Virus record (IMG/VR): IMGVR_UViG_3300032267_001142
Coordinates: 96,001-160,000 of that record
Length of the DNA stretch: 64,000 nucleotides
From: a virus
Strand: one strand, 5' to 3'
In this document: positions 1 to 64,000 of the stretch, piece by piece
Numbering within the stretch: position 1 is the stretch's first letter
Layout: each line of letters starts with the position of its first letter
Position numbers and translations under genes: made by a program
The notes under the pieces: generated by a model
The model's database searches: none
What the model was told of the DNA's origin: nothing
The model's input: the letters and a program-made list of their open reading frames with translations, nothing else

Positions 1-388
1 AGCCGCAGGAAACAAACTTTATGTCAAGGCCGGTCTTTTGAATCGTTTCAAGGATTTTTGAAGGCAACCCCAAGTTACAGTCGAGCATTGTTGCCGCGTC
101 CCCGTAGTTTGGGCGGCTTTTGCCAGCAAAATTTATAAAGCAAAAGGGGCGATAACGTAGCAATAACTCTGCTATCCTTGCAGAGAATTCAGAACTGTGA
201 GGTTTCGTTAGCGTTGAAACCCCAACGACTACGACTCGTCCCTTCCGACACTCTGGAGGAACCCATCCGTTTTTCAAATCTTTTGGCCTCATCAATAATA
301 CAACGGTGAGACCTTCTGACAGAAGCTTCTCCGTCATCAGAATCCCGTCTTGGCCAGCGCCACCAGTGATGAAGACTACATCGTTCAT
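1..388 (-). CDS. gmd: GDP-mannose 4,6-dehydratase-like NAD-dependent epimerase/dehydratase (runs off window start)
   Basis: Hand translation, not in the ORF track: MNDVVFITGGAGQDG...FINFAGKS...NLGLPSKILETIQKTGLDIKFVSCG; the TGxxGQDG Rossmann motif is typical of Gmd. Confidence 0.7.
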   Translation of the reverse strand, partial: MNDVVFITGGAGQDGILMTEKLLSEGLTVVLLMRPKDLKNGWVPPECRKGRVVVVGVSTLTKPHSSEFSARIAELLLRYRPFCFINFAGKSRPNYGDAATMLDCNLGLPSKILETIQKTGLDIKFVSCG

Positions 389-1143
389 TGCTCTTTGTGG
401 ACGGTTGGTAATGGTATGGCGTTCAGCAGAAAATAGTTAAAATCGAATTCGAGAGATTGGGTTTCTTCGTTCCATTGAAACGAACAGCGACCGAAGTGTT
501 TCTTCTGATATTCTACTTTGTCTTTCCCAACGCTATTAATCCAGCTTAGATGCTTTACATGGGCTATCGCTTTGGGGACTACCACAGTCGGAAGAGACTG
601 ATACGAAACCTTTTCGCCGAATCTATTCAAATAGTTGACGTCATTATCCCAATAGAACTCGTCAATATTATGGTTGACTACCTCGGTTTTGAAGATTCTC
701 GGAGGACAAAATCCGTCAATCCATTGCTTCTCATCAAAGACGCAGTTTTTGAAATTTATGGAAAGCCAAACCGCGAAAGGTTCGTTTTTCAAAAAGCTGA
801 TTATACCCTTTATCTGTTCTAGCGTATAAAGCTCGTCCGCGTCGACTAGCCAGACGTAATCTACGCCGATTTCTTTGAAATAATGCAACGGTATGTTCCT
901 CGCCTCGTGCTCTGACAGCGGCTTCGGAGAGTTTATTACTGTGGCCTTCGAGCTGGCTAGCATTTCTGAAACTTTTCTCAAAGTCGGGCCGTTATCTTTC
1001 TCGGGGAACCCCACAAACTGCGAGCTTATCACGCAGATTTCTTCGATTTCTTCAAGTTCGTCGCTTGCCTGCCGCCAAGCGGGCAAAGACCTCTCCAAGA
1101 AAGTTTCACAGTTATACGCGCAAAAAATGATACCAATTTTCAT
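385..1143 (-). CDS. GT-A fold (GT2-like) glycosyltransferase
   Basis: IIFCAYN N-terminus and WLVDADE DxD motif. Confidence 0.75.
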   Translation of the reverse strand: MKIGIIFCAYNCETFLERSLPAWRQASDELEEIEEICVISSQFVGFPEKDNGPTLRKVSEMLASSKATVINSPKPLSEHEARNIPLHYFKEIGVDYVWLVDADELYTLEQIKGIISFLKNEPFAVWLSINFKNCVFDEKQWIDGFCPPRIFKTEVVNHNIDEFYWDNDVNYLNRFGEKVSYQSLPTVVVPKAIAHVKHLSWINSVGKDKVEYQKKHFGRCSFQWNEETQSLEFDFNYFLLNAIPLPTVHKEQ

Positions 1144-1832
1144 CTGTTTGTATTATTTATGTCAAAGGCTGAGATTTCACCTGAATGTACGACGTAGTCT
1201 TTACCTACCGTAGCAACTCTATATCCCATATCATACATTCTGTCTCCAAAGCTATTTTCTGTGTCGTAGCTTCTGAAAGAATGAAAATTAGAACGAAAGA
1301 ACTCGAAATCTTGTAAAGATGGATTGAGAGAATAGCCGTGCCCGCGTCTGTGACCGATACGGTCGATGCCGCGCTCGCATATAAAATATTCCGTGCCATC
1401 GCTTAAGGTTCTCGGAGTATACATCTCCAACCGGCGCGACAGTACGGATTTTATTACGCCTTCGGATTCGTTAATAATTCTGAACGATTCGGCAAGGATA
1501 TTGCCTTTTCTGACGTATTCCCAATCGTCTTCTAGATGATAAATATATCGTGTCTTGACATTGTCCCAAATGCGATTAAGGCTAGCGGCCAACCCTTTCT
1601 CCGCGTCGTTTTTTGCTGTAAGAACCTCGATAGTCGCGAAATTTCCAAATAAAACATCAAGCTCGCGTTTCATAATCCGAACCTCTTCCTCGCTAGAGCT
1701 ATCGTCAGACAGGATGACGGAGCCAATACTCGTGACATCTAAACACGCTTGAGAGAACGCGCGCATCGTCTTAAGAAATAGCTCCAACCTCTTGCAAGAG
1801 GTTATCGTCAGGGTTACGTCGCCGCTAGTCAT
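1140..1832 (-). CDS. GT2-like glycosyltransferase
   Basis: LTITSCKR start, ILSDDSS and YHLEDDW motifs. Confidence 0.75.
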   Translation of the reverse strand: MTSGDVTLTITSCKRLELFLKTMRAFSQACLDVTSIGSVILSDDSSSEEEVRIMKRELDVLFGNFATIEVLTAKNDAEKGLAASLNRIWDNVKTRYIYHLEDDWEYVRKGNILAESFRIINESEGVIKSVLSRRLEMYTPRTLSDGTEYFICERGIDRIGHRRGHGYSLNPSLQDFEFFRSNFHSFRSYDTENSFGDRMYDMGYRVATVGKDYVVHSGEISAFDINNTNR

Positions 1833-2631
1833 TGCACTCTTCCCCGCGATGTAATACGTTATGAACGAACTTGCCTATACTCATTCCGTGTATGCGCTCA
1901 AAAGTTGCGTCGCCGTTATTATGCACAAAATTTTTGACCTTTGTAGTTTTGCAAATAAAGTGGTAAACTAAACTTCGACCAACCCCAACGAATTTTCTTA
2001 TTCCTACATCATAGAGCTTCTTTGCTAAGTCGGGGTCGCTACCGAAGCCTGGCGAGAATTCTGTAGAGTATCCTCCTACTTTTATCCAGTTATCCCTACT
2101 GACGATGCAAGGGGGCCAAGTCGAACCTTTCCTATTTGGAGATTGCTCTCTCAGGGCGGTCAGGTCTTTTATTAAGTCCGATTCTCTGAAAGTCTCGATG
2201 CTTTGACCATAATCTCTTGGAGCCAGACAACAAGGGTTATCACCCCGTGGCTCTATCATTGTAGAAGAAATAAACGCCTCGTTAGTGCCGATGTCTCTTG
2301 CACTAGCAAATAAAGCTAGCTCCACGTCCCAGCTTGGCAGGGCAAACATATCATCGTTAAAATAGATTGTTTGTTTTCTAGACGAAATCGAGAACGCGGC
2401 GTTCATAGATTCACAAACCCCGACGTTATTTTTGGTGTATGTGAACTTAAGACCTTCGGATTGAGCCCATTCTAAAGTCCCGTCAGTCCCCTCGTTAATG
2501 TGTAGCACAATTTCATGAGGGAATCGGCTATAATCTCTGATGCTCCTTACGCAAGCTTGAACGTATTTCAGGTTGTTCCAAGTAGGAATCAATACACTAA
2601 ACCCGTCCTGTATATCGTGATGCAAACTCAT
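1825..2631 (-). CDS. GT2 family glycosyltransferase
   Basis: FSVLIPTWNN, YFNDDM, GGYSTEF...SDPDL; start moved to ATG 2631 to avoid overlapping the upstream gene. Confidence 0.85.
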   Translation of the reverse strand: MSLHHDIQDGFSVLIPTWNNLKYVQACVRSIRDYSRFPHEIVLHINEGTDGTLEWAQSEGLKFTYTKNNVGVCESMNAAFSISSRKQTIYFNDDMFALPSWDVELALFASARDIGTNEAFISSTMIEPRGDNPCCLAPRDYGQSIETFRESDLIKDLTALREQSPNRKGSTWPPCIVSRDNWIKVGGYSTEFSPGFGSDPDLAKKLYDVGIRKFVGVGRSLVYHFICKTTKVKNFVHNNGDATFERIHGMSIGKFVHNVLHRGEECND

Positions 2632-2633
2632 AT

Positions 2634-3434
2634 CTAATCGCGGAGACTTAGGCGGTGGTTCACCGTCGTTTTCTTTGTCAACTCTTCCAGTTTTGTCGGC
2701 ACTGATACCTCTTCTCCACACTCAGTTTTCCAGTGGCTATTCCAAAATGACCTATTTAATTCAGCCCTTCTTTCTAGATTGACGTAGCCGGTGTGGACGA
2801 CGAAAGGCAAACGCTTCCTAGCGAGAATCTCTAGCCTCTCTTCCGTAGATAGAGACTGAATAATGTTCGGGAGCGTGTGAGCTAAATCCCCTTTGCCGTC
2901 TAGCAATTCGCAGCCGTCAGATTTGGTGATATCGTGCGTTCCGTCGGGCTTCTTCGCAAAATTTACTACCCCTCTATGATAGCCAGAGCGATGAATATAC
3001 CATTTCTGACCCACATCAGAAACATGATACTCGTCGCCATAAAGATTGACAACCGGAACGAAAGCCGCTGGGAAACCAAAAGTCAGCATTTTCTCGGCCA
3101 AAGTGTCCCAAAGTCCATTAGCTATTTGCCAATAGGGAATATACTCGTCAAGGTCTAGACCTATTTTGAATAGACTAGAGGTTCTTTGTAAGGCGGCGTC
3201 TTTTAGCATCCCATCCATTTCAGGATGCGTATAAGGAATGTTTTCGCTTACGATTTTGAGCTTGCCACCGCAATACAGACGACCACACTCCTCTACCCTT
3301 GCTAAGGTGTCGTCTTCGCTTTTATTGACGGCAATAACTACTTCATCTGCTATCCGCGCAAACCGGCGAAGAGCCTGTCCGAAATTGAAACCGCCCTTGA
3401 TGAGGTTGAAGCCTGATGTATAAATCGAGAACAT
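2634..3434 (-). CDS. GT2-like glycosyltransferase
   Basis: VNKSEDDT and LDLDEYI DxD motif; lies in the glycosylation cluster. Confidence 0.65.
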   Translation of the reverse strand: MFSIYTSGFNLIKGGFNFGQALRRFARIADEVVIAVNKSEDDTLARVEECGRLYCGGKLKIVSENIPYTHPEMDGMLKDAALQRTSSLFKIGLDLDEYIPYWQIANGLWDTLAEKMLTFGFPAAFVPVVNLYGDEYHVSDVGQKWYIHRSGYHRGVVNFAKKPDGTHDITKSDGCELLDGKGDLAHTLPNIIQSLSTEERLEILARKRLPFVVHTGYVNLERRAELNRSFWNSHWKTECGEEVSVPTKLEELTKKTTVNHRLSLRD

Positions 3435-3443
3435 GAAATAGTC

Positions 3444-3472
3444 ATACTACCTTTCTATGACCGAGCAGTCAA
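3444..3472 (-). promoter_or_regulatory. sigma70-type promoter
   Basis: TTGACT-17-TAGTAT, 9 nt before ATG 3434. Confidence 0.6.
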
Positions 3473-3481
3473 GAAAAGATT

Positions 3482-5635
3482 TTAAGCTTCACATGATTTA
3501 CAGGCCAAAATGCTTCTTCCTAGCTCTTGGGCGGGAGACGTGCTTCTCTGATAATACAAAGTTTTTACTCCTAATTTCCAAGCCTCAATCAGCAACGCGT
3601 TGACTTCTTTTACTGAAGCTTTTGGATGAATCATTAGATTGATTGACTGAGACTGGTCAATATATTTTTGGCGTTGAGCGGCTTGAATGATGATTTCTTT
3701 TTGGCTAATCTCTCCGAAGGTTTTGAAGACATCCCTCTCGTTGTCAGTCAAGAAATCGAGATGCTGCACTGAGCCGTCGTGAATGAGGATGTTTTGCCAT
3801 ACTTCCTGAGTATCCTTGCTGTGCTTTTTAAGCACTTCTTTCAAATATGGGTTTTTGTATGTGAATTTGCCTTTGGCCAAGTCTTTGACGAAGTAGTTAG
3901 AGTTAAGCGGTTCGATTGATGGGGAGACCTGCCCCAGAATGAACGAGGATGACGTTGTAGGGGCTATCGCCATCGTCGTGACGTTACGCAGCCCATAACC
4001 CTTCAAAAGCGGTGGCTCGCCAAATAGAACGGCCCTAACTTTATTAGCTTCGTGGTTTCTTTCGGCCAAGAACTTGCTGATTTTCACGTTCCACATTTTT
4101 GCGTCGAATGACTCAAAAGCAATGCTTTTTGATTGAAGGAACGAGTGCCAGCCTAATGTTCCCATTCCTAGGGCGCGTTGATTGACGGCAAAGCGGTATG
4201 CAGCTTCCATGAAGCGGATGCCTTTAACTTTGTCGATGTATTCCGACATGACCGCGTCCAAAAAGAGCGCGAAGACTTCTACCGCATCCGTCTGCATCCA
4301 TTCTTCTGCATGCAATAGGTTCATTGAACCTAAATCGCAAACAAAAGACTCGTCCCTATCTGAAGCTAGGGCTATCTCAGAACAGTTATGAACTAGGATG
4401 TTGTTCGCGAAGAAATTTTCAGTCTTTTCTACTGTGATATCGTAAACGGCTTCGACGTGAGTGTATCTTTTAATTTTTAGCGTATTAATGAACCGCTCAG
4501 ATAGTCCCGAAGCATTACCGTTAGCACTTTGTCTAAGAATATCGTCTTCTTTTAAGTCCTGCGCTTCAACGTATCCTCGGTTTTGTGTGTAGATTTTATG
4601 TTCAGGCGTGCATTTTATGACGTTGCCTTGCTCGTCCTCAATTTCAATAATTTCCGTCGACTCTCCCGTTTGCGAGAAGAGCTTAACCGAAGAATAAACG
4701 TCCTTGCCGGTTTCGATGTCAAAGGATTTTACTTCTACTGGTTTATCCATGTAAAAATCCAAATCCTTCATTCGGACAGTTAGTTCTTCACCTTCTACAC
4801 GAATTTGGACTAATGTATCGCCGGTCAGACACAGGTTGGAGGCGTGAATCTTCATTCCTTTATCTTTGTAGACTTGCGGGGCGTTGTTGTTCACCGTGTC
4901 CGAGAACATGATGTAAGGATAGCCAGACTCAAATCTCTTCTTGATGATTTTCGCCCAAAGCTCGCGCTTGTCTTTGTCGCCTGAAATCATGGACTCCATC
5001 CACGCATCGGAAACCGTGACGCCGATGCTCATATGTTGGATAGCGTGACCCTCGTTGCGAATCTGTAGAAACTCGGCAATATCTGGGTGTTCGACGGGAA
5101 GATACGCCGCAAAGTTGCCACGACGAACTCCAGACTGCGATACGACTTCAGTAATTACGTCATATATCTCCATGAAATGAACGGGACCGCTAGAGCGTCC
5201 ACCACCAGAAACTTTAGCGCCGCGCTCACGCAATGCCCCGAAATATCCAGAAGTGCCGCTGCCGTGCTTCGACATCATTCCTATCTCGGAGGCTTTATAG
5301 AGAATCTCCCCCATATCATCTCCGATATAAGAGCCATTACAACTAATCGGAAGTCCTCTTTTGAGGCCGAAGTTCGCCCACACCGGAGAGGCTAAAGAGT
5401 AGTAACCTTTCTTCATGTATCCGACGAACTTCTCCGCGAAGCCTTTTAGCGCTTCGTAGTCGGTGTCGCCGCTTTCGACTTTTCCATTACGGAAGTCTTC
5501 ATAGTCTTTCAGTAGAATCGCTTGGGCAGCGTCAGCTATCTCCTGAATGCGGACTTCTGGAGACTGTCCATTTTGCAAATATCCGCGCTCAAGAAATGTG
5601 CGGGATTTTTCGTTAAGCCAATAAAAATCTTTCAT
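3482..5635 (-). CDS. nrdA: Class Ia ribonucleotide reductase alpha subunit, intein-containing
   Basis: GLPISC, RRGNFAAY, SNL/CSEI, AIAPTTSSS, C-terminal CKSCEA; adjacent to nrdB. Confidence 0.95.
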   Translation of the reverse strand: MKDFYWLNEKSRTFLERGYLQNGQSPEVRIQEIADAAQAILLKDYEDFRNGKVESGDTDYEALKGFAEKFVGYMKKGYYSLASPVWANFGLKRGLPISCNGSYIGDDMGEILYKASEIGMMSKHGSGTSGYFGALRERGAKVSGGGRSSGPVHFMEIYDVITEVVSQSGVRRGNFAAYLPVEHPDIAEFLQIRNEGHAIQHMSIGVTVSDAWMESMISGDKDKRELWAKIIKKRFESGYPYIMFSDTVNNNAPQVYKDKGMKIHASNLCLTGDTLVQIRVEGEELTVRMKDLDFYMDKPVEVKSFDIETGKDVYSSVKLFSQTGESTEIIEIEDEQGNVIKCTPEHKIYTQNRGYVEAQDLKEDDILRQSANGNASGLSERFINTLKIKRYTHVEAVYDITVEKTENFFANNILVHNCSEIALASDRDESFVCDLGSMNLLHAEEWMQTDAVEVFALFLDAVMSEYIDKVKGIRFMEAAYRFAVNQRALGMGTLGWHSFLQSKSIAFESFDAKMWNVKISKFLAERNHEANKVRAVLFGEPPLLKGYGLRNVTTMAIAPTTSSSFILGQVSPSIEPLNSNYFVKDLAKGKFTYKNPYLKEVLKKHSKDTQEVWQNILIHDGSVQHLDFLTDNERDVFKTFGEISQKEIIIQAAQRQKYIDQSQSINLMIHPKASVKEVNALLIEAWKLGVKTLYYQRSTSPAQELGRSILACKSCEA
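4385..4831 (-). mobile_element. Mini-intein (149 aa, no endonuclease domain) in NrdA
   Basis: Starts CLTGDT, block B CTPEHKIY, block F VYDITVEKTENFFANNILVHN, followed by Cys; removal restores the SNLCSEI active-site motif. Confidence 0.93.
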
Positions 5636-5641
5636 ATAAGT

Positions 5642-6613
5642 TTAGAACAAATCGTCTGCCGTAAATGCTTTTGCTTTTTTAGCATAATCCACGGGGCGCT
5701 TGAAAAAGAAGTCGGTCGCGTTATTGCCGAGCACCTCTTCGTCCATCCATTCAAAATCACGAGCAAGCTCAGGGTTGATTTCGTAAATCTTGGAGTAGCC
5801 AATCTGCTGAAGCGAATCGTTGATTCGCGACTTGACATACTCTTTCAGCACGTCGGGATTCATTCGGGGTCCGACGTAATCTCCAATCATCCAATCAATT
5901 ATCTTCGATTCGGCTTTGAAAGCGTCCGCCGCCTCGGCCTTGATTCGCTCTTCCAGCTCCGCGTCGAATAGCTCAGGATACTCTTCTCGAAGCACGTTGA
6001 CCAGCTTGATACCGACCTGAGCGTGAATAAGCTCCTCGTTTTTTGTATAAAGGACTTGTTGGTTTGTATCTTTAAGAAGATTTTTGAATCTTCCGAACCA
6101 CAAAACCGTATAAAACTGGCTGAACAGAGACACATTCTCGATAAAGAGCGTGAACAAAATCAACGCATAGATGTAATTCTTCTTCGAGTTATCGTAAAAC
6201 CGGTGTGTGTATTTGCGTAGATAGTTTACGCGGCCAGATATGACGGCTTCTTTTAGATTTTCCTCGAAAATATCTTCTAGCTCAAGCTCCTTCAGAAGCC
6301 TTTCGTAAGCGTTATTATGAATGACTTCTACGTTAGCCATAACGTAGCCCAAGTCGGTGATGGACGGGTGCGGAAGATTGTCTCCAAGTTTCGCCCAAAA
6401 CTTTTTCACCGCGACCTCGATTTGCCCAATCGCAGAAAGCGTCCTAACTATCACCTGCTTTTCAAGTGGAGTAAGGGCGGTCTTAAAGTCTTGCTTGTCG
6501 CTCTGAAAATTGAACTCTTTATCGGTCCAAAAGCCGTTATGCATCGCCTCAATAAACTGCTCTGTCCAAGGGTAGAGATTCGGCTTGCGAGATACCTGTT
6601 CTTCAAATAGCAT
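5642..6613 (-). CDS. nrdB: Ribonucleotide reductase beta subunit
   Basis: FWTDKEF, EVIHNNAY, ENVSLFSQF, NEELIH di-iron ligands. Confidence 0.95.
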   Translation of the reverse strand: MLFEEQVSRKPNLYPWTEQFIEAMHNGFWTDKEFNFQSDKQDFKTALTPLEKQVIVRTLSAIGQIEVAVKKFWAKLGDNLPHPSITDLGYVMANVEVIHNNAYERLLKELELEDIFEENLKEAVISGRVNYLRKYTHRFYDNSKKNYIYALILFTLFIENVSLFSQFYTVLWFGRFKNLLKDTNQQVLYTKNEELIHAQVGIKLVNVLREEYPELFDAELEERIKAEAADAFKAESKIIDWMIGDYVGPRMNPDVLKEYVKSRINDSLQQIGYSKIYEINPELARDFEWMDEEVLGNNATDFFFKRPVDYAKKAKAFTADDLF

Positions 6614-6621
6614 ATCGAGAA

Positions 6622-7200
6622 TTAGGCTGAAGCTCCCTCTTTTTGAGAGAGGATAATCGGAGCAATATTCGCTTCGCTATATGAAGGAGACTTCATAATC
6701 TTTCCGTCGAGCCTTTTCACCAAAAACTTATCCGGCCCTACTTCGGTAATGACGCAGCTCGGGCTACCGGAAAGGACGGGTAGCCGTGTTTCGACGTCTT
6801 TGCCACTCCATAGTTTCGACATATTGGAGCGATGTATTTCGTCCTGAATAGGTTCGAGGTCAATCCCTGCGGCTACCGCAGTCCCAAATTCGGCCACATA
6901 AGCCAAATCTCCCAAACCGTCCGCCAGTTGCACCAAATCTGGCTCTTTCTCTTTTTTGAAATCAAAGGTTAGGCAATTCAGGGAGCCTTCCTTTACCGTG
7001 AAGTCTGAAGAGTGGTTTTCATAGCTATCGACCAACCTGACGCTTAATCCTAACCCCTTTGTGATAGTTTCAAAAGCCTCTTCAAGAATAAGAGCAGCTC
7101 TCAGCTTGGCTGTTTTTTCGTCTAATTGAATGGGACTTTTCGGAACCTCTTGTCCGAATTTAGTCATGAATTCCGCTACCTGTGTCTGTCCTTTTGTCAT
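6622..7200 (-). CDS. MazG-like / all-alpha NTP pyrophosphohydrolase (PRA-PH-like)
   Basis: LILEEAFE, DGLGDLAYV, IHRSNMSK, DGKIMKS motifs. Confidence 0.8.
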   Translation of the reverse strand: MTKGQTQVAEFMTKFGQEVPKSPIQLDEKTAKLRAALILEEAFETITKGLGLSVRLVDSYENHSSDFTVKEGSLNCLTFDFKKEKEPDLVQLADGLGDLAYVAEFGTAVAAGIDLEPIQDEIHRSNMSKLWSGKDVETRLPVLSGSPSCVITEVGPDKFLVKRLDGKIMKSPSYSEANIAPIILSQKEGASA

Positions 7201-7296
7201 ATGCCTTCTATATTACAGCCTATAGAACGGCAAGTCCAGAAAAATCAGGAGGCTGGTCTTTTTTTATAGCGACTCGTCGCTATTTCGTGTAGGAGG

Positions 7297-7458
7297 CTAC
7301 GCTGACGCCTGCGTCAGCAATTCAATAGCTTTCAGGTAAGACTGCGCGTTAGCGCGCTCAAGCTCGGCCTGCTCGATATTCCCTCTGGATTCATTGATTG
7401 GGGCGTTGTTGAGCATCGTTTCTAGGTTGATTTGTAGTAGTGTGATGGCTTCGTTCAT
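7297..7458 (-). CDS. Small hypothetical protein (53 aa)
   Basis: Hand-translated MNEAITLLQINLE...ELLTQASA*; fills the operon gap. Confidence 0.55.
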   Translation of the reverse strand: MNEAITLLQINLETMLNNAPINESRGNIEQAELERANAQSYLKAIELLTQASA

Positions 7459-7471
7459 ATTCGGTTGTATG

Positions 7472-7852
7472 TTACAAGGTGGCCGAAGCTGATTCGGCTC
7501 GCTTTTTGAGTTCTAGAAAGCTCGGCTTGCCTTTTCTTTTTTCGCGGGCTTTCTTAAAATAGCTTTCTTGAACTGGGTCGACTCCATCCCTTTTCTCGGC
7601 TCTTTTCCTAGACATTTCTGCCGAGCGGTCCCAAAGGTCTCCGATACTTCCTTTGTCTTTGCCGGTTTTATCGACAAACGCGTTCGCGTTAAATGGGTCG
7701 ATGGCCGCATCTACTGAGGCTTGCGGCACGAACCATACTCTGTCCCATTCTACACCGTTTTTATCTACAAAGCGGTGCTCATCATTCATACCTAAATGAA
7801 TGTCAACAGTCTTTTTTTCGTTTTTTGGATGCGAAAAGCGATAGATTGGCAT
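7472..7852 (-). CDS. Hypothetical protein (MPxY start, FmdB-like N-terminus without Zn Cys)
   Basis: ORF in operon. Confidence 0.6.
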   Translation of the reverse strand: MPIYRFSHPKNEKKTVDIHLGMNDEHRFVDKNGVEWDRVWFVPQASVDAAIDPFNANAFVDKTGKDKGSIGDLWDRSAEMSRKRAEKRDGVDPVQESYFKKAREKRKGKPSFLELKKRAESASATL

Positions 7853-7853
7853 A

Positions 7854-8945
7854 TTAGTTGGCGATGATGCTGGTCAGAGAGTCCGCTGTCTTTTCCCAAG
7901 AAAACTCGCTCTGGAGCTTTTTACCAGCAGCGTTTTCCTTATTGTTCAGCTTTCTTGCTAGGGCTTTTTCACAAGCTTCGATGAATGCCTCTTCTTCCCA
8001 GTCAAAGATGTTGCCTTGGTTGAAAGGCGCTCCTTGCTGAAAAAACACACCGTCGTACGCAGGAATCTTCTTGCTCGGCTGTACAAGAACGGCGTTTTCG
8101 TCATTTGCCCAGTCCTTCATTGCGGTGCAATTATGAATGACACCGTGCTTTCCTAGGGCAAGACAGTGAAAAGACGGAAGAGAGAATCCCTCTGCGCCAG
8201 ACATATCAATAACGATGTCCGTTGCGTTGTAAGCCTCGTTAAGTTCTCCCAGAGTCCTTGAAAAAGGAAGAACATTCACATTGAACGGCTTAGCGCCGCC
8301 AAATAAATCGGCATAAATCATCTGATGGTTCTCTGCCGAGAAATGAGGGTTCGCAACGTGGGTATGTAGGATTACATCTCTACGGTTTTTGTATTTCTTA
8401 ATCCAAGCCTTGATTGCTTTCGCGTGACGCTTTCGATACTCGAATTTTCCAAATATAGAGAACACCGTTACCTCTTTTGGATAGTAGTCTTTTCCAGTCT
8501 CGAAAAAATGTTTATTGTCGAAGCCTAGAGGAACGTAATTGATGTTTTTCAGACCAAATTCCTCGAATTTAGACTTAGCCGAGCGCGAGGTTACTACAAC
8601 ATTATCGTATGACGATAAGATAGCCAGCTCTTGCTGTGTCGGGGAGTCCAACTCGTAAAACGTAATCAGGTTTGAGTGCTTGCTGATTCGAGCTTCGCTT
8701 CCCGCGATATGCCAGAGACGCAACTCCGGTATATCTCGGTCTATTTTTGATGCTCCTCTCGCTATTCCGTCAGATAGCTTCTGGCGAAAATCCCCAGTTA
8801 GCTTATTGTAAGCAGACAAATCGGCTTGACCGCCAATAGGGTAGACGGACAACAGATTGTCGCGCTCCATTAGGACTCTGGCGATGTTATACGCGCAGAA
8901 CCCGAAGCTTACGGTATTGAATGGGGCTGAGAAGTTGAGCTTCAT
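7854..8945 (-). CDS. GT-B fold (GT4-like) glycosyltransferase
   Basis: GKFEYRKRH, SGAEGFSLPSFHCLALG, FSWEKTA motifs. Confidence 0.85.
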   Translation of the reverse strand: MKLNFSAPFNTVSFGFCAYNIARVLMERDNLLSVYPIGGQADLSAYNKLTGDFRQKLSDGIARGASKIDRDIPELRLWHIAGSEARISKHSNLITFYELDSPTQQELAILSSYDNVVVTSRSAKSKFEEFGLKNINYVPLGFDNKHFFETGKDYYPKEVTVFSIFGKFEYRKRHAKAIKAWIKKYKNRRDVILHTHVANPHFSAENHQMIYADLFGGAKPFNVNVLPFSRTLGELNEAYNATDIVIDMSGAEGFSLPSFHCLALGKHGVIHNCTAMKDWANDENAVLVQPSKKIPAYDGVFFQQGAPFNQGNIFDWEEEAFIEACEKALARKLNNKENAAGKKLQSEFSWEKTADSLTSIIAN

Positions 8946-8950
8946 TCTTC

Positions 8951-9292
8951 TTAGAAGCCTGTGTCAAAGGGGTCTTCCTCAGAAGTGACGGGAGCTTTTG
9001 AACGCGGCTGAGCGGGTTTCTTTGCTGCCGCTTTCGGAGCCTGAGTTCTTGGTCTTTCCGAAGACTCCTGCTTAGGCTTGTAAGTATTCAGAATTCCATA
9101 ATGGGTCTTATCTTCTGTAGGCTCCCTGCGCTCAAGGATGTCTACGCGGACGTATCCCCTCTCGTCCTTATGCTCGTTGAGAAATTCAATGAATTTATCG
9201 ACGCTGATTGCGAGCTTGCCGATTTTTCCATAAGAGTTTTCCTTTTCAGTATAGAAAAGGCCATCTGCGAATACGCGGTCTGATTGTGACAT
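8951..9292 (-). CDS. Hypothetical protein, possible ssDNA-binding protein
   Basis: Small beta domain, Pro/Ala/Lys linker and acidic-aromatic tail EEDPFDTGF. Confidence 0.45.
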   Translation of the reverse strand: MSQSDRVFADGLFYTEKENSYGKIGKLAISVDKFIEFLNEHKDERGYVRVDILERREPTEDKTHYGILNTYKPKQESSERPRTQAPKAAAKKPAQPRSKAPVTSEEDPFDTGF

Positions 9293-9314
9293 AGCTTATG
9301 TTTATCTTTTTTTG

Positions 9315-9902
9315 TTAGGATTGCAAGCCTTTTTTCACTTTATCTTTGAGGACTTCCAAAGCTTTGTTATGAACAATTACCGTCCCCCATATGGAAAGGC
9401 CGACGTTTTTTGCTATTTTCTCGAAGGTCATCGGCTTCTTTCCGCCAGAGAGATATCTCAGCTTGAGAACTTTATTAGCTCGCCTAGTTAAGCGGTTATC
9501 ACTTTCAGCCGAAAGCTCTTTTTTCACAATAGCTAGAGCTTCTTCGTGAGCTTCTTCGCTTCTTTCTAATGGGACGCCTCCCAAGAAATCGTCGTCAACG
9601 TGAACTAAATTATGAGTTCTAGACTCGAATTTCTTGAAGGAGGTCATTCTCGCAAATTTAGTCTGCGCAAACAACCAAGTTGAAAACTTAACCTTCCTAT
9701 CGGGCCTGAACGAATCGCAAGATTTCCAAATAATAAGATAGAAGTCTTCGTCTAGTATATCTCGCTGAAGTTCGTCAGGGAGCTTCCTTCTCTCTGAGCG
9801 GAATATGGCTAAATGCCTAGTATAAAGCTCTTTAATAGCGCTGTTATCGCCTTCAAGTCTGACCTTTTCGGCCAGTTCCTCATCAGAAACAGTGCTATTC
9901 AT
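9315..9902 (-). CDS. sigma70-family RNA polymerase sigma factor
   Basis: SDEEL...AIKELY, FRPDRKVKFSTW region 2, LKLRY...TFEKIA region 4 HTH. Confidence 0.85.
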   Translation of the reverse strand: MNSTVSDEELAEKVRLEGDNSAIKELYTRHLAIFRSERRKLPDELQRDILDEDFYLIIWKSCDSFRPDRKVKFSTWLFAQTKFARMTSFKKFESRTHNLVHVDDDFLGGVPLERSEEAHEEALAIVKKELSAESDNRLTRRANKVLKLRYLSGGKKPMTFEKIAKNVGLSIWGTVIVHNKALEVLKDKVKKGLQS

Positions 9903-10515
9903 GTGATAGGTAGTAATCGACGATTCTGTTTACTTGCGGAGACAGCTCCGCGAGATTCATTCTTTCGTCAGTGTTTACGTTTTGAGCGACGATTCTTATA
10001 TCGGCGGCTGAGATGACTTTAGGATTGTTCAGTTCTTCGGACTGATTGGCTGGTGGAACCAAGTTCCCGTCACAATCAAATCTGGAAATATGGACAAGCA
10101 ATCCGCCTTGGCTTTTGACCCACGAAACTTCATCGTTTTCGTATTCATCGAATCTTACGTCAGTGATGACTGGAACGAATGGCTGGTCGGCTTCGTTCGC
10201 CGCCTTCTGTATTTGCTTGCTGACGAGGCTCGTCCAATACTGGCCTTGAGAAACGGCGCGTTTAATCTTACCTACAGCTACCATTAAGTCTCTAACGAGT
10301 TCTTTTTGTTCAGCCGTGCAGTTGAAGATATCAAATGAACAAAGCTCAGAAATGAATGGCGCGGTTTTCTTTTTTAGTTCGTCGGCTAGAGCGAATCTTT
10401 TCGCAACGATTCCGCGAGAGGCAAACTCTCTAATCAGGAGTCGGCAAAATGTGTCTTTGCCTGCGGTAGCTACGCCAGAAAGCGCAAGTGGTTTATAGTG
10501 TTTGGTTTTTAGCAT
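9895..10515 (-). CDS. Deoxynucleoside monophosphate kinase
   Basis: SGVATAGKDT P-loop, FADELK, ITDVRFDE. Confidence 0.8.
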   Translation of the reverse strand: MLKTKHYKPLALSGVATAGKDTFCRLLIREFASRGIVAKRFALADELKKKTAPFISELCSFDIFNCTAEQKELVRDLMVAVGKIKRAVSQGQYWTSLVSKQIQKAANEADQPFVPVITDVRFDEYENDEVSWVKSQGGLLVHISRFDCDGNLVPPANQSEELNNPKVISAADIRIVAQNVNTDERMNLAELSPQVNRIVDYYLSHE

Positions 10516-10973
10516 GTCTTTTGTAAAATGATGGACTCAAGCTCGGGTGAGTTTACCTGAATTAGTTTAATTTTGAATTCTTTGGCCAATTCCAAAGAGA
10601 GTGGATTCCTTTTGTAAATCTCATCATATACCACCAATGGTATTCTGTATTTCGCGATTTCCGTGAGGCAATCTGGGCACGGAAGCATCGTGCAGGCGAT
10701 GAGCTTGATTTCCCCTATTCTTGCGTAACCTAGAGCGTTACGCTCAGCGTGGATAACCCTTGCTAACCTCTTGTCCCTATCGGACCAGTCGACTTCTACA
10801 CCGCTTGGCGGTCCATTGTAACCTACTCCTGCCACGGAATAGTCCCAACGCAGCGCGCATGCGCCAACTTTAACGTATGGGTCTTCTGACCTGAACGTCG
10901 CGGCGACTGCTAGATTCATAGCGTGTCTTCCCCATCCAATTCTTTTTTTCTCGGCTAAAAATACTTTCATCAA
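10509..10973 (-). CDS. dCMP deaminase
   Basis: RSEDPYVKVGA, GYNG, HAERNA, PCPDC zinc motifs. Confidence 0.9.
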   Translation of the reverse strand: MMKVFLAEKKRIGWGRHAMNLAVAATFRSEDPYVKVGACALRWDYSVAGVGYNGPPSGVEVDWSDRDKRLARVIHAERNALGYARIGEIKLIACTMLPCPDCLTEIAKYRIPLVVYDEIYKRNPLSLELAKEFKIKLIQVNSPELESIILQKTC

Positions 10974-11209
10974 GTTAGTTTTTCTTCTTTTGGCGTTTTC
11001 CGGTATAAAGTCGGAGGGCGTCCGTTCTCTACTATCGGCACAATTCCTGCGAACTCTATTGCTTTGCTTTTAATTCCTGTTTTAATTCTATACCTAGCGG
11101 CGGTCTCGCTGAATCCGTTTAATGACATCAGTTGTTCAATGGTGAACGTTTCTGCTGGCCATTTGATTCGTCGAGAGGGTCTTCCCCTTTTTGAGGCTGC
11201 GCTGGGCAT
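10970..11209 (-). CDS. Small basic winged-helix-like hypothetical protein
   Basis: FTIEQL...GRPPTLY pattern. Confidence 0.5.
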   Translation of the reverse strand: MPSAASKRGRPSRRIKWPAETFTIEQLMSLNGFSETAARYRIKTGIKSKAIEFAGIVPIVENGRPPTLYRKTPKEEKLT

Positions 11210-11279
11210 TCTTATTAGAATCTTCTACGAATTTCTTCACGAAGCAAGAGAAAAAGCTTGATTGTCGAAAAAATAAGCG

Positions 11280-11436
11280 TACTTGTACAGTACACCAGTT
11301 GTTATCTGTGTACACTAGAGCTGCCGCTCGTACAATTAGTACAAATAAGAAGCCGATAGGCTTCTAGCTGTCGCTAGACAGCTTCCGCTTCGGCGGTGAG
11401 CGACCACTTAAGCGGAGAGCGGCAGCTAGAGCGTAC
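11280..11436 (-). ncRNA. Candidate multibranched structured RNA / leader, or origin-like element
   Basis: 11-bp closing inverted repeat 11319-11329/11417-11427 enclosing several hairpins; directly downstream of a consensus leftward promoter. Confidence 0.4.
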
Positions 11437-11439
11437 TCT

Positions 11440-11468
11440 ATTTTATGAGTTTTGCCGAGGTCTGTCAA
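11440..11468 (-). promoter_or_regulatory. sigma70 promoter, leftward
   Basis: TTGACA-17-TAAAAT. Confidence 0.75.
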
Positions 11469-11482
11469 GCTATTTTTTCTGC

Positions 11483-11510
11483 TTGATGTTCGCGAAAAAC
11501 GGAGTAGCAT
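11483..11510 (+). promoter_or_regulatory. sigma70-like promoter, rightward, probably leaderless
   Basis: TTGATG-16-TAGCAT, 6 nt before ATG 11517. Confidence 0.5.
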
Positions 11511-11516
11511 CCAATT

Positions 11517-12692
11517 ATGACAATTAGCTTGCCTATTAACAATGAAAATTTCAATGTCGTCGCTGGCAGAATAGCCGGAGACGAGGTATTTCTTGTGACT
11601 CCAAAGGGTATCGGCGCGAAGTTCACAAAAGACGACTTGATTTTTAGGTCTTCAGTCTGGACTAAAGACGGAAAACCCGTCTCGTTGTCATTGAAGAAAT
11701 TCTTTAACCTAGGCGAACGTCCTGATATTTATGACGCATCTGAAGATTTGCGTTTTTGCGAGATTATTGAAAAAATTGACGGTTCCTTACTGTGTGTATC
11801 GAAGTATAAAGGTGAAACGATTATTCGTACACGAGGAACATTATCCGCATTCGGCATGCCGAACGCGGCGGACATCTCAGCTTTGCAGCTTCGATATCCG
11901 AAAGCTTTTGAAATGGCCGCTTACCCAAGTGGGACTTGCGACTATTCCTTGATTTTTGAGTGGTATTCTCCGTCCAACAAAATCGTCATATCCTACGGCG
12001 ATGAACCTGAGCTATTCCTGATTGGTTGCGTTTCTCACGAAGATTACAGCCTATACACTCAATCCCAGTTAGACGCTATAGCCGCAGAGCTAGGAGTGAG
12101 GAGGCCCAAAAGATACAAGTTCGACACGCTGGCCGAAATGAAAAGGGCCATCGGAGCTTTGGACTATCAGCAAACTCAGGCGATGAGGTCCACGAAAGAC
12201 GCGGAAGCCCCTCCTGACGCGGCTCCTCTGGAAGGCTTCGCGGGAATGGAAGGCTTCTGTGTTTACTCACGAAATGGCCAGAAAATAGCCAAAGTAAAGA
12301 GCGCCACGTACTTGTGCCTGCACCGCATGAAGTCGGAACTGTCGTCGTTTGACAAGGTTTTGGATTTGTGGTTGATAAGCGATAGCAAGAACTTCAACGA
12401 TTTCTATTCTTACGTCTGCACGAATCTTGACTTTGAGATTGCCGAAATGGCCAAACCAGACATGAGCAAGGTGGCTGACGCGGCCAAGCAGGTAGATGGT
12501 ATCATCGCAGGGATGTCTCGCTTCGTCGAGACACGCCTTCGCCATCTGTCTTCTAGAAAGGAGCAGGCTCTAGCTATCCAAAGCGCCTACTCAAACACAA
12601 ACCGAGCCAGCTTCGTGTTCGCTATACTTGACGGAAAAGACTTAACAATCGACCAAAAGAGAAAGCTCTATTGGCAAGTCATTAAAAAGTAA
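11517..12692 (+). CDS. T4 Rnl1-like RNA ligase
   Basis: EKIDGSL motif I, IFEWYSP, LFLIG, EGFCV, KVKS motifs plus helical C-domain. Confidence 0.85.
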   Translation: MTISLPINNENFNVVAGRIAGDEVFLVTPKGIGAKFTKDDLIFRSSVWTKDGKPVSLSLKKFFNLGERPDIYDASEDLRFCEIIEKIDGSLLCVSKYKGETIIRTRGTLSAFGMPNAADISALQLRYPKAFEMAAYPSGTCDYSLIFEWYSPSNKIVISYGDEPELFLIGCVSHEDYSLYTQSQLDAIAAELGVRRPKRYKFDTLAEMKRAIGALDYQQTQAMRSTKDAEAPPDAAPLEGFAGMEGFCVYSRNGQKIAKVKSATYLCLHRMKSELSSFDKVLDLWLISDSKNFNDFYSYVCTNLDFEIAEMAKPDMSKVADAAKQVDGIIAGMSRFVETRLRHLSSRKEQALAIQSAYSNTNRASFVFAILDGKDLTIDQKRKLYWQVIKK

Positions 12693-12710
12693 TCCGGTGT
12701 AATCTTCTTG

Positions 12711-13364
12711 ATGAAGACTATTATCATCTCTGATATCCATTTGGGCAGTCCCGTCTGTCGGGCCGACAAGGTTCTGGACATTTTGAACTCCGATATGGAT
12801 GAATTAATCATTAATGGTGATTTAATAGACAGCAAGAACCTCACACGGTTTCGCTCTAAGCATTGGGAGATTTTGTCAAAGTTGAGAAAGTTGACGAAGA
12901 AGATTCCAACGCACCTTATCGGAGGGAACCATGACGGAGACTTAGGGCAGGTTTCTGATATGCTCGGTTTGGATTTCCGTCAGAGTATGGATATCAAAAC
13001 CGATAACTTTAATGCCTATGTTACTCACGGAGATAAGTTTGACCTCTGGATGAGCCTCCGAGGCGTGTCCGATTTCTTTTCTGGGCTTTACTATTACGTC
13101 CAAAGAATTGACAGTAAGAGTCGCCGGATGTCGAGGTTTATTAAACGCCTGAGCAAGAAGCTCATAAAGACAGACTCAAATATGGCAAATAAAGCGTGTC
13201 GCTACGCTAGCAAGCACGGTTACGATACCGCTATTTTGGGCCATAGTCATTTTGCAGACGATAAGATGATAGATGGCGTGCGTTACCTCAATAGTGGCTC
13301 TTTCTGTGAAGACCCGTGCCATTTTATTGAAGTTTCAGATTGCATTACTCTAAAAGAATGCTAG
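12711..13364 (+). CDS. Metallophosphoesterase (LpxH-like calcineurin family)
   Basis: SDIHLG, NGDLID, GNHD, THGD, GHSH, NSGS. Confidence 0.85.
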   Translation: MKTIIISDIHLGSPVCRADKVLDILNSDMDELIINGDLIDSKNLTRFRSKHWEILSKLRKLTKKIPTHLIGGNHDGDLGQVSDMLGLDFRQSMDIKTDNFNAYVTHGDKFDLWMSLRGVSDFFSGLYYYVQRIDSKSRRMSRFIKRLSKKLIKTDSNMANKACRYASKHGYDTAILGHSHFADDKMIDGVRYLNSGSFCEDPCHFIEVSDCITLKEC

Positions 13365-13377
13365 CATCTGAATATAG

Positions 13378-13551
13378 ATGCACTACCTTTATTTAAGCCT
13401 TCTGAAAGAGTCTACTCTCACCGAGCTTGAGAGTATGAAGAGAAACTTGGAGCAAAGTGTTGCGGCTGTAGAGGAAGTTATAAAAGCTAAAAAAGAAAGC
13501 TCGGCACAAAAGCCTCCAGAGCCAAAACGAGAGCTTCTCGTTACATCGTGA
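13378..13551 (+). CDS. Small hypothetical protein (57 aa)
   Basis: Hand-translated MHYLYLSLLKES...LLVTS*; fills the gap. Confidence 0.55.
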   Translation: MHYLYLSLLKESTLTELESMKRNLEQSVAAVEEVIKAKKESSAQKPPEPKRELLVTS

Positions 13552-13552
13552 T

Positions 13553-14092
13553 ATGCCTACGGACTCAATAAAAAAGCTAGAAAACGTCCTTCGCCACATC
13601 AAGCTAGTGCAAGATGCGACCCAGCTCTTAGGAAAGAGACTGATAGAGTCCGGTGAGGAGGAATTCGGAAGGGCGCTAATTGCTAGAGGGCTGATGCACG
13701 ATGTATCGAAACTCAGAGGCATCGAATGGAAGTTTCTGCACTCTTCCGAGCCTGCCACTACGGACGACGACAAAAAGAATCTGTCGTTAGCCATAGAGCA
13801 GCACCACGCAAGTAACGAGCATCATATTGAATTCTGGGGCGACCCCGAGTTTATGCCGAGATTATCCGTGGCCGAAATGATTTGCGACCTATACGCAAGG
13901 GCGCAGGAATTTGGTAGCGATGTCAAGGAATACATTTTTACTGACTTTTTCCGTCATCATAAGATTGGGCCTAATACCAAGACCGCGAAAAGGATGAAGT
14001 TTTTTCTCGACGTACTTCTAAATAAGCCCTTCAAAAAGGTTAAAGTCTGCGATAAGCAAGACGACAGCCGCGAACACAAAGAATCCAAATAA
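13553..14092 (+). CDS. HD-like hypothetical protein (DUF5662-like)
   Basis: RHI..V, HDVSK, HH..N.HH.EFW, EMICD. Confidence 0.7.
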   Translation: MPTDSIKKLENVLRHIKLVQDATQLLGKRLIESGEEEFGRALIARGLMHDVSKLRGIEWKFLHSSEPATTDDDKKNLSLAIEQHHASNEHHIEFWGDPEFMPRLSVAEMICDLYARAQEFGSDVKEYIFTDFFRHHKIGPNTKTAKRMKFFLDVLLNKPFKKVKVCDKQDDSREHKESK

Positions 14093-14108
14093 GTTAGCGC
14101 ACAATATC

Positions 14109-14480
14109 ATGAAAATAATTACAAGGTTCGTTAGATGGCTAACGAGATGGGCATGGAAGAAAGAGCTTGAGGCTACAGAAAACATCGCGACGCTAGAAAA
14201 GCTAGCCATGTCAGGAAATTACGCCGAGCTTGAGTTAAAGGCGAAATCTCCGGCGCTTCATCGTCATCTTTGTCGCTCTTTAGCGGCAATCGTCGCGGAA
14301 TCTCCGAATTACACAGAAATGAAATTCGATGTTGTCTCCGACCACGAGGACGGAAAGATATGGGTCACTGTCTTAGTTCAGAAAGGCTCAGGTCTTACTC
14401 CTCACGAATTGAGACGTGAAGCCGAGGCGCGGATAGCGGAGCTGCAAAAAGAGCTGGATTCTTTTAACAAGAGCAGTTAG
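14109..14480 (+). CDS. Hypothetical protein
   Basis: ORF in operon. Confidence 0.65.
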   Translation: MKIITRFVRWLTRWAWKKELEATENIATLEKLAMSGNYAELELKAKSPALHRHLCRSLAAIVAESPNYTEMKFDVVSDHEDGKIWVTVLVQKGSGLTPHELRREAEARIAELQKELDSFNKSS

Positions 14481-14489
14481 TATCGCTCA

Positions 14490-15623
14490 ATGACACCGTC
14501 ACTTTCTGATAGAGCGGACCTAATCGTATTGCGGCATCCGATAGTTCACGATAAATATACACAGGCCGCGCAGCAGATGTTTGACGTGCCTCACGCCGAG
14601 GAAAGCGTTACAGTTATTCAAAACGAGCTGACGATGCCGACTTCCGATTGGAACATCGGGCTTATTCATGGTCCGAGCGGTGCAGGAAAGTCTACTCTTC
14701 TTCGCCAATTCGGGAATCCCAAGACTTTCGCGTGGGACGCTCAGAAATCCGTGATAAGCCACTTTGACAACGTGTCTCCAGAAGAAGCAGCGGCGCTGCT
14801 TTCTTCGGTAGGATTTTCTACGGTTCCTGCTTGGCTCCGTCCGTATCATTGCTTGAGTGTCGGGGAAAGGTTCAGGTGCGATTTGGCTAGAGCCGTGGCA
14901 AGCGATGATACTATCATTTTAGTCGATGAGTTTACTTCTGTAGTCGATAGGAACGTCGCTCGCTCAGCCTGCGTGGCGCTTTCAAAACTAATACGCAAGA
15001 CCGGCAAAAAAATTATTCTGGCCTCGTGTCATTCGGATATAATTCCTTGGCTTTGCCCTGACTGGAGCTATGACCCTTCGGAGGCTGTGACCCACGAGTA
15101 TGCTCGTGGGAGCCTTCAACGCCCCGACGTTCATCTCAAAGTATTCAGAACAAAATATGAGGCGTGGCACCTATTCAGCAAATATCACTATCTGAGTGGA
15201 GACCTAAACAAGGCCGCTCGATGTTTCATGGCTACGTGGAATGACGTGCCGGTAGCTTTTTGTGCTATCCTCGCAATGCCTAATCCATACAAGAAGAATT
15301 GCTGGAGAGCCTCACGCACAGTAGTATTACCTGACTATCAAGGTTTGGGCATCGGAGTTAAGTTGTCAGACTATATGGGTTCATTAGTCAAAGCTGGCGG
15401 TGGAGTATATTATTCAAAGACTATTCATCCAGCCCTCATCGCTCACCGTTTGAAATCTGGTAAATGGAAAGAGACCTCCCATAGCCGTCAAGCTCGTAAT
15501 CCTTCCAACGAGTCAATGCAAAAAAGAAATTGGTTCGTTAGCCCTAGATTCTGCTACGCTTTTGAATATACTGGAGAGCCCGCTACAGAAGGGGCTGATA
15601 ATATCTTCTGGCAGAAATGCTGA
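14490..15623 (+). CDS. ABC-type ATPase fused to a GNAT-like acyltransferase
   Basis: GPSGAGKS Walker A, LSVGERFR signature, ILVDEFTS Walker B, then RTVVLPDYQGLGIG acyl-CoA motif. Confidence 0.85.
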   Translation: MTPSLSDRADLIVLRHPIVHDKYTQAAQQMFDVPHAEESVTVIQNELTMPTSDWNIGLIHGPSGAGKSTLLRQFGNPKTFAWDAQKSVISHFDNVSPEEAAALLSSVGFSTVPAWLRPYHCLSVGERFRCDLARAVASDDTIILVDEFTSVVDRNVARSACVALSKLIRKTGKKIILASCHSDIIPWLCPDWSYDPSEAVTHEYARGSLQRPDVHLKVFRTKYEAWHLFSKYHYLSGDLNKAARCFMATWNDVPVAFCAILAMPNPYKKNCWRASRTVVLPDYQGLGIGVKLSDYMGSLVKAGGGVYYSKTIHPALIAHRLKSGKWKETSHSRQARNPSNESMQKRNWFVSPRFCYAFEYTGEPATEGADNIFWQKC

Positions 15624-15877
15624 CCGCTAAGATTATGGGATATCATCGAAGAAAAATACCTAAAGGCAAACTAGGAGAAGCGTCCAAAATAACAGAAGAG
15701 TATCAAGAGATGCTCGATGGATTAGAGCAAGGAAATAAGGTGCTTGTTATCTGCGAGTTAGCTGATATGCTAGGAGCTATAGAAGCTTACGCTCTCAAGA
15801 CTTTCAATTTAACACTTGAGGATTTGCACAAAATGTCTAAAGCTACCGCAAGAGCTTTCAAAAAAGGAGACCGGTAA
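15617..15877 (+). CDS. MazG-like nucleotide pyrophosphohydrolase
   Basis: KITEEYQE...ELADMLGA. Confidence 0.7.
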   Translation: MLTAKIMGYHRRKIPKGKLGEASKITEEYQEMLDGLEQGNKVLVICELADMLGAIEAYALKTFNLTLEDLHKMSKATARAFKKGDR

Positions 15878-16458
15878 TGATAAACTTTAAGGTAATAGAT
15901 GATTCGATTAAGCACTATGAAAAACGCGGATTTCAGAGAATAGAGAGTCCGTGGACAGTGACTCAAGAAGTGCTGGATATCACTAAGCCTGATAGTGCCG
16001 TTGACTCGTTCCGGCTATTACATAAGAACGGTAAGGGTCTTGTAGCCTCTGGAGAGCAATCGTTTCTATATCTTTACTTGAAGGGTTTCCTACCGCTTGG
16101 AAGGTTCCAGACTGTGACGCCGTGTTTTAGGTTTGAGAATTTTGACTCCCTGCATACGAAATACTTCATAAAAAACGAACTAATAGAAACGAAAGCCGTC
16201 TCCGAGGCGACTCTAAATGATATTCTCGCGAACGCTCACGCTTTCTTCTCTTCGTATTTTTCAGACGCGGAGGAGCAGCTTAAAATAATAAAGACAAATA
16301 AAGAAGGCTCGCCAACGTCTTACGACATTTGTTATAGAGGCGTCGAGTTAGGAAGCTACGGTATTCGTAGTTGCGACTTTCTGGAATGGATTTATGGGAC
16401 TGGCGTTGCCGAGCCGAGGCTATCCCAAGTAATAAGGAAATTCAAAGACAAGCGATAA
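15877..16458 (+). CDS. Stand-alone class II aminoacyl-tRNA synthetase-like catalytic core
   Basis: Motif-2-like TPCFRFE, ELGSYG, motif-3-like GTGVAEPRL; no anticodon-binding domain. Confidence 0.7.
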   Translation: MINFKVIDDSIKHYEKRGFQRIESPWTVTQEVLDITKPDSAVDSFRLLHKNGKGLVASGEQSFLYLYLKGFLPLGRFQTVTPCFRFENFDSLHTKYFIKNELIETKAVSEATLNDILANAHAFFSSYFSDAEEQLKIIKTNKEGSPTSYDICYRGVELGSYGIRSCDFLEWIYGTGVAEPRLSQVIRKFKDKR

Positions 16459-16896
16459 TGAAACAACCGATACTTGGATTCTTTGGAGACTTCCGTGTCC
16501 TATCTAACTTTTGGCCGTGCGTAATAGAATACTGCGGCTATTCTTACCAGAATACGGAGGCGGCTTTTCAGGGCAATAAAAGCAACTCACAAGAGGATAA
16601 AGAAAGGTTTTCTTCCATGACCGCCGCCGAAGCGAAGAGAGAAAGTAAGAAACTTCGGCTTCGCGATGACTGGCTCGCCGTTAGGGACCAAATAATGCTG
16701 GACCTTATTAGGATAAAGTTCTCTAGTGCGAACCCCCGACTTGGTAGATAAACTCGAAGCTACAGGGGACGCATATCTCGAAGAGACTAACACTTGGGGA
16801 GACATCTATTGGGGAGTTTGCAAAGGCGTCGGCCAGAATAAACTCGGGAAAATAATCGCGCAGGTCCGAGAAGAAAACAGAAGCTCTTTTTGTTAA
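16458..16896 (+). pseudogene. NADAR (YbiA-like) protein split by a +1 frameshift at CCCCC 16733-16737
   Basis: Frame 1 LSNFWP...TEAAFQ...DDW..VRDQIM...KF stops at 16751; the shifted frame continues LVDKLEATGDAYLEETNTWGDIYWGVCKGVGQNKLGKII. Confidence 0.85.
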
Positions 16897-16966
16897 ATAT
16901 TAGAGACAGGCTTATGGTGGCAACAATTTTTATTGATTCTTCTCGAAAAACGTAGATAATCGCGCT

Positions 16967-17998
16967 ATGAAAAGAAAACTGGCCTCAGTAAATGTCCTGA
17001 CGAATCTTCAAAAAATCGAGGGTGCCGACACCCTACAGAAGGGCAACATTCTGGGGTGGTCAGTAGTAACAAAAGCCGGAGCCTTCTCAGAGGGAGAAGA
17101 GGTCGTATACATCGAAGCGGATGCGGTTCTTCCAGAGGTTACGGAGTTCGAGTTTCTTCGCAAGAATAAGTTTAGGATTAAGCCGTGCAGGCTGCGCGGT
17201 CAGGTGTCTTTGGGACTCTGTATCCCTCTAAGCGAGGCGAAACAGGTCGCCGCAAATCTCGGCAACACAAACGTCAACTGGTCTGTCGGTGAAGATGTGA
17301 CAGAAGCGCTAGGAATCAAGAAGTTCGAGCCGTATGTTAGCCTATCCCTTTCTTCCGATATCAAGGGGCTATTTCCTTCATTCATTCCTCAGACCGATGA
17401 AATGAGAATCCAGTCAGTGCCAGAGCTTCTTAACAGGCACGAAAACCGTGAAGTCTATGTGTCTGAAAAATTGGAAGGAAGTTCCGCGACGTATTACTTG
17501 AATGATGGCGTCTTTGGGGTCTGTTCAAGGACGAGAGAACTTAAAGAGAGCGAATCTAACGCCTTCTGGTCCGTAGCGAAAAAGAACTCCATAGAACAGG
17601 GACTCAATACACTTGCTAAGTTCAGCAAGAATACCAAAAATATTGCTATCCAAGGCGAGCTGATTGGCCCTAAAATTCAGGGCAATCACTATGGATTAAC
17701 GGCTCCAGAATTTCGTCTTTTCAATGTTTGGGATATTGACAAACAGTGTCCGGTCGATTATGGTGACTTGTGCCTCGCCAGCTCAGTTCTTGAGCTGTAT
17801 TTGGTGCCAATCGTATATCACCGTATAAATCTGTCCGACAAAACTCTGGAAGAGTGGGTTTCTTTTGCTAACGGAAGAAGTCAGCTTGCCGATGTTCTCC
17901 GCGAAGGAATCGTCGTCAGGGCGATTTCTCCAGTCAGAGACGAAGACGTAGGCTGGATGTCCTTCAAGGCGATTTCTTCCGAATACCTTCTGCGATAA
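16967..17998 (+). CDS. RNA ligase, DRB0094/Rnl2-like with N-terminal OB-like domain
   Basis: RKLASV...IEGAD, KTDEMRIQ-like segment, EKLEGSS, QGELIGPKIQGN, REGIV, SFKAIS.EYL. Confidence 0.88.
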   Translation: MKRKLASVNVLTNLQKIEGADTLQKGNILGWSVVTKAGAFSEGEEVVYIEADAVLPEVTEFEFLRKNKFRIKPCRLRGQVSLGLCIPLSEAKQVAANLGNTNVNWSVGEDVTEALGIKKFEPYVSLSLSSDIKGLFPSFIPQTDEMRIQSVPELLNRHENREVYVSEKLEGSSATYYLNDGVFGVCSRTRELKESESNAFWSVAKKNSIEQGLNTLAKFSKNTKNIAIQGELIGPKIQGNHYGLTAPEFRLFNVWDIDKQCPVDYGDLCLASSVLELYLVPIVYHRINLSDKTLEEWVSFANGRSQLADVLREGIVVRAISPVRDEDVGWMSFKAISSEYLLR

Positions 17999-19119
17999 TG
18001 AACAACCTGCCCACATTATACTCCCGTAATCAAGACGGCTCCGTCCAGCAGTGGACTATCTTTTATGATGAAGATGGGTATTGGACGGAAAGCGGAAGAG
18101 TTGACGGCGTCATAACGCAGCACGGCAAGGTCGCGTGCGTAGGTAAAAATCTCGGGAAAAAGAACGAGACCACCGCAGCCCAACAAGCCGCGAGCGAGGC
18201 GCGTAGTAAGTTTGATAAGAAACTCAAGACCGGCCACTTCGAGGATGTGGCGCACATTGATAACTTCTACTTTGTAGAGCCCCAATTAGCAGTAGCGCTT
18301 GATAAAGTTAAGGCTGGTCTAGTTACACCGTGTTTGGTGCAGTGTAAGTATAACGGCGGCTGCGTTATTGCGACCCGTAAAGGTCTGTTTTCTCGCAAAG
18401 GCGAAGAGTATCTGTCGATACCTCACATTCAGCAGGCATTGAAGCCTATATTCGACAAATATCCAAACGCGGTCCTTCACGGCGAGGCGTTTAACGAAGG
18501 GTTACGCCAGCATCTTAATGAGATAATGAAGATTCTACGCAGAACTGTGAATGTCACCTCGGAAGTGTTACAGCGTAGCGAACAGCTCGTCCGTTTTTAT
18601 ATTTATGACGGTTATGGGTTTGAGGGAATGGAAGAGGAGACGCCATACAAGGACCGCAAGGCTGCGATTGACAACATTATCGCTGGGCATCCTAAATATT
18701 TATTTCAAGTTCCTACAGCGAAATGCTTGACGCAAAAAGAAGTTTGGGCGCTTTATCAAAGTTACATAGACGATGGGCACGAAGGGGCTATCGTCCGCTA
18801 CGAAGACAACATCTACGAACACAAACGCACACAGAAGCTTATCAAGCTCAAGCCTACGGACGATGATGAATTTTTGGTTGTAGCCTTACATGAAGGCACC
18901 GGAGACTGGGCTGGCACGGCTAGGCGCGTTGATTTCAAAATGAAGAACGGCGAAGTGTTCGGCGGCAACTTTAAGGGAAAGTTTGAGCAGGCGAAAGACG
19001 CTTGGGAGCACCCAGAGAAATATGTCGGCAAAGTCGTAACAGTGAGCTACAACGGACTCACTGGGCTGAATACTCCCAATTTCGCGCAGCTTGACCCCGA
19101 CAATTGTTTCAAATCGTAA
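17998..19119 (+). CDS. ATP-dependent DNA ligase
   Basis: QCKYNG (KxDG variant), HGE, YIYD, EGAIVR, KLKP and C-terminal OB fold. Confidence 0.85.
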   Translation: MNNLPTLYSRNQDGSVQQWTIFYDEDGYWTESGRVDGVITQHGKVACVGKNLGKKNETTAAQQAASEARSKFDKKLKTGHFEDVAHIDNFYFVEPQLAVALDKVKAGLVTPCLVQCKYNGGCVIATRKGLFSRKGEEYLSIPHIQQALKPIFDKYPNAVLHGEAFNEGLRQHLNEIMKILRRTVNVTSEVLQRSEQLVRFYIYDGYGFEGMEEETPYKDRKAAIDNIIAGHPKYLFQVPTAKCLTQKEVWALYQSYIDDGHEGAIVRYEDNIYEHKRTQKLIKLKPTDDDEFLVVALHEGTGDWAGTARRVDFKMKNGEVFGGNFKGKFEQAKDAWEHPEKYVGKVVTVSYNGLTGLNTPNFAQLDPDNCFKS

Positions 19120-19526
19120 TGCCGGAAGCAAAAACAACAAAAGTTGGCAAAGTTTTCATTTTTCCGTCAAGCAAGTTCTATTATTCGATAGAATTTGTAG
19201 ACAACCTGACTGAACTGGAATCGTTTTTATCTGGTCCTTGTGAAATAAAGCCCGAAGCTTTATGTATCTCTGGGCAAATAACTCCAAGGGCTACTAATTC
19301 TGTGGGCCGGATTATCTTTAGAAGAGACTTATTCAATGTGCGTCTGGTCGTTCATGAAGCGTGCCACGCTGCACATTATATCGTTCATGGGGGCTACTTT
19401 GAATTCAAAGGCGATGCCTTTGATAAAGAAGAGCTTGTCGCGACTTTCACTGAAATGATTTTCGCGAAGACCTGCCGAGTAGTTTCTCGATTTGAAGATT
19501 TGACTGATTCCAAAAAGCGAAGATAA
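19119..19526 (+). CDS. Hypothetical protein with HExxH motif
   Basis: VVHEACHAAH...EELVA. Confidence 0.6.
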   Translation: MPEAKTTKVGKVFIFPSSKFYYSIEFVDNLTELESFLSGPCEIKPEALCISGQITPRATNSVGRIIFRRDLFNVRLVVHEACHAAHYIVHGGYFEFKGDAFDKEELVATFTEMIFAKTCRVVSRFEDLTDSKKRR

Positions 19527-19990
19527 TGGCAGAAATGAAAGCGAACGCAAACAGTTTGTATTTAATGGTCGGGGCTCCAGCTTCAGGAAAGAGCACTTTT
19601 TCCATTCTCGATGCCGAGAAGAAAAGAGCCATCCGACTCAGCAGCGACGAGCTGCGTGCCACGATTGGTAAAAACGAAGAAGACCAAACCGTTACGGGCA
19701 AAGTTTTTGACTTTATTAAGGCCGCTGTCAAATACTTTCTGCGCGGAGGGTTTTCCGTCATCGTAGACGCCACGAACATCAATAAGAAAAACAGAGCGGA
19801 CTATCTCCGCATAGCCACGGAACTTAATGTGTCAGCGGTCGCTGTATGCTTTGAGGTGCCCGTCGAAGAGCTGAAGAAACGAAATTCCGAAAGGGCGCGC
19901 CAAGTGCCCGAATGGGTTATCGACAGATTTGTCAACTCGTACGAGCGCCCCACCCTATCTGAGGGCTTTTCGCGCATAGAAATGAGATAA
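19526..19990 (+). CDS. Polynucleotide kinase-like P-loop kinase (AAA_33)
   Basis: GAPASGKST, SSDELR, IVDATN, RN..R.R.VP. Confidence 0.85.
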   Translation: MAEMKANANSLYLMVGAPASGKSTFSILDAEKKRAIRLSSDELRATIGKNEEDQTVTGKVFDFIKAAVKYFLRGGFSVIVDATNINKKNRADYLRIATELNVSAVAVCFEVPVEELKKRNSERARQVPEWVIDRFVNSYERPTLSEGFSRIEMR

Positions 19991-19992
19991 CA

Positions 19993-20649
19993 ATGTTAAA
20001 AAATATCCACTTAACCACAAAAAACGGCAGCAACGTCTGGTTCTGCTCTGATACCCACTTCGGGCATGATAAGGAATTCATTATCAAGCCAAGGGGTTTC
20101 AATTCCATTCAGGAACACGATGCCGCTATCATAAAAGCTTGGAACGAGCGCGTGAAACCCTCCGACGCTGTCGTATTCCTAGGGGACTTCAGCCTGCGTT
20201 CGAGTGTAGAGCGGACAAAAGAGCTTCTGAATCTTCTGCATGGAACGATTTACTACATTTGGGGAAATCACGAAAGCTACGCTACGAGGATTTACAAAGA
20301 GGAACTCAACAAAGAGTTCGGCCACGCGAATTTCGAGATTTATCCCTTGAAGTGGAACAATAAAGTTGTATTCTTGGGCTCTGTAGCGAATGTTGTTGTC
20401 GATGGTCAGTTCATCGTGTGCTCTCATTTCCCATTTAGAATCTGGGAACACTGTCACCACGGGTCTTGGAATCTGAGCGGTCATAGCCACAGCAACGACA
20501 AAGAAAGAAACCCTGACCACACCGAGGGCAAGTGCCTCGATTGCGGCATTGATAACTTCTCCGGCCCGATAAGCTTCGCGGAAGTTTCTGAGAAACTCAA
20601 AAACCGAACGGTGGTCGCGTTAGACCATCACAATAGAAAAACCACATAA
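19993..20649 (+). CDS. Calcineurin-like phosphoesterase (RNA-repair-type)
   Basis: SDTHFGH, LGDF, GNHE, SHFP, GHSH; adjacent to the kinase. Confidence 0.85.
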   Translation: MLKNIHLTTKNGSNVWFCSDTHFGHDKEFIIKPRGFNSIQEHDAAIIKAWNERVKPSDAVVFLGDFSLRSSVERTKELLNLLHGTIYYIWGNHESYATRIYKEELNKEFGHANFEIYPLKWNNKVVFLGSVANVVVDGQFIVCSHFPFRIWEHCHHGSWNLSGHSHSNDKERNPDHTEGKCLDCGIDNFSGPISFAEVSEKLKNRTVVALDHHNRKTT

Positions 20650-20650
20650 C

Positions 20651-21595
20651 ATGAGTACTAATAAAGACCTATCTGTCGGAGTTATCGTCGGGCGCTTTCA
20701 ATGCGTGAATTTACACGCTGGGCACCGTTTCATTTTCGATGAGGTTATACGAAAACATAGCCGCGTCATTGTCTTCCTCGCTACAGGAGTACTGAAGGCG
20801 ACCGGAAATAATACGCTCTCCTATGCGGAACGCGAAAAGATGATACGCGAAGTATATCCTGACTTGGAAATTCATGAGTTGGAGAATCATCAGTCTGACC
20901 ACGAGTGGAGTCTGAACTTGGATAGGAAAATAGCTAGAGCAATACCTTTCGGAGTAAAGGCGCTGTTGTATTGTGGCAGAGAAGGTTTTAACAAGTACTA
21001 TTCGGGGAGTATAAGCGTGAACGTATTAAAAGCTCCAGAAGAGATTCTTGATTCTGCAACCGACCAAAGAAGAGAGGCTATATTCACTCCCATTTCGGAG
21101 AGAAATGCGTCGTTCCGAGCTGGCGCAATTTCGGCGGCTAATTCGCGCCCACCTACAGCCTATCAGACAGTAGACGTGGCGATACTTGATAAGAGCGGAC
21201 AAATCTTGTTGGCCGGAAAGCCGACGGACCCGCCGCATCTGTGGAGATTTGTGGGGGGTTTTTCCGAGCCTAGCTCACCGTCGCTAGAGCACGACGCTCT
21301 GAAAGAGGCGCGTGAAGAAGCGGGGCTTGAGGTCGCAAATCCCAAATATGTAGGTAGCCTTCTAACTGGCGACTGGAGATATCGTTGGGAAAAGGACAAA
21401 ATCAAGACCGCGCTATTTACGGTAGATTACGTCTTTGGAGCTGCGGTAGCGGGCGATGACGTTAGCCGCGTGCGGTGGTTTAACATCAAGGACGTGACAC
21501 TCGACATGATTGTTGAAGGCCATAGGCCGCTATGGGAAATGCTCAAAAGACATCTCGAAGATAAGAGTTGTCGTCCTGCACAAAGCGTAGTATAA
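20651..21595 (+). CDS. nadM: Bifunctional NMN adenylyltransferase / Nudix ADP-ribose pyrophosphatase
   Basis: GRFQ..HAGH nucleotidyltransferase motif, GGF...ALKEAREEAG Nudix box. Confidence 0.9.
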   Translation: MSTNKDLSVGVIVGRFQCVNLHAGHRFIFDEVIRKHSRVIVFLATGVLKATGNNTLSYAEREKMIREVYPDLEIHELENHQSDHEWSLNLDRKIARAIPFGVKALLYCGREGFNKYYSGSISVNVLKAPEEILDSATDQRREAIFTPISERNASFRAGAISAANSRPPTAYQTVDVAILDKSGQILLAGKPTDPPHLWRFVGGFSEPSSPSLEHDALKEAREEAGLEVANPKYVGSLLTGDWRYRWEKDKIKTALFTVDYVFGAAVAGDDVSRVRWFNIKDVTLDMIVEGHRPLWEMLKRHLEDKSCRPAQSVV

Positions 21596-21605
21596 AAGAC
21601 CCATC

Positions 21606-23036
21606 ATGAAGCCAAAAATGAAAGACAACACGGTATTCCTACTTGATTCTTACAAAATCGCGCATCCTAAAATGTTGCCCGAAGGAACAACTGGCGCATT
21701 TTCTTATGGCGAATCGCGTAAAGGCGCTCGTTACCCCTATACTGCGCTTTTCGGTCTTAGATATATCCTGCAAACTCATTTGGCTGGGCCGCGAGTTACT
21801 CCTGAAAAAATCGCTCAAGCGAACGAGCTTCTGACTGAGCATTTCAAATTCTGCGGTGATGTTTATGACGCCCGCATCTGGGAATACATTCTGAGAGAGT
21901 ATAACGGGCGACTTCCGTTGACAATTCGCGCCGTTCGTGAAGGAACGAAAGTGCCTACCGCTAACATGATGGTCAGTGTAGAGACTAGCGACAAAAACTG
22001 CGCGTGGCTCGTCGGTGGCGTTGAAACGGTATTGCAGCAAATGTGGTATCCTTCTACGGTTGCGACGCGTAGTCGATGCATCATCGACATCATCAAGGCT
22101 TACTTCAAGAGAACTGTTGATGACGATTTGCAGTGGCTTGCGGATTATTATTTGCACGACTTCGGGCAGAGGGCCGCGACGTGTATGGAGGCGGCTGGCC
22201 TAGGGGGAATGTCGCATCTACTCAACAGCAAGGGCACGGACACTCTTATGGGTATGGCTTATGCTATTGACGAATATGACGCAAGCCCTAAAGATTTGGC
22301 ATATTCGGTTCCTGCTAGTGAGCACCTGATTGCCACGTCGCTAGGTAAAGCTGGAGAATTTGCGGTAGCCAAGAGGCTCTTGCAGCTTTTTCCGAAGGGC
22401 ATATTGTCGCATGTTTCGGATAGCTATAACATCACTGAGGCAATCAGGATGTATAACGAAGACCCCGAGTTCCGCCGACTTATCTTGGCGAGGGATGGTA
22501 AATTCGTAGCTAGACCCGATAGTCCACGCTTTGAGCAGGACACGCCGCAAGACCAGATTCTTTGGATTACCCAACAGTGGGACAAGGGTTACGGCCACCG
22601 CGTAAACACTAAGGGCTATAAAGATTTGGACCCTCATGTCGGAACTATCTACGGAGATAGCCTTACAGAGGACAATATTGAGGACACGCTTAGTCTGCTA
22701 GAACAAAACGGTTATAGCGCGTTGGCGAGCGTTTTCGGATGTGGTGGTTATTTAATCCAGCGGATGCACCGCGATACTCAGCGTCAAGCTTTCAAGTGCA
22801 GCGCCCTCATGCACGACGGCGAGTGGCGCGATATCTGTAAAGAGCCGCTGGATAAGACGAAGGTTTCCAAGAAAGGGCGGCTCAAGCTCATCAAGAACGA
22901 ATATGGAGACTTTGAAACGGTTCCGTTTGAAGTGGACAAGCCCGACCAGATGGTTACGGTGTTCAAGAACGGCAACATGATGAACGTGGAAAACTTCGCG
23001 CAAATCAGACGCCGCATCAACGGAGAAATAGAATGA
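21606..23036 (+). CDS. nadV: Nicotinamide phosphoribosyltransferase
   Basis: DSYK..H, LHDFGQR, SVPASEH, VSDSY, RPDS, YGDS, FGCGG.L. Confidence 0.93.
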   Translation: MKPKMKDNTVFLLDSYKIAHPKMLPEGTTGAFSYGESRKGARYPYTALFGLRYILQTHLAGPRVTPEKIAQANELLTEHFKFCGDVYDARIWEYILREYNGRLPLTIRAVREGTKVPTANMMVSVETSDKNCAWLVGGVETVLQQMWYPSTVATRSRCIIDIIKAYFKRTVDDDLQWLADYYLHDFGQRAATCMEAAGLGGMSHLLNSKGTDTLMGMAYAIDEYDASPKDLAYSVPASEHLIATSLGKAGEFAVAKRLLQLFPKGILSHVSDSYNITEAIRMYNEDPEFRRLILARDGKFVARPDSPRFEQDTPQDQILWITQQWDKGYGHRVNTKGYKDLDPHVGTIYGDSLTEDNIEDTLSLLEQNGYSALASVFGCGGYLIQRMHRDTQRQAFKCSALMHDGEWRDICKEPLDKTKVSKKGRLKLIKNEYGDFETVPFEVDKPDQMVTVFKNGNMMNVENFAQIRRRINGEIE

Positions 23037-23212
23037 GCGCCGGAAAGGGAGACAAGCCTAGAAATCTAGGCCCGAACTTCAAGAAGAACTACGACTTGAT
23101 TAAATGGAAAAAGACCTCGCAAACAGACCACAAGAGTCGATGTGGCAAGCCTTCAACAGAATTGAAGAAGAACTCGAAAAAGAAATCACCGAGTGGGAAC
23201 GAGCCAACCTAG
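23033..23212 (+). CDS. Small basic hypothetical protein (59 aa)
   Basis: Hand-translated MSAGKGDKPRNLGPNFKKNYDLIKW..., ATGA-coupled to nadV; overlaps the 5' part of the thyA ORF. Confidence 0.45.
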   Translation: MSAGKGDKPRNLGPNFKKNYDLIKWKKTSQTDHKSRCGKPSTELKKNSKKKSPSGNEPT

Positions 23213-24072
23213 TGCAAAACAACGCCGATAAAAGATATTTCGAGCTAGTCAATAAAATACTAGCCGAAGGAGAATGGAAAGGCAACAGGACGGGTGTAGA
23301 TTGTCTAGCGATTGCGGGATTCATGTTTGAACATGATATGAGCGAGGGCTTCCCTCTACTCACCAGCCGTAAGTTGCCGTTCAAAAGCACTACGGTCGAG
23401 CTAGAGTTCTTCATTAAGGGCCTCAGAAGCAAGAAGTGGCTTCAGGACCGAGGGTGTCATTATTGGGACGGGTGGTGCAATCCACAAAAAGTGGCATACG
23501 CCCATGACGAAGAGACTAAGCGCAGGATGGCAGAAGAGGACGATTTAGGTCTTATTTACGGAACGCAATGGAGAGATTTCCGTGACCCAAGCATGCCAGA
23601 CGGAAGTGGTATCGACCAACTCAAAGAAGCCGTTAATAAACTCAAAACTAATCCGCTCGACAGGAGAATGCTTGTCTCGGCTTGGAACCCGCTAGCTATA
23701 CCTCATGCGGCGCTTCCTAGCTGTCATGATGGGTTCAGAATCTCCGTCGTGAATAACAAGCTAAACTTAGCTTGGACACAGCGCTCAGTTGATGTTTGTT
23801 GCAATCAGAGCATTACAACTTACGGTCTCCTGTTGCATCTTTTAGCTAAAGAAGCGAATCTGCAAGAAGGAAAGTTGATAGGATTTTTGATGGATTGTCA
23901 TATCTACAAAAACCATTTAGACGGTATACAAAAACAACTATCTCAAAAAACTCACAACCTTCCGAGAGTTCAGACAAAGAATTTTAGTTCGATATTCGAC
24001 TGGACATATAGCGATACGTCGCTATTAGATTATCAACATAGCGAGCCGATTAGATACGAGGTTGCAATATAA
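23104..24072 (+). CDS. thyA: Thymidylate synthase (true start may be downstream)
   Basis: NRTG, FPLLT, DLG.IYG.QWR, DQL, RR..VSAWNP, LPSCH, QRSVD, DCHIYKNH. Confidence 0.95.
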   Translation: MEKDLANRPQESMWQAFNRIEEELEKEITEWERANLVQNNADKRYFELVNKILAEGEWKGNRTGVDCLAIAGFMFEHDMSEGFPLLTSRKLPFKSTTVELEFFIKGLRSKKWLQDRGCHYWDGWCNPQKVAYAHDEETKRRMAEEDDLGLIYGTQWRDFRDPSMPDGSGIDQLKEAVNKLKTNPLDRRMLVSAWNPLAIPHAALPSCHDGFRISVVNNKLNLAWTQRSVDVCCNQSITTYGLLLHLLAKEANLQEGKLIGFLMDCHIYKNHLDGIQKQLSQKTHNLPRVQTKNFSSIFDWTYSDTSLLDYQHSEPIRYEVAI

Positions 24073-24111
24073 GCCGTTGCGATTCTTAAAAACATATCGT
24101 ATAACATCAAG

Positions 24112-24579
24112 ATGAACCTCTTTTTTTTAGACCCTGACTTGCAACGCTGCGCGGAAGCCCACGTTGACCGACACGTTGTCAAAATCATCACTGAGGCTAA
24201 TCAGTGTATGGCGTGCGCCTATCCCAAAGGCGTCGCACCTTACCGCCACTCTTACACTAACCACCCGATGACCGTTTGGGTCCGCACGAACCTTGCGAAT
24301 TTTAACTGGACGGTTGAATACTGCCTAGCTCTCTGTTACGAATACACTTACCGATATGGCCGCGTCCATGCCGGAGAAAGGGTCGCCAACTGGTATAAAC
24401 AAAATCCTCCCACAATTCCTAACGGAGAATTGACAGAGCCACCGCGTTGTTTTGGGGCATTCAAAGACCAAATCAATATCACTACCAGCGTCTACGACGA
24501 TTACCGCTCATATTACAAGGTCGGCAAGAGCCATCTATTCAATTGGAAAAACCGCGCAACACCGAGTTGGCTACTATGA
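24112..24579 (+). CDS. Pyrimidine-dimer DNA glycosylase (DenV-like)
   Basis: MNLFFLD.D...A..H.D.HVVK...E..Q, HPMTVW. Confidence 0.85.
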   Translation: MNLFFLDPDLQRCAEAHVDRHVVKIITEANQCMACAYPKGVAPYRHSYTNHPMTVWVRTNLANFNWTVEYCLALCYEYTYRYGRVHAGERVANWYKQNPPTIPNGELTEPPRCFGAFKDQINITTSVYDDYRSYYKVGKSHLFNWKNRATPSWLL

Positions 24580-24758
24580 GCGATAAAAACAAAGTCAGAG
24601 CATTGATTAAGAAGACTCAGCATGTCGCTGACGCGAGAGACGCCGCCTACAGGCGAGAAGCGGCTAAAGACGCGGCAGAGCAGGAATCTACAGTCGAAGG
24701 AGCAATGCTGGCATTAAGCATACTGCTAGCAGGTTATCCCAAGGGCAGACGCTCATAA
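24576..24758 (+). CDS. Small hypothetical protein
   Basis: ATGA-coupled start at 24576. Confidence 0.55.
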   Translation: MSDKNKVRALIKKTQHVADARDAAYRREAAKDAAEQESTVEGAMLALSILLAGYPKGRRS

Positions 24759-25583
24759 ATGACAAGAGTAGTTAATAAGAAATTCACCAAAGACTTCGAC
24801 GTATTCATCGGTCGTCCGTCTTTGTTTGGCAATCCTGATGTAATCGGTATTCACGGAACCCGTGAGCAGGTAATCGCCGCTTACAAAGCCGCGTTTTACG
24901 AAAGGGTCGGCTCAGATTTGAAATTCAGAGAAGAGGTCAAAGCCTTAAAAGGCAAAACCCTTGGATGCTTTTGCAAAGACCCAAATAAGGAAGTACCGTG
25001 CCACGGCGATGTCTTCGTTGAGTTCTTGGAAGAGTGTCCAAAATTTCGAGTGGCGTGCGTGGGCAGTCGGGAGATTTCAGAAGAGAAGCGGCTTTTGCTT
25101 TCACGAGTTGGAAAGCATATCGCAGCGAGGAATTGGTGGCTGTCTTCTGGGAATGCGTTGGGAAGCGATATAGCTTATGCCTCTGGCGCGAATGAGGTAG
25201 ACCCTACCCGCGTTGTGCTTTATCTTCCTTGGCTAGCTTACAACGAGGAACATATAGTAAAAGGTAACTGGAAATCGGCGGTGATAAAGCCTGAATGGCT
25301 CGAAATAGCGAAAGAACACCACGGCAAATGGGACGCTTTAGGCCAAGGTGGTAAGAAAATGATGGGAAGAAACGTGGGAATTGTCTCTCGTGCCAATGTG
25401 GTCTTGGCAGTGCTGAATCACAACAAAGTCGGCTTTGGCGGAACCGGACAGGCGTGGAGGGTAAGCGAAAGTTTAGGATTGCCGTGTTTAGACCTTTCCT
25501 TGGATTACAAATACGAGTATATTGTTTCATTCCTAGAGGAACACTATGAGTCTACACGTCAGAAAAACATCCAGTTGTCCTAA
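24759..25583 (+). CDS. DUF4326 domain fused to a DprA/SLOG-like domain
   Basis: DVFIGRPS.FGNP...LGCFC...CHGD, then CVGSR...SGNA.GSD.A...RN. Confidence 0.8.
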   Translation: MTRVVNKKFTKDFDVFIGRPSLFGNPDVIGIHGTREQVIAAYKAAFYERVGSDLKFREEVKALKGKTLGCFCKDPNKEVPCHGDVFVEFLEECPKFRVACVGSREISEEKRLLLSRVGKHIAARNWWLSSGNALGSDIAYASGANEVDPTRVVLYLPWLAYNEEHIVKGNWKSAVIKPEWLEIAKEHHGKWDALGQGGKKMMGRNVGIVSRANVVLAVLNHNKVGFGGTGQAWRVSESLGLPCLDLSLDYKYEYIVSFLEEHYESTRQKNIQLS

Positions 25584-25767
25584 CTGCGGCGCTTCATCCG
25601 CGCCGAGCGATGCGCGGTGCGGGTATTGTGGTTCGTTTTTTATCGACTCGTATAACCGCCCAAAACAGCCACATCCAATTATGACCACGGGCTGTTACTC
25701 TAGGGCATATCCCGTTTTCACTGGAGAAATCTTTTGTTGTTCAGGTATAGCCCATCCATACGTTTAA
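25546..25767 (+). CDS. Small zinc-ribbon protein
   Basis: CPNCGA...CGYCGS. Confidence 0.5.
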   Translation: MSLHVRKTSSCPNCGASSAPSDARCGYCGSFFIDSYNRPKQPHPIMTTGCYSRAYPVFTGEIFCCSGIAHPYV

Positions 25768-26888
25768 TGAAGAGGAGGCTTGTCATATTTTGCACAGGAG
25801 GAATGGGCGACATCATCATGGCATCTCCGATGATTCGTCAGCTCACCAAAACGTATTCCGTGACGCTTGTGGCTAAGCGCTGGCATCATCCCGCGATAAT
25901 GCTGCGCGATGTTAGCACTATCTATTACGAGGAAATTAAGGGGCAAAACGTAATAAGCAAAAACCCTCAAGGTAAGACCGACTTAAACATATCCGAGTCT
26001 TTTTTCGAGGCTACCGTCCGAGGCGACTTGTGGATAGTCCCGCTGTTAGACGGTGATGTAATAGCTGGAGGGCAAATAAAGAAAAGTTCATTCCCAGTCA
26101 GTATCGTGGACGGAAAGAATATGTGCCGCAGCGATTTGCTGCTTTTGAAATATACAGATTGGGACGGAGGTAGATACGAGTTTGAATGTTCCACGACAGA
26201 AGACACGGAAGGCTACCGAATTACGCCGAGTATCGCGCTGTGCTCGTCAGCGGAAAAATTAAGGACTCTGCCGGTCGGCGCTGTTCAAAAAATACTTTCT
26301 AGGTATTCACACATAAACGCCGCAGTAATAGGAGCGGAGAAAGATTATCCTAGATTGCCTATACAAGAGATATGTGCGAGCCGAGACATAAATCTTGATT
26401 ATCGCTGCGACTCCAGAAAAGACTACGCGTCGATTCAGTGGAAATTCAAGGCTGTCGCAGATTCGGATTTGGTAATAGCGACCGATTGTGGTTGGGCGTG
26501 GATTGCGATGGCGCTCAAAATACCTGTAGTGTGGCTGGAGAGTAGGGTCTCTTACGAGCGCTTAATACCTAAGCATTATTGGGATGCCGTAAAACTCTAC
26601 AAGTCCTACAAAATAAGCTGCGATAGGATGTGTCAGGCCGGAAGGGAAGAGATGCTCGCAAGAATATATGGCGACAGCGCCAATCGCCCGAGAGAGAATT
26701 GGCAGTTCTTTAATGGTGGTCCGAAAGAATTTTCACTCAGATTGCCTGACGCACAGTCTCACTTTGATTTGGCGTGTAGGCAAAAAGAAAACGTCCCCTG
26801 CCTAGATTATAGCGAGGCTGACGTTTCACAAATACTAAGCTTAGCAGAGGAATTGGCTCCCGCGCTGAAAGGATGCAGAATACGTTGA
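25767..26888 (+). CDS. GT9-like (heptosyltransferase-type) glycosyltransferase
   Basis: GGMGDIIMASP, DLVIATDCGWAWIA.AL.IPVV. Confidence 0.75.
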   Translation: MKRRLVIFCTGGMGDIIMASPMIRQLTKTYSVTLVAKRWHHPAIMLRDVSTIYYEEIKGQNVISKNPQGKTDLNISESFFEATVRGDLWIVPLLDGDVIAGGQIKKSSFPVSIVDGKNMCRSDLLLLKYTDWDGGRYEFECSTTEDTEGYRITPSIALCSSAEKLRTLPVGAVQKILSRYSHINAAVIGAEKDYPRLPIQEICASRDINLDYRCDSRKDYASIQWKFKAVADSDLVIATDCGWAWIAMALKIPVVWLESRVSYERLIPKHYWDAVKLYKSYKISCDRMCQAGREEMLARIYGDSANRPRENWQFFNGGPKEFSLRLPDAQSHFDLACRQKENVPCLDYSEADVSQILSLAEELAPALKGCRIR

Positions 26889-26921
26889 CTCTACTGGCAT
26901 AAAGAGTAACATACAGAGAAT

Positions 26922-27212
26922 ATGGATAAGACCCAACACCTATTGACAATTCTCATGGAAGAATGCGCGGAAGTCTCGCAGCGGGCTAGTAAAGCGCTCC
27001 GCTTTGGTCTAAAAGAGCAGCAGAGCGAGCTTCACCCGCCAAACGATGAGAGGCTCACTTACGAGTTTGCCGACCTATTGGCCGTGTATCGCTGTTTGGT
27101 GGATTTGGGACTACTGAAGACGCCATCACCAGAAGATTTGGAAAAGAAGAGGATGAAGCTGGAGGAGTATACAAAGTATTCTCAATCGCTAGGAATCGTT
27201 GACCCTGATTAA
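26922..27212 (+). CDS. MazG-like protein
   Basis: LMEECAEV.Q..SKALRFG...EFADL. Confidence 0.7.
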   Translation: MDKTQHLLTILMEECAEVSQRASKALRFGLKEQQSELHPPNDERLTYEFADLLAVYRCLVDLGLLKTPSPEDLEKKRMKLEEYTKYSQSLGIVDPD

Positions 27213-27214
27213 AA

Positions 27215-27463
27215 ATGCGCCCAGCCAAAACTCATGAATTAAAAATCCTTCCGAAATACTTCGTAGCGGTAATCTCAGGCGCGAAAACGTTTGAGATTCG
27301 CGAGAAGAGGGATAGAGACTTTCAAGTAGGCGACATTCTTTGGCTAAGGCAGTATTTGCCGTACCCAGAGAACAGATTCACGGGTCTTGGCGTGTACAAG
27401 CGTGTCTCTTATATTTCCGAGTTCTTTGAAAAAGAGGGGTTCGTAGTGATGTCGATAGTATGA
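27215..27463 (+). CDS. ASCH/DUF3850 domain protein
   Basis: HELKILP.YF.AV..G.KTFEIR...RDFQVGD. Confidence 0.85.
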   Translation: MRPAKTHELKILPKYFVAVISGAKTFEIREKRDRDFQVGDILWLRQYLPYPENRFTGLGVYKRVSYISEFFEKEGFVVMSIV

Positions 27464-27864
27464 ACAATATCAGATATCGAGTTTGGGACATCAAGAATAA
27501 ATCGTTCACAAACGATGATTCTATTTGCGTGTCGCCGCTAGGCAAGGTTTTCTCTATTCGTGATTATACGAGAGACGTATCGGACAGATTCATTATTCAG
27601 CGGTTTACTGGCGTCAAAGATAGCGTCGGCGTGGATATTTACGAAGGTGACATTGTTAAAACAGACCCGAAGCATATCACCGTCTCTTTGTGTGACGTTT
27701 CTGAATATACGCATGGGGAAGTCCGTTGGTTTAACTCCTCGTTCAAAGTCTGTCAAGAGTTTATAGGCGCGGCGTATCTTAACGATTATGTCACTTGTAA
27801 CTGCTGCGGCTGTGGCTTGACGATAATTGGAAACGTATTCAATACACCTTACCCTTGTGAATAA
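27460..27864 (+). CDS. YopX family protein
   Basis: RYRVWD...Q.FTG.KD..G.DIYEGDIV...IIGNVF. Confidence 0.85.
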   Translation: MNNIRYRVWDIKNKSFTNDDSICVSPLGKVFSIRDYTRDVSDRFIIQRFTGVKDSVGVDIYEGDIVKTDPKHITVSLCDVSEYTHGEVRWFNSSFKVCQEFIGAAYLNDYVTCNCCGCGLTIIGNVFNTPYPCE

Positions 27865-27870
27865 CAAAAG

Positions 27871-28476
27871 ATGAGCGACAAATACAAGATTAACGAAGTC
27901 TATACTCTACGAGTTTTTTCTGAGCCGGAAGAAATGGAATACCTAGGAAAGATTCAAAACTCTAAAACTAACGGCGCGGACACTTCAATTGTTTTTGAAG
28001 TGTTTCGTCGCATGTCTTTCGGAAGATTAGATTTGATGGCGCTAGCCAGTAATAAGTTCATCGCTAGGTCATACGACGGGACTATAGAGGGATTGTTGGC
28101 GGAGATTAGGAAAGGATTGACATTCTTCGGAAGTGGTCACGACTCCATCACAGTCGGCGACAAGAAACTACAAATAGGAGAGTTCAAAGCTCAGGTCGCC
28201 GGTTTATTAACCGACGAGCAGATTGAAGAGAGTGTTTTACGAGGTCGTTACGACGCAATAAATAACGGACATGGTGAAGTGAAGTGGTGCCCATCTTGCG
28301 GAAGGGTATCGCAGACTAGCTGCGCTGCCTGTGGTTGCGGTAATTGTAAGACTTGCGGACATCGTTGGACGTGCCAAACACCATTTATGCAAGTTGTAAA
28401 TCTTCTCTCTCCTTTCTCCAAGTTTTTTATTGACAAATCTGAAAATCAGTGTAATATAACAGCGCCTAGGAATTAG
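27871..28476 (+). CDS. Hypothetical protein with C-terminal Cys-rich Zn finger
   Basis: CPSCG...CAACGCGNCKTCG. Confidence 0.65.
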   Translation: MSDKYKINEVYTLRVFSEPEEMEYLGKIQNSKTNGADTSIVFEVFRRMSFGRLDLMALASNKFIARSYDGTIEGLLAEIRKGLTFFGSGHDSITVGDKKLQIGEFKAQVAGLLTDEQIEESVLRGRYDAINNGHGEVKWCPSCGRVSQTSCAACGCGNCKTCGHRWTCQTPFMQVVNLLSPFSKFFIDKSENQCNITAPRN

Positions 28477-28520
28477 CCTCGGCAGAACAAGTCCTCATTA
28501 GTGGGGCGAAAACAAAAAAA

Positions 28521-29252
28521 ATGTCAAATAAAGCAAACGCTTTGTCCGTTCTAGTAAACGGTCGTAACTGCAAGACCTATGGAAAAGATGGAAGGGTCTT
28601 CATTGAAGGCCGCAAAGGGTCCGAATACTCTATCAGGATTACCAATGACCGTATCCGCAGGGTTTTGGCCGTCATTACGGTAGACGGAATCAACGTCATC
28701 AGCGGCAATCTCGGCGGCGATGGTGATGAGGGTTACGTGATTGAGCCGTTCTCCAAGGCTGAGATTAAAGGGTTCCGCACTTCGGAAAGCGAAGTCCACC
28801 CGTTCCTGTTCAGCGACAAGGATAAAAGCTACGCCGCGAAAACCGATACCGAAGGTTCCAGTGACCGTAATTGTGGAGTTATTGCGGTTAAGCTATTTCA
28901 GGAATATCGTCCCGAACCGACTTACATGATGCGCAAGAAATCTCTGTCGCCAGACTGGGATTTATCAACAATGAGAGGCGCGCACGATGCACAGTATAGG
29001 TCTTGTCTGACCTCCTGCGCCTCGCTTAATGAGGTAGGCTCTTTTGATTTGGGCACCAAGTTTGCCGATGAGGCAATTACCGACACCGTTACCACAGTGT
29101 CCTTTACTAAGGGGTCGCTCATTGGAATTGATGAGATTTACTACGCGTCTTTCTCCGAGCTAGAGAAGATGGGCGTCATTGATAAGTCCCCGAAGGTAGC
29201 TTTCCCTCAAGCTTTCCCTGAAAGGAAATTCTGCAAGCCTCCGAAAAAGTAA
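28521..29252 (+). CDS. Hypothetical protein
   Basis: 243-aa ORF downstream of a TTGACA promoter-like site at 28430. Confidence 0.75.
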   Translation: MSNKANALSVLVNGRNCKTYGKDGRVFIEGRKGSEYSIRITNDRIRRVLAVITVDGINVISGNLGGDGDEGYVIEPFSKAEIKGFRTSESEVHPFLFSDKDKSYAAKTDTEGSSDRNCGVIAVKLFQEYRPEPTYMMRKKSLSPDWDLSTMRGAHDAQYRSCLTSCASLNEVGSFDLGTKFADEAITDTVTTVSFTKGSLIGIDEIYYASFSELEKMGVIDKSPKVAFPQAFPERKFCKPPKK

Positions 29253-29294
29253 AAAGCTCTTGCAAAGGCGAAAAAGAGAGCTAGTATAGGATAT

Positions 29295-29585
29295 ATGCAA
29301 ATTCCCACATCTGACGAACTCCAGCGCAATATCGTAACAGGAGCGCCTCGATATGATTCTCCTAGCCATAAGCAACAGGAGACAGCCGAGACAGCCGAGA
29401 CAGCCGAGACAGTCCTAGCCGTAGGCGCAGCTCTAGGTGGCTCGTTGTCTTACGGGTTCGATGGTCCGTGCGAGCCAGCTCTCCGTGCCGAACTAGAGGC
29501 TAAAGGATATGAAGTAGAGGATGAGTGGTATCCAGCCGATGAGCGCGGGCCTAAATCTTGTTACGTTTTTGTCAGCCCGAAGTAA
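29295..29585 (+). CDS. Hypothetical protein with ETA repeats
   Basis: TAGTAT box 7 nt upstream of ATG. Confidence 0.6.
   Translation: MQIPTSDELQRNIVTGAPRYDSPSHKQQETAETAETAETVLAVGAALGGSLSYGFDGPCEPALRAELEAKGYEVEDEWYPADERGPKSCYVFVSPK
29379..29412 (+). repeat. In-frame 9-bp tandem repeat (GAGACAGCC) x3.8
   Basis: Directly visible; encodes ETAETAETAET. Confidence 0.95.
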
Positions 29586-29689
29586 TTCGGAAATCGTTCC
29601 CTCAAAAAAAAAACGAAAAAGTTCTGGACAATCCGAAGAAAGTAGTGTAAACATCATCAGTAATGAAAGCAGTCACCTTTAGTATTAAA

Positions 29690-29960
29690 CACGGTTCCGC
29701 CGATTTGGTGGGGTATAATCTCCCCACGAATCAGCGTCTACAGGCAACCTGTGCCTCAGAACCGAAAGAAACATAGAACTGCGAGCGATAAAAGAAAACA
29801 GGTCAGAAGACAACCCGCCGCTCGCAGAAAACGAAGGCGGGTTTTCAATTTTAGCAGAAAAGTTTAAGGGATAGCCAATGTCCCCGAAAAAATTGGTAAA
29901 CTCCGGTGAGGACGCGGCAGAAATTCCGGCTCTGTTTAACGACAGATGACTTAACTCGCG
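29690..29960 (+). ncRNA. Candidate structured leader/ncRNA with two pseudoknots
   Basis: Stems 29692-29697/29759-29764, 29779-29786/29820-29827, 29812-29819/29836-29843, and an H-type knot at 29868-29897. Confidence 0.4.
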
Positions 29961-29976
29961 CATGTAAAAGACGATT

Positions 29977-30828
29977 ATGGAAAAAATCCATTATTCACGC
30001 AATGAATACCGACAGGACTACCTTGCTTCCGACGATTGGAAGCAGAAAAGCCGTTTAATTTTAGATAGAGACAAGGTTTGTCGAGTTTGCGAAAGAAAAG
30101 AGAGTTGCGACACTCATCATCTGACCTACGAAAGAGTAGGTTTCGAGAACCTAGAAACAGATTTGATAGGTGTGTGCCGCAATTGTCATAATCGTATTCA
30201 CCGCCACGAAGAGTTGGTGAAGATTTCTGATTTGTCAGTATTAAAGATGGAGTTTGAGCGCTCGAAGAAACCCTTTTTGGTGAAAGAAGGTGTCGTCAAT
30301 CAAATTCTAGATTGTAACGTCGCGACTCAAAGAGCTATCGCAGGTATCCTAAGAATCAGACCGGAAGACATTTGTTTTCAAAAAAACAGAAAATGGCACT
30401 ATTTCAGTGCGCAGAAAATCCTGTTCTTAATGAGAAACAATTTGCCTGACGGAAAGAGGCTCATGGACGTTAATAAGCACTCCGTAGCTAGTTTTAGAGA
30501 CTTCGATACTGAGGACTGGCTAAACTATAAAGAATCCTTATTGCGAAATCTCGGTGATAAAATCAAGAAGATGTCGCGGCGCGAAATTCTTAGGTTTTTT
30601 GCTAGAGAAAAAACGATTTGGGGACAAAAAAGACAAAACGACCTCAATAAAGAACGCCAAGTTTATCTCGACAAACGAGCTAAAACAAGGCAACTCAGAA
30701 AGAGTCAGGACGCGATTTTGAAGCGTCTAGCCCGAGAAGTCCTCACTCCAGAGTGCAGGAGTGAATTAGAGAAAGAACTAGGAATTTTGAACGCGGAAGC
30801 GAAAAGAAATTCTCCCACGGCGGGTTAG
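29977..30828 (+). CDS. HNH endonuclease with C-terminal extension
   Basis: YL.S..W...C.VC...HHLTY.R.G.E...L..VC..CH..IH. Confidence 0.85.
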   Translation: MEKIHYSRNEYRQDYLASDDWKQKSRLILDRDKVCRVCERKESCDTHHLTYERVGFENLETDLIGVCRNCHNRIHRHEELVKISDLSVLKMEFERSKKPFLVKEGVVNQILDCNVATQRAIAGILRIRPEDICFQKNRKWHYFSAQKILFLMRNNLPDGKRLMDVNKHSVASFRDFDTEDWLNYKESLLRNLGDKIKKMSRREILRFFAREKTIWGQKRQNDLNKERQVYLDKRAKTRQLRKSQDAILKRLAREVLTPECRSELEKELGILNAEAKRNSPTAG

Positions 30829-30834
30829 CCGAAT

Positions 30835-30908
30835 GCGCGCATCGTATATGAGTATTACTCCTGATTGCCATTCAGGGAAAGCGGTTGCAAGTCCCGCTGC
30901 GCGCTCCA
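30835..30908 (+). tRNA. tRNA-Gly(GCC)
   Basis: GCGCGCA/TGCGCGC, loop TTGCCAT, T-loop TGCAAGT (irregular T stem), CCA. Confidence 0.8.
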
Positions 30909-31098
30909 AGTTTTTCAAAAACCTGTTGACCTTTTCAAAAAAGGCAGTAGAGTGAGTGAAGTAAAGGGAAGCCGCCCTAAACGCAAACGGCGAAAACGAC
31001 CATAGAGAGTCTAGCATTAAAATCGGCCAGCTAGCGCCCCTGTCGGATAGCTTGTAAAAAGCTTAAAGATGTTTGTTATTTGCAGTGGTAGTTATTAT

Positions 31099-31176
31099 GC
31101 GGTATTCGCCTAGTTAGTTATGGCACCTGTCTTCCAAATAGGAATAACGTCGGAGCAAAGCCGACATACCGCACCA
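31099..31176 (+). tRNA. tRNA-Gly(TCC)
   Basis: GCGGTAT/ATACCGC, loop CTTCCAA, T-loop AGCAAAG, CCA. Confidence 0.85.
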
Positions 31177-31185
31177 TTCTTTACT

Positions 31186-31279
31186 TCCAAAGTACACTAA
31201 CTGGAAAGTGGCGAAGCTGTTAACTTCGTGCATCCCACCCCTGCGTGGTATCTAGGTCCGAATCCTAGCTTTGGAGCCA
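31186..31279 (+). tRNA. tRNA-Asn(GTT) with long variable arm
   Basis: TCCAAAG/CTTTGGA, loop CTGTTAA, 23-nt variable region, T-loop TCCGAAT, CCA. Confidence 0.85.
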
Positions 31280-31280
31280 C

Positions 31281-31847
31281 TTAACATTTGGAAGTAATAA
31301 TACCAAGTTTTTTAGCTCTTTTGCGAATTCCTGTTGGGCTAATGTTTATTAATTCCGATATCGAATTCGGGCTGAGTTTTTGCACGACCATCATATCATA
31401 CAGGTCTATTGACGACCAATCAAACTTCTCCCGAAGTTTGCACGCACAAGACCTCGAACAAACTTTGTAACCTACTGGTTTATCTGCGCCGCAGATAGGG
31501 CACGAATTCATTTCTATCACTGTTTCCGGTCTATAGTTGACGAACGACTCATTAAACGCCCGAAAGGTTTCGGGAACATTTGCAACTCCGTTATGCACTT
31601 CTCGATGACAGTTGGAACATAACAAAATACACTTTTTTAGTTCGGCACAAATCTTGCTCCAAGCTTTAGGTGACGACATAGTTTTACCAAACGAAAACTC
31701 TTTAATAGATGGGTCTAAATGATGAAGTTCGAGCGCCGCGTTACATTTTTTGTAATTGCAGATTTGGCAGCATCCTCCCATAGATTCGATGATACGGATT
31801 TTGGTATTTTTGCGCCACATTTTGACATGATTAGAATTTTTGCTCAT
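31281..31847 (-). CDS. HNH endonuclease, antisense to the tRNA array
   Basis: GGCCQIC.Y.KC..ALELHHLDP..KEF...C.LLC.NCHREVH, second Zn finger and C-terminal HTH. Confidence 0.88.
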   Translation of the reverse strand: MSKNSNHVKMWRKNTKIRIIESMGGCCQICNYKKCNAALELHHLDPSIKEFSFGKTMSSPKAWSKICAELKKCILLCSNCHREVHNGVANVPETFRAFNESFVNYRPETVIEMNSCPICGADKPVGYKVCSRSCACKLREKFDWSSIDLYDMMVVQKLSPNSISELINISPTGIRKRAKKLGIITSKC

Positions 31848-32009
31848 ATATTAACAGATTATGTTAATTTACACCATTAGTGGTGTGATGTGAGGGTTAT
31901 CTTGGAATTAGAGCCTATTTCTAGTAGCGACACTGCCAAAGCGTTGAACGTGGCCCGTCATAGTAACGGGATAAAGAAATGCGTTTCTCAACCGCTAGAA
32001 TTCAATTTC

Positions 32010-32085
32010 GGGGCATTAGTGAGAGAAGTTAGCACAGGAAGCTTGCACCTTCCAAGAGACGGCGCGATACCGTCATGCTCCACCA
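32010..32085 (+). tRNA. tRNA-Ala(TGC)
   Basis: GGGGCAT/ATGCTCC with G3:U70, loop CTTGCAC, T-loop CGCGATA. Confidence 0.88.
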
Positions 32086-32097
32086 TTAGTTGAACAT

Positions 32098-32173
32098 CGG
32101 AACGTAGCCTAGCAGTTCAGGCACCTGTTTTGGGAACAGGACGAGGCGGGGGCAGCACCTGCCGTTCCGACCA
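32098..32173 (+). tRNA. tRNA-Pro(TGG)
   Basis: CGGAACG/CGTTCCG, loop TTTGGGA, T-loop GGCAGCA. Confidence 0.88.
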
Positions 32174-32176
32174 TTT

Positions 32177-32263
32177 GGGTAGTTAGACTCGTAGAGTGCG
32201 AGGGCGGATTGTAAACCCGCCTCTGTAATGGACTGGTAGGTGCGACTCCTACATTGCCCACCA
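32177..32263 (+). tRNA. tRNA-Tyr(GTA)
   Basis: GGGTAGT/ATTGCCC, loop TTGTAAA, long variable arm, T-loop TGCGACT. Confidence 0.85.
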
Positions 32264-32269
32264 TTTTAT

Positions 32270-32344
32270 GTCCCATTCGTCCATAAGTTAAGACCGCAGC
32301 CTTTCAAGTTGCAGAACGCGGAGCGTTACCGCGATGGGATACCA
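32270..32344 (+). tRNA. tRNA-Glu(TTC)
   Basis: GTCCCAT/ATGGGAT, loop CTTTCAA, T-loop AGCGTTA. Confidence 0.88.
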
Positions 32345-32470
32345 TTTATAAACGGTAGCTGATAACCTTGGCCGAGGTTTAGGCACGACCGAAACGAGAG
32401 AGACACAGTAGCATATCTAGTAATGCAGGCCCCTAATTCGGGCCTTAACGTGGTGCAAATCCCGCGAGTT

Positions 32471-32488
32471 GGAACGTCCGTGAAATCC
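32471..32488 (+). repeat. 18-nt motif GGAACGTCCGTGAAATCC, copy 1
   Basis: Identical copy at 34926-34943. Confidence 0.9.
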
Positions 32489-32502
32489 TCGATAATTTTG
32501 AT

Positions 32503-32576
32503 ACCTCATTGGTGAATGAATATCACACAACCCTGTCACGGTTGAGTAACGGGTGTAAGTCCCGTATGGGGTGCCA
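32503..32576 (+). tRNA. tRNA-Asp(GTC)
   Basis: ACCTCAT/ATGGGGT, loop CTGTCAC, T-loop TGTAAGT, G73. Confidence 0.85.
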
Positions 32577-32686
32577 TTTTCAATAAAACAGAGGCTATAC
32601 TGTATTAGCGACGAAATCGGAGCCGAAACATAGCGGAGGTTGCAAACTCCGTGGAATAACCCGTCGCTCATTGAAGAATTTTTAAT

Positions 32687-32763
32687 CGTAGTGAGGCTCG
32701 AACAGCATCGACACCCGCTTGATAGGCGGACCAAAGCAAGGGCAGCACTTGCCACTACGACCA
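32687..32763 (+). tRNA. tRNA-Ile(GAT)
   Basis: CGTAGTG/CACTACG, loop TTGATAG, T-loop GGCAGCA. Confidence 0.82.
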
Positions 32764-32837
32764 GCGGGATAGTGTAAGAGTAGCATATCAGTCTCATAAG
32801 CTGAAGACGCCGTTGCAATTTACGGCTCCTGCAACCA
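32763..32837 (+). tRNA. tRNA-Met(CAT); position 1 overlaps the upstream CCA
   Basis: AGCGGGA/TCCTGCA with 1:72 mismatch, loop CTCATAA, 8-nt T-loop TGCAATTT. Confidence 0.8.
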
Positions 32838-32888
32838 TACAGTCCGTCGGCTATTCCTCTGCGCGAGCATGAACCGATGGTTAGTTTC

Positions 32889-32963
32889 GCTGACGTAGCC
32901 CAATGCAGAGGCATGAGGTCGAGAACTTCATTAGTGTAGGTGCGAGTCCTATCGTCAGCACCA
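32889..32963 (+). tRNA. tRNA-Leu(GAG), short variable loop
   Basis: GCTGACG/CGTCAGC, loop TCGAGAA, T-loop TGCGAGT. Confidence 0.82.
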
Positions 32964-32975
32964 ATTTCAAATACT

Positions 32976-33050
32976 CCGCTCAGAGTGTGAAAGATAGCAC
33001 GATACTCTGTCACAGTATTAGAACGAGAGCGTTACTCGTTGGGCGGGCCA
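32976..33050 (+). tRNA. tRNA-Asp(GTC), second copy
   Basis: CCGCTCA/TGGGCGG, loop CTGTCAC, T-loop AGCGTTA. Confidence 0.82.
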
Positions 33051-33094
33051 AAAATTAAATTGTCTAAATCCGGGTTTCTTGTGTAAACTATTGT

Positions 33095-33622
33095 ATGACA
33101 ATCCAGATAGGACATCTCTACAATTCTCTAAAAGTTTTAGAGTTTTCTCACACAGATAAACTAGGCCACAAGATTTGGAAATGCGAGTGCTGCTGCGGCA
33201 AGCTGTGCCTTCAGCCCTCTCGATATCTAGGGAAAACAAAAAGTTGCGGATGTCAAAGGAGAAGCAAAAACATCAAAGGAGAAGGAGAGATATATGGTTC
33301 GTTATTCTCTGGTATGAGATTCGCCGCCAAGCGGCGGCGCATAGTTTTCGATGTCTCTCCGAAATTTTTGTGGCAGCTTTTCCTAAAACAGGAAAGAAAA
33401 TGCGCGCTTAGCGACCTACCATTAGATTTCGGCAGGGGTAAAAGAGGACTGTTCAGAACGGCCTCCCTAGATAGAATAGACTCCAGCAAGGGATACACGG
33501 AGGACAACGTTCAATGGGTTCATCGCCAAGTAAACGTAATGAAGCATGAGCTTTCTTATCAGGAATTTCAGGATTTAGTAGAGAGGGTTTTTAATAAAGC
33601 CCGAAAGGATAAAAAACATTGA
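33095..33622 (+). CDS. HNH-type homing endonuclease
   Basis: WKCECCCG...SCGC, A..R.I.F, SLDRIDSSKGY..DNVQWV...VN.MK. Confidence 0.88.
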   Translation: MTIQIGHLYNSLKVLEFSHTDKLGHKIWKCECCCGKLCLQPSRYLGKTKSCGCQRRSKNIKGEGEIYGSLFSGMRFAAKRRRIVFDVSPKFLWQLFLKQERKCALSDLPLDFGRGKRGLFRTASLDRIDSSKGYTEDNVQWVHRQVNVMKHELSYQEFQDLVERVFNKARKDKKH

Positions 33623-33656
33623 CGTTCGCTGTAAAACGCGCTACTGTCTAAAACAT

Positions 33657-33732
33657 CGCTGTTTAGCAAATCAAGAGATTGCGACCCGCTGAAGACGGGA
33701 TGAGGTCGGCGCGATACCGACAACAGCGGCCA
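33657..33732 (+). tRNA. tRNA-Phe(GAA)
   Basis: CGCTGTT/AACAGCG, loop CTGAAGA, T-loop CGCGATA; TTGACG-17-TACTGT promoter at 33619-33647. Confidence 0.85.
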
Positions 33733-33739
33733 TCTTAAA

Positions 33740-33910
33740 ATGAGAAAGTCTCACCTAGTCGAAAAATTGTTATCGCTCTCAATGAGCGAAGTTTTGAGTC
33801 CGAGAAATTCAAAATACGCAAAAGTAGGCGCATGGATAAGTAAACTCTCCAGCGAAGAAAAAGAAAAATTAAAGACTCTTGAGTCGAAAGACTTTAATCA
33901 TCGAATTTAA
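33740..33910 (+). CDS. Small hypothetical protein (56 aa)
   Basis: Hand-translated MRKSHLVEKLL...DFNHRI*. Confidence 0.45.
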   Translation: MRKSHLVEKLLSLSMSEVLSPRNSKYAKVGAWISKLSSEEKEKLKTLESKDFNHRI

Positions 33911-33915
33911 GAAAT

Positions 33916-33989
33916 GTCTCATTAGCATAACAGTAATGCCTCTGCCTTCCAAGCAGAACATGTCGGGGCGGCACCGACATGGGACTCCA
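33916..33989 (+). tRNA. tRNA-Gly(TCC), second copy
   Basis: GTCTCAT/ATGGGAC, loop CTTCCAA, T-loop GGCGGCA, U73. Confidence 0.87.
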
Positions 33990-33998
33990 ATTTCAAAT

Positions 33999-34072
33999 GG
34001 GTTGCTAGCTTAAAAGTAAAGCCGTGGATTTTTACCCCACCTAACACGGAGCATTACCGTGGCGACTCTCCA
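33999..34072 (+). tRNA. tRNA-Lys(TTT)
   Basis: GGGTTGC/GCGACTC, loop TTTTTAC, T-loop AGCATTA. Confidence 0.83.
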
Positions 34073-34120
34073 CTTCAAAGTTTTTCTGGAAACTTTTAAT
34101 CCAGACGTGTAATATACAGT

Positions 34121-34537
34121 ATGACTAAAATCTGTTATATGTGTAAGCTTCCGAAACCAGTCGAAAAGTTCGCCAAGAAGAAAGCGGCTAAAGACGGGTT
34201 GCAGAGTCGCTGCAACGAGTGTATGTCGAAAACGATGATACAAGTCTATAGGGATGACGTTTCAGCATGGAACGATAAAACTAAGTTGCAAAAAGGACGG
34301 AAAAGAGTTTGGGTTGACGAGCTTAAACAATCTGTTGGCTGTATAGTTTGTGGCGAAGAAAATCCTAGCTGTTTAGAGTTTCATCACGTAAGCGCCTCCA
34401 ATAAAGAACACGACATATCACAAATGATAGTCAATAAAGCTTCCGACGAAAGGATTCGCGAAGAGATAGACAAGTGTTTGATTCTGTGTGCTAATTGCCA
34501 CAGAAAAGTTCATAGAGGATACATCCTGATAGTATAA
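34121..34537 (+). CDS. HNH endonuclease with N-terminal Zn finger
   Basis: C.MCK..KP...F......DGL..RC.EC; GC.VCGE....LEFHH...K...C..LCANCHRKVH. Confidence 0.88.
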   Translation: MTKICYMCKLPKPVEKFAKKKAAKDGLQSRCNECMSKTMIQVYRDDVSAWNDKTKLQKGRKRVWVDELKQSVGCIVCGEENPSCLEFHHVSASNKEHDISQMIVNKASDERIREEIDKCLILCANCHRKVHRGYILIV

Positions 34538-34540
34538 ATC

Positions 34541-34614
34541 GGACTACTAGCATAAAAGTAATGCGTTCGGCCCTTACCCGAATAAATACGGAGCGTTACC
34601 GTGGTTGTCCTCCA
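34541..34614 (+). tRNA. tRNA-Lys(CTT)
   Basis: GGACTAC/GTTGTCC, loop CCCTTAC, T-loop AGCGTTA. Confidence 0.8.
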
Positions 34615-34625
34615 TTTAACAAATT

Positions 34626-34710
34626 CGCTCTGTGATGAAATCAGAATACATGCAGGCTTTAGATACCTGTGCCGAAAGGCGTGCAAGTGCAAATCTTGTC
34701 GGAGCGACCA
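34626..34710 (+). tRNA. tRNA-Leu(TAG), long variable arm
   Basis: CGCTCTG/CGGAGCG, loop TTTAGAT, T-loop TGCAAAT. Confidence 0.85.
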
Positions 34711-34718
34711 TTTTATAT

Positions 34719-34792
34719 TGCCCCTTAGCATAGAAGCAATGCCGTGGACTTTGAACCCACATAAGTCGGAGCGTTACCGACAGGGGCGACCA
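34719..34792 (+). tRNA. tRNA-Gln(TTG)
   Basis: TGCCCCT/AGGGGCG, loop CTTTGAA, T-loop AGCGTTA. Confidence 0.87.
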
Positions 34793-34925
34793 ATTAAATA
34801 ACCTACAGAATATCGCCGCGCCCTCGAAAGCACGGCTGGTCTAACCAAAAGATGCGGCATCTGGCCGCGATGATAGATAGCGGGGTAAGCTCGATAGACG
34901 GCTGAACATACGCGTTAAGTAGGCC

Positions 34926-34943
34926 GGAACGTCCGTGAAATCC
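34926..34943 (+). repeat. 18-nt motif GGAACGTCCGTGAAATCC, copy 2
   Basis: Identical to 32471-32488. Confidence 0.9.
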
Positions 34944-35000
34944 GAGAGTTTAATTTCATAAGGTTCTCTTCGTAAGTATCCTTTCAAAATACTTTCCGTG

Positions 35001-35074
35001 CGGTGCGTGAGTGTAAGTAACCTTCTCGCCTTGGAAGTGAGATATTGGGAGTGCGAATCTCCCCGCGCCGACCA
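35001..35074 (+). tRNA. tRNA-Pro(TGG), second copy (A37)
   Basis: CGGTGCG/CGCGCCG, loop CTTGGAA, T-loop TGCGAAT. Confidence 0.82.
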
Positions 35075-35209
35075 GATTCGACGTAATGGACAGCCTACCC
35101 ACCAAGGGGCGCGTTTGAATAGTCCTGAAAATTTATTGACGCCGCCACAAATCGGCATACACTTAGGTCATAAGGAAATCATGTGAGTTTCCTCGAACAA
35201 AGTAAAAAT

Positions 35210-35285
35210 GGCCGCTTAGCCCAACAGCAGAGGCGACGAACTCAAAATCCGTAAAGCGAGAGTGCGAATCTCTCAGCGGCTACCA
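35210..35285 (+). tRNA. tRNA-Leu(CAA), short variable loop
   Basis: GGCCGCT/AGCGGCT, loop CTCAAAA, T-loop TGCGAAT. Confidence 0.83.
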
Positions 35286-35495
35286 TTTGCCCCTCGGAGG
35301 GATAAGTCCGAGACGAACCAACTAGACGCCGTAGTCACGTTACAATTAAGGACGTGATGGAGGCTATAAAGGTTTGATTACCAACAAAAAGATAGGGAGA
35401 ATACGTCAAATATCTCAAGCCTAGTGTTGGAATAGTGCTGCGGAATCACCAGCAAGTTGAATGCATTGTTCGCGACGATGTTACTAGACCGAAAT

Positions 35496-35563
35496 GCCCC
35501 ATGTAAGCACCTAGACCTCCCTTGTAACGAGGCATGACGATTGCGATATCGTATGGGGCTCCA
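35496..35563 (+). tRNA. tRNA-Thr(TGT)-like, 68 nt, no D stem
   Basis: GCCCCAT/ATGGGGC plus TCCA, loop CTTGTAA, 13-nt unpaired D replacement, 6-nt T-loop TGCGAT. Confidence 0.6.
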
Positions 35564-35568
35564 TTTTT

Positions 35569-35678
35569 TATGCAGCGGCGTGGAACATTGACACGCGGTA
35601 TATCCTAACGGTGATGCCGGAATAGAAACGATATCGTTTTACGACGATATTCGAGCCAGCCTTAACTGGTCTGCGTAA
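35569..35678 (+). ncRNA. Aberrant tRNA-like cloverleaf without CCA
   Basis: TATGCAG/CTGCGTA acceptor-like stem, 5-bp D-like stem, extended anticodon-like arm, ~36-nt variable region. Confidence 0.35.
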
Positions 35679-35686
35679 AGAATTTT

Positions 35687-35761
35687 GGTTTGTTGGGAAA
35701 CCGTCAATCCGCCCGCCTGCAAAGCGGGAGATGCCACGTTGGATTCGTGGACAAACCTCCA
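35687..35761 (+). tRNA. tRNA-Cys(GCA)
   Basis: GGTTTGT/ACAAACC, U73, loop CTGCAAA, T-loop TTGGATT. Confidence 0.85.
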
Positions 35762-35799
35762 TTATGAATACATAGCAAAAACAAAACTGCAAAGAAGTA

Positions 35800-36027
35800 G
35801 TGTTCCACTTCAACAAAGGACACCTCGCGAATCCCAACATCCCCATGTGGGTCGTGAAAGCGAAAGGCCAGTCATACTACGTGTCCCACGTAGTCAGCAA
35901 CGCGCCTTTCTCCACCAAAGAGACGCCAGAAAATGAGCACACAAAAGGCTCGCTAAAGTTCAAAAACGTCTCTATAGTGCTTGAGAACGGAGTAATCACA
36001 ATCTCCCCAATCGAAGGAGGTGATTAA
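35800..36027 (+). CDS. Small hypothetical protein (GTG start, or ATG 35764 with an in-frame TAG at codon 4)
   Basis: FHFNKGHL.NP.IPMWVVK.KGQSYYV. Confidence 0.65.
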   Translation: MFHFNKGHLANPNIPMWVVKAKGQSYYVSHVVSNAPFSTKETPENEHTKGSLKFKNVSIVLENGVITISPIEGGD

Positions 36028-36080
36028 AATGCGTTAGACTTAGTAAACAATTCCCCGAGGGCCGTAAAAAGCCCTCAACT

Positions 36081-36154
36081 GCTCGGCTAGCTTAATGATA
36101 AAGCAAGCCTCTCTAAAAGGTCGTATCTCGGTTTGAGTCCGAGGTCGAGCACCA
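36081..36154 (+). tRNA. Amber suppressor tRNA (anticodon CTA)
   Basis: GCTCGGC/GTCGAGC, D arm GCTT/AAGC, loop CTCTAAA, T arm CTCGG-TTTGAGT-CCGAG, ACCA. Confidence 0.82.
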
Positions 36155-36158
36155 ATTT

Positions 36159-36246
36159 GGGTTAATAGACGACTAAAGAGGTCGGCCAAGCTGTAACCTT
36201 GGTTGCTTAAATGCACATTTCGGCGCAATACCGGATTAGCCCACCA
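36159..36246 (+). tRNA. tRNA-Tyr(GTA), second copy
   Basis: GGGTTAA/TTAGCCC, loop CTGTAAC, long variable arm, T-loop CGCAATA. Confidence 0.85.
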
Positions 36247-36251
36247 TACAT

Positions 36252-36326
36252 GGCCTATTAGTGTAAAAGTAAGCACGACTGATTCTCAATCAGTAAACCT
36301 CGGAGCGTTACCGAGATAGGCTACCA
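36252..36326 (+). tRNA. tRNA-Glu(CTC)
   Basis: GGCCTAT/ATAGGCT, loop TTCTCAA, T-loop AGCGTTA. Confidence 0.87.
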
Positions 36327-36331
36327 ATTTT

Positions 36332-36407
36332 GTTCCTATGGTGAAATCAGAAATCATAGAGGCTTGCGAAGCCCCTGTTCCAGATGCGAGTTCTGGTAGG
36401 AACACCA
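36332..36407 (+). tRNA. tRNA-Arg(GCG)
   Basis: GTTCCTA/TAGGAAC, loop TTGCGAA, T-loop TGCGAGT. Confidence 0.85.
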
Positions 36408-36412
36408 TTTAT

Positions 36413-36504
36413 GGCTAGTTAAGTGGTCGAGTGGCCACCTTCAATTGCTAATTGAAAGGCACCCTTAAACAAGGTGTAGCGGGCGGGACGTTAGCTAGCC
36501 GCCA
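36413..36504 (+). tRNA. tRNA-Ser(GCT)
   Basis: GGCTAGT/GCTAGCC, G73, loop TTGCTAA, long variable arm, T-loop GGCGGGA. Confidence 0.83.
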
Positions 36505-36511
36505 TATAATA

Positions 36512-36700
36512 ATGAACATCCTGAAATGGTTTAGGCGCTGTCAGTGCTGTAAAAAGCGAGGAGCGACCAGACGCCACCAAATGACTCAATACGCGGACGA
36601 AGAGCGCAACTTTGCGACGCTCTGCCCGCCTTGCCAAATCGGAAACGATAAGTATTGGGAGGATATGTGGGCCGAGTATCGTTCAAGTCAAGGTATCTGA
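36512..36700 (+). CDS. Small Cys-rich hypothetical protein
   Basis: CQCC...CPPC; start placed at the ATG after tRNA-Ser. Confidence 0.6.
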   Translation: MNILKWFRRCQCCKKRGATRRHQMTQYADEERNFATLCPPCQIGNDKYWEDMWAEYRSSQGI

Positions 36701-36771
36701 TTTTGCAGTGCAGAAAACCCGTTAATGGAGTCACGAGATGTTCGTCGGCAATAGAACTCCTTACTGCTTAT

Positions 36772-36847
36772 GTTCGCCTAGCTCAATAGATAGAGCACTA
36801 CTTTGCGAAGGTAGAGGTTCCCGATGCAAGTTCGGGGGTGAACTCCA
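36772..36847 (+). tRNA. tRNA-Arg(GCG), second copy
   Basis: GTTCGCC/GGTGAAC, loop TTGCGAA, T-loop TGCAAGT. Confidence 0.87.
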
Positions 36848-36853
36848 TTTAAT

Positions 36854-36927
36854 CGGAGGTTGATGAAACAGTATCATATTTGGCCTACACCCAAAATTCG
36901 CAAGGGCAGCACTTGCACTTCCGACCA
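36854..36927 (+). tRNA. tRNA-Val(TAC)
   Basis: CGGAGGT/ACTTCCG, loop CCTACAC, T-loop GGCAGCA. Confidence 0.83.
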
Positions 36928-36980
36928 ATTAGAGCCTTGACGCCTCTTGAAAAAAGCGTAATCTCAGGGCTGTTCTTTAC

Positions 36981-37055
36981 GCCGCCGTGGCAGAATAGAT
37001 ATGCGCCAGTCTCCTAAACTGGTTTATGAAAGTGCAACTCTTTCCGGCAGCACCA
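36981..37055 (+). tRNA. tRNA-Arg(CCT)
   Basis: GCCGCCG/CGGCAGC, loop CTCCTAA, T-loop TGCAACT. Confidence 0.85.
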
Positions 37056-37121
37056 GTTCTCTTGAAACAAGCGCCGAGAAATTGCAAAGGCACAAAGTCT
37101 TGGAGTAGGGAGAAAATTTTT

Positions 37122-37198
37122 CGAGTAGTAGTTTATCCTAGAAAAACAGCCCTTCACAAGAGGGCGAAGGTGAGGCATAGGAACTCCCCTCTCGACCA
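37122..37198 (+). pseudogene. Degenerate tRNA (Val(CAC)-like)
   Basis: D arm, GCCCT/AGGGC stem and CCA are present, but the acceptor has mismatches, the T arm is broken and the loop TCACAAG is off register. Confidence 0.5.
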
Positions 37199-37202
37199 TT
37201 TT

Positions 37203-37277
37203 GCCGCATAAACATAGTCAGCGATGTGCTAGTTTCGTAAACTAGATAGTAGGGTGCGTCTCCCTAATGTGGCTCCA
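37203..37277 (+). tRNA. tRNA-Thr(CGT)
   Basis: GCCGCAT/ATGTGGC, loop TTCGTAA, T-loop TGCGTCT. Confidence 0.86.
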
Positions 37278-37388
37278 TTTTGCAAAAAGAAAACTGATGC
37301 ACCTATGGTCAAAGGGGTGTTGTGAAAATCAGGGTGCGGCTTGCCGTGCGAAACACAGGGGTAAAAGTCCCAACTAGACCATCATTTT

Positions 37389-37463
37389 GTCCCATTAGTG
37401 AAACAGATATAACAATGCGTTTCGACCGCATAATTCCGAGTGCAAATCTTGGGTGGGACACCA
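37389..37463 (+). tRNA. tRNA-Arg(TCG)
   Basis: GTCCCAT/GTGGGAC, loop TTTCGAC, T-loop TGCAAAT. Confidence 0.85.
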
Positions 37464-37600
37464 ATCGCTACGACCATTGCAACCAAACCCAAGTCTCACC
37501 GAGGGCGCAGCCAAGCAGGTATGGTGCAAATCTCCCTGTGCTGTGAGAGACTTGGGAAGGGTGCAAGTGCAACTCCCGCCTTGGCGTCCAATTTTTAGAT

Positions 37601-37675
37601 GGTTACGTGAGTGTGATAGCCGCACTGAATTTTGTGAAAATTCCAGAATGGGAGCGAAACCCATACGTGACCCCA
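37601..37675 (+). tRNA. tRNA-His(GTG) with G-1:C73
   Basis: GGTTACGT/ACGTGACC, loop TTGTGAA, T-loop AGCGAAA. Confidence 0.86.
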
Positions 37676-37739
37676 TCTTTTCTTTCTCAAATTGGAGTTT
37701 AATCTTGCCGCCGCTTGAAAAGTGGGTATGATTATCGAA

Positions 37740-37815
37740 TCAGGTGATGATGTAGCACTCAGCATTCGATTCTGTGAAAATCGCCGGATACGTGGAACTC
37801 GTATGCACCTGACCA
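37740..37815 (+). tRNA. tRNA-His(GTG), atypical (U-1:A73)
   Basis: TCAGGTG/CACCTGA, loop CTGTGAA, T-loop TGGAACT. Confidence 0.72.
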
Positions 37816-37819
37816 CTTT

Positions 37820-38374
37820 ATGAGCAACTTTAAGTTAGATAGACGGTATTGTTTTAACTGCCAGACTGATACAGAACAAATCGTGAGAGACTCGACGCAC
37901 GAGCGGGACGCCTCAAATGATTATTACATCTGTCGGATGTGCCACCATCATTATTCAGGTCGCTCAGGCGAGTATGAAAAACCTTCGGCTTTCGATTTAG
38001 AATACGAAGAGTCTCTCGCAAAGCAACTATCAACACGACCACAATACGAAAAACTCTTCAGAAGAGAGTTTAGAGCGTTAGACTCAGACTCTCAGCAATT
38101 AGCCGCAGTCACTCTTATCGACACATACAGCCATCGTGTCAACGTCCTCGCGAAGGCTTTTGAGAGTCTAGCCCTCCAGATGATTAAGTCTGGAAGCATT
38201 TCGCGTTTTCGTCGTATCGTAGGACGAGATTTCGTAATTAAACCCCTGCAAAGTTCCCCCTTTTTGAGCGAAAGAGAGCGAGCGTTAAAATCGCAACTGG
38301 CCACCCCGCCAACAGAACGGCAAGTGGAGACGAAAAGCGCATTTTTACGCTCGCTGAACGAAGAGAGTTGTTGA
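37820..38374 (+). CDS. Hypothetical protein with N-terminal Zn ribbon
   Basis: CFNC...CRMC. Confidence 0.65.
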   Translation: MSNFKLDRRYCFNCQTDTEQIVRDSTHERDASNDYYICRMCHHHYSGRSGEYEKPSAFDLEYEESLAKQLSTRPQYEKLFRREFRALDSDSQQLAAVTLIDTYSHRVNVLAKAFESLALQMIKSGSISRFRRIVGRDFVIKPLQSSPFLSERERALKSQLATPPTERQVETKSAFLRSLNEESC

Positions 38375-38407
38375 CTTTGGGTCAAAAAAGCCATATTCTT
38401 AATTCAC

Positions 38408-38478
38408 GTCCTCGGTAATAGATACTTCTGGAGCTTCTAACTCTGAGAAACGCGGCGCGATACCGTGCGGGGACACCA
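38408..38478 (+). tRNA. tRNA-Arg(TCT), shortened D arm
   Basis: GTCCTCG/CGGGGAC, loop CTTCTAA, T-loop CGCGATA; 71 nt. Confidence 0.72.
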
Positions 38479-38485
38479 CTCTAAA

Positions 38486-38887
38486 ATGAAAATCAGAACC
38501 GAAAAAGTAATCGACTGCAACGATTGGGACAAGCTGGTCAAAGAGACTTACGGCAAGCCTTACACGCTTCAACAACAGAGAGGCTGTCACGACCGAGGCT
38601 TTTTTCGCTTCACAGTTCCAGAGGAAACTGACGAAGATGACTACGCGCACGACGAGATACCGGAAGTCGTCAACGACGAAAAGATGTGCGTCAAATTCGA
38701 TAAGTGGTTAGCGAGAGACCCGAAGCAGGAACTCAATGCCGAAGACGGCTCTTGCCGAAAAGAGGACTGGGCCATTGATTTGTGGTGGTCGCGCAATTTC
38801 TATCCAGCGTTTCAGGTTGTTGCTAATGATTTGCACAAACGCGGCAAAATTGAGGCGGGAGACTATACCATAGATATTAACTGGTAA
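38486..38887 (+). CDS. Hypothetical protein
   Basis: Start moved to the ATG after the tRNA (MKIRTEKVID...). Confidence 0.75.
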   Translation: MKIRTEKVIDCNDWDKLVKETYGKPYTLQQQRGCHDRGFFRFTVPEETDEDDYAHDEIPEVVNDEKMCVKFDKWLARDPKQELNAEDGSCRKEDWAIDLWWSRNFYPAFQVVANDLHKRGKIEAGDYTIDINW

Positions 38888-39078
38888 TGACAGCCGAAGA
38901 AGAGTCCTCAATTAGAAACGCTATATCTCTGCTGCGGCGCTCATTGTGTTGTGACTACAATAACGAGACTTACATTAAAGTTTCGGAGGGTTACTTGGAC
39001 TACGTTTTCAGACAGCTCAGAGCGGGACAAAAAGTTCAGCCCCACAAAGAGGCGGGTTTTGCGCTGGCAGGATTTTAG
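38887..39078 (+). CDS. Small hypothetical protein
   Basis: TAATG-coupled. Confidence 0.55.
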   Translation: MTAEEESSIRNAISLLRRSLCCDYNNETYIKVSEGYLDYVFRQLRAGQKVQPHKEAGFALAGF

Positions 39079-39101
39079 TAATTACGGTGTTGATAGCGCG
39101 T

Positions 39102-39596
39102 CTAATTACCATGAATAGACACAACACTACGGCACAATTTTAAGAAGTCGTCTAACGCCAAATCATTTTTAGCAACGTTTGCGTTTTTGGTAGTCAAACC
39201 CATATTAGACAAGTCACAAGCGCCGCCTTTACTTCTTGGTACTTTATGGTCTAGTGAGTAGCTATCCGCTTTTAATAAGTCAATCTTTTCGCCTGTTAGG
39301 TAGCAGGTCGGATTTTCGCCAATAAACGCTAACGCATCCTTGAAGGAGATTGCAGGTTCCGCCTGCCCTTTCAATTTTCCGCCCATACTGAAAAATTTAC
39401 CATAAAATCTTTGCAGCTTCCGTCTTAAAGGATGGGCTTTAGAATCGTACTCTTTGGCTTTCCTTAACGCGTAATCTCTAGCAGTTGGGCTAAGATAATA
39501 TCGAACACAAGCAATAGAAACCGATAGATGTTTAGCGATTTTTCTGTAACCCCAAGTTGGGTTTTGTAGTTTACAGTCAAGGACTTTTTGTTTCAT
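39102..39596 (-). CDS. HTH-HNH endonuclease, antisense
   Basis: N-terminal HTH (WGYRKIAKHL); CYLTG...SLDHKVPRSKGG...NMGL....N..K. Confidence 0.88.
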   Translation of the reverse strand: MKQKVLDCKLQNPTWGYRKIAKHLSVSIACVRYYLSPTARDYALRKAKEYDSKAHPLRRKLQRFYGKFFSMGGKLKGQAEPAISFKDALAFIGENPTCYLTGEKIDLLKADSYSLDHKVPRSKGGACDLSNMGLTTKNANVAKNDLALDDFLKLCRSVVSIHGN

Positions 39597-39642
39597 GTGA
39601 TTGTTTACACGTTGCTAAGAATTTTGGGAAATTTAGATACAT

Positions 39643-39734
39643 GGTTCTGTAATGTAAAGTAGCATCGCACGTCTTATAAACGTGGCGCACTTGATTGGTG
39701 CCGGGTCTCAGTGCAAGTCTGAGCAGAACTACCA
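39643..39734 (+). tRNA. tRNA-Ile(TAT) with long variable arm
   Basis: GGTTCTG/CAGAACT, CACGT-CTTATAA-ACGTG, ~22-nt variable arm, T-loop TGCAAGT. Confidence 0.83.
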
Positions 39735-39737
39735 TTT

Positions 39738-39813
39738 CGCTCCTTACTCCAATGCAGAGAGCGTGGTCTCAGAAACCGCGAAAGTGTCGTTGCAAGTACG
39801 ACAGGAGCGACCA
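39738..39813 (+). tRNA. tRNA-Leu(CAG), short variable loop
   Basis: CGCTCCT/AGGAGCG, loop CTCAGAA, T-loop TGCAAGT. Confidence 0.84.
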
Positions 39814-39823
39814 GAATTTAGAT

Positions 39824-39905
39824 TCCTAGTAAGGAAACGAGTGTAACCGGCGGTCTGTTAAACCGTGAAATAACGAGCTTCGTGCGACTCGAAGACTAGG
39901 AGCCA
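39824..39905 (+). tRNA. tRNA-Asn(GTT), second copy, enlarged variable region
   Basis: TCCTAGT/ACTAGGA, loop CTGTTAA, T-loop TGCGACT. Confidence 0.82.
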
Positions 39906-40052
39906 TTTCAACCCTATTGAGAACCAATAGGGGACGGCACCCTGACAGCAACTTAATCAGGGCGCAGTAAGCGGAAGTTTAAGTTCTAACCGCGTAGCCG
40001 TTGAAAATTTTCTTCTTGCGTTTAGCGAGAAAGACTGTAAGATATAACACAT

Positions 40053-40136
40053 ACACCCTCTCCCAAGAAGGATTGGAACTCGTCTCCAAAACGAGAGTCA
40101 TCAGACTAAGCCGAGCGTTACGGCAAGGGTGTGCCA
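40053..40136 (+). tRNA. tRNA-Trp(CCA) with variable-arm hairpin
   Basis: ACACCCT/AGGGTGT, G73, loop CTCCAAA, AGTC-ATCA-GACT arm, T-loop AGCGTTA. Confidence 0.78.
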
Positions 40137-40140
40137 CTTT

Positions 40141-40214
40141 GGGCTGTTCGACTAAAATTAAGTCACGAGTCTCTTAAACTCAGGAACACGGAGAATTACC
40201 GTGACGGCTCACCA
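40141..40214 (+). tRNA. tRNA-Lys(CTT), second copy
   Basis: GGGCTGT/ACGGCTC, loop CTCTTAA, T-loop AGAATTA. Confidence 0.86.
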
Positions 40215-40289
40215 GCGGGATAGACAAGTAGTTAAGTCAGGGGTTTCATAAGCCTCCATGCATGGGTGCAAATCCCATTTCCGCAACCA
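40214..40289 (+). tRNA. tRNA-Met(CAT), initiator-like; position 1 overlaps the upstream CCA
   Basis: AGCGGGA/TTCCGCA with 1:72 mismatch, G-rich anticodon stem, loop TTCATAA, T-loop TGCAAAT. Confidence 0.84.
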
Positions 40290-40299
40290 TTGTAAATAT

Positions 40300-40374
40300 G
40301 GGCCATTGATGAAATAGTATCATGCAATTCTGGCAGAATTGATTTTCGGGTGCGAATCCCGAATGTGTCCACCA
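40300..40374 (+). tRNA. tRNA-Ala(GGC), bulged acceptor stem
   Basis: GGGCCAT/ATG(T)GTCC with G3:U70, loop CTGGCAG, T-loop TGCGAAT. Confidence 0.82.
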
Positions 40375-40376
40375 TT

Positions 40377-40468
40377 GGAAGCTAGGCGAATATAAGTTGG
40401 TCGCGCTAGTCTTGAAAACTAGTTCACTGTAACAGGTGAGGTCGGGGCAGTACCGACAGCTTCCGCCA
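40377..40468 (+). tRNA. tRNA-Ser(TGA)
   Basis: GGAAGCT/AGCTTCC, loop CTTGAAA, long variable arm, T-loop GGCAGTA. Confidence 0.87.
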
Positions 40469-40991
40469 TTTTGGATACTGAGTATCCACGGTGTATCAAA
40501 ACTAACTTACAGATTTCCTCGAACTCTTCTAATGTGGAGTCTGATTTTGCGCGATTTACCGCTTTTAGCGTCAAGCCGCAATTTGAAAGAGAATTATCTC
40601 CTCCTTTCGCAATAGGTTGAATATGGTCAAGCTCATAGGTTTTCGGCTCTAGTAGATTTATCGGTAGTCCCGTAAGATAGCAGATAGGCTGAGACAAGAG
40701 CTTGTCTTTAAGTTCTTGAGCAGAGAACAGAGAAGCTGCACGATTTCGTCCGCCCGCTAATCCGGCCTTAGTGCATCGCCGCCCCGCTATACATTGGAAA
40801 TTATCCTTTTTGCGTTTCAAAATTCCGTTGAAATTCGCCCGATGCTTTCTCGTTCGTGCGAAGCTTCGTTTTTTACCTTCAGGATTCAAATAGTAAGCGA
40901 CAGTACTATAAGCGCAACCTAAAAATTTCGCTATGTTTTTATACCCCCATGTTGGGTTGGAGGTTTTACAATCAAGGATTTTTTGTTTCAT
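40419..40991 (-). CDS. HTH-HNH endonuclease, paralog of 39102..39596; 3' end overlaps tRNA-Ser(TGA) antisense
   Basis: MKQKILDCK..NPTWGY..IA; CYLTG...ELDHIQPIAKGGDN.L.NCGL....N.AK. Confidence 0.88.
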   Translation of the reverse strand: MKQKILDCKTSNPTWGYKNIAKFLGCAYSTVAYYLNPEGKKRSFARTRKHRANFNGILKRKKDNFQCIAGRRCTKAGLAGGRNRAASLFSAQELKDKLLSQPICYLTGLPINLLEPKTYELDHIQPIAKGGDNSLSNCGLTLKAVNRAKSDSTLEEFEEICKLVLIHRGYSVSKMAEAVGTAPTSPVTVN

Positions 40992-41043
40992 ACATGATTT
41001 TACACGTCGCGTCACATTTTTTCTAGTATTTGTATCGCTGCTT

Positions 41044-41132
41044 AGCAGATTACCCGAATAAGATTCGGCCTCGCCTCGAAAGCGAAGGGCACCCCAAAAG
41101 GGTGTGGGGCGCGCTACCTCAATCTGCTGCCA
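41044..41132 (+). tRNA. tRNA-Ser(CGA)
   Basis: AGCAGAT/ATCTGCT, G73, loop CTCGAAA, long variable arm, T-loop CGCGCTA. Confidence 0.83.
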
Positions 41133-41135
41133 TTT

Positions 41136-41226
41136 GGTAAGTAAATCATCAAAGTGATGACCTAAGCTGGAAACTTAGTGGCACCCTTAAAAAAGGTGTG
41201 GGATGCGAGTTCTCTGCTTACCGCCA
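41136..41226 (+). tRNA. tRNA-Ser(GGA)
   Basis: GGTAAGT/GCTTACC, loop CTGGAAA, long variable arm, T-loop TGCGAGT. Confidence 0.83.
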
Positions 41227-41250
41227 CGCAGCTCAAAATGAGCTGCTTTT

Positions 41251-41325
41251 AGCCCTGTGGTGTAATAGAAACATATCTGGTTCTGACCCAGCAGACTCAA
41301 CGTGCAAGTCGTTGCGGGGCTTCCA
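41251..41325 (+). tRNA. tRNA-Gln(CTG)
   Basis: AGCCCTG/CGGGGCT, loop TTCTGAC, T-loop TGCAAGT. Confidence 0.85.
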
Positions 41326-41328
41326 ATT

Positions 41329-41535
41329 ATGCCTAGTATCAAAGAAAAGAAAGTCGCGTTCCTACTCGAAAGAGGCGCGGCGGTCGCCTTAGACCAGTTC
41401 AATAGGACTGTGTTGAAGCAAGGTGGCGCGTTTTGTCTCGTTGACGACTATGGCCGCGTCACTTGGTATACGAATAAGACTCTGGAAGAAATGCGAGTCA
41501 TAAGAAACGATGCGAGAGTCGAGATTGAATTATGA
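41329..41535 (+). CDS. Small hypothetical protein
   Basis: Start placed at the ATG after tRNA-Gln. Confidence 0.55.
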   Translation: MPSIKEKKVAFLLERGAAVALDQFNRTVLKQGGAFCLVDDYGRVTWYTNKTLEEMRVIRNDARVEIEL

Positions 41536-41789
41536 AAAGCATGCTCCGCAGTGTCATAAAGGCGAACAAGCAGATAGAAGAGGCTAGAAGCATAATTGCC
41601 AAGGTTCAAGCGAAATGCTCACACCCTGACGCGACGCTCGATAAAGTTTACAAAGCGGACACTGGCAACTGGTGCGAGCAGGACAACTCGTATTGGGCAG
41701 AACTGACGTGTAACCGATGCGGCAAATTTTGGTACGCAGACAGCGTAAAGAATCCAGAAGACTACCGCAGGGGCACAGTAAAAGTTTGA
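41532..41789 (+). CDS. Small Zn-binding hypothetical protein
   Basis: CSH...CNRCGK. Confidence 0.65.
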   Translation: MKSMLRSVIKANKQIEEARSIIAKVQAKCSHPDATLDKVYKADTGNWCEQDNSYWAELTCNRCGKFWYADSVKNPEDYRRGTVKV

Positions 41790-41819
41790 CAGCTCAGAAA
41801 GTTTCGATATCATAAAAGC

Positions 41820-42236
41820 ATGAAACCAATCTCCCGTAAGTCCTTCTTTGCTATTTTTGTCGCCCCGCTTTTGGCTCCGTTTTTACCAAAAGCCGTTGCA
41901 AAAATCGTTAATCCAACTAGCGAGCCAACCGCTTCAAAGGTTTTCCTTACAGCGACAGAGGTAACGACAAACAAGAGAATCGGAAGCGTGAGCTTTTACA
42001 GTAAGTATCTTGCTAACGGACGAACGGAAGTCGCCGATAGAGCGCTGGCTCTCTTAGTTAGGCGGGCCGTCGATAGTGGCGCGTCGCACTATGTCGTCAC
42101 ATGGTCAGATGCGAACGCTCAGCGGGCATATTTCCATGAAAAATTTAACATACCGCTGAAAAACCTAGACTCTATGTTAGGAAAGTCCGAGCACTGGCTG
42201 AGCCGAGCTGAATTCGAGACACAATATCCTCTTTGA
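41820..42236 (+). CDS. Hypothetical protein with Tat-like/hydrophobic N-terminus
   Basis: ISRKSFFAIFVAPLLAPFL. Confidence 0.65.
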   Translation: MKPISRKSFFAIFVAPLLAPFLPKAVAKIVNPTSEPTASKVFLTATEVTTNKRIGSVSFYSKYLANGRTEVADRALALLVRRAVDSGASHYVVTWSDANAQRAYFHEKFNIPLKNLDSMLGKSEHWLSRAEFETQYPL

Positions 42237-42378
42237 TGCTCTTTATACCTTATTCCAACGATTTTTTACTTCAGTCTCGATGCCGCCTCGGCGGAGGATG
42301 TAAATATGGGAAAATAATCGAGTTGGATGCTCGTTTTGAAAACGAGATAGGAATTATAGTAATTCGATAACGAATTAT

Positions 42379-42455
42379 GTCCTGTGAGGGAGCAAGTTGA
42401 ACCCCACAATCTGCAAAATTGTTGTTGCACGGCGCGATACCGTGACAGGACTCCA
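42379..42455 (+). tRNA. tRNA-Cys(GCA), second copy
   Basis: GTCCTGT/ACAGGAC, U73, loop CTGCAAA, T-loop CGCGATA. Confidence 0.85.
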
Positions 42456-42457
42456 AT

Positions 42458-42802
42458 ATGAAACCCGAAGCGCAAAGAAAAGCTATCATTAAGTTCTGTG
42501 GCTGGAAAGACATCTCCGATAGCTGCCGCTATCGTTTAATGACTTTAGCAGTGATTCGAGACGAGCGGATGTTTAACGTCCACGACCCTTTGACGGATTT
42601 GAACGCGATGCGCGAGGCGGAGAGGATGTTGTCAGTAAAGCAAGCGAAACTTTATGTCGAGCTTTTGGGTGAGATAGTTCTGGACAACGGGGGCTGTTAC
42701 TTCAATAAGAACAAATATATGGCATTCGTGGCTCTAAATTCCACGGCTGCGCAGCGCGCCGAAGCTTTTCTAAAAGCTCTTGGACTTTGGACAGAAGATT
42801 AA
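42458..42802 (+). CDS. Hypothetical protein (ABA-sandwich-like), similar to 53579..53944
   Basis: GW...DP..DLNAM.EAE..L...A.AAQRAEAFL. Confidence 0.7.
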   Translation: MKPEAQRKAIIKFCGWKDISDSCRYRLMTLAVIRDERMFNVHDPLTDLNAMREAERMLSVKQAKLYVELLGEIVLDNGGCYFNKNKYMAFVALNSTAAQRAEAFLKALGLWTED

Positions 42803-42807
42803 AAGTG

Positions 42808-42835
42808 TTGACGTTTTAGCAAAAGAGCCTAGAAT
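42808..42835 (+). promoter_or_regulatory. sigma70-type promoter for the large ncRNA
   Basis: TTGACG-16-TAGAAT. Confidence 0.7.
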
Positions 42836-42841
42836 GTAACC

Positions 42842-43815
42842 ATGCGATTGAGACAGGAAACTCTCTCGAAAGCAACAAAAGGGGGCATGACCTCTTAGAT
42901 AACGCGCCGCAAGGCGAAGAAAGGCTGAAAGCCCTACATTTTCAGCCGCCGTTTACGGTCACTTATGCAACCGTAGTTCCTCGGTTTACAATGCCAAACA
43001 TTGTGGACTAGACTATCGAGGTTCCGGCGTCCCGAAAGGGGCGTTTCCAGACGTGAAACTCTGGTAAACGGGTTCAAACTTAAATAGTCGAGAACGAAGC
43101 GTAGTTGTTTATGTCGAGCCTAGCAAGCAAGACGCGAACAGCAGCCCAAACGGGAGTGGACTCGTGAGAGTTTATGACCGAGAAAGCCGTCGAAATCGCC
43201 GCTGGCGAAAGATATCATGTTGTGTTGTATTGGGTGGTCGAAAGGTCATCTAGCGACTGGACAGACGCAACATAATAGGGATAAGTATTTGGAACTTACA
43301 AGAAAAAGTTCTGTCCACGTTAGCGCGATAAGCAGATTAAGTCGCTGGCCTTCGGGCAACAGCGAGCGTTAAACCTCTCAAGGGAATAACGTTTGGCGTC
43401 AGAGTAAGATTGGTTGGCCTTTAGCGGGGTTAGCTGAGACGAAAAAACGCTGAGTAGCGCGACGGTTAATGGATATGCTACCATTCAAAAGCATCTGTGA
43501 GAAATAGCGGTCGAAAGGTCGCTGGATAACAAGATAACACATACGTCTTGTAAAGGTTCTCGAATCGAAGCATAGTCTCAGCTTTGATAATTTGGTCAGC
43601 GGGCGAGCTATTTGAACGCAGTCGTTTGCAAAACTTCTATAGCAAGGTGAGATTCCTTGGCTGACCTCCATCTCATCAGTAGCGTATTACGCTAGTTTGG
43701 CTGCGGCCCATTGGGTCGCGAATTAAAGAGTTCGGGTTGCTCTGAGCTTAGTAGATTGGCAGGACGGAGGTAATAATATCCGCGCTTGTTAGTTGCTGGA
43801 CGGGGAGTTAGCCCC
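42842..43815 (+). ncRNA. Large (~970 nt) highly structured non-coding RNA, GOLLD/ROOL-like or novel
   Basis: No + strand ORF of 60 aa or more; own promoter; many GNRA/UUCG hairpins and long-range helices; ends just before tRNA-Ala(CGC). Confidence 0.7.
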
Positions 43816-43824
43816 TTGAGAAAT

Positions 43825-43899
43825 GGGTCATTGGTGAAATAGAATCACGACGCACTCGCAATGCGTAGTCGAGGGTGCGACTCCCTCATGTATCCACCA
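43825..43899 (+). tRNA. tRNA-Ala(CGC), bulged acceptor stem
   Basis: GGGTCAT/ATG(T)ATCC with G3:U70, loop CTCGCAA, T-loop TGCGACT. Confidence 0.83.
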
Positions 43900-43933
43900 C
43901 AATTTTTACGTCGGAAACACAAAGAAAACATAA

Positions 43934-44008
43934 ATGCCACTCAATATCTTAACTCTTTCGGTAGTGATGTCCGCGTTACTAATCTTAACTAGCCGCCGTA
44001 TTCGATGA
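43934..44008 (+). CDS. Tiny hydrophobic peptide (24 aa)
   Basis: MPLNILTLSVVMSALLILTSRRIR*, ATGA-coupled to the next gene. Confidence 0.35.
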   Translation: MPLNILTLSVVMSALLILTSRRIR

Positions 44009-44505
44009 AATTTTTCAAGAAAGTCAAAACCATTACCTCCAAAGAGGGCGAGCTGCACTTCGAGCGCTGGGCGATTTTCGAGTCAAAGTGGCTCTCGTGG
44101 TATATCCACAGAATACACAAGGCAGACAGGGACCATTTACATTCCTATCCTTGGAATTTTCTGTCACTAATCTTGAAGGGCTGTTATCTCGAAGAGAACG
44201 CTTACGATACAGCAGATGGAAGTTTCTGCACAGGCTTAAAGATAAAGAGCCCGTTCACAGTCACTTACTGTAACAAATCTAAATTTCATAAAATCAACAC
44301 CATCATCTCTGGTCCGGTTTACACGACGATGTTTGTGTGGGGCGACACCCAGAAGTGGTTTTATCGGGTAGGAAAGAAGAGAATTCCTTTTGAGGAATAT
44401 CGCGAAATCAAAGCCGCAGCCAAAGAGGCGGGGCTTTCTATCGAGGAGTATATCTTCAAATATGAGATTGGGCTCTTGACTCCGTCGCAAAAACGAGTAG
44501 ACTAG
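44005..44505 (+). CDS. Cupin-like hypothetical protein
   Basis: YIHRIH..D.DHLHSYPWNF.S.IL.G.Y.E. Confidence 0.7.
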   Translation: MKFFKKVKTITSKEGELHFERWAIFESKWLSWYIHRIHKADRDHLHSYPWNFLSLILKGCYLEENAYDTADGSFCTGLKIKSPFTVTYCNKSKFHKINTIISGPVYTTMFVWGDTQKWFYRVGKKRIPFEEYREIKAAAKEAGLSIEEYIFKYEIGLLTPSQKRVD

Positions 44506-44517
44506 TAAAAATCAAAC

Positions 44518-44904
44518 ATGAAATCATTCCTAAAACTTGCAATCATCGCCGTCGCGTCACTATCAATCGCTGGGTGCCAGCCAGAATCAGACGTAGCCGC
44601 CTATAATGTTTCGCAGGCCGCGCATAATTTTGAAGTCAACAGACGAGTCGTGTTCTACAACGGCATCACAGGAGATTACATACTCACCATCGAGGGTCTT
44701 CTATCTGTGACGCCAGAAGATAAGCGCCTCTCGGTTATCGTAAAGACTGGGCCGAATCAGTATAAGAAGCACTATCTTGGTGTTTCTGATAACGTGACTT
44801 GGTTCTGCGAACAAATCGAATCCGTTCCAGCGTCGCCTTTTCATTATCGTGTCATCTTCCGTCCTACCACGATTATCCCAGATGTCGAAGTTAGGACGCG
44901 CTAA
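44518..44904 (+). CDS. Putative lipoprotein
   Basis: Lipobox SIAGC; NFEV.RRVVFYNGITG.Y...IEG. Confidence 0.8.
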   Translation: MKSFLKLAIIAVASLSIAGCQPESDVAAYNVSQAAHNFEVNRRVVFYNGITGDYILTIEGLLSVTPEDKRLSVIVKTGPNQYKKHYLGVSDNVTWFCEQIESVPASPFHYRVIFRPTTIIPDVEVRTR

Positions 44905-44922
44905 GAGAAGTTTAGTCAAAAT

Positions 44923-45006
44923 GTCGGTGTGAGTTAATGGCGAATAGCACAGCCTCTCCGCTTAAAACGGATACTTTTGCAGGTGCAAGTCCTGTCACCG
45001 ATACCA
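44923..45006 (+). tRNA. tRNA-Leu(TAA), enlarged D region, short variable loop
   Basis: GTCGGTG/CACCGAT, loop CTTAAAA, T-loop TGCAAGT. Confidence 0.75.
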
Positions 45007-45013
45007 AATTACA

Positions 45014-45238
45014 ATGAATGGAACATATCTTGACGCTCTCAATGTCACACTACACTGGTTTGGAGGCTCAATCAATCGAATGGATATTTTCGTGGCCTCT
45101 ATCGAAGGACGCGTTATGAGAGATTTGGTTGATTCGGGACATTTGAGAAAAAGATTTTTTGGATGGGAAATCACTAGTAAAGGGCGCGAAGCTCTCGAAG
45201 AAGCTGACATCCATTGTTTCGAGGACACGCGTTCATAA
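45014..45238 (+). CDS. Small hypothetical protein (wHTH-like)
   Basis: LV..G.L......WEIT.KG.EAL. Confidence 0.55.
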   Translation: MNGTYLDALNVTLHWFGGSINRMDIFVASIEGRVMRDLVDSGHLRKRFFGWEITSKGREALEEADIHCFEDTRS

Positions 45239-45244
45239 TTTTAT

Positions 45245-45318
45245 CGCTAATTCGTTCAAAAGCAGGACTCGCGTTTCATAAGCGCAGGACGCTGGAGCGT
45301 TACCAGCATTAGCGACCA
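45245..45318 (+). tRNA. tRNA with CAT anticodon (elongator Met or Ile2)
   Basis: CGCTAAT/ATTAGCG, loop TTCATAA, T-loop AGCGTTA. Confidence 0.82.
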
Positions 45319-45409
45319 TGTTAGTAAAACCCCGTCTCCCTCGGTTAAGGGGAGGTTGCCAGCGATGGCGATAATATCTGGGGCCGTAAAGTCGGAATCC
45401 GAACCTCCA

Positions 45410-45489
45410 CGCGGTCGGGCATAGGAGAAGTTTCTTCTGGTCTGTCTCATAAGCAGATAAATTACGTGCGATTCGTAACGCCGCAACCA
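45410..45489 (+). tRNA. Atypical tRNA-Met(CAT), initiator-like C1:A72
   Basis: TCTGT-CTCATAA-GCAGA, T arm TTACG-TGCGATT-CGTAA, 3' CGCCGCAACCA; irregular acceptor and D arm. Confidence 0.6.
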
Positions 45490-45536
45490 ACAGACTGTGC
45501 AAGCCTATACACAAAACTCAAATCGCGCAGTCATTT

Positions 45537-45610
45537 CGAGACATAGTTCAATAGTAGAATTTTTGATTGACATTCAAAAGACGAAGGAGCGTAACCTTCT
45601 GTTTCGACCA
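45537..45610 (+). tRNA. tRNA-Val(GAC)
   Basis: CGAGACA/TGTTTCG, loop TTGACAT, T-loop AGCGTAA. Confidence 0.84.
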
Positions 45611-45619
45611 AATTTTAAC

Positions 45620-45693
45620 GCCTCGTTAATTTAATAGTAAACCGCCTTTTTGGTAAAAAGGGTTCGCTGGAGCGTAACCAGCACGAGGCTCCA
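45620..45693 (+). tRNA. tRNA-Thr(GGT)
   Basis: GCCTCGT/ACGAGGC, loop TTGGTAA, T-loop AGCGTAA. Confidence 0.84.
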
Positions 45694-45731
45694 TCCATCT
45701 GAATTAATGTCTCCATACAACGCACTTCTCT

Positions 45732-46367
45732 ATGATAGAATATCCATCAATTATCAGTGCATCAAAAGCTCCACGAGCACCATGCGTAGCCTTCGATAAG
45801 CTAGATGGCTCAAATATCAGAGCAAAGTGGACACAAAAACGGGGTTTTGAGCTATTCGGCAGTCGCCATACCCTCATTGAAGAAACGCACCCGCATTTAG
45901 GGGACGCCGTGTCGATTTTTAAGTCAACGCATGCAAAGCCGCTGGACGACTTCTTCAGGAAGGATAAAGAGTTCAGAAACGAAAGAGAAATTGTTGTATT
46001 CTCTGAGTTTTTCGGCGCTAAAAGTTTCGCTGGATGGCACGAGCCCGAAGACCCAAAGAAGTTGGTCGTATTCGATATTCTCGTAGGCCACAAAAATAAA
46101 TGGTTTGTCAAACCTTTCGATTTCCACAATACGTTTAACAAAATCGTTCCGACTCCTGCGGTGATTTACGTCGGGAACATGAACGACCAACTCATTGAGG
46201 ACGTTCGTGCAGGCAAATATAACGTCAATGAGGGTGTTATATGCAAGGGCACCCTAACTAGAGGCGATTGTGTCGGGAAAATCTGGATGTGCAAAATAAA
46301 GACGCACGACTATTTCGAGAGATTGCGCTCGCGTTTCAAGGAAAAGTGGGAACAATATGCTGAATGA
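45732..46367 (+). CDS. Rnl2-like RNA ligase (adenylation domain only)
   Basis: KLDGSNIR motif I, FSEFFG, VVFDI, EGVICK, MCKIK. Confidence 0.8.
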   Translation: MIEYPSIISASKAPRAPCVAFDKLDGSNIRAKWTQKRGFELFGSRHTLIEETHPHLGDAVSIFKSTHAKPLDDFFRKDKEFRNEREIVVFSEFFGAKSFAGWHEPEDPKKLVVFDILVGHKNKWFVKPFDFHNTFNKIVPTPAVIYVGNMNDQLIEDVRAGKYNVNEGVICKGTLTRGDCVGKIWMCKIKTHDYFERLRSRFKEKWEQYAE

Positions 46368-46864
46368 GTGAATCACCAGCGGTAGTCCATGTCTTCGGCG
46401 CGAACCTCGACGGTTTTCACGGAGGGGGGAACGCGGGCCGGTTGTGGAAATCCGCGATGCGGAGTTGGCGCGACGACAAAGACTTCTCGCTAGCTTTAAG
46501 GGAGTTGAACAGGAAGACGAAAGGTCTGCCGTATATCAGGCAGGGTCTTATCGGAGAGTATTGTACGCTAGGAACCATCGGCCTACAGTCGGGCTCGCTA
46601 GGGTTCTCCTATGGGATAGTCACTACAGAGCGCCCCGCTCATCAGGGCATCGTAACCACCGATGTTCTTAGATATGAAATCGCAAAGCTTTTCAAATGCG
46701 CCCGCCAATATCCAGACAAGGAATTTCGGTGTTTGAATTTCGGGCTAAAGCGCCCTAACGGATTTTCGTGGTGGACACCGCAAGAAATCTGTGATATTTG
46801 GACATCACTCGGCACCGCTCCAGAAAATCTCATTCCACCTCAATACTTAATCGGACTAATCTAA
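46364..46864 (+). CDS. A1S_2505-like (macro/SLOG-like) phage protein
   Basis: VHVFGANL.G.HGGG.A...G.SYGI.T...F...AR.YPDKEF. Confidence 0.6.
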   Translation: MSESPAVVHVFGANLDGFHGGGNAGRLWKSAMRSWRDDKDFSLALRELNRKTKGLPYIRQGLIGEYCTLGTIGLQSGSLGFSYGIVTTERPAHQGIVTTDVLRYEIAKLFKCARQYPDKEFRCLNFGLKRPNGFSWWTPQEICDIWTSLGTAPENLIPPQYLIGLI

Positions 46865-47076
46865 TGCACCATCCATACGCCAAATGCCCCTTTTGTGGGG
46901 TCACGAAAGCGTTATTGACTTGGAAGGCGTGCAGCCGTTGGTGTCGCGATTATATGGAATCAGTTCCGAAGGAGCGCTGGGCGTCGCCTGACGCTCCTAT
47001 TGGCGAAGAAGAGCCCTTTACAGAGTTCGGCCTTGCTATTGACAAGGAGAGAATAAACACTGGACTCGGCCAGTAA
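46864..47076 (+). CDS. Small hypothetical protein
   Basis: TAATG-coupled; CPFC...CSRWC. Confidence 0.55.
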   Translation: MHHPYAKCPFCGVTKALLTWKACSRWCRDYMESVPKERWASPDAPIGEEEPFTEFGLAIDKERINTGLGQ

Positions 47077-47095
47077 ACTCTACTAGTATTACAAC

Positions 47096-47590
47096 ATGAT
47101 AACCTACCTGTTTTTGCTACTACTCATTATAGTAGCTATGCAACGAGACTTTCTTTTTTTCTTTTTTAGCTTTATTTTTTTACTTTTAGTATACGGGGTG
47201 GTAGGTGGCATCGCTTCTGCACGCTTTATGAAGGAGACTCATCGAGACGATATAAAGCTCCCGATTTACTCATTCGCTAACTCTTCCGGCTTCAAAGGAG
47301 AGTTTACATTGGGGCTTTTTACAGGCTTAGGACAAATGGGAACGTATGAAGAGTATCGTTACTACTTCATGAACGATAAAGGAGCGCTTCAGCTAGGAAA
47401 GACGCCAGTAAATTTAGCGCAGATTTATCTAAGGGATGAGCCGCCCTATTTGTTTAGGCAGGTTGTCCACTACAGATATCCTAAATGGTTCTGCGCTCCG
47501 CCTTTTGATTTCGCGAGAGAGACGAGGGAGACGACAACGGACTTCATTATCCCTAACGGCTCGCTAATCCAAAAATACGAGCTACGATAG
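47096..47590 (+). CDS. Membrane-anchored hypothetical protein
   Basis: Two N-terminal hydrophobic segments. Confidence 0.7.
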   Translation: MITYLFLLLLIIVAMQRDFLFFFFSFIFLLLVYGVVGGIASARFMKETHRDDIKLPIYSFANSSGFKGEFTLGLFTGLGQMGTYEEYRYYFMNDKGALQLGKTPVNLAQIYLRDEPPYLFRQVVHYRYPKWFCAPPFDFARETRETTTDFIIPNGSLIQKYELR

Positions 47591-47626
47591 GCTTGACTTT
47601 TCTAAATTGGCGGCTATAGTCGAAAT

Positions 47627-47914
47627 ATGAACCTAATGACTCAAGAAGACGCCGCCCTACTCAAAGATGGAGACCTAGTGGATGTTTGGTGGTTTTCCCC
47701 CCGCAAAGACAAGCATAACCCCGACGCCAAAACCCGCGAATATGGTGGGCGCACGGAGTATCTTGAATTAGTATGGCGCAACGTGCCGGTTAAGGGCGAG
47801 CCGTATATGACCGCTTCCGACGGGTATTTAGTGCCCGTTTTGGACCCCAACGACAAGACAGTGAAGCACTTTCTAGCTAGTCGCATGAGTTTTGCTGAAA
47901 AAGTGCAGACCTAG
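47627..47914 (+). CDS. Hypothetical protein
   Basis: TATAGT box 7 nt before ATG. Confidence 0.65.
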   Translation: MNLMTQEDAALLKDGDLVDVWWFSPRKDKHNPDAKTREYGGRTEYLELVWRNVPVKGEPYMTASDGYLVPVLDPNDKTVKHFLASRMSFAEKVQT

Positions 47915-47936
47915 AATTGCTAGTGTAAACTAATGA

Positions 47937-48665
47937 GTGCCTATTCTATTGGTCATACTTTCTATGTTCGGGTGGATGCTCTCGTCTGAGCATCTCGTAT
48001 GGAATGACGAATTTAGCGGCGAAAAGCTTAACCAAGATAAATGGGTCGCGTGGGTTGATGAAAAGCGACACGATGCGACGAACCTCCTTGATTTAGCGAA
48101 GGTCTCAGGAGGAAAGTTGTCAATATCCCCGATAACCTCGGAAAAAGTCCACCATTCTTCAATGGTATGCACAGATTCAAAGTTCGACATGCTATATGGG
48201 CGAGTCGAAATAAGAGTTAAGCTTAGCACAGAATCGGGCGCGTGGTCTAACTTTTGGCTGTATACTCACGAAATGCTAAAAGACAAAGGTTCAGAAATAG
48301 ACCTTTTCGAGCATCGCGCCGCGTATGAGAGCACTGACCTTAGCGGTATTGTGGCTCACTCGCTTCACTACAACGGCTACGGCAGCAATCACCTGTGTAA
48401 CGGCAAGGACGCCAAGATAAGCTCAAAGGACTGGAATGTCATATCTTTGACGCGCACAAAAGACTATAATCTGTTTACCGTTAATGGCGTCGAAACGTGG
48501 AAGACTTACGAGGCCGTCAATGACGAAAGGCTATTTTTTGTTCTTAGTGTCGAGATAGCCGATAAGTTTTGGGCTGGTGATATTCCGAAAGGCGGATATT
48601 CTGGTAAACCGATGTTGGAAGTTGACTATATCCGCGTTTTTTCTTTGCCGTCGCTGGCAAAGTAA
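47937..48665 (+). CDS. GH16 family glycoside hydrolase with signal peptide
   Basis: LVWNDEF.G..L...KW, YGRVEIR.KL, W..FWL, EIDLFE catalytic motif, VDYIRVF. Confidence 0.88.
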   Translation: MPILLVILSMFGWMLSSEHLVWNDEFSGEKLNQDKWVAWVDEKRHDATNLLDLAKVSGGKLSISPITSEKVHHSSMVCTDSKFDMLYGRVEIRVKLSTESGAWSNFWLYTHEMLKDKGSEIDLFEHRAAYESTDLSGIVAHSLHYNGYGSNHLCNGKDAKISSKDWNVISLTRTKDYNLFTVNGVETWKTYEAVNDERLFFVLSVEIADKFWAGDIPKGGYSGKPMLEVDYIRVFSLPSLAK

Positions 48666-48681
48666 GGGATACTCCCGACAG

Positions 48682-48912
48682 ATGATTAAGAAAGAAACGT
48701 CACACAGCAGGAAGCATCACGCAAGGTTCCAAAATTATGACACGATTAACGTTGACGGGGTAGAGCGCGGCGATTTAGTTTCGTTCGCGTTTGTGGCGGG
48801 CGCTGCTTATCTAAAGTCCTCGTTCGGAGATATCGAAAAATTTCCTGTTGGAGAATTTAGCGTAACGCGGTCTACCTCTGGTTGGGGGCTGCGTATTACT
48901 TCGCGTTCATAA
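48682..48912 (+). CDS. Small hypothetical protein
   Basis: ATG 48682 within the tracked ORF. Confidence 0.5.
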   Translation: MIKKETSHSRKHHARFQNYDTINVDGVERGDLVSFAFVAGAAYLKSSFGDIEKFPVGEFSVTRSTSGWGLRITSRS

Positions 48913-48920
48913 AGAGTAAT

Positions 48921-49601
48921 ATGCGAGCCTTAGTCTCTATCGCCGATTTCGGAGGGCGAGCCACCTTGCCGAAAGTTAAGGCGTGTTTCGCCGACAACGC
49001 TTTTACCGTCGTTACTTTCTCTACCAAATCAGGCGAATACCTTTTCGACGAGAGCATAGGCGAAGACTTGCCGTTTGCGCACCGGCAGCTTTTTGCAAAC
49101 GAAGTAGATAACTATGACTATTTCTTTTTCACAGAGAACGATATATTCTACCCAGAGTCATCCTTAAAGCACCTTTTTCATAATTTTGACCAGTTCGGCG
49201 AGCGCCGACCTCTAGGTTTCTTACGATACGAGGAAGACCAACTAATAGATTTCGCCGCCACTCCTAAAGGAACAGTCATCGTAACTAGGGACAGCGAAAG
49301 CTTCGTTCCGACTAATGTTCATCAGGCGTCTTACATAGTCTCGCAGGCGCAGTTAAGAATCGCGATAGACAGCGGAAACTATTTGATTTCGCCGTGCCGA
49401 AAGCACGGTTACGGTAAGCTAGAAACCGGCGCATCGAGTGTCTATATGGACTGCGGGCTCACCAAAGCCTATCCTGTCAAGAATTTGGAGTCTTTGTCGG
49501 CGAAGCACTTAGATTTGAAGTGGAAGCCACGACAACACAAATATACACTCCCGATGCTAAACGAAGAAATACGCTTGTTTCCTGAGCAAAAGCAGGGATA
49601 A
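48921..49601 (+). CDS. Glycosyltransferase-like hypothetical protein
   Basis: YDYFFFTENDI..P; GFLRYE. Confidence 0.55.
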   Translation: MRALVSIADFGGRATLPKVKACFADNAFTVVTFSTKSGEYLFDESIGEDLPFAHRQLFANEVDNYDYFFFTENDIFYPESSLKHLFHNFDQFGERRPLGFLRYEEDQLIDFAATPKGTVIVTRDSESFVPTNVHQASYIVSQAQLRIAIDSGNYLISPCRKHGYGKLETGASSVYMDCGLTKAYPVKNLESLSAKHLDLKWKPRQHKYTLPMLNEEIRLFPEQKQG

Positions 49602-49610
49602 TAGTGGGGA

Positions 49611-50270
49611 ATGAAAGCAAAACGCATTTTTATCGTCCGCCACGGCCAGAGCGCGGCAAACGTGGACAAGCAAGTTTATACGCACACGCCGGATTACGCT
49701 GTAAGGTTGACCGAGGTTGGCAAAAGACAGGCGTTTGAGGTTGGCGAAAAGATAAAAGGAATCATCGGCGATGAGACTGTGCAATTTTACGTTTCTCCGT
49801 TTTATAGGACCAGAGAGACAGCCATCGAGATGCGTAAGAGTATTCTCGCGCACGGATTTCGCGAGGATGTAAGACTGAGAGAGCAGGAGTGGCAGACTAG
49901 GTTCATGGCCGAACAGGGGTTCCACCAGCAGGTTCACGAAGAGCGTGCTGCCTACGGCTATTACTACTACCGCTTCAACGGAGGCGAGTCGCCTGCGGAC
50001 TGTTACGATAGGCTCAGCGGTTTTTTGGACACCCTGCATCGAGACATGGAGAAAGAGGACTTTCCCGAGAACGTAATTATCGTAAGCCACGGTATCGCGA
50101 TGCGAGTTTTTCTTCAGCGTTGGTTTCATTTGTCTGTGGAAAGTTTTGAAGAGTTGAAGACTCCGAAGAACTGCGAATTTTATCTGCTAGAAATACAGGA
50201 AAATAACAAATACAAGCTCGCCACTGAGCCAGAAAAGTACGAACATCACGCTCCTGCGTTTTCTTTTTAG
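49611..50270 (+). CDS. Histidine phosphatase (PGM) family
   Basis: IVRHGQS..N, SPF.RT.ET, LREQ, GES, VSHG. Confidence 0.9.
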   Translation: MKAKRIFIVRHGQSAANVDKQVYTHTPDYAVRLTEVGKRQAFEVGEKIKGIIGDETVQFYVSPFYRTRETAIEMRKSILAHGFREDVRLREQEWQTRFMAEQGFHQQVHEERAAYGYYYYRFNGGESPADCYDRLSGFLDTLHRDMEKEDFPENVIIVSHGIAMRVFLQRWFHLSVESFEELKTPKNCEFYLLEIQENNKYKLATEPEKYEHHAPAFSF

Positions 50271-50282
50271 CCTTATCACGAA

Positions 50283-51098
50283 ATGAAGACTACTTGGATT
50301 ATCGAAAACCTAACACGAGAAGAAAGTTACGTTGAGTTAGCGAAAGCCGTCGAAGAAGCTGGGCTTGAGCTAATTAGGCTAGATGGGGACTTTTCAAAAT
50401 CTGAGTTTTTGCAAACGCTAGGAAACGAGCCGAAACCTACGGTCGTTTGCGCTAGCATACAGATGAACAGTCTCATTAGGGACTGCCTGCCTAAGTGGGC
50501 GACGCCGCCGTATTGCACGCCTGCGAATTATCTATGCTCGCGGTATTACCCTATTTTTGACAAATATTTATTCAATGACAAATACATAATGATGCCCGCG
50601 AGAATGGCTAGGAAAATGTATTGGGACATTTATGGTCGCTTCGCTAAGGAAGCTCAGGTTTTTTGCCGCCCCAATTCAGGAGAGAAGCCTTTCAAAGCGG
50701 GGCTGGTTGATTTGCAAGAATTTGAGCGGTTCTTGGATGGATATACAGAAGAGGGCCAACTTTTACTGTTTTCGTCGCCTAAAAACATCCTCGGGGAATG
50801 GCGCTTCGTAGTCTCGAAAGACGCAGACATCATCGCTCAATCGAGTTACAAATATCAAGGCTTGCTTACAAAAGTCCCGTCCGCGCCAAAAGCGGCAACA
50901 GATTTTGTGAATGAGATATTAGCGGTCGGGTATTATCCAGATGATGTGTTTTGTGTGGACGTTGCCCTTGATGGGGACTCTAAACCTTGGCTGATGGAAT
51001 TGACGAGCTTTTCTTCCGCAGGACTTTATGCTTGCGATAAAAACAGAATCGTAGAAGGAGTGAGTAAGATAGCGAGCAAAAGCTCGTCTCCTCTATAA
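50283..51098 (+). CDS. ATP-grasp protein (DUF4343/R2K-like)
   Basis: FCRPNSG.K.F, EWRF.V, F.VDVA, MEL..FSSAGLY. Confidence 0.8.
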   Translation: MKTTWIIENLTREESYVELAKAVEEAGLELIRLDGDFSKSEFLQTLGNEPKPTVVCASIQMNSLIRDCLPKWATPPYCTPANYLCSRYYPIFDKYLFNDKYIMMPARMARKMYWDIYGRFAKEAQVFCRPNSGEKPFKAGLVDLQEFERFLDGYTEEGQLLLFSSPKNILGEWRFVVSKDADIIAQSSYKYQGLLTKVPSAPKAATDFVNEILAVGYYPDDVFCVDVALDGDSKPWLMELTSFSSAGLYACDKNRIVEGVSKIASKSSSPL

Positions 51099-51117
51099 AA
51101 ATAGATACAATGCGGTG

Positions 51118-51915
51118 ATGCCACAGGTTATACACATTTTTGGAGACGTTCACGAATACGTCGAGAACGCTCAATACCTATTAAAGAAGCACAGCGTCGA
51201 ACGCGCTATTTGGCTAGGCGACTTTTTTGACCGTAAGCGGCGCGATGGACTTGAAGATGGCGATGGAGGACTTCGTCGGGCCTGCGCGTTTCTTAACGAC
51301 ATAGCCGAAAATCGCCCCGAGGATATCGTTCTTGCGGGCAATCACGATATTCCCTATCTCTCTGGATACAAGAAGTATTTTCGGTATGGCTGCGACCCGT
51401 GGAGGTATGCAACTTTTAATAGTGAAATCAGCGCTGCGGCCAAGAGGAATTTCCGAATTTTTCACAAGATTAACTGGAATGGCAGAACTGTCGTATTCTC
51501 TCATGCGGGGTTTGATGACAGGTTTTCTGCAAATTTTGGAGGATGGAAAGACCCCGAGGCGGTGGAAAGATATGTTCGCAGCTCTTGTCAACTCCTACGA
51601 AGGAGTGACGCGGATAATGACCTGTTCGATAGCGAGTTCGGACCTCAGTGGATACGCTGGAACGCCCTCACTCTATCAAAAGAAATCAGCAACATCGTTG
51701 GGCATACCCCTCAAAAAGAAGCCCAAATACTTCAACAAAGTCAAGGTAAGCGAAACTTCAATATCTGTATAGATGTGCTATGGCGCGGTCAATTCCTCGA
51801 AATTACTGAGAACGCGATTTATCTTATAGATGATAAAGAAGATACCAGAACTATGCTTGTAGGCGTCGAGATGGTAGGACGGAAGAAAAAGAGGGTGGTG
51901 AATTTTGACGAATAG
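51118..51915 (+). CDS. Metallophosphoesterase
   Basis: GDVHE, LGDFFD, GNHD, SHAG, VGHTP. Confidence 0.85.
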   Translation: MPQVIHIFGDVHEYVENAQYLLKKHSVERAIWLGDFFDRKRRDGLEDGDGGLRRACAFLNDIAENRPEDIVLAGNHDIPYLSGYKKYFRYGCDPWRYATFNSEISAAAKRNFRIFHKINWNGRTVVFSHAGFDDRFSANFGGWKDPEAVERYVRSSCQLLRRSDADNDLFDSEFGPQWIRWNALTLSKEISNIVGHTPQKEAQILQQSQGKRNFNICIDVLWRGQFLEITENAIYLIDDKEDTRTMLVGVEMVGRKKKRVVNFDE

Positions 51916-52098
51916 GCTGAAGTTTCGTAAGAAATCAAATAAAAATGTAGAATTCCGCAGAGTGTCGTGTAAAATGTTACGACCGCTGACTAACAGATTA
52001 GGCCGCAAATAAAAGGCCGGTAGCCACTTGATTGTGGTGAATCGTATCTTTAGGCAGCGGTCAACTATTCGCGAAACCTGACTTTTACATTTTTTACC

Positions 52099-52374
52099 AT
52101 GCCTCCAGTCGATATGCAAGATGAGATGAACAAAGAGTGGCGCAGCTTGTTGATTCAAAAAATCGACGAGTTGAACAGCGATATCAAGGCTATGCGTCAC
52201 GAAATCGACCAGAAAATCGAAAGAATATCAGAATGGAAGGGTGGGCTTGACGAAAAATACGTTTCCCAAAAGGAATTTGCGCCAGTAAAACAGTTGATTT
52301 ATGGAGCGGTCGGCACGATACTTCTAGCACTGCTCGGTTCTGTTATCGCGTTAGTTACACACGCACCCAAATAA
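52099..52374 (+). CDS. Coiled-coil protein with C-terminal TM helix (holin/XhlA-like)
   Basis: Coiled-coil segment then LIYGAVGTILLALLGSVIALV. Confidence 0.6.
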   Translation: MPPVDMQDEMNKEWRSLLIQKIDELNSDIKAMRHEIDQKIERISEWKGGLDEKYVSQKEFAPVKQLIYGAVGTILLALLGSVIALVTHAPK

Positions 52375-52976
52375 TGAGTCCCAGACAAATATCATCGACC
52401 CTTTTCTCTGGTCGAATCGTGGGGGTTTTGCTGGTGTTGATTGCTCTTTTTGACTTTTCTATCCAAGTCGCGTCGGCAGAGACGTATAAGTCATTTTTTC
52501 TCAAATATAGCCACCTAACTTTCTCTCCTATAGATTGTTTGTCAATGATAGTGGCGGGACTTATTCTGATGGTCGGAATAATCGACAGGGATTGGAAAAT
52601 GTGGGTCCATACGATAGGAGGCGCGGCCCTAATCTCATTTAATTCAGCGCGAGTAATTTGGGAATTGTTAGTTGAAGGAGGAAATAATGGTGCGGTGCCG
52701 ATAGCGATATTCGGCACGTTCGGAACTTGGGTCGTGATAAGGTTGATGTTTCCAAAAAGACCCCTTACACTGATGCTTCCTTATGTGATGATGTTCACTT
52801 CTTTGGTCATCTTCTTTATCGACTTTGCTCATTACGCGTCTATAGCTTTGGTATCCGGTTATAGCGCTACGGCACCGCATTCTTTGTTTGTATGTATTCT
52901 TCTCTTCTGTATAGGTTTGGTGGCCAAACACTATAATGAGACGCTTTTGAGCGACGGAAGAGTGAATGCGGCTTAA
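52374..52976 (+). CDS. Multi-pass membrane protein
   Basis: 5-6 hydrophobic segments; TAATG-coupled. Confidence 0.75.
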   Translation: MSPRQISSTLFSGRIVGVLLVLIALFDFSIQVASAETYKSFFLKYSHLTFSPIDCLSMIVAGLILMVGIIDRDWKMWVHTIGGAALISFNSARVIWELLVEGGNNGAVPIAIFGTFGTWVVIRLMFPKRPLTLMLPYVMMFTSLVIFFIDFAHYASIALVSGYSATAPHSLFVCILLFCIGLVAKHYNETLLSDGRVNAA

Positions 52977-53022
52977 CGGATAAGTGTTGACCTTTTTCTA
53001 AAAGGGGATACAGTGGTTAGTA

Positions 53023-53312
53023 ACGCAATCGCTAAGCGACTCTACGCGCAATGCCGTAACCAGTGCGGTAAAGTGAGGAAAGTTCTTGGCAGCCGAGAGA
53101 ACGACAGGAGAGCGCCCGCTAGCAATAGCGGCGTTCGTTAATACTGCAAGTTAGCTGCAACCCGAACAGTCCGATGGTAGCTCTCCCAAATGAGGACGGG
53201 TCGGGGCGGTAGGATTCACACCCTACGGGCGCTGTAAAGCGTTCAGTCAAATGTAGAGTTGAAGTCCCGCAAGGGACCAGACCAGAACCGAGGCTATAGC
53301 TAGCGATTGCGT
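53023..53312 (+). ncRNA. rnpB: RNase P RNA (290 nt, reduced specificity domain)
   Basis: P1 ACGCAATCGCTA/TAGCGATTGCGT; P2 CGACTCTAC/GTAGAGTTG; GAGGAAAGTTC and CAGAACCGAGGCTAT with covarying P4 (TCTTGG/CCGAGG); P6-, P15-, P18- and P19-like helices. Confidence 0.9.
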
Positions 53313-53354
53313 ATCTTTTCTTACAAATAATGATTATTAAGACTAACAGGTGAT

Positions 53355-53579
53355 ATGGCAGCTAAAAGAAAGCCCGCACGAGGCAAGAAAAAGCTAAATA
53401 AGTCCGCTCTTAAAGAAGGGCTTGAGGCGGCACGCTCATTGACTAGAGAGCGATGGATGCATGAAGTAACGAGCGCCCTTACTTTCCTTCTGACAGGTAA
53501 AGACGACGAAAGAATCGTCCGACTATGTGGGGCTCTTCAAGACGCTATACGCTGGAGCAACTTCAGCGACGATAAATAA
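53355..53579 (+). CDS. Small hypothetical protein
   Basis: ORF with basic N-terminus. Confidence 0.6.
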   Translation: MAAKRKPARGKKKLNKSALKEGLEAARSLTRERWMHEVTSALTFLLTGKDDERIVRLCGALQDAIRWSNFSDDK

Positions 53580-53944
53580 TGACTGTCAATAATACGAAAC
53601 TCAATCTCTTGATTGCGGAGCTAGGAGGATGGAAGGAACTGCCCCAACATGAATTTGTAAAAGTGTATCAACCTTGGCAAGCGAAAGTTTATAGCAGCAA
53701 ATATAAGCACATCCGAAACTATGGAGCTTCACTTGACGCGTGTGCCGAATTTGAGAAAAGCTTGACCGCTTTACAAAAACTGAAATTCGCTTTCGTTCTT
53801 TGCAGCGTTGTGGGTAGTCAAGGAATGCAACACGGTATGCTAGTAGAAGATGTGAACCGAATCGCGTTTGCAACGCCAATCCAACGCTGCCTAGCATATA
53901 TCCGCACTGTCGCGCCAGAACGAGAGAAGGAGATTTACGATTAA
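53579..53944 (+). CDS. Hypothetical protein (ABA-sandwich-like), similar to 42458..42802
   Basis: GW...NY..SLDAC.EFE..L...ATP.QRC.AY. Confidence 0.7.
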   Translation: MTVNNTKLNLLIAELGGWKELPQHEFVKVYQPWQAKVYSSKYKHIRNYGASLDACAEFEKSLTALQKLKFAFVLCSVVGSQGMQHGMLVEDVNRIAFATPIQRCLAYIRTVAPEREKEIYD

Positions 53945-53987
53945 ACTCTGCTCTTGTGCCTTTTGTAAAACTAAGTAAAGTCTGATA

Positions 53988-54443
53988 ATGCTAACTGTCT
54001 ATCCGCCCGATTACGGGCCGCACCACGATTATCCGAGCGAGCCAATCGGGGAAGGAAACCCGTATTATCAATGTTGCTCGTGTGGAGCCTCAGACCCGCA
54101 AATAAACGGCACCCTTAGTGGTCATAAGGGCGGTTGCGGCTGGGTTGCCGGTTTCCAAAAAGGATGGCAAGAGCGCTACTACGATTCGATGATTGACTGC
54201 GCCGCTATTCGTGGTCCCGATGGGCGGGTCTGGACCGGCAAGCGGCATTACCACTGTATCAATACAATTATCCAAGCTACCGGCGTAAAACAGGTTGCCG
54301 AAGGATACGAACAGGGGTTCGTTACCATGTCTGGGCGATTTGTTACGCGCAGAGAGGCAGGACAACTTGTGCAAAAAACTGGACAGGTAAAAGTGACACC
54401 ATACAACCCAAAGCTTGAACTTTTCAGTGAAAATTTATATTAG
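53988..54443 (+). CDS. Hypothetical protein
   Basis: AAI.G.DG.V.TG.RH...QGFVT..G.FV.R.EA...LFSENLY. Confidence 0.7.
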   Translation: MLTVYPPDYGPHHDYPSEPIGEGNPYYQCCSCGASDPQINGTLSGHKGGCGWVAGFQKGWQERYYDSMIDCAAIRGPDGRVWTGKRHYHCINTIIQATGVKQVAEGYEQGFVTMSGRFVTRREAGQLVQKTGQVKVTPYNPKLELFSENLY

Positions 54444-54514
54444 TGAGTTTCTGATTCAAAAGCCCCGTTGCTTTATAGTCTTGCGTCTTCGGTAAAACCC
54501 GCCAATCTTCCGTC

Positions 54515-55018
54515 ATGACTTTTTCTCTCGACATGACTCTCAAGTATGACCCTACTGATGCCCGCGCTACTCGCAAGGGTTTTCAGAAGTGGTGGGCTAT
54601 GGCGCTAGCGCCAAAGGGCTTACACGACTACTACGCGCACTGGTTGATGAAGACCCACGGCGTCAAGCTTACGCTTCCGCTATGGGGCGTGCATCTTACG
54701 GTTATCCGTGGAGAGTTGCCTCGTCATCTGCGTAATTGGCGTAAGTATGATGGGCAGACCTTCCGAGTGTATTACGACGGCTCTGACCTTCAGTATTCGG
54801 ATAAGTATGCGTGGCTACCCGCGCATTCTCCTGATTTGGAGGCGGTTCGTCGTGAACTTGGGCTTCGCTCGCAGCCGAAGGTAGCTTTTCACGTTACTTT
54901 GGGTAATCGTAAAAATCTGGAACTTCCGAAGAAGAGGGTTTTTAATCCAGTCGTTTTCCCTTGGGAAAAGCACAACTTCGAGTCCTACGAATATCGAGAG
55001 TTCTCCCCCGCGAAATAG
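54515..55018 (+). CDS. 2H phosphoesterase family protein
   Basis: Two HxT motifs: GVHLTVIRGE and FHVTLG. Confidence 0.75.
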   Translation: MTFSLDMTLKYDPTDARATRKGFQKWWAMALAPKGLHDYYAHWLMKTHGVKLTLPLWGVHLTVIRGELPRHLRNWRKYDGQTFRVYYDGSDLQYSDKYAWLPAHSPDLEAVRRELGLRSQPKVAFHVTLGNRKNLELPKKRVFNPVVFPWEKHNFESYEYREFSPAK

Positions 55019-55106
55019 CGCCGACGAAAGTTCGTGCTATTTTCGCTTTTAATGCGAGAAAAAGTTAGACGCGCTATAAAAACGCGCTAGATTCTTAATT
55101 CACAAT

Positions 55107-55958
55107 ATGGGCTGCTTAAACTCTACAGGACAATTCACTCACTGGTTCGGAAACATTCACCTATCGGGACCGTGCAATCGCTCTTGCTATTTTTGTATCG
55201 GGCAGCACATGATGGCGCTTGACCCGCTCAATAATTTAGATGAATGGCCTTTAAGGAACTTCGATAAATTCATAGTGCTTTGTGGAGAGCGCTGCGTTTC
55301 CGAGGTTAATTTGACAGGCAGCAATACTGACCCCTTGATGTATAAACATCACGCTAGTTTGACCGCCGCGCTAAAGGAACAGATTCCTAACTGTAAACTT
55401 GGGCTGCGCACGAACGGCGCTATGGCGGAAAGTCACCCTGAGATATGGAGTCTTTACGATAAGGCGAGTATCTCCATTACTTCGTTTGACGCTGACATTT
55501 ACAAAGCGACTATGGGGTGCGGCGCTCCGCCGAACATTTCTGCCCTCTTGAAGTTAAAACCAGAAATGCCAGTCAAGGTGAACGTCGTCCTCTGTCCAGA
55601 GGTAATGGGCGAGGATATCAAAAGGACGCTGGACATTCTTACGGACGCTGGAATAAAAACGGTGAACCTTCGGGAACCTTACGGCCAACCGCATCTAGGA
55701 AGTCCGTTGAAAAATCCCACTGGCAGTCGGTTGGGTATGCCTCGCTACGATTGGAAAGGAATGGACGTTACTTATTGGGACGTGCATTACGTGGAAGTTG
55801 AAAGTGTCAACCTATACGCTAACGGAATCGTTAGTGAGACCTACCCTATCACTAAGGGTCACGCTCCTAACGGAGAGGTCATTGCGCAACAGAACTGGAC
55901 GCGTAGCGGCAGGCAGCGCCCTCAGTGGTTGAAGTATGATAAAGAGTTGACTGCCTAA
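55107..55958 (+). CDS. Radical SAM protein
   Basis: CNRSCYFC; LTG..TDP; RTNG. Confidence 0.88.
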   Translation: MGCLNSTGQFTHWFGNIHLSGPCNRSCYFCIGQHMMALDPLNNLDEWPLRNFDKFIVLCGERCVSEVNLTGSNTDPLMYKHHASLTAALKEQIPNCKLGLRTNGAMAESHPEIWSLYDKASISITSFDADIYKATMGCGAPPNISALLKLKPEMPVKVNVVLCPEVMGEDIKRTLDILTDAGIKTVNLREPYGQPHLGSPLKNPTGSRLGMPRYDWKGMDVTYWDVHYVEVESVNLYANGIVSETYPITKGHAPNGEVIAQQNWTRSGRQRPQWLKYDKELTA

Positions 55959-55983
55959 CAAAATAGCAGTATACATCGCCTAC

Positions 55984-56433
55984 ATGAATCACGAAATCTT
56001 CCCGACTCTTTTGTTTGGTCATTTGCTTGGTGACTATCTGTTCCAAAATCGGAAGATGGCGGTGAATAAGTCGAAAAGCACGCCAATATGCTTGCTGCAT
56101 TGCACAATTTATACGCTATGCGTGACTGCGACGGCGTGGCCCATCGTTCACTCATGGAGTTGGTCAATCTTTATCTTTCTCACCCACTTTCCTATCGACA
56201 GGTTTTCTTTGGCAGGTCATTGGATGAAGATGTTGGGGTCGCCGACTTTGGAGGATTTCGTAACGAAATCCGACGATAGTATCCCGAATAATGTCATTGT
56301 CAGCAAATACCTCGCGCTGCAAGGAGGGTTCGCGGCGCTCGTTTACGCCGTTTGTGACAACGCGATGCATCTGATGTTGATGTATTATGGTTATTTCTTT
56401 TTCTTCGATGACGGACTGGCGTTTTCTTACTGA
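55984..56433 (+). CDS. DUF3307-like membrane protein
   Basis: GHLLGDYLFQ..MA..K...HC..Y...TH..ID...DN..H. Confidence 0.85.
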   Translation: MNHEIFPTLLFGHLLGDYLFQNRKMAVNKSKSTPICLLHCTIYTLCVTATAWPIVHSWSWSIFIFLTHFPIDRFSLAGHWMKMLGSPTLEDFVTKSDDSIPNNVIVSKYLALQGGFAALVYAVCDNAMHLMLMYYGYFFFFDDGLAFSY

Positions 56434-56474
56434 ACTCTCTTGCCAGCATCACAAAAACCTATAATATCAAAAAC

Positions 56475-57014
56475 ATGAACATCACACTGTCCCTATCCGA
56501 AGTCGTCAATTTCGTCATTTTTATGCGAACGCTGAACAAGCAACCTTTTAGCGCCCACGACGTGACACAGGCGGTTCGCTCAGCCGTTCAACAGGGCATC
56601 GTCCTGTCGGACGCGGCTGTGGTGCGTCATTATGGTTCCGGTGGTGTCCGCGAGCTTGTCAAAGCTTATGTGGAGAAGTTTCCTGACGCTTTTGATAAAT
56701 CCTTTGCCGCTGGAGGTTGGTTTGTCTATACCTACCGTGGCGACGACAAGGCACCCGTGAGCGCTGCGGTAGCTGTTCCGATGCCTCAGTCGGCTACGAC
56801 GCTCGAAATGGCGGTGAAGCGTCATCTTGTCGCCAAGGGAACGGGAAAGCAAGTCACCATCAAGGGCATCCAGAGCGCTCTCAAGAGTTTCAGCGTCAAG
56901 TGCAGTGAAATCCACGACGCTCTCGTCTCTCTCTCGAAAGCCGGTCACAAAATCGTCATCTGGAACGACCCCGACGGTAATATCAGCAAAACTACGGTCA
57001 AAATCATTGACTAA
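56475..57014 (+). CDS. Hypothetical protein
   Basis: TATAAT box upstream; two-domain ORF. Confidence 0.7.
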   Translation: MNITLSLSEVVNFVIFMRTLNKQPFSAHDVTQAVRSAVQQGIVLSDAAVVRHYGSGGVRELVKAYVEKFPDAFDKSFAAGGWFVYTYRGDDKAPVSAAVAVPMPQSATTLEMAVKRHLVAKGTGKQVTIKGIQSALKSFSVKCSEIHDALVSLSKAGHKIVIWNDPDGNISKTTVKIID

Positions 57015-57041
57015 AAACCAAAAACGAGTGTAATTCATTTT

Positions 57042-57272
57042 ATGAGCAAGGACAACGATATCTTCGAGTGCGAAAACTGCGGAAACGAGTTTTGCTGGGA
57101 CGACGACTGCGCCGAACTTACGGAAGACGAAAAGGGTAAGGTCACGGACTTGATTTTGGTCTGCGCTCCATGTCGCAGGGCAGACCTCGGAGCGAAATTG
57201 AAGAAGTCAGGTGACTCAGGAAATGGTATGGCGGCAGCAATCGCAGTGCCATGTCGAACCGATGGAAAGTAA
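57042..57272 (+). CDS. Small Zn-finger protein
   Basis: CENCG...CAPC; GTGTAA motif 8 nt upstream. Confidence 0.6.
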   Translation: MSKDNDIFECENCGNEFCWDDDCAELTEDEKGKVTDLILVCAPCRRADLGAKLKKSGDSGNGMAAAIAVPCRTDGK

Positions 57273-57514
57273 CGATTGAGGATTGGAAAGTCGAGAACTT
57301 CGGCGAATCGACGCCAGTTTTCGTTCTTAGCGGCAAGGTTTTCGGCCACCCTAAAATCAAGGATGGTGAAGAGTATTTCACTTCCAGAATCATTGGTTGG
57401 TATCCATGCTCTCACAAGGTTGTCTCTAGCGCCGGAATGACTTATTCGTTGGGCGAACCTGACAAAAAGTGGGCCGCACTCAACGCAAAGACTTGCGCTT
57501 TACTGAAAAAGTAA
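57251..57514 (+). CDS. Small hypothetical protein
   Basis: G.V.GHP...DG....TS.I...Y.LG. Confidence 0.65.
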   Translation: MSNRWKVTIEDWKVENFGESTPVFVLSGKVFGHPKIKDGEEYFTSRIIGWYPCSHKVVSSAGMTYSLGEPDKKWAALNAKTCALLKK

Positions 57515-57527
57515 CTATAAGTAGGTA

Positions 57528-57905
57528 GTGAATCACGCCGCGCTTATATCGGAAATCCAAAAGTCGCTTTCTCCAGACCTCCTAAAAGGCAGGTGGAAAT
57601 ATCATCAGACGCACCCCCTTTCAGGACATTGTTATGTAGCCTCTGAGGCTTTGTGGCATCTGATAGACGATAAAAGCACTTGGGCCGTAATGTGTGCGTC
57701 GTATAACGACGCGAACGGAAAGGCGACCCATTGGTGGCTAAAAAACAAAAACACCAAAGAAATACTTGACCCCACCGCCGCTCAGTTTCAAGTATCGCCG
57801 CCTTATCACCTTGGCAAAGGGTGTGGGTTCTTGACAAAACTACCATCGAAAAGGGCGCAGACTTTGATAGACAGAGTTGTCGCCCGCACTGAATACACGC
57901 CATGA
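57528..57905 (+). CDS. Hypothetical protein
   Basis: GHCYVASEA.WH...THWWL...ILDPT..QF. Confidence 0.75.
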   Translation: MNHAALISEIQKSLSPDLLKGRWKYHQTHPLSGHCYVASEALWHLIDDKSTWAVMCASYNDANGKATHWWLKNKNTKEILDPTAAQFQVSPPYHLGKGCGFLTKLPSKRAQTLIDRVVARTEYTP

Positions 57906-58093
57906 ACCTCCCAAAGACGGACAAACCTTGCCGTTCACTGCTAGCGGCAGTCGTGAGGCTTTATCGCCGCGCTAGACTTGAGTTTGTTTTATGGCGATAT
58001 GGGATGACGGGGACCCGAATGCAGGTAAGACTTTTGAGGACGCGTGGCTATAAAAATGTTGCAGAGTGGCGAAAGCCGTGTAAGATAAGGTAG
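57902..58093 (+). CDS. Small hypothetical protein
   Basis: ATGA-coupled. Confidence 0.45.
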   Translation: MNLPKTDKPCRSLLAAVVRLYRRARLEFVLWRYGMTGTRMQVRLLRTRGYKNVAEWRKPCKIR

Positions 58094-58108
58094 TTCTTTG
58101 ATAGTAAT

Positions 58109-58522
58109 GGGGTAGCAAGGATTCGACAAATAAGACGAGTCTAAACCCGCAAGCCGCTTATGGTAGTTAGACTGCGTCAAATCTCTACCAAGCATAAACG
58201 TCTCAAACGTAATTGCAAAAGTGAAGACCGCTTGGAGCGCCTTCCGTAATAACCTTACGGTTGCCTTCGGGAGCTTTTCGCCCGTCGTGGCCTAATCACG
58301 GCCACCCGTATCATTTCCGATTTCTGCTAGGACTTAGATGCGACATTAGCAGGATTTACGAAATAAGTTCGCATATTCTTATTCGTCACATACGATATAC
58401 GCTGTGGTCAGTTAGGTTTTGTCATTTTAGACAACTGGCCGAAAGCAAAAAAGAAACTAAGCTTGTAGAAGGTCTGATAAAAATTGTTTGGACAGGGGCT
58501 TCGATGCCCCTCTACTCCACCA
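58109..58522 (+). ncRNA. ssrA: tmRNA (414 nt); tag ORF 58215-58295, AKVKTAWSAFRNNLTVAFGSFSPVVA*
   Basis: GGGGTAG/CTACTCC acceptor with G3:U70, 5' GGATTCGAC, 3' GACAGGGGCTTCGATGCCCC...ACCA; GCA resume codon after TAATT. Confidence 0.92.
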
Positions 58523-58535
58523 TTAGCCTTGATTT

Positions 58536-59405
58536 TTGAGCAAAGAGCACTATCATAAAACAATGAACTCTCTTCTTGCTTTATTCGAGGCTACTAAAAA
58601 TGACCGGCGCTGCGAAGACATTGGGCAACATTTGCCCACCTTGCGGCGTGTTGCTGGTGAATGCAACACCGCGCTAGAGATTGGCGTCCGAGGCGGATGC
58701 TCAACAATAGGTATCGCCGCTGGTCTTTACGATGGAATCGTAACGCGTTACCGCAGCCAAGCGGTGTTCGTCCGTTATACGTGCCCCAAGTGCCGACTGG
58801 ATTGCGTAGTGATGCATAGTCACCGAGGGCAACGGGCGTGTGGGTATTGCGAAAATACCATAGTGAGCGCTTTTTTTGAAAAGGTTATGGTTAGGGACGC
58901 CGACGAAGACGTATGGAAGGTTCTCACCAATTGTCCATTTGAGTCGGAGAGGATTTTCAATAGCCTTCCGACGTTTCCCGTTTTGGATTCATTGGATATT
59001 TCGGACTGCGAGAACACCGGCATCAGGTCTCTCGTTAATGCCCAAGGGATATCAGGGAAGTTCACTCGTGCCGACTCACTCACTTTCACGCCTAGCCAGA
59101 GTTACGATTTGGTGTTTATCGACACCCTTCATACCTATTTGCAACTAAAGGCTGAGCTTGATAGATACTCAAACTTCGCTAACAAATACATCGCGCTTCA
59201 CGATACCGAGCCGCCCTTCAAGTATCAGGACGAGACGGAGAACCCCGACTCACCTCACACTGGCCTGCGCTGGGCCGTGAAGGACTTCATTCAAGAGAAT
59301 GCTGGCAAGTGGTATGTAAAAGAGCACCACGCCTATTGTCACGGCATGACGATTCTAGCGAAAGGCTCCGGCGAAGATTGCGGGGAATGGATTAATGCCG
59401 AATGA
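58536..59405 (+). CDS. Class I SAM methyltransferase (Methyltransf_24-like) with a Cys-rich insertion
   Basis: LEIGVRGG.S, DLVFIDT.H.Y, ALHDT; CPKC...CGYC insert. Confidence 0.8.
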   Translation: MSKEHYHKTMNSLLALFEATKNDRRCEDIGQHLPTLRRVAGECNTALEIGVRGGCSTIGIAAGLYDGIVTRYRSQAVFVRYTCPKCRLDCVVMHSHRGQRACGYCENTIVSAFFEKVMVRDADEDVWKVLTNCPFESERIFNSLPTFPVLDSLDISDCENTGIRSLVNAQGISGKFTRADSLTFTPSQSYDLVFIDTLHTYLQLKAELDRYSNFANKYIALHDTEPPFKYQDETENPDSPHTGLRWAVKDFIQENAGKWYVKEHHAYCHGMTILAKGSGEDCGEWINAE

Positions 59406-60172
59406 TAGCTAGACTGTTTAATCAGGATTGCCGAGAAGGATTAAAGCGAATAGCTCCGCTGTCTGTTGACACTATCGTTACGTCACCGCCGTATAATATC
59501 GGGGCCGATTACGCGTCTTACGACGACAATAAAGACGAGAACCTGTATTTGTCCTTTTTAGCGGACGTATTCGTTGAGATACGAAATAAGATGACAGAGG
59601 GAGCGTCTTTGTTCCTAAACGTAGGCTCGAAGCCCACGAACCCTATATTCCCTCATAGGGTGGCTTCGGTAGTGTCTGATATTTTGTGTTTGCAGAATAC
59701 TTTCCATTGGATAAAGTCAGTGACCATCGACAAATCGGGAACACAAATATCTGCGGGGCATTTCAAACCGATAAACAGCAAAAGATTCGTGAACGATTGT
59801 CACGAATACATCTTTCATTTCAGCAAAAATGGTAGCGCTGAACTTGACCGTTTGGCCGTAGGCGTTGAATATGCGGACATCTCAAACACTAAGAGATGGA
59901 AGGCGGGAAACACTAAACGGTGCCGAGGAAATAATTGGTTTATTCCGTATTCGACAGTGCAGGCGAAAAAGTTTCATCCGGCGACATTCCCCGAAGCTTT
60001 AGTAGAAAGATGCCTCGCGGTCTCAGGCGGCGCGACAAATAAGGTAATCATGGACCCTTTTATGGGAGTTGGCACCACCGGCATAGTCGCAAAGCGCTTA
60101 GGTGCGCGAGAGTTTGTAGGGTTTGAAATAGACAAAATTTACTTTGATATCGCACAAAACGGGTTAAAGTAG
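59402..60172 (+). CDS. Beta-class N4C/N6A DNA methyltransferase
   Basis: TSPPYN motif IV precedes HPATFP and DPFMGVGTT motif I. Confidence 0.92.
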   Translation: MIARLFNQDCREGLKRIAPLSVDTIVTSPPYNIGADYASYDDNKDENLYLSFLADVFVEIRNKMTEGASLFLNVGSKPTNPIFPHRVASVVSDILCLQNTFHWIKSVTIDKSGTQISAGHFKPINSKRFVNDCHEYIFHFSKNGSAELDRLAVGVEYADISNTKRWKAGNTKRCRGNNWFIPYSTVQAKKFHPATFPEALVERCLAVSGGATNKVIMDPFMGVGTTGIVAKRLGAREFVGFEIDKIYFDIAQNGLK

Positions 60173-60181
60173 CAATTCAAG

Positions 60182-60607
60182 ATGAACAACCAAGAAGACA
60201 TCAACGTCGGTGATAAGGTCGTGTGTATCGCTGGACACTATTTCAAATTTCAACTGCTGAAATCGACGGTAGCTTACTCTGTAAAAAGTGTTTCAGAAGA
60301 GGGAAATATCACCCTAGAAGAGACAGGAAACTTCCTGTTCCCTAAGAAATGCTTCAAAAAATTCAAAGCTCGACTCGCGAAGGGTGTAAAGAGAGGAACA
60401 CCCGAAGAGTTCGCCGATAACCTCGCTAAGCAAAAAGAAGAGACGCTAGCGCGCCTCTCTGAGCTAGGAATAGAGTGGGAAGTCGCGAGCGATGAAGGTG
60501 ATAAGCAGGAAGCGGAGCGTCTTATGTCCCATATCGACTTCCTTCTTGAGAAACTTCACGTAATCAATTCCTCTCCTAATGGCACTAGCACCGACCAAGA
60601 AGGCTAA
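60182..60607 (+). CDS. Hypothetical protein
   Basis: GDKVVCI SH3-like start, helical tail. Confidence 0.65.
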   Translation: MNNQEDINVGDKVVCIAGHYFKFQLLKSTVAYSVKSVSEEGNITLEETGNFLFPKKCFKKFKARLAKGVKRGTPEEFADNLAKQKEETLARLSELGIEWEVASDEGDKQEAERLMSHIDFLLEKLHVINSSPNGTSTDQEG

Positions 60608-61067
60608 ATTTTTAGTTGACCTCGCCAGAGGTAAAGCGGGCGAAGAGTTGGTTGCCAAAACGCTATTACCTTTCTATGGTGCTAAAGAAGCCGTTACTGA
60701 TTCTTCGGCGACGCATGATTTGACTTTTATTCTCGCTGACGATGCTCGGCATAAAGTTGAGGTCAAGGTTGACTTTTTGGCCGGTAAGACAGGCAATGTC
60801 TTTATCGAATACCTTTGTTCCAAAAAGCAATCAGGCATTCTTGCTACCACAGCGCAGGATTGGGCGATTGTGGTCCCCGATAAGAATGCAATTTATGTTT
60901 TCTGCCCAAAGCTTTTAGTTCAGGCGATTGAGAAATCTTCGGTCAAGTTTCGTCAAGTATCAGGAGGCGATAGGTATGCAACGCGTGGTTGGTTAGTGCC
61001 TCTGGAGGAACTTGAGAAAATGCAGTTTTGTACGAAACTTCCTGCGGAATGCTCTGCTCAGGTGTAG
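60579..61067 (+). CDS. PD-(D/E)xK-like nuclease-fold protein
   Basis: G..GE, D...EVK.D....TGNVFIEY...SG...T.A..W. Confidence 0.7.
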   Translation: MALAPTKKAKFLVDLARGKAGEELVAKTLLPFYGAKEAVTDSSATHDLTFILADDARHKVEVKVDFLAGKTGNVFIEYLCSKKQSGILATTAQDWAIVVPDKNAIYVFCPKLLVQAIEKSSVKFRQVSGGDRYATRGWLVPLEELEKMQFCTKLPAECSAQV

Positions 61068-61159
61068 TAGAGTGAAAGCTTCGTCAATCGCAGGTTTCAA
61101 GGTCAAAATCGTCGCCGATAAAGCTGGACGACGCAGCAAAGCCTGTCATATTCACTTAC

Positions 61160-63310
61160 ATGATTCCTACCACTTCCGACGTGCCGAAAGTCTCTAGCTT
61201 CGGTCTCGCTTCTGCTCCGGTATCTTTCTCGATTCAGGCGAACAAAGCGGCATTCAAGATTTTGTCTAGCAATGTCTATACTGACAAAATCCTTGCCGTG
61301 TGCCGAGAGCTGTTCACTAATGGCTGGGACGCGCACATCGTAGCAGGAAACACAGACAAGGCTATCAAAGTCCATTTGCCTAATGCTCTGGAGCCTTTCT
61401 TTAGCATTCGCGACTTTGGAACCGGCCTTAGTCACGAGAACATGGAGGTTTTGTATAGCACTTATTTTTCTTCGACTAAGCGAGACAACAACTCCCAAAC
61501 TGGATGCCTCGGCATCGGAAGCAAAAGCCCATTCGCTTATACTGATTCATTTGAGGTAGTCTCCTATTATGATGGAAGAAAGCGTGTGTATGTGGCTTTT
61601 ACCGGCGACGACGGAGCACCAAAACTAAACCTTCTTAACGACGAAGACACGGAGGAAGATAATGGATTGGAAATTATCATCAGTGTCAACGCAACTGACT
61701 ATTCTTCATTTTCTGAAAAGCTCGCACAGGCTACGCGGTTCTTTCCTCTGCCTCCCGAAGTCGTCGGTGCCGCGAACTGGACTCCAGCGAGGTTGCCCGA
61801 CAAGACAATTGCGAGCGGCGAAGGGTGGGCAATTTACCCACACTATTTGAACAACATCAGGGGCGCGACGGTAGTGATGGGCAACATCGGCTATCCGATT
61901 AGCAATCTATACAGTCAGTCCGCAATTTCCCATACGCGGGGCGTCGATGATGTAATCAAAGCTCTTCTTGCCTCACCGTTGGTAGTCCGTGCCCCGCTCG
62001 GTTCCTTGGATATTGCGGCATCTCGTGAAGAGTTGTCTTTTGACCCAAAGACAGTCGCGACCCTGCGCGAGCTTCTATTGAAGGTCGCAGAGGACTTTAA
62101 GGTTCAGCTAGTTAAGGGGTTGAATTTGCTGCCGTGTCTTTGGGACGTAAGGAGCGAGATTTTGAAAATTACACGAGGTAATTGGTCACTTCGTACGGTT
62201 ATTGAGCACGAAGTAGTGAAAGGCACAACGATTAAAGACCTTTTGAATGCTTACTTTTCCTGTAATGGCACCCAGCACGTAACGCATTCGACGCGAAACC
62301 AATCAGGAATCAAAATCACTAAACGCTCTTCTTATGTCGGCGCGAATGATGGCACGGTCTTTCTCTATAGGAAGCCTACTGATACTAAAGTTATGTCGCG
62401 TATTGGCGCTTTCTTTAGCAAATCTTCGGAAAACGCCGCCAAGAGCATCATTCTAATCAACGGCGATGAAGTTAGCGAACAAGAAGCTATCAACGCATTC
62501 AAAATCACGCCCGCGCACATAATTCAAGTATCTTCACTGGATGTTCCCGCCCGCGCAATTCATTCCTATACCGGCGTCACGCCCACCGTCAGGTCCGTTG
62601 GCAATAATTTCTTTCAGTTCAGCGTTACTAATAACGTAGCTCATCAAAAAATGAGTAAAGCCGTCATTGACAAGTCTGTTCCTGAATTTTTCGTAATACA
62701 CGAGGGCGGTCGGTGTCTCGGTTCGAGAGGTTGGTGGGCTGATACGCTTCGTTTGGTTCCTTGGACTTCCGCCATCCGTGATTTCGGACTTGACGAACTG
62801 CTGACTAAGCGGGTGTTTTTAGTCACGAAGACTCAAGCAGAATCACTAAAAGAAGAAAACCCTGCGTGGACTAGCTTTGGCGAGTATGTCGTTACAAAAC
62901 TTGACACCTTCGCAAAGACTCAGCCCGATTACGAGCCGCGACTTGCGATTGCGAAACGTATCCCAAGTGGTCGTGGATTAGTCATCTCAATTTTCCAATC
63001 GTTCAAGAAAGCTGGGATTCCTCTTCCGTCCGCTTATGCTGGACTTGAGGATAAGATACTTGACTATTACGGAACTAGCTCTTCTCCAGCTTGGAAGAAC
63101 CTTGTCCTGTGTTATCAGCGACTATCAAATTCCGACTATTCTTATGCGCCGAAGCTATGGGCAGATGCCAATAGAGATGTCTATTCTCGTTTGTTTAACG
63201 ATTATCCGTTGCTGAGCGTCATGGAAGGATATCGTCTATCTGAAAAGGCTATCGACGATATTCGTGATTACATGATAGCCTTGGACAAAATGCGCTCGAC
63301 AAAATCCTAA
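61160..63310 (+). CDS. rIIA: RIIA-like protein with N-terminal GHKL/HATPase domain
   Basis: AF.ILS..VYTDK..A.CREL.TN..DAH, IRDFG.GL, STK...G.LG.GSK.PFAY. Confidence 0.85.
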   Translation: MIPTTSDVPKVSSFGLASAPVSFSIQANKAAFKILSSNVYTDKILAVCRELFTNGWDAHIVAGNTDKAIKVHLPNALEPFFSIRDFGTGLSHENMEVLYSTYFSSTKRDNNSQTGCLGIGSKSPFAYTDSFEVVSYYDGRKRVYVAFTGDDGAPKLNLLNDEDTEEDNGLEIIISVNATDYSSFSEKLAQATRFFPLPPEVVGAANWTPARLPDKTIASGEGWAIYPHYLNNIRGATVVMGNIGYPISNLYSQSAISHTRGVDDVIKALLASPLVVRAPLGSLDIAASREELSFDPKTVATLRELLLKVAEDFKVQLVKGLNLLPCLWDVRSEILKITRGNWSLRTVIEHEVVKGTTIKDLLNAYFSCNGTQHVTHSTRNQSGIKITKRSSYVGANDGTVFLYRKPTDTKVMSRIGAFFSKSSENAAKSIILINGDEVSEQEAINAFKITPAHIIQVSSLDVPARAIHSYTGVTPTVRSVGNNFFQFSVTNNVAHQKMSKAVIDKSVPEFFVIHEGGRCLGSRGWWADTLRLVPWTSAIRDFGLDELLTKRVFLVTKTQAESLKEENPAWTSFGEYVVTKLDTFAKTQPDYEPRLAIAKRIPSGRGLVISIFQSFKKAGIPLPSAYAGLEDKILDYYGTSSSPAWKNLVLCYQRLSNSDYSYAPKLWADANRDVYSRLFNDYPLLSVMEGYRLSEKAIDDIRDYMIALDKMRSTKS

Positions 63311-63331
63311 AAGCTGAGAAACTAGAAAAAC

Positions 63332-63841
63332 ATGCACCTACTCCCTACTATTGTTGGCGACATCCTCGACCCGTCTTTGAATATCGACTGCATTTTGCAT
63401 CAAGCGAATATCTACCACAGGTTCGGCGGCGGATTGGCGGCGCAAATCGCCAAGCGCTATCCAGAGGCACTGGAAGCAGACCGTGCGACGGGCTATGGAG
63501 ACGAATCCAAACTAGGCTCTTTCTCTGTGGCACGCGTGCCGGTCGCCGATGAAGTTTCGGGCGCGACTGTAAGCGAGCTTCGTATCTTCAACATTTACTC
63601 CCAAATTGGGATGAGCGAAACTTCCTACGACTACATGCGTATGGCCCTTGTCAAGGTCTCCGAACACTTGGAAGGTCTGAGGCTCGGCGAGTGGCGTGGG
63701 CAAAAATATCGGGTCGCCATTCCTTACAATCTCGGATGCGGTATCGCCGATGGTAATTTCAATGTAGTGCAAGCTATCGTAAAAGAATATCTTGGGCATG
63801 ACGGTTCGGTGTTTATCGTCAGGCGTCCGTGCGACTTTTAA
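63332..63841 (+). CDS. Macro domain protein
   Basis: GDIL...I.HQAN....FGGG.A.QI...YP, N.YSQ, IPY..GCG.A.G. Confidence 0.88.
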   Translation: MHLLPTIVGDILDPSLNIDCILHQANIYHRFGGGLAAQIAKRYPEALEADRATGYGDESKLGSFSVARVPVADEVSGATVSELRIFNIYSQIGMSETSYDYMRMALVKVSEHLEGLRLGEWRGQKYRVAIPYNLGCGIADGNFNVVQAIVKEYLGHDGSVFIVRRPCDF

Positions 63842-63880
63842 TGCGTTGACTTCCGTTGCAAAACTCGATAAAATAACAAA

Positions 63881-64000
63881 ATGACCAACCCGACAAATCT
63901 AGCTTACATCGTTTCCGGTAGCGGAATCATCTCAGGAACAGCAAAAGGCAAGCGCTTCTCCGTAGGTAAGGAGCACGCGAACTATTCGGTAATCATCGAA
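63881..64000 (+). CDS. Probable RIIB N-terminus (runs off window end)
   Basis: MTNPTNLAYIVSGSGII...GKRFSVGKEHANYSVII; follows rIIA. Confidence 0.5.
   Translation, partial: MTNPTNLAYIVSGSGIISGTAKGKRFSVGKEHANYSVIIE

Follow-up and report, generated by a model that had tools for sequence, protein, structure and literature searches.

A putative, highly divergent RNase P RNA gene downstream of the tRNA array of a large phage

The locus and its genomic setting

The DNA analyzed here, referred to below as the window, is a 64,000-nt stretch corresponding to bases 96001–160000 of a virus record that is complete at 186,105 bp and has terminal repeats. This 186-kb phage carries about 50 unusual tRNA genes, and the region between 30.8 and 45.6 kb of the window is a tRNA array in which 24 tRNAs were predicted by ARAGORN and 16 at the Rfam threshold. 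The candidate RNA occupies a 378-nt gap (52977–53354) whose longest ORF is at most 43 aa, with a metallophosphoesterase gene on one side and a 2H phosphoesterase gene on the other. It thus falls within an RNA-metabolism block consisting of the tRNA array, a GOLLD RNA, the phosphoesterases, and a tmRNA, and lies 7.4 kb past the last tRNA (45610), outside the array and among genes of the RNA-repair type. The GOLLD RNA (RF02032) was found inside the array at 43215–43584, where it scored 150.6 bits against a cut-off of 150, and a tRNA predicted by ARAGORN at 43594–43670 starts 10 nt downstream of it.

The phage appears isolated among sequenced viruses. No match to the 378-nt gap was found among GenBank phages by blastn. 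In IMG/VR, exact 15- to 16-mers from conserved regions CR-I and CR-V retrieved 41 loci, every one of them a chance occurrence, canonical P4 strands at short spacing gave 0 matches, and the flanking proteins and the terminase used as queries retrieved no relatives. Two neighboring proteins compared with 5.8 billion proteins matched only themselves, and a tblastn search with the terminase against GenBank phages reached only ~24% identity, to Bacillus phages. These searches thus yielded no relatives in which covariation in the candidate RNA could be followed.

We placed RNase P elements by reading the sequence against the Rfam consensus lines of types A and B (local numbering, 1 = 53023; all features are on the plus strand). 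The predicted gene spans 53023–53312 and is bounded by the two strands of helix P1. The length of 290 nt given in a first-pass annotation of this DNA agrees with these boundaries. The predicted fold is strong, at –114.8 kcal/mol (z = –4.66), a stability reached by 0 of 200 shuffled sequences. The G+C content of the candidate is 55%, compared to 47% for the genome. P1 consists of 12 Watson-Crick pairs between 53023–53034 (local 1–12) and 53301–53312 (local 279–290). P2 pairs 53037–53045 (local 15–23) with 53253–53261 (local 231–239), a helix counted by script as 10 bp. P3 (53047–53075, local 25–53; 3 + 7 bp, loop ACCAG) folds as a hairpin containing an internal loop in both the MFE and the centroid structures. 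Nested within P1, P2, and P3 in the canonical order is CR-I (GAGGAAAGU, local 53–61), which through GAGGAAAGU is identical to the consensus derived from 87 bacterial genes and which, together with the 5′ strand of P4, covers 53075–53089. P4 is formed by local A59–G67 with C266–U273, through the strands UCUUGG and CCGAGG, and has a bulged U at 53083 (local U61). The 3′ strand of P4 is contained in CR-V (CCAGAACCGAGGCUAUA, 53282–53298), which reads CCAGAA-CCGAGG-CU-AUA.

In the 3′ half, P15 (CCC/GGG) encloses a 15-nt L15 loop, AAAUGAGGACGGGUC, at 53185–53205 (local 163–183). The loop contains a GGU motif; in RNase P RNA, this L15 motif binds the CCA end of the tRNA. The L15 module (CCCAAAU...GU.GGGG) was aligned by a type B model, and no A-rich J5/15 linker could be placed. 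An extra hairpin, GUAGG-AUUCACAC-CCUAC (53209–53226, local 187–204), lies between P15 and P18 at the position of type B P15.1. P18 (53227–53244, local 205–222) has 7 bp and is capped by a GUAA tetraloop, which the type A consensus also has. It is followed at 53245–53252 by J18/2 (CR-IV), AGUCAAAU, which corresponds to AGAugAAU in the type A consensus and to AGAuAgAU in that of type B. A P19 hairpin, GUCCC-GCAA-GGGAC (53264–53277, local 242–255), is situated between P2 and P4, the same position as P19 of type B. P1, P2, P4 (UCUUGG/CCGAGG), P15, P18, and P19, all proposed in the first-pass annotation, could thus be placed by reading the sequence and by folding. P6, also proposed there, was not found in the candidate, and the P5/7 helix could not be confirmed: the pairing GAGAG/CUCUC is only one among several competing options.

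A local hairpin, UUCUUGG-CAG-CCGAGAG (53083–53099), has a predicted stability of –6.0 kcal/mol and competes with the P4 duplex (–5.8 kcal/mol). Its CCGAGAG strand nearly repeats CCGAGG, the 3′ strand of P4. The hairpin might act as a switch or a folding trap, or it might be the trace of a duplication.

Upstream of the gene is a σ70-like promoter, TTGACC-16-TACAGT (52987–53014), with an A-rich spacer and 9 of 12 matches to the consensus. The predicted transcript start (~53021–53023) coincides with the first base of P1. The pattern TTGAC-N16-19-TAnnnT was matched 20 times in the window, compared to 8 ± 3 expected, and none of 100 shuffled sequences reached 20. Promoters of the TTGAC...AAAA...TAnnnT class precede tRNA genes and the GOLLD RNA (at 30926, 33619, 36937, 38371, 42808, and 44476) as well as the candidate RNA, and this common promoter class suggests that the candidate is co-expressed with the tRNA regulon. 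Ten promoter-like sites on the plus strand between 28430 and 63874 of the window fit TTGAC-N6-10-AAAA-N3-7-TAnnnT, and several of the spacers are palindromic, such as CCTTTT...AAAAGG at 30926 and 52987. These A-rich-spacer sites may represent a class of phage promoters whose spacer contains an operator. Between the candidate RNA and the next ORF, we found no terminator.

We also searched the phage genome for a Ribonuclease_P domain or an RnpA-like gene and found none. The two small proteins encoded just downstream of the candidate were considered as possible cofactors and set aside, as P0003 resembles NinX-type phage proteins, P0002 matches nothing, and neither is RnpA-like. The earlier suggestion of a host or phage protein subunit thus narrows to the former: with no RnpA-like gene in the phage and neither downstream protein resembling RnpA, a host subunit is a reasonable guess.

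Departures from known RNase P RNAs and the likelihood of chance resemblance

Score-based methods did not recognize the candidate. With the Rfam models of type A (RF00010), type B (RF00011), and archaeal (RF00373) RNase P RNA, searched at 901-nt, 300-nt, and per-genome scale, the candidate was below the gathering threshold and was also not matched at E ≤ 10. The alignment to RF00010 suggested in the first-pass annotation therefore had no match to build on. The archaeal model matched another part of the window (14684–14787; 10.5 bits, E = 0.07 per genome), which is probably noise. Of two nhmmer profiles built from the catalytic segments (5′ and 3′) of 87 bacterial rnpB genes, one gave E = 46 and the other no match. 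A covariance model made from 15 type B 3′ halves did not rank the candidate in the window and aligned its P15/L15 module alone, and a model made from the candidate itself found no bacterial rnpB gene and also missed the phage comparators described below, with filters on or off. RNA genes of this kind are thus missed by covariance-model annotation.

A looser pattern scan gave locus L169, and a three-motif pattern applied to IMG/VR and metagenomes gave 118 matches, of which only one, L261, was genuine. The L169 RNA (3934–4196, minus strand) is a 263-nt RNase P RNA located between tRNA-Asp and tRNA-Ser genes of a 175-kb IMG/VR phage; it scored 112 bits with RF00010 and is without P12–P14 and P18. 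The L261 RNA (566–830) is 265 nt long, scored 175 bits with RF00010, is without P12–P14, and sits in a dense tRNA cluster. As both pass Rfam, phage-type tRNA clusters do contain genuine reduced RNase P RNAs. Three further loci (L166, L171, and L172) hold sequence identical to the L169 RNA. The array of the L169 phage has more than 20 tRNAs, many of them with U56 (UUUGAAU), and a tmRNA with a 28-aa tag. L261 (1–3068) is the metagenome contig Ga0315273_10161776, with 10 tRNAs by Rfam and 8 by ARAGORN, all 8 of which encode CCA. The candidate resembles these comparators in its setting, a large phage or phage-like contig with many tRNA genes nearby and, for the L169 phage, a tmRNA, and in being shorter than the bacterial genes through loss of specificity-domain helices. 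Unlike the candidate, the comparators pass Rfam, keep P7–P11 and a 5-bp P4, and sit within the tRNA array; the candidate has no Rfam match, no P7–P11, and a 6-bp distal P4, and it lies downstream of its array.

Since Rfam scores the reduced L169 and L261 RNAs well despite their loss of specificity-domain elements, the core of the candidate must itself be divergent, and several departures from the bacterial pattern can be named. The distal segment of P4 is 6 bp in the candidate, with two G-U pairs, compared to 5 bp in both comparators and in all of 94 bacterial genes. In CR-V, where bacterial genes have ACAGAAC..GGCUUA, the candidate has CCAGAAC-CGAGG-CUAUA, so that CAGAAC and GGCU are kept, whereas the initial A has become C and the UUA is altered, with CUAU standing for CUUA. 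The core also has a U as the third base of J18/2 and no A-rich J5/15.

The candidate combines features of both bacterial types. Like type A (RF00010; E. coli M1 RNA/rnpB), it has the P1–P4 topology, the CR-I sequence GAGGAAAGU with the bulged U, comparable L15 strands (AAAUAGG and CGGGUA in type A, AAAUGAGG and CGGGUC in the candidate), a P18 with a GUAA loop, and correctly placed J18/2 and CR-V. It differs from type A in its failure to match RF00010, in lacking P16, P17, P6, the P7–P11 cruciform, and P13/P14, in having a 6-bp rather than a 5-bp distal P4 with two G-U pairs, in its L15, which the loss of P16, P17, and P6 leaves as a closed loop, in the extra hairpin after P15 and the P19 hairpin, and in length (290 nt vs. 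~377 nt). With type B (RF00011; B. subtilis), it shares a closed P15/L15 hairpin (CCC-loop-GGG-GC), a hairpin at the P15.1 position after P15, and a P19 between P2 and P4, and the nearest terminase relatives (~24% identity) are from Bacillus phages. It differs from type B in having no RF00011 match, the type B 3′-half model scoring the L15 module only, in lacking P5.1, P10.1, and an L15.1 of the GGAAAUGAAC type, and in having an L18 loop like that of type A. Archaeal type T RNase P RNA from Pyrobaculum and engineered E. coli ribozymes consisting of the C-domain only are reported to cleave pre-tRNA with little or no specificity domain (PMC13462272, PMC5839562), and in the E. coli constructs the C-domain alone is reported to be catalytically competent (PMC5839562). 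These RNAs differ from the candidate in ancestry and in protein partners, and the comparison concerns the possible mode of working rather than membership in the same family.

Because the models failed, we asked how often the motif set would arise by chance, using a descriptor built from features common to bacterial types A and B. It requires GAGGAAAGT, then CA(G/A)AA followed immediately by a strand complementary to the 5–6 bases after the bulged U and by CU, a P1 of at least 7 bp, and a P2 of at least 5 bp. The top level of the descriptor was reached by 79 of 120 bacterial rnpB loci and, among the three GAGGAAAGT sites of the phage genome, only by the candidate. When CR-I was planted in random sequence, P4 pairing arose in 28 of 60,000 trials, and P1 and P2 were also present in 12% of those contexts, which amounts to ~6 × 10⁻⁵ per site. 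As controls, we used 113 real non-RNase P sequences from the pattern scans that contained CR-I, CCAAAT, and CARAAC at the right spacing. The P4 complementarity present in the candidate occurred in 0 of 113 controls, and the Watson-Crick P1 was at most 9 bp in the controls (median 5), compared to 12 bp in the candidate and 5–15 bp in bacterial genes. The P2 helix is 10 bp in the candidate, and the bacterial mode is 8 bp. In P4 complementarity, P1, and P2, the candidate was therefore inside the range of 94 bacterial genes and above the controls. The presence of the L15 and J18/2 motifs strengthens this result. We conclude that a chance origin of the motif set is not tenable, even allowing for the size of the scan.

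The central region and the tRNA elbows

In the place of the specificity domain, the candidate has a central region of 95 nt (53090–53184) that contains a CR-II-like sequence, ACAGGAGAG, and two UGCAA pentads. We refolded this region with the core helices fixed and with P4 and L15 held single-stranded. The only robust helix was the GCAA-capped hairpin at 53110–53136 (local 88–114), with pair probabilities of 0.97–1.0; all other pairings had alternatives. This hairpin is the one that the first-pass annotation had called P12. An AACGA/UCGUU stem that had also been proposed can be drawn, but it partly competes with the robust GCAA hairpin. The P7–P11 cruciform was not found in the 95 nt by constrained folding, and no P8, P9, P13, or P14 was found in the central region, as the first-pass annotation had noted. 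We also looked for the double T-loop module of J11/12–J12/13 (CR-II and CR-III); ACAGGAGAG resembles CR-II, and no opposing strand was found. The specificity domain of the candidate RNA is thus very probably non-canonical. The central region also contains a direct repeat, CUGCAA-GUUAG-CUGCAA (53144–53161), in which each UGCAA fits the T-loop motif U-G-N-R-A, and its UGCAAGU is identical to the T-loops of four phage tRNAs. We considered mimicry of the T-loop heptamer by the central region and rejected it, as the heptamer was not enriched in the genome (25 copies vs. 22.7 expected).

The tRNAs themselves have the non-canonical elbows that had been reported for them. G55-C56 was present in 18 of the 24 clustered ARAGORN tRNAs, with positions 54–56 reading UGC in 11, AGC in 4, and CGC in 3, and UUC in 0 of 24. 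C56 was kept in at least 20 of 25 phage tRNAs, and the D-loops, read by eye, have A at position 18 and keep G19. Nearly all of the phage tRNA genes encode CCA. A lone tRNA-Met gene, located outside the window far from the array (genome 5538–5612, minus strand), is the only phage tRNA that combines a canonical UUCGAGU T-loop with the lack of an encoded CCA.

The outer G19:C56 platform of tRNA is the surface on which RNase P, the L1 stalk, and T-box leaders stack when they dock (PMC3664808). Because C56 and G19 are retained, this docking platform is probably kept in the phage tRNAs, and, judging from the tRNA genes, the elbow change lies in the inner 18–55 layer. The comparators also argue against a pairing of unusual elbows with a reduced RNA. 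At L261, 5 of 8 tRNAs have G55 (T-loops UGCAAUU, UGAGAUU, and UGCAAAU) beside an RNase P RNA with an ordinary P7–P11, and at L169 and L171, mostly canonical tRNAs (mostly UUC or UUU) accompany the reduced 263-nt RNase P RNA. Reduced RNase P RNAs thus accompany G55 tRNAs as well as canonical ones, an observation that, with three genomes, is no more than indicative.

There is also another rationale for G55. The Cash defense nuclease cuts the T-loop at UUC, and single mutations of U54 or U55 abolish cleavage; its authors leave open whether phage tRNAs are targets (PMC13462974). Evasion of Cash-type enzymes, TruB, and TrmA would explain G55 without RNase P and is likely a better explanation than a matched pair. 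The proposal that the reduced specificity domain is matched to the recoded elbows was thus not borne out, given the retention of C56, the comparators, and this separate rationale, and the negative result shifts attention to defense evasion as the likely reason for G55. It is possible that the candidate RNA is indifferent to the elbows.

Proposed function and alternative explanations

The evidence above points with high confidence to a derivative of bacterial RNase P RNA, whether it still cleaves pre-tRNA, has ceased to do so, or has acquired a new way of reading tRNA elbows. Within this range, the reading that we favor, by a little over even odds, is that the locus is a phage gene for a highly divergent and probably working RNase P RNA that is indifferent to the elbows and boosts the processing of phage tRNAs with the help of the host RnpA. 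Transcription would be driven by a promoter dedicated to the RNA, in the class that also serves the tRNA genes and the GOLLD RNA, and is predicted to start at the first base of P1. The helices and motifs of P1–P4, L15, P18, J18/2, and CR-V are present in the sequence and would fold into the RNase P catalytic core. Because the phage encodes no RnpA, the RNA would borrow that of the host. Pre-tRNAs would be held mainly by the acceptor stem and by the 3′ CCA, which is encoded in nearly every phage tRNA gene and would pair with the L15 GGU. The RNA would then trim 5′ leaders from phage tRNAs and from the tmRNA, providing extra processing capacity during infection. The elbow-measuring domain appears to have been exchanged for the idiosyncratic 95-nt region, in line with a general trend to reduced RNase P RNAs in phage tRNA clusters, and we do not regard this replacement as an adaptation to the A18/G55 elbows.

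The weightiest alternative, which we nevertheless consider unlikely, is that the RNA derives from RNase P but has lost the ability to cleave tRNA and is now either a decaying relic or a decoy or sponge for host RnpA or pre-tRNAs; as a decoy, it could redirect or throttle host tRNA processing. The changes in near-invariant core features (the extra P4 pair with two G-U pairs, CUAU, CCAGAA, the U in J18/2, and the missing A-rich J5/15) are what such an RNA might show, as are the failure of all covariance models on the candidate and the local hairpin that competes with P4. The relic variant, however, fits poorly with a gene-dense genome in which a 378-nt gap keeps a 12-bp P1, an intact GAGGAAAGU, the bulged U, the L15 GGU, and a tRNA-type promoter, since a relic would be expected to lose such features of P1, CR-I, and L15 along with the bulged U. 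The change equivalent to C70U is tolerated in E. coli according to the in vitro selection literature, which also counts against this alternative. The explanation that seems to us least probable is that the locus encodes some other structured RNA with no relation to RNase P, such as a regulator or 5′ leader for the genes downstream (53355–55018), and that its RNase P motifs are present by chance. It would account for the lack of support for homology from any HMM or covariance model, in either direction, and a leader would be compatible with the absence of a detectable terminator before the next ORF. It would leave to coincidence the presence in canonical order of GAGGAAAGU, CAGAA with the P4 complement and CU, a 12-bp P1, a 10-bp P2, L15, and J18/2, a combination far below chance expectation, together with the AG..AAAU of J18/2 adjoining the P2 3′ strand, the CCCAAAU...GGGU...GGG module, and a P4 pairing seen in 0 of 113 motif-matched real sequences.

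The elbows bear on a further possibility, that the central 95 nt read the elbow in a new way and evolved together with the A18/G55 tRNAs, making the tRNAs and the RNase P of the phage a matched and partly orthogonal pair. If so, phage tRNAs would resist host T-loop nucleases and modification enzymes, and a remodeled RNase P with a lengthened P4 would prefer them. The occurrence of A18/G55 tRNAs and the candidate in one genome is consistent with this, the UGCAA pentads fit the T-loop motif within a heptamer identical to the T-loops of four phage tRNAs, and the three GNRA loops suggest new tertiary contacts. We nonetheless judge it improbable, only slightly less so than the unrelated RNA. C56 in at least 20 of 25 tRNAs and G19 in the D-loops that were read argue that the docking platform is probably kept; G55 tRNAs occur beside a normal P7–P11 at L261, and a reduced RNA occurs beside mostly canonical tRNAs at L169 and L171. 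The heptamer is not enriched in the genome, and the Cash nuclease offers an independent reason for G55 (PMC13462974). We therefore retain the reading of a divergent, elbow-indifferent, and probably working RNase P RNA.

Our literature search found no paper describing a phage RNase P RNA gene, reduced RNase P RNAs in phage tRNA clusters, or A18/G55 tRNA sets. Among the RNAs that we examined, the candidate is the extreme case, in which the signature core motifs are kept while features that do not vary in bacteria are changed, with respect to P4 length, specificity-domain architecture, and the closed L15 loop. If active, it would show how far the core of a universal ribozyme can drift and would provide a natural minimal scaffold for the study of RNase P. 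It would also indicate that large phages bring their own tRNA-processing enzyme along with tRNAs, tmRNA, and RNA-repair genes. The tmRNA of this phage (RF00023, 95 bits; 58109–58522) has an unusually long predicted tag of 26 aa that ends in VVA, and its T-loop is the canonical UUCGAU, unlike those of the phage tRNAs. An amber suppressor tRNA (anticodon CUA, T-loop UUUGAGU) is encoded inside the array at 36081–36154, and a phage with such a tRNA may read through or recode TAG during part of its cycle.
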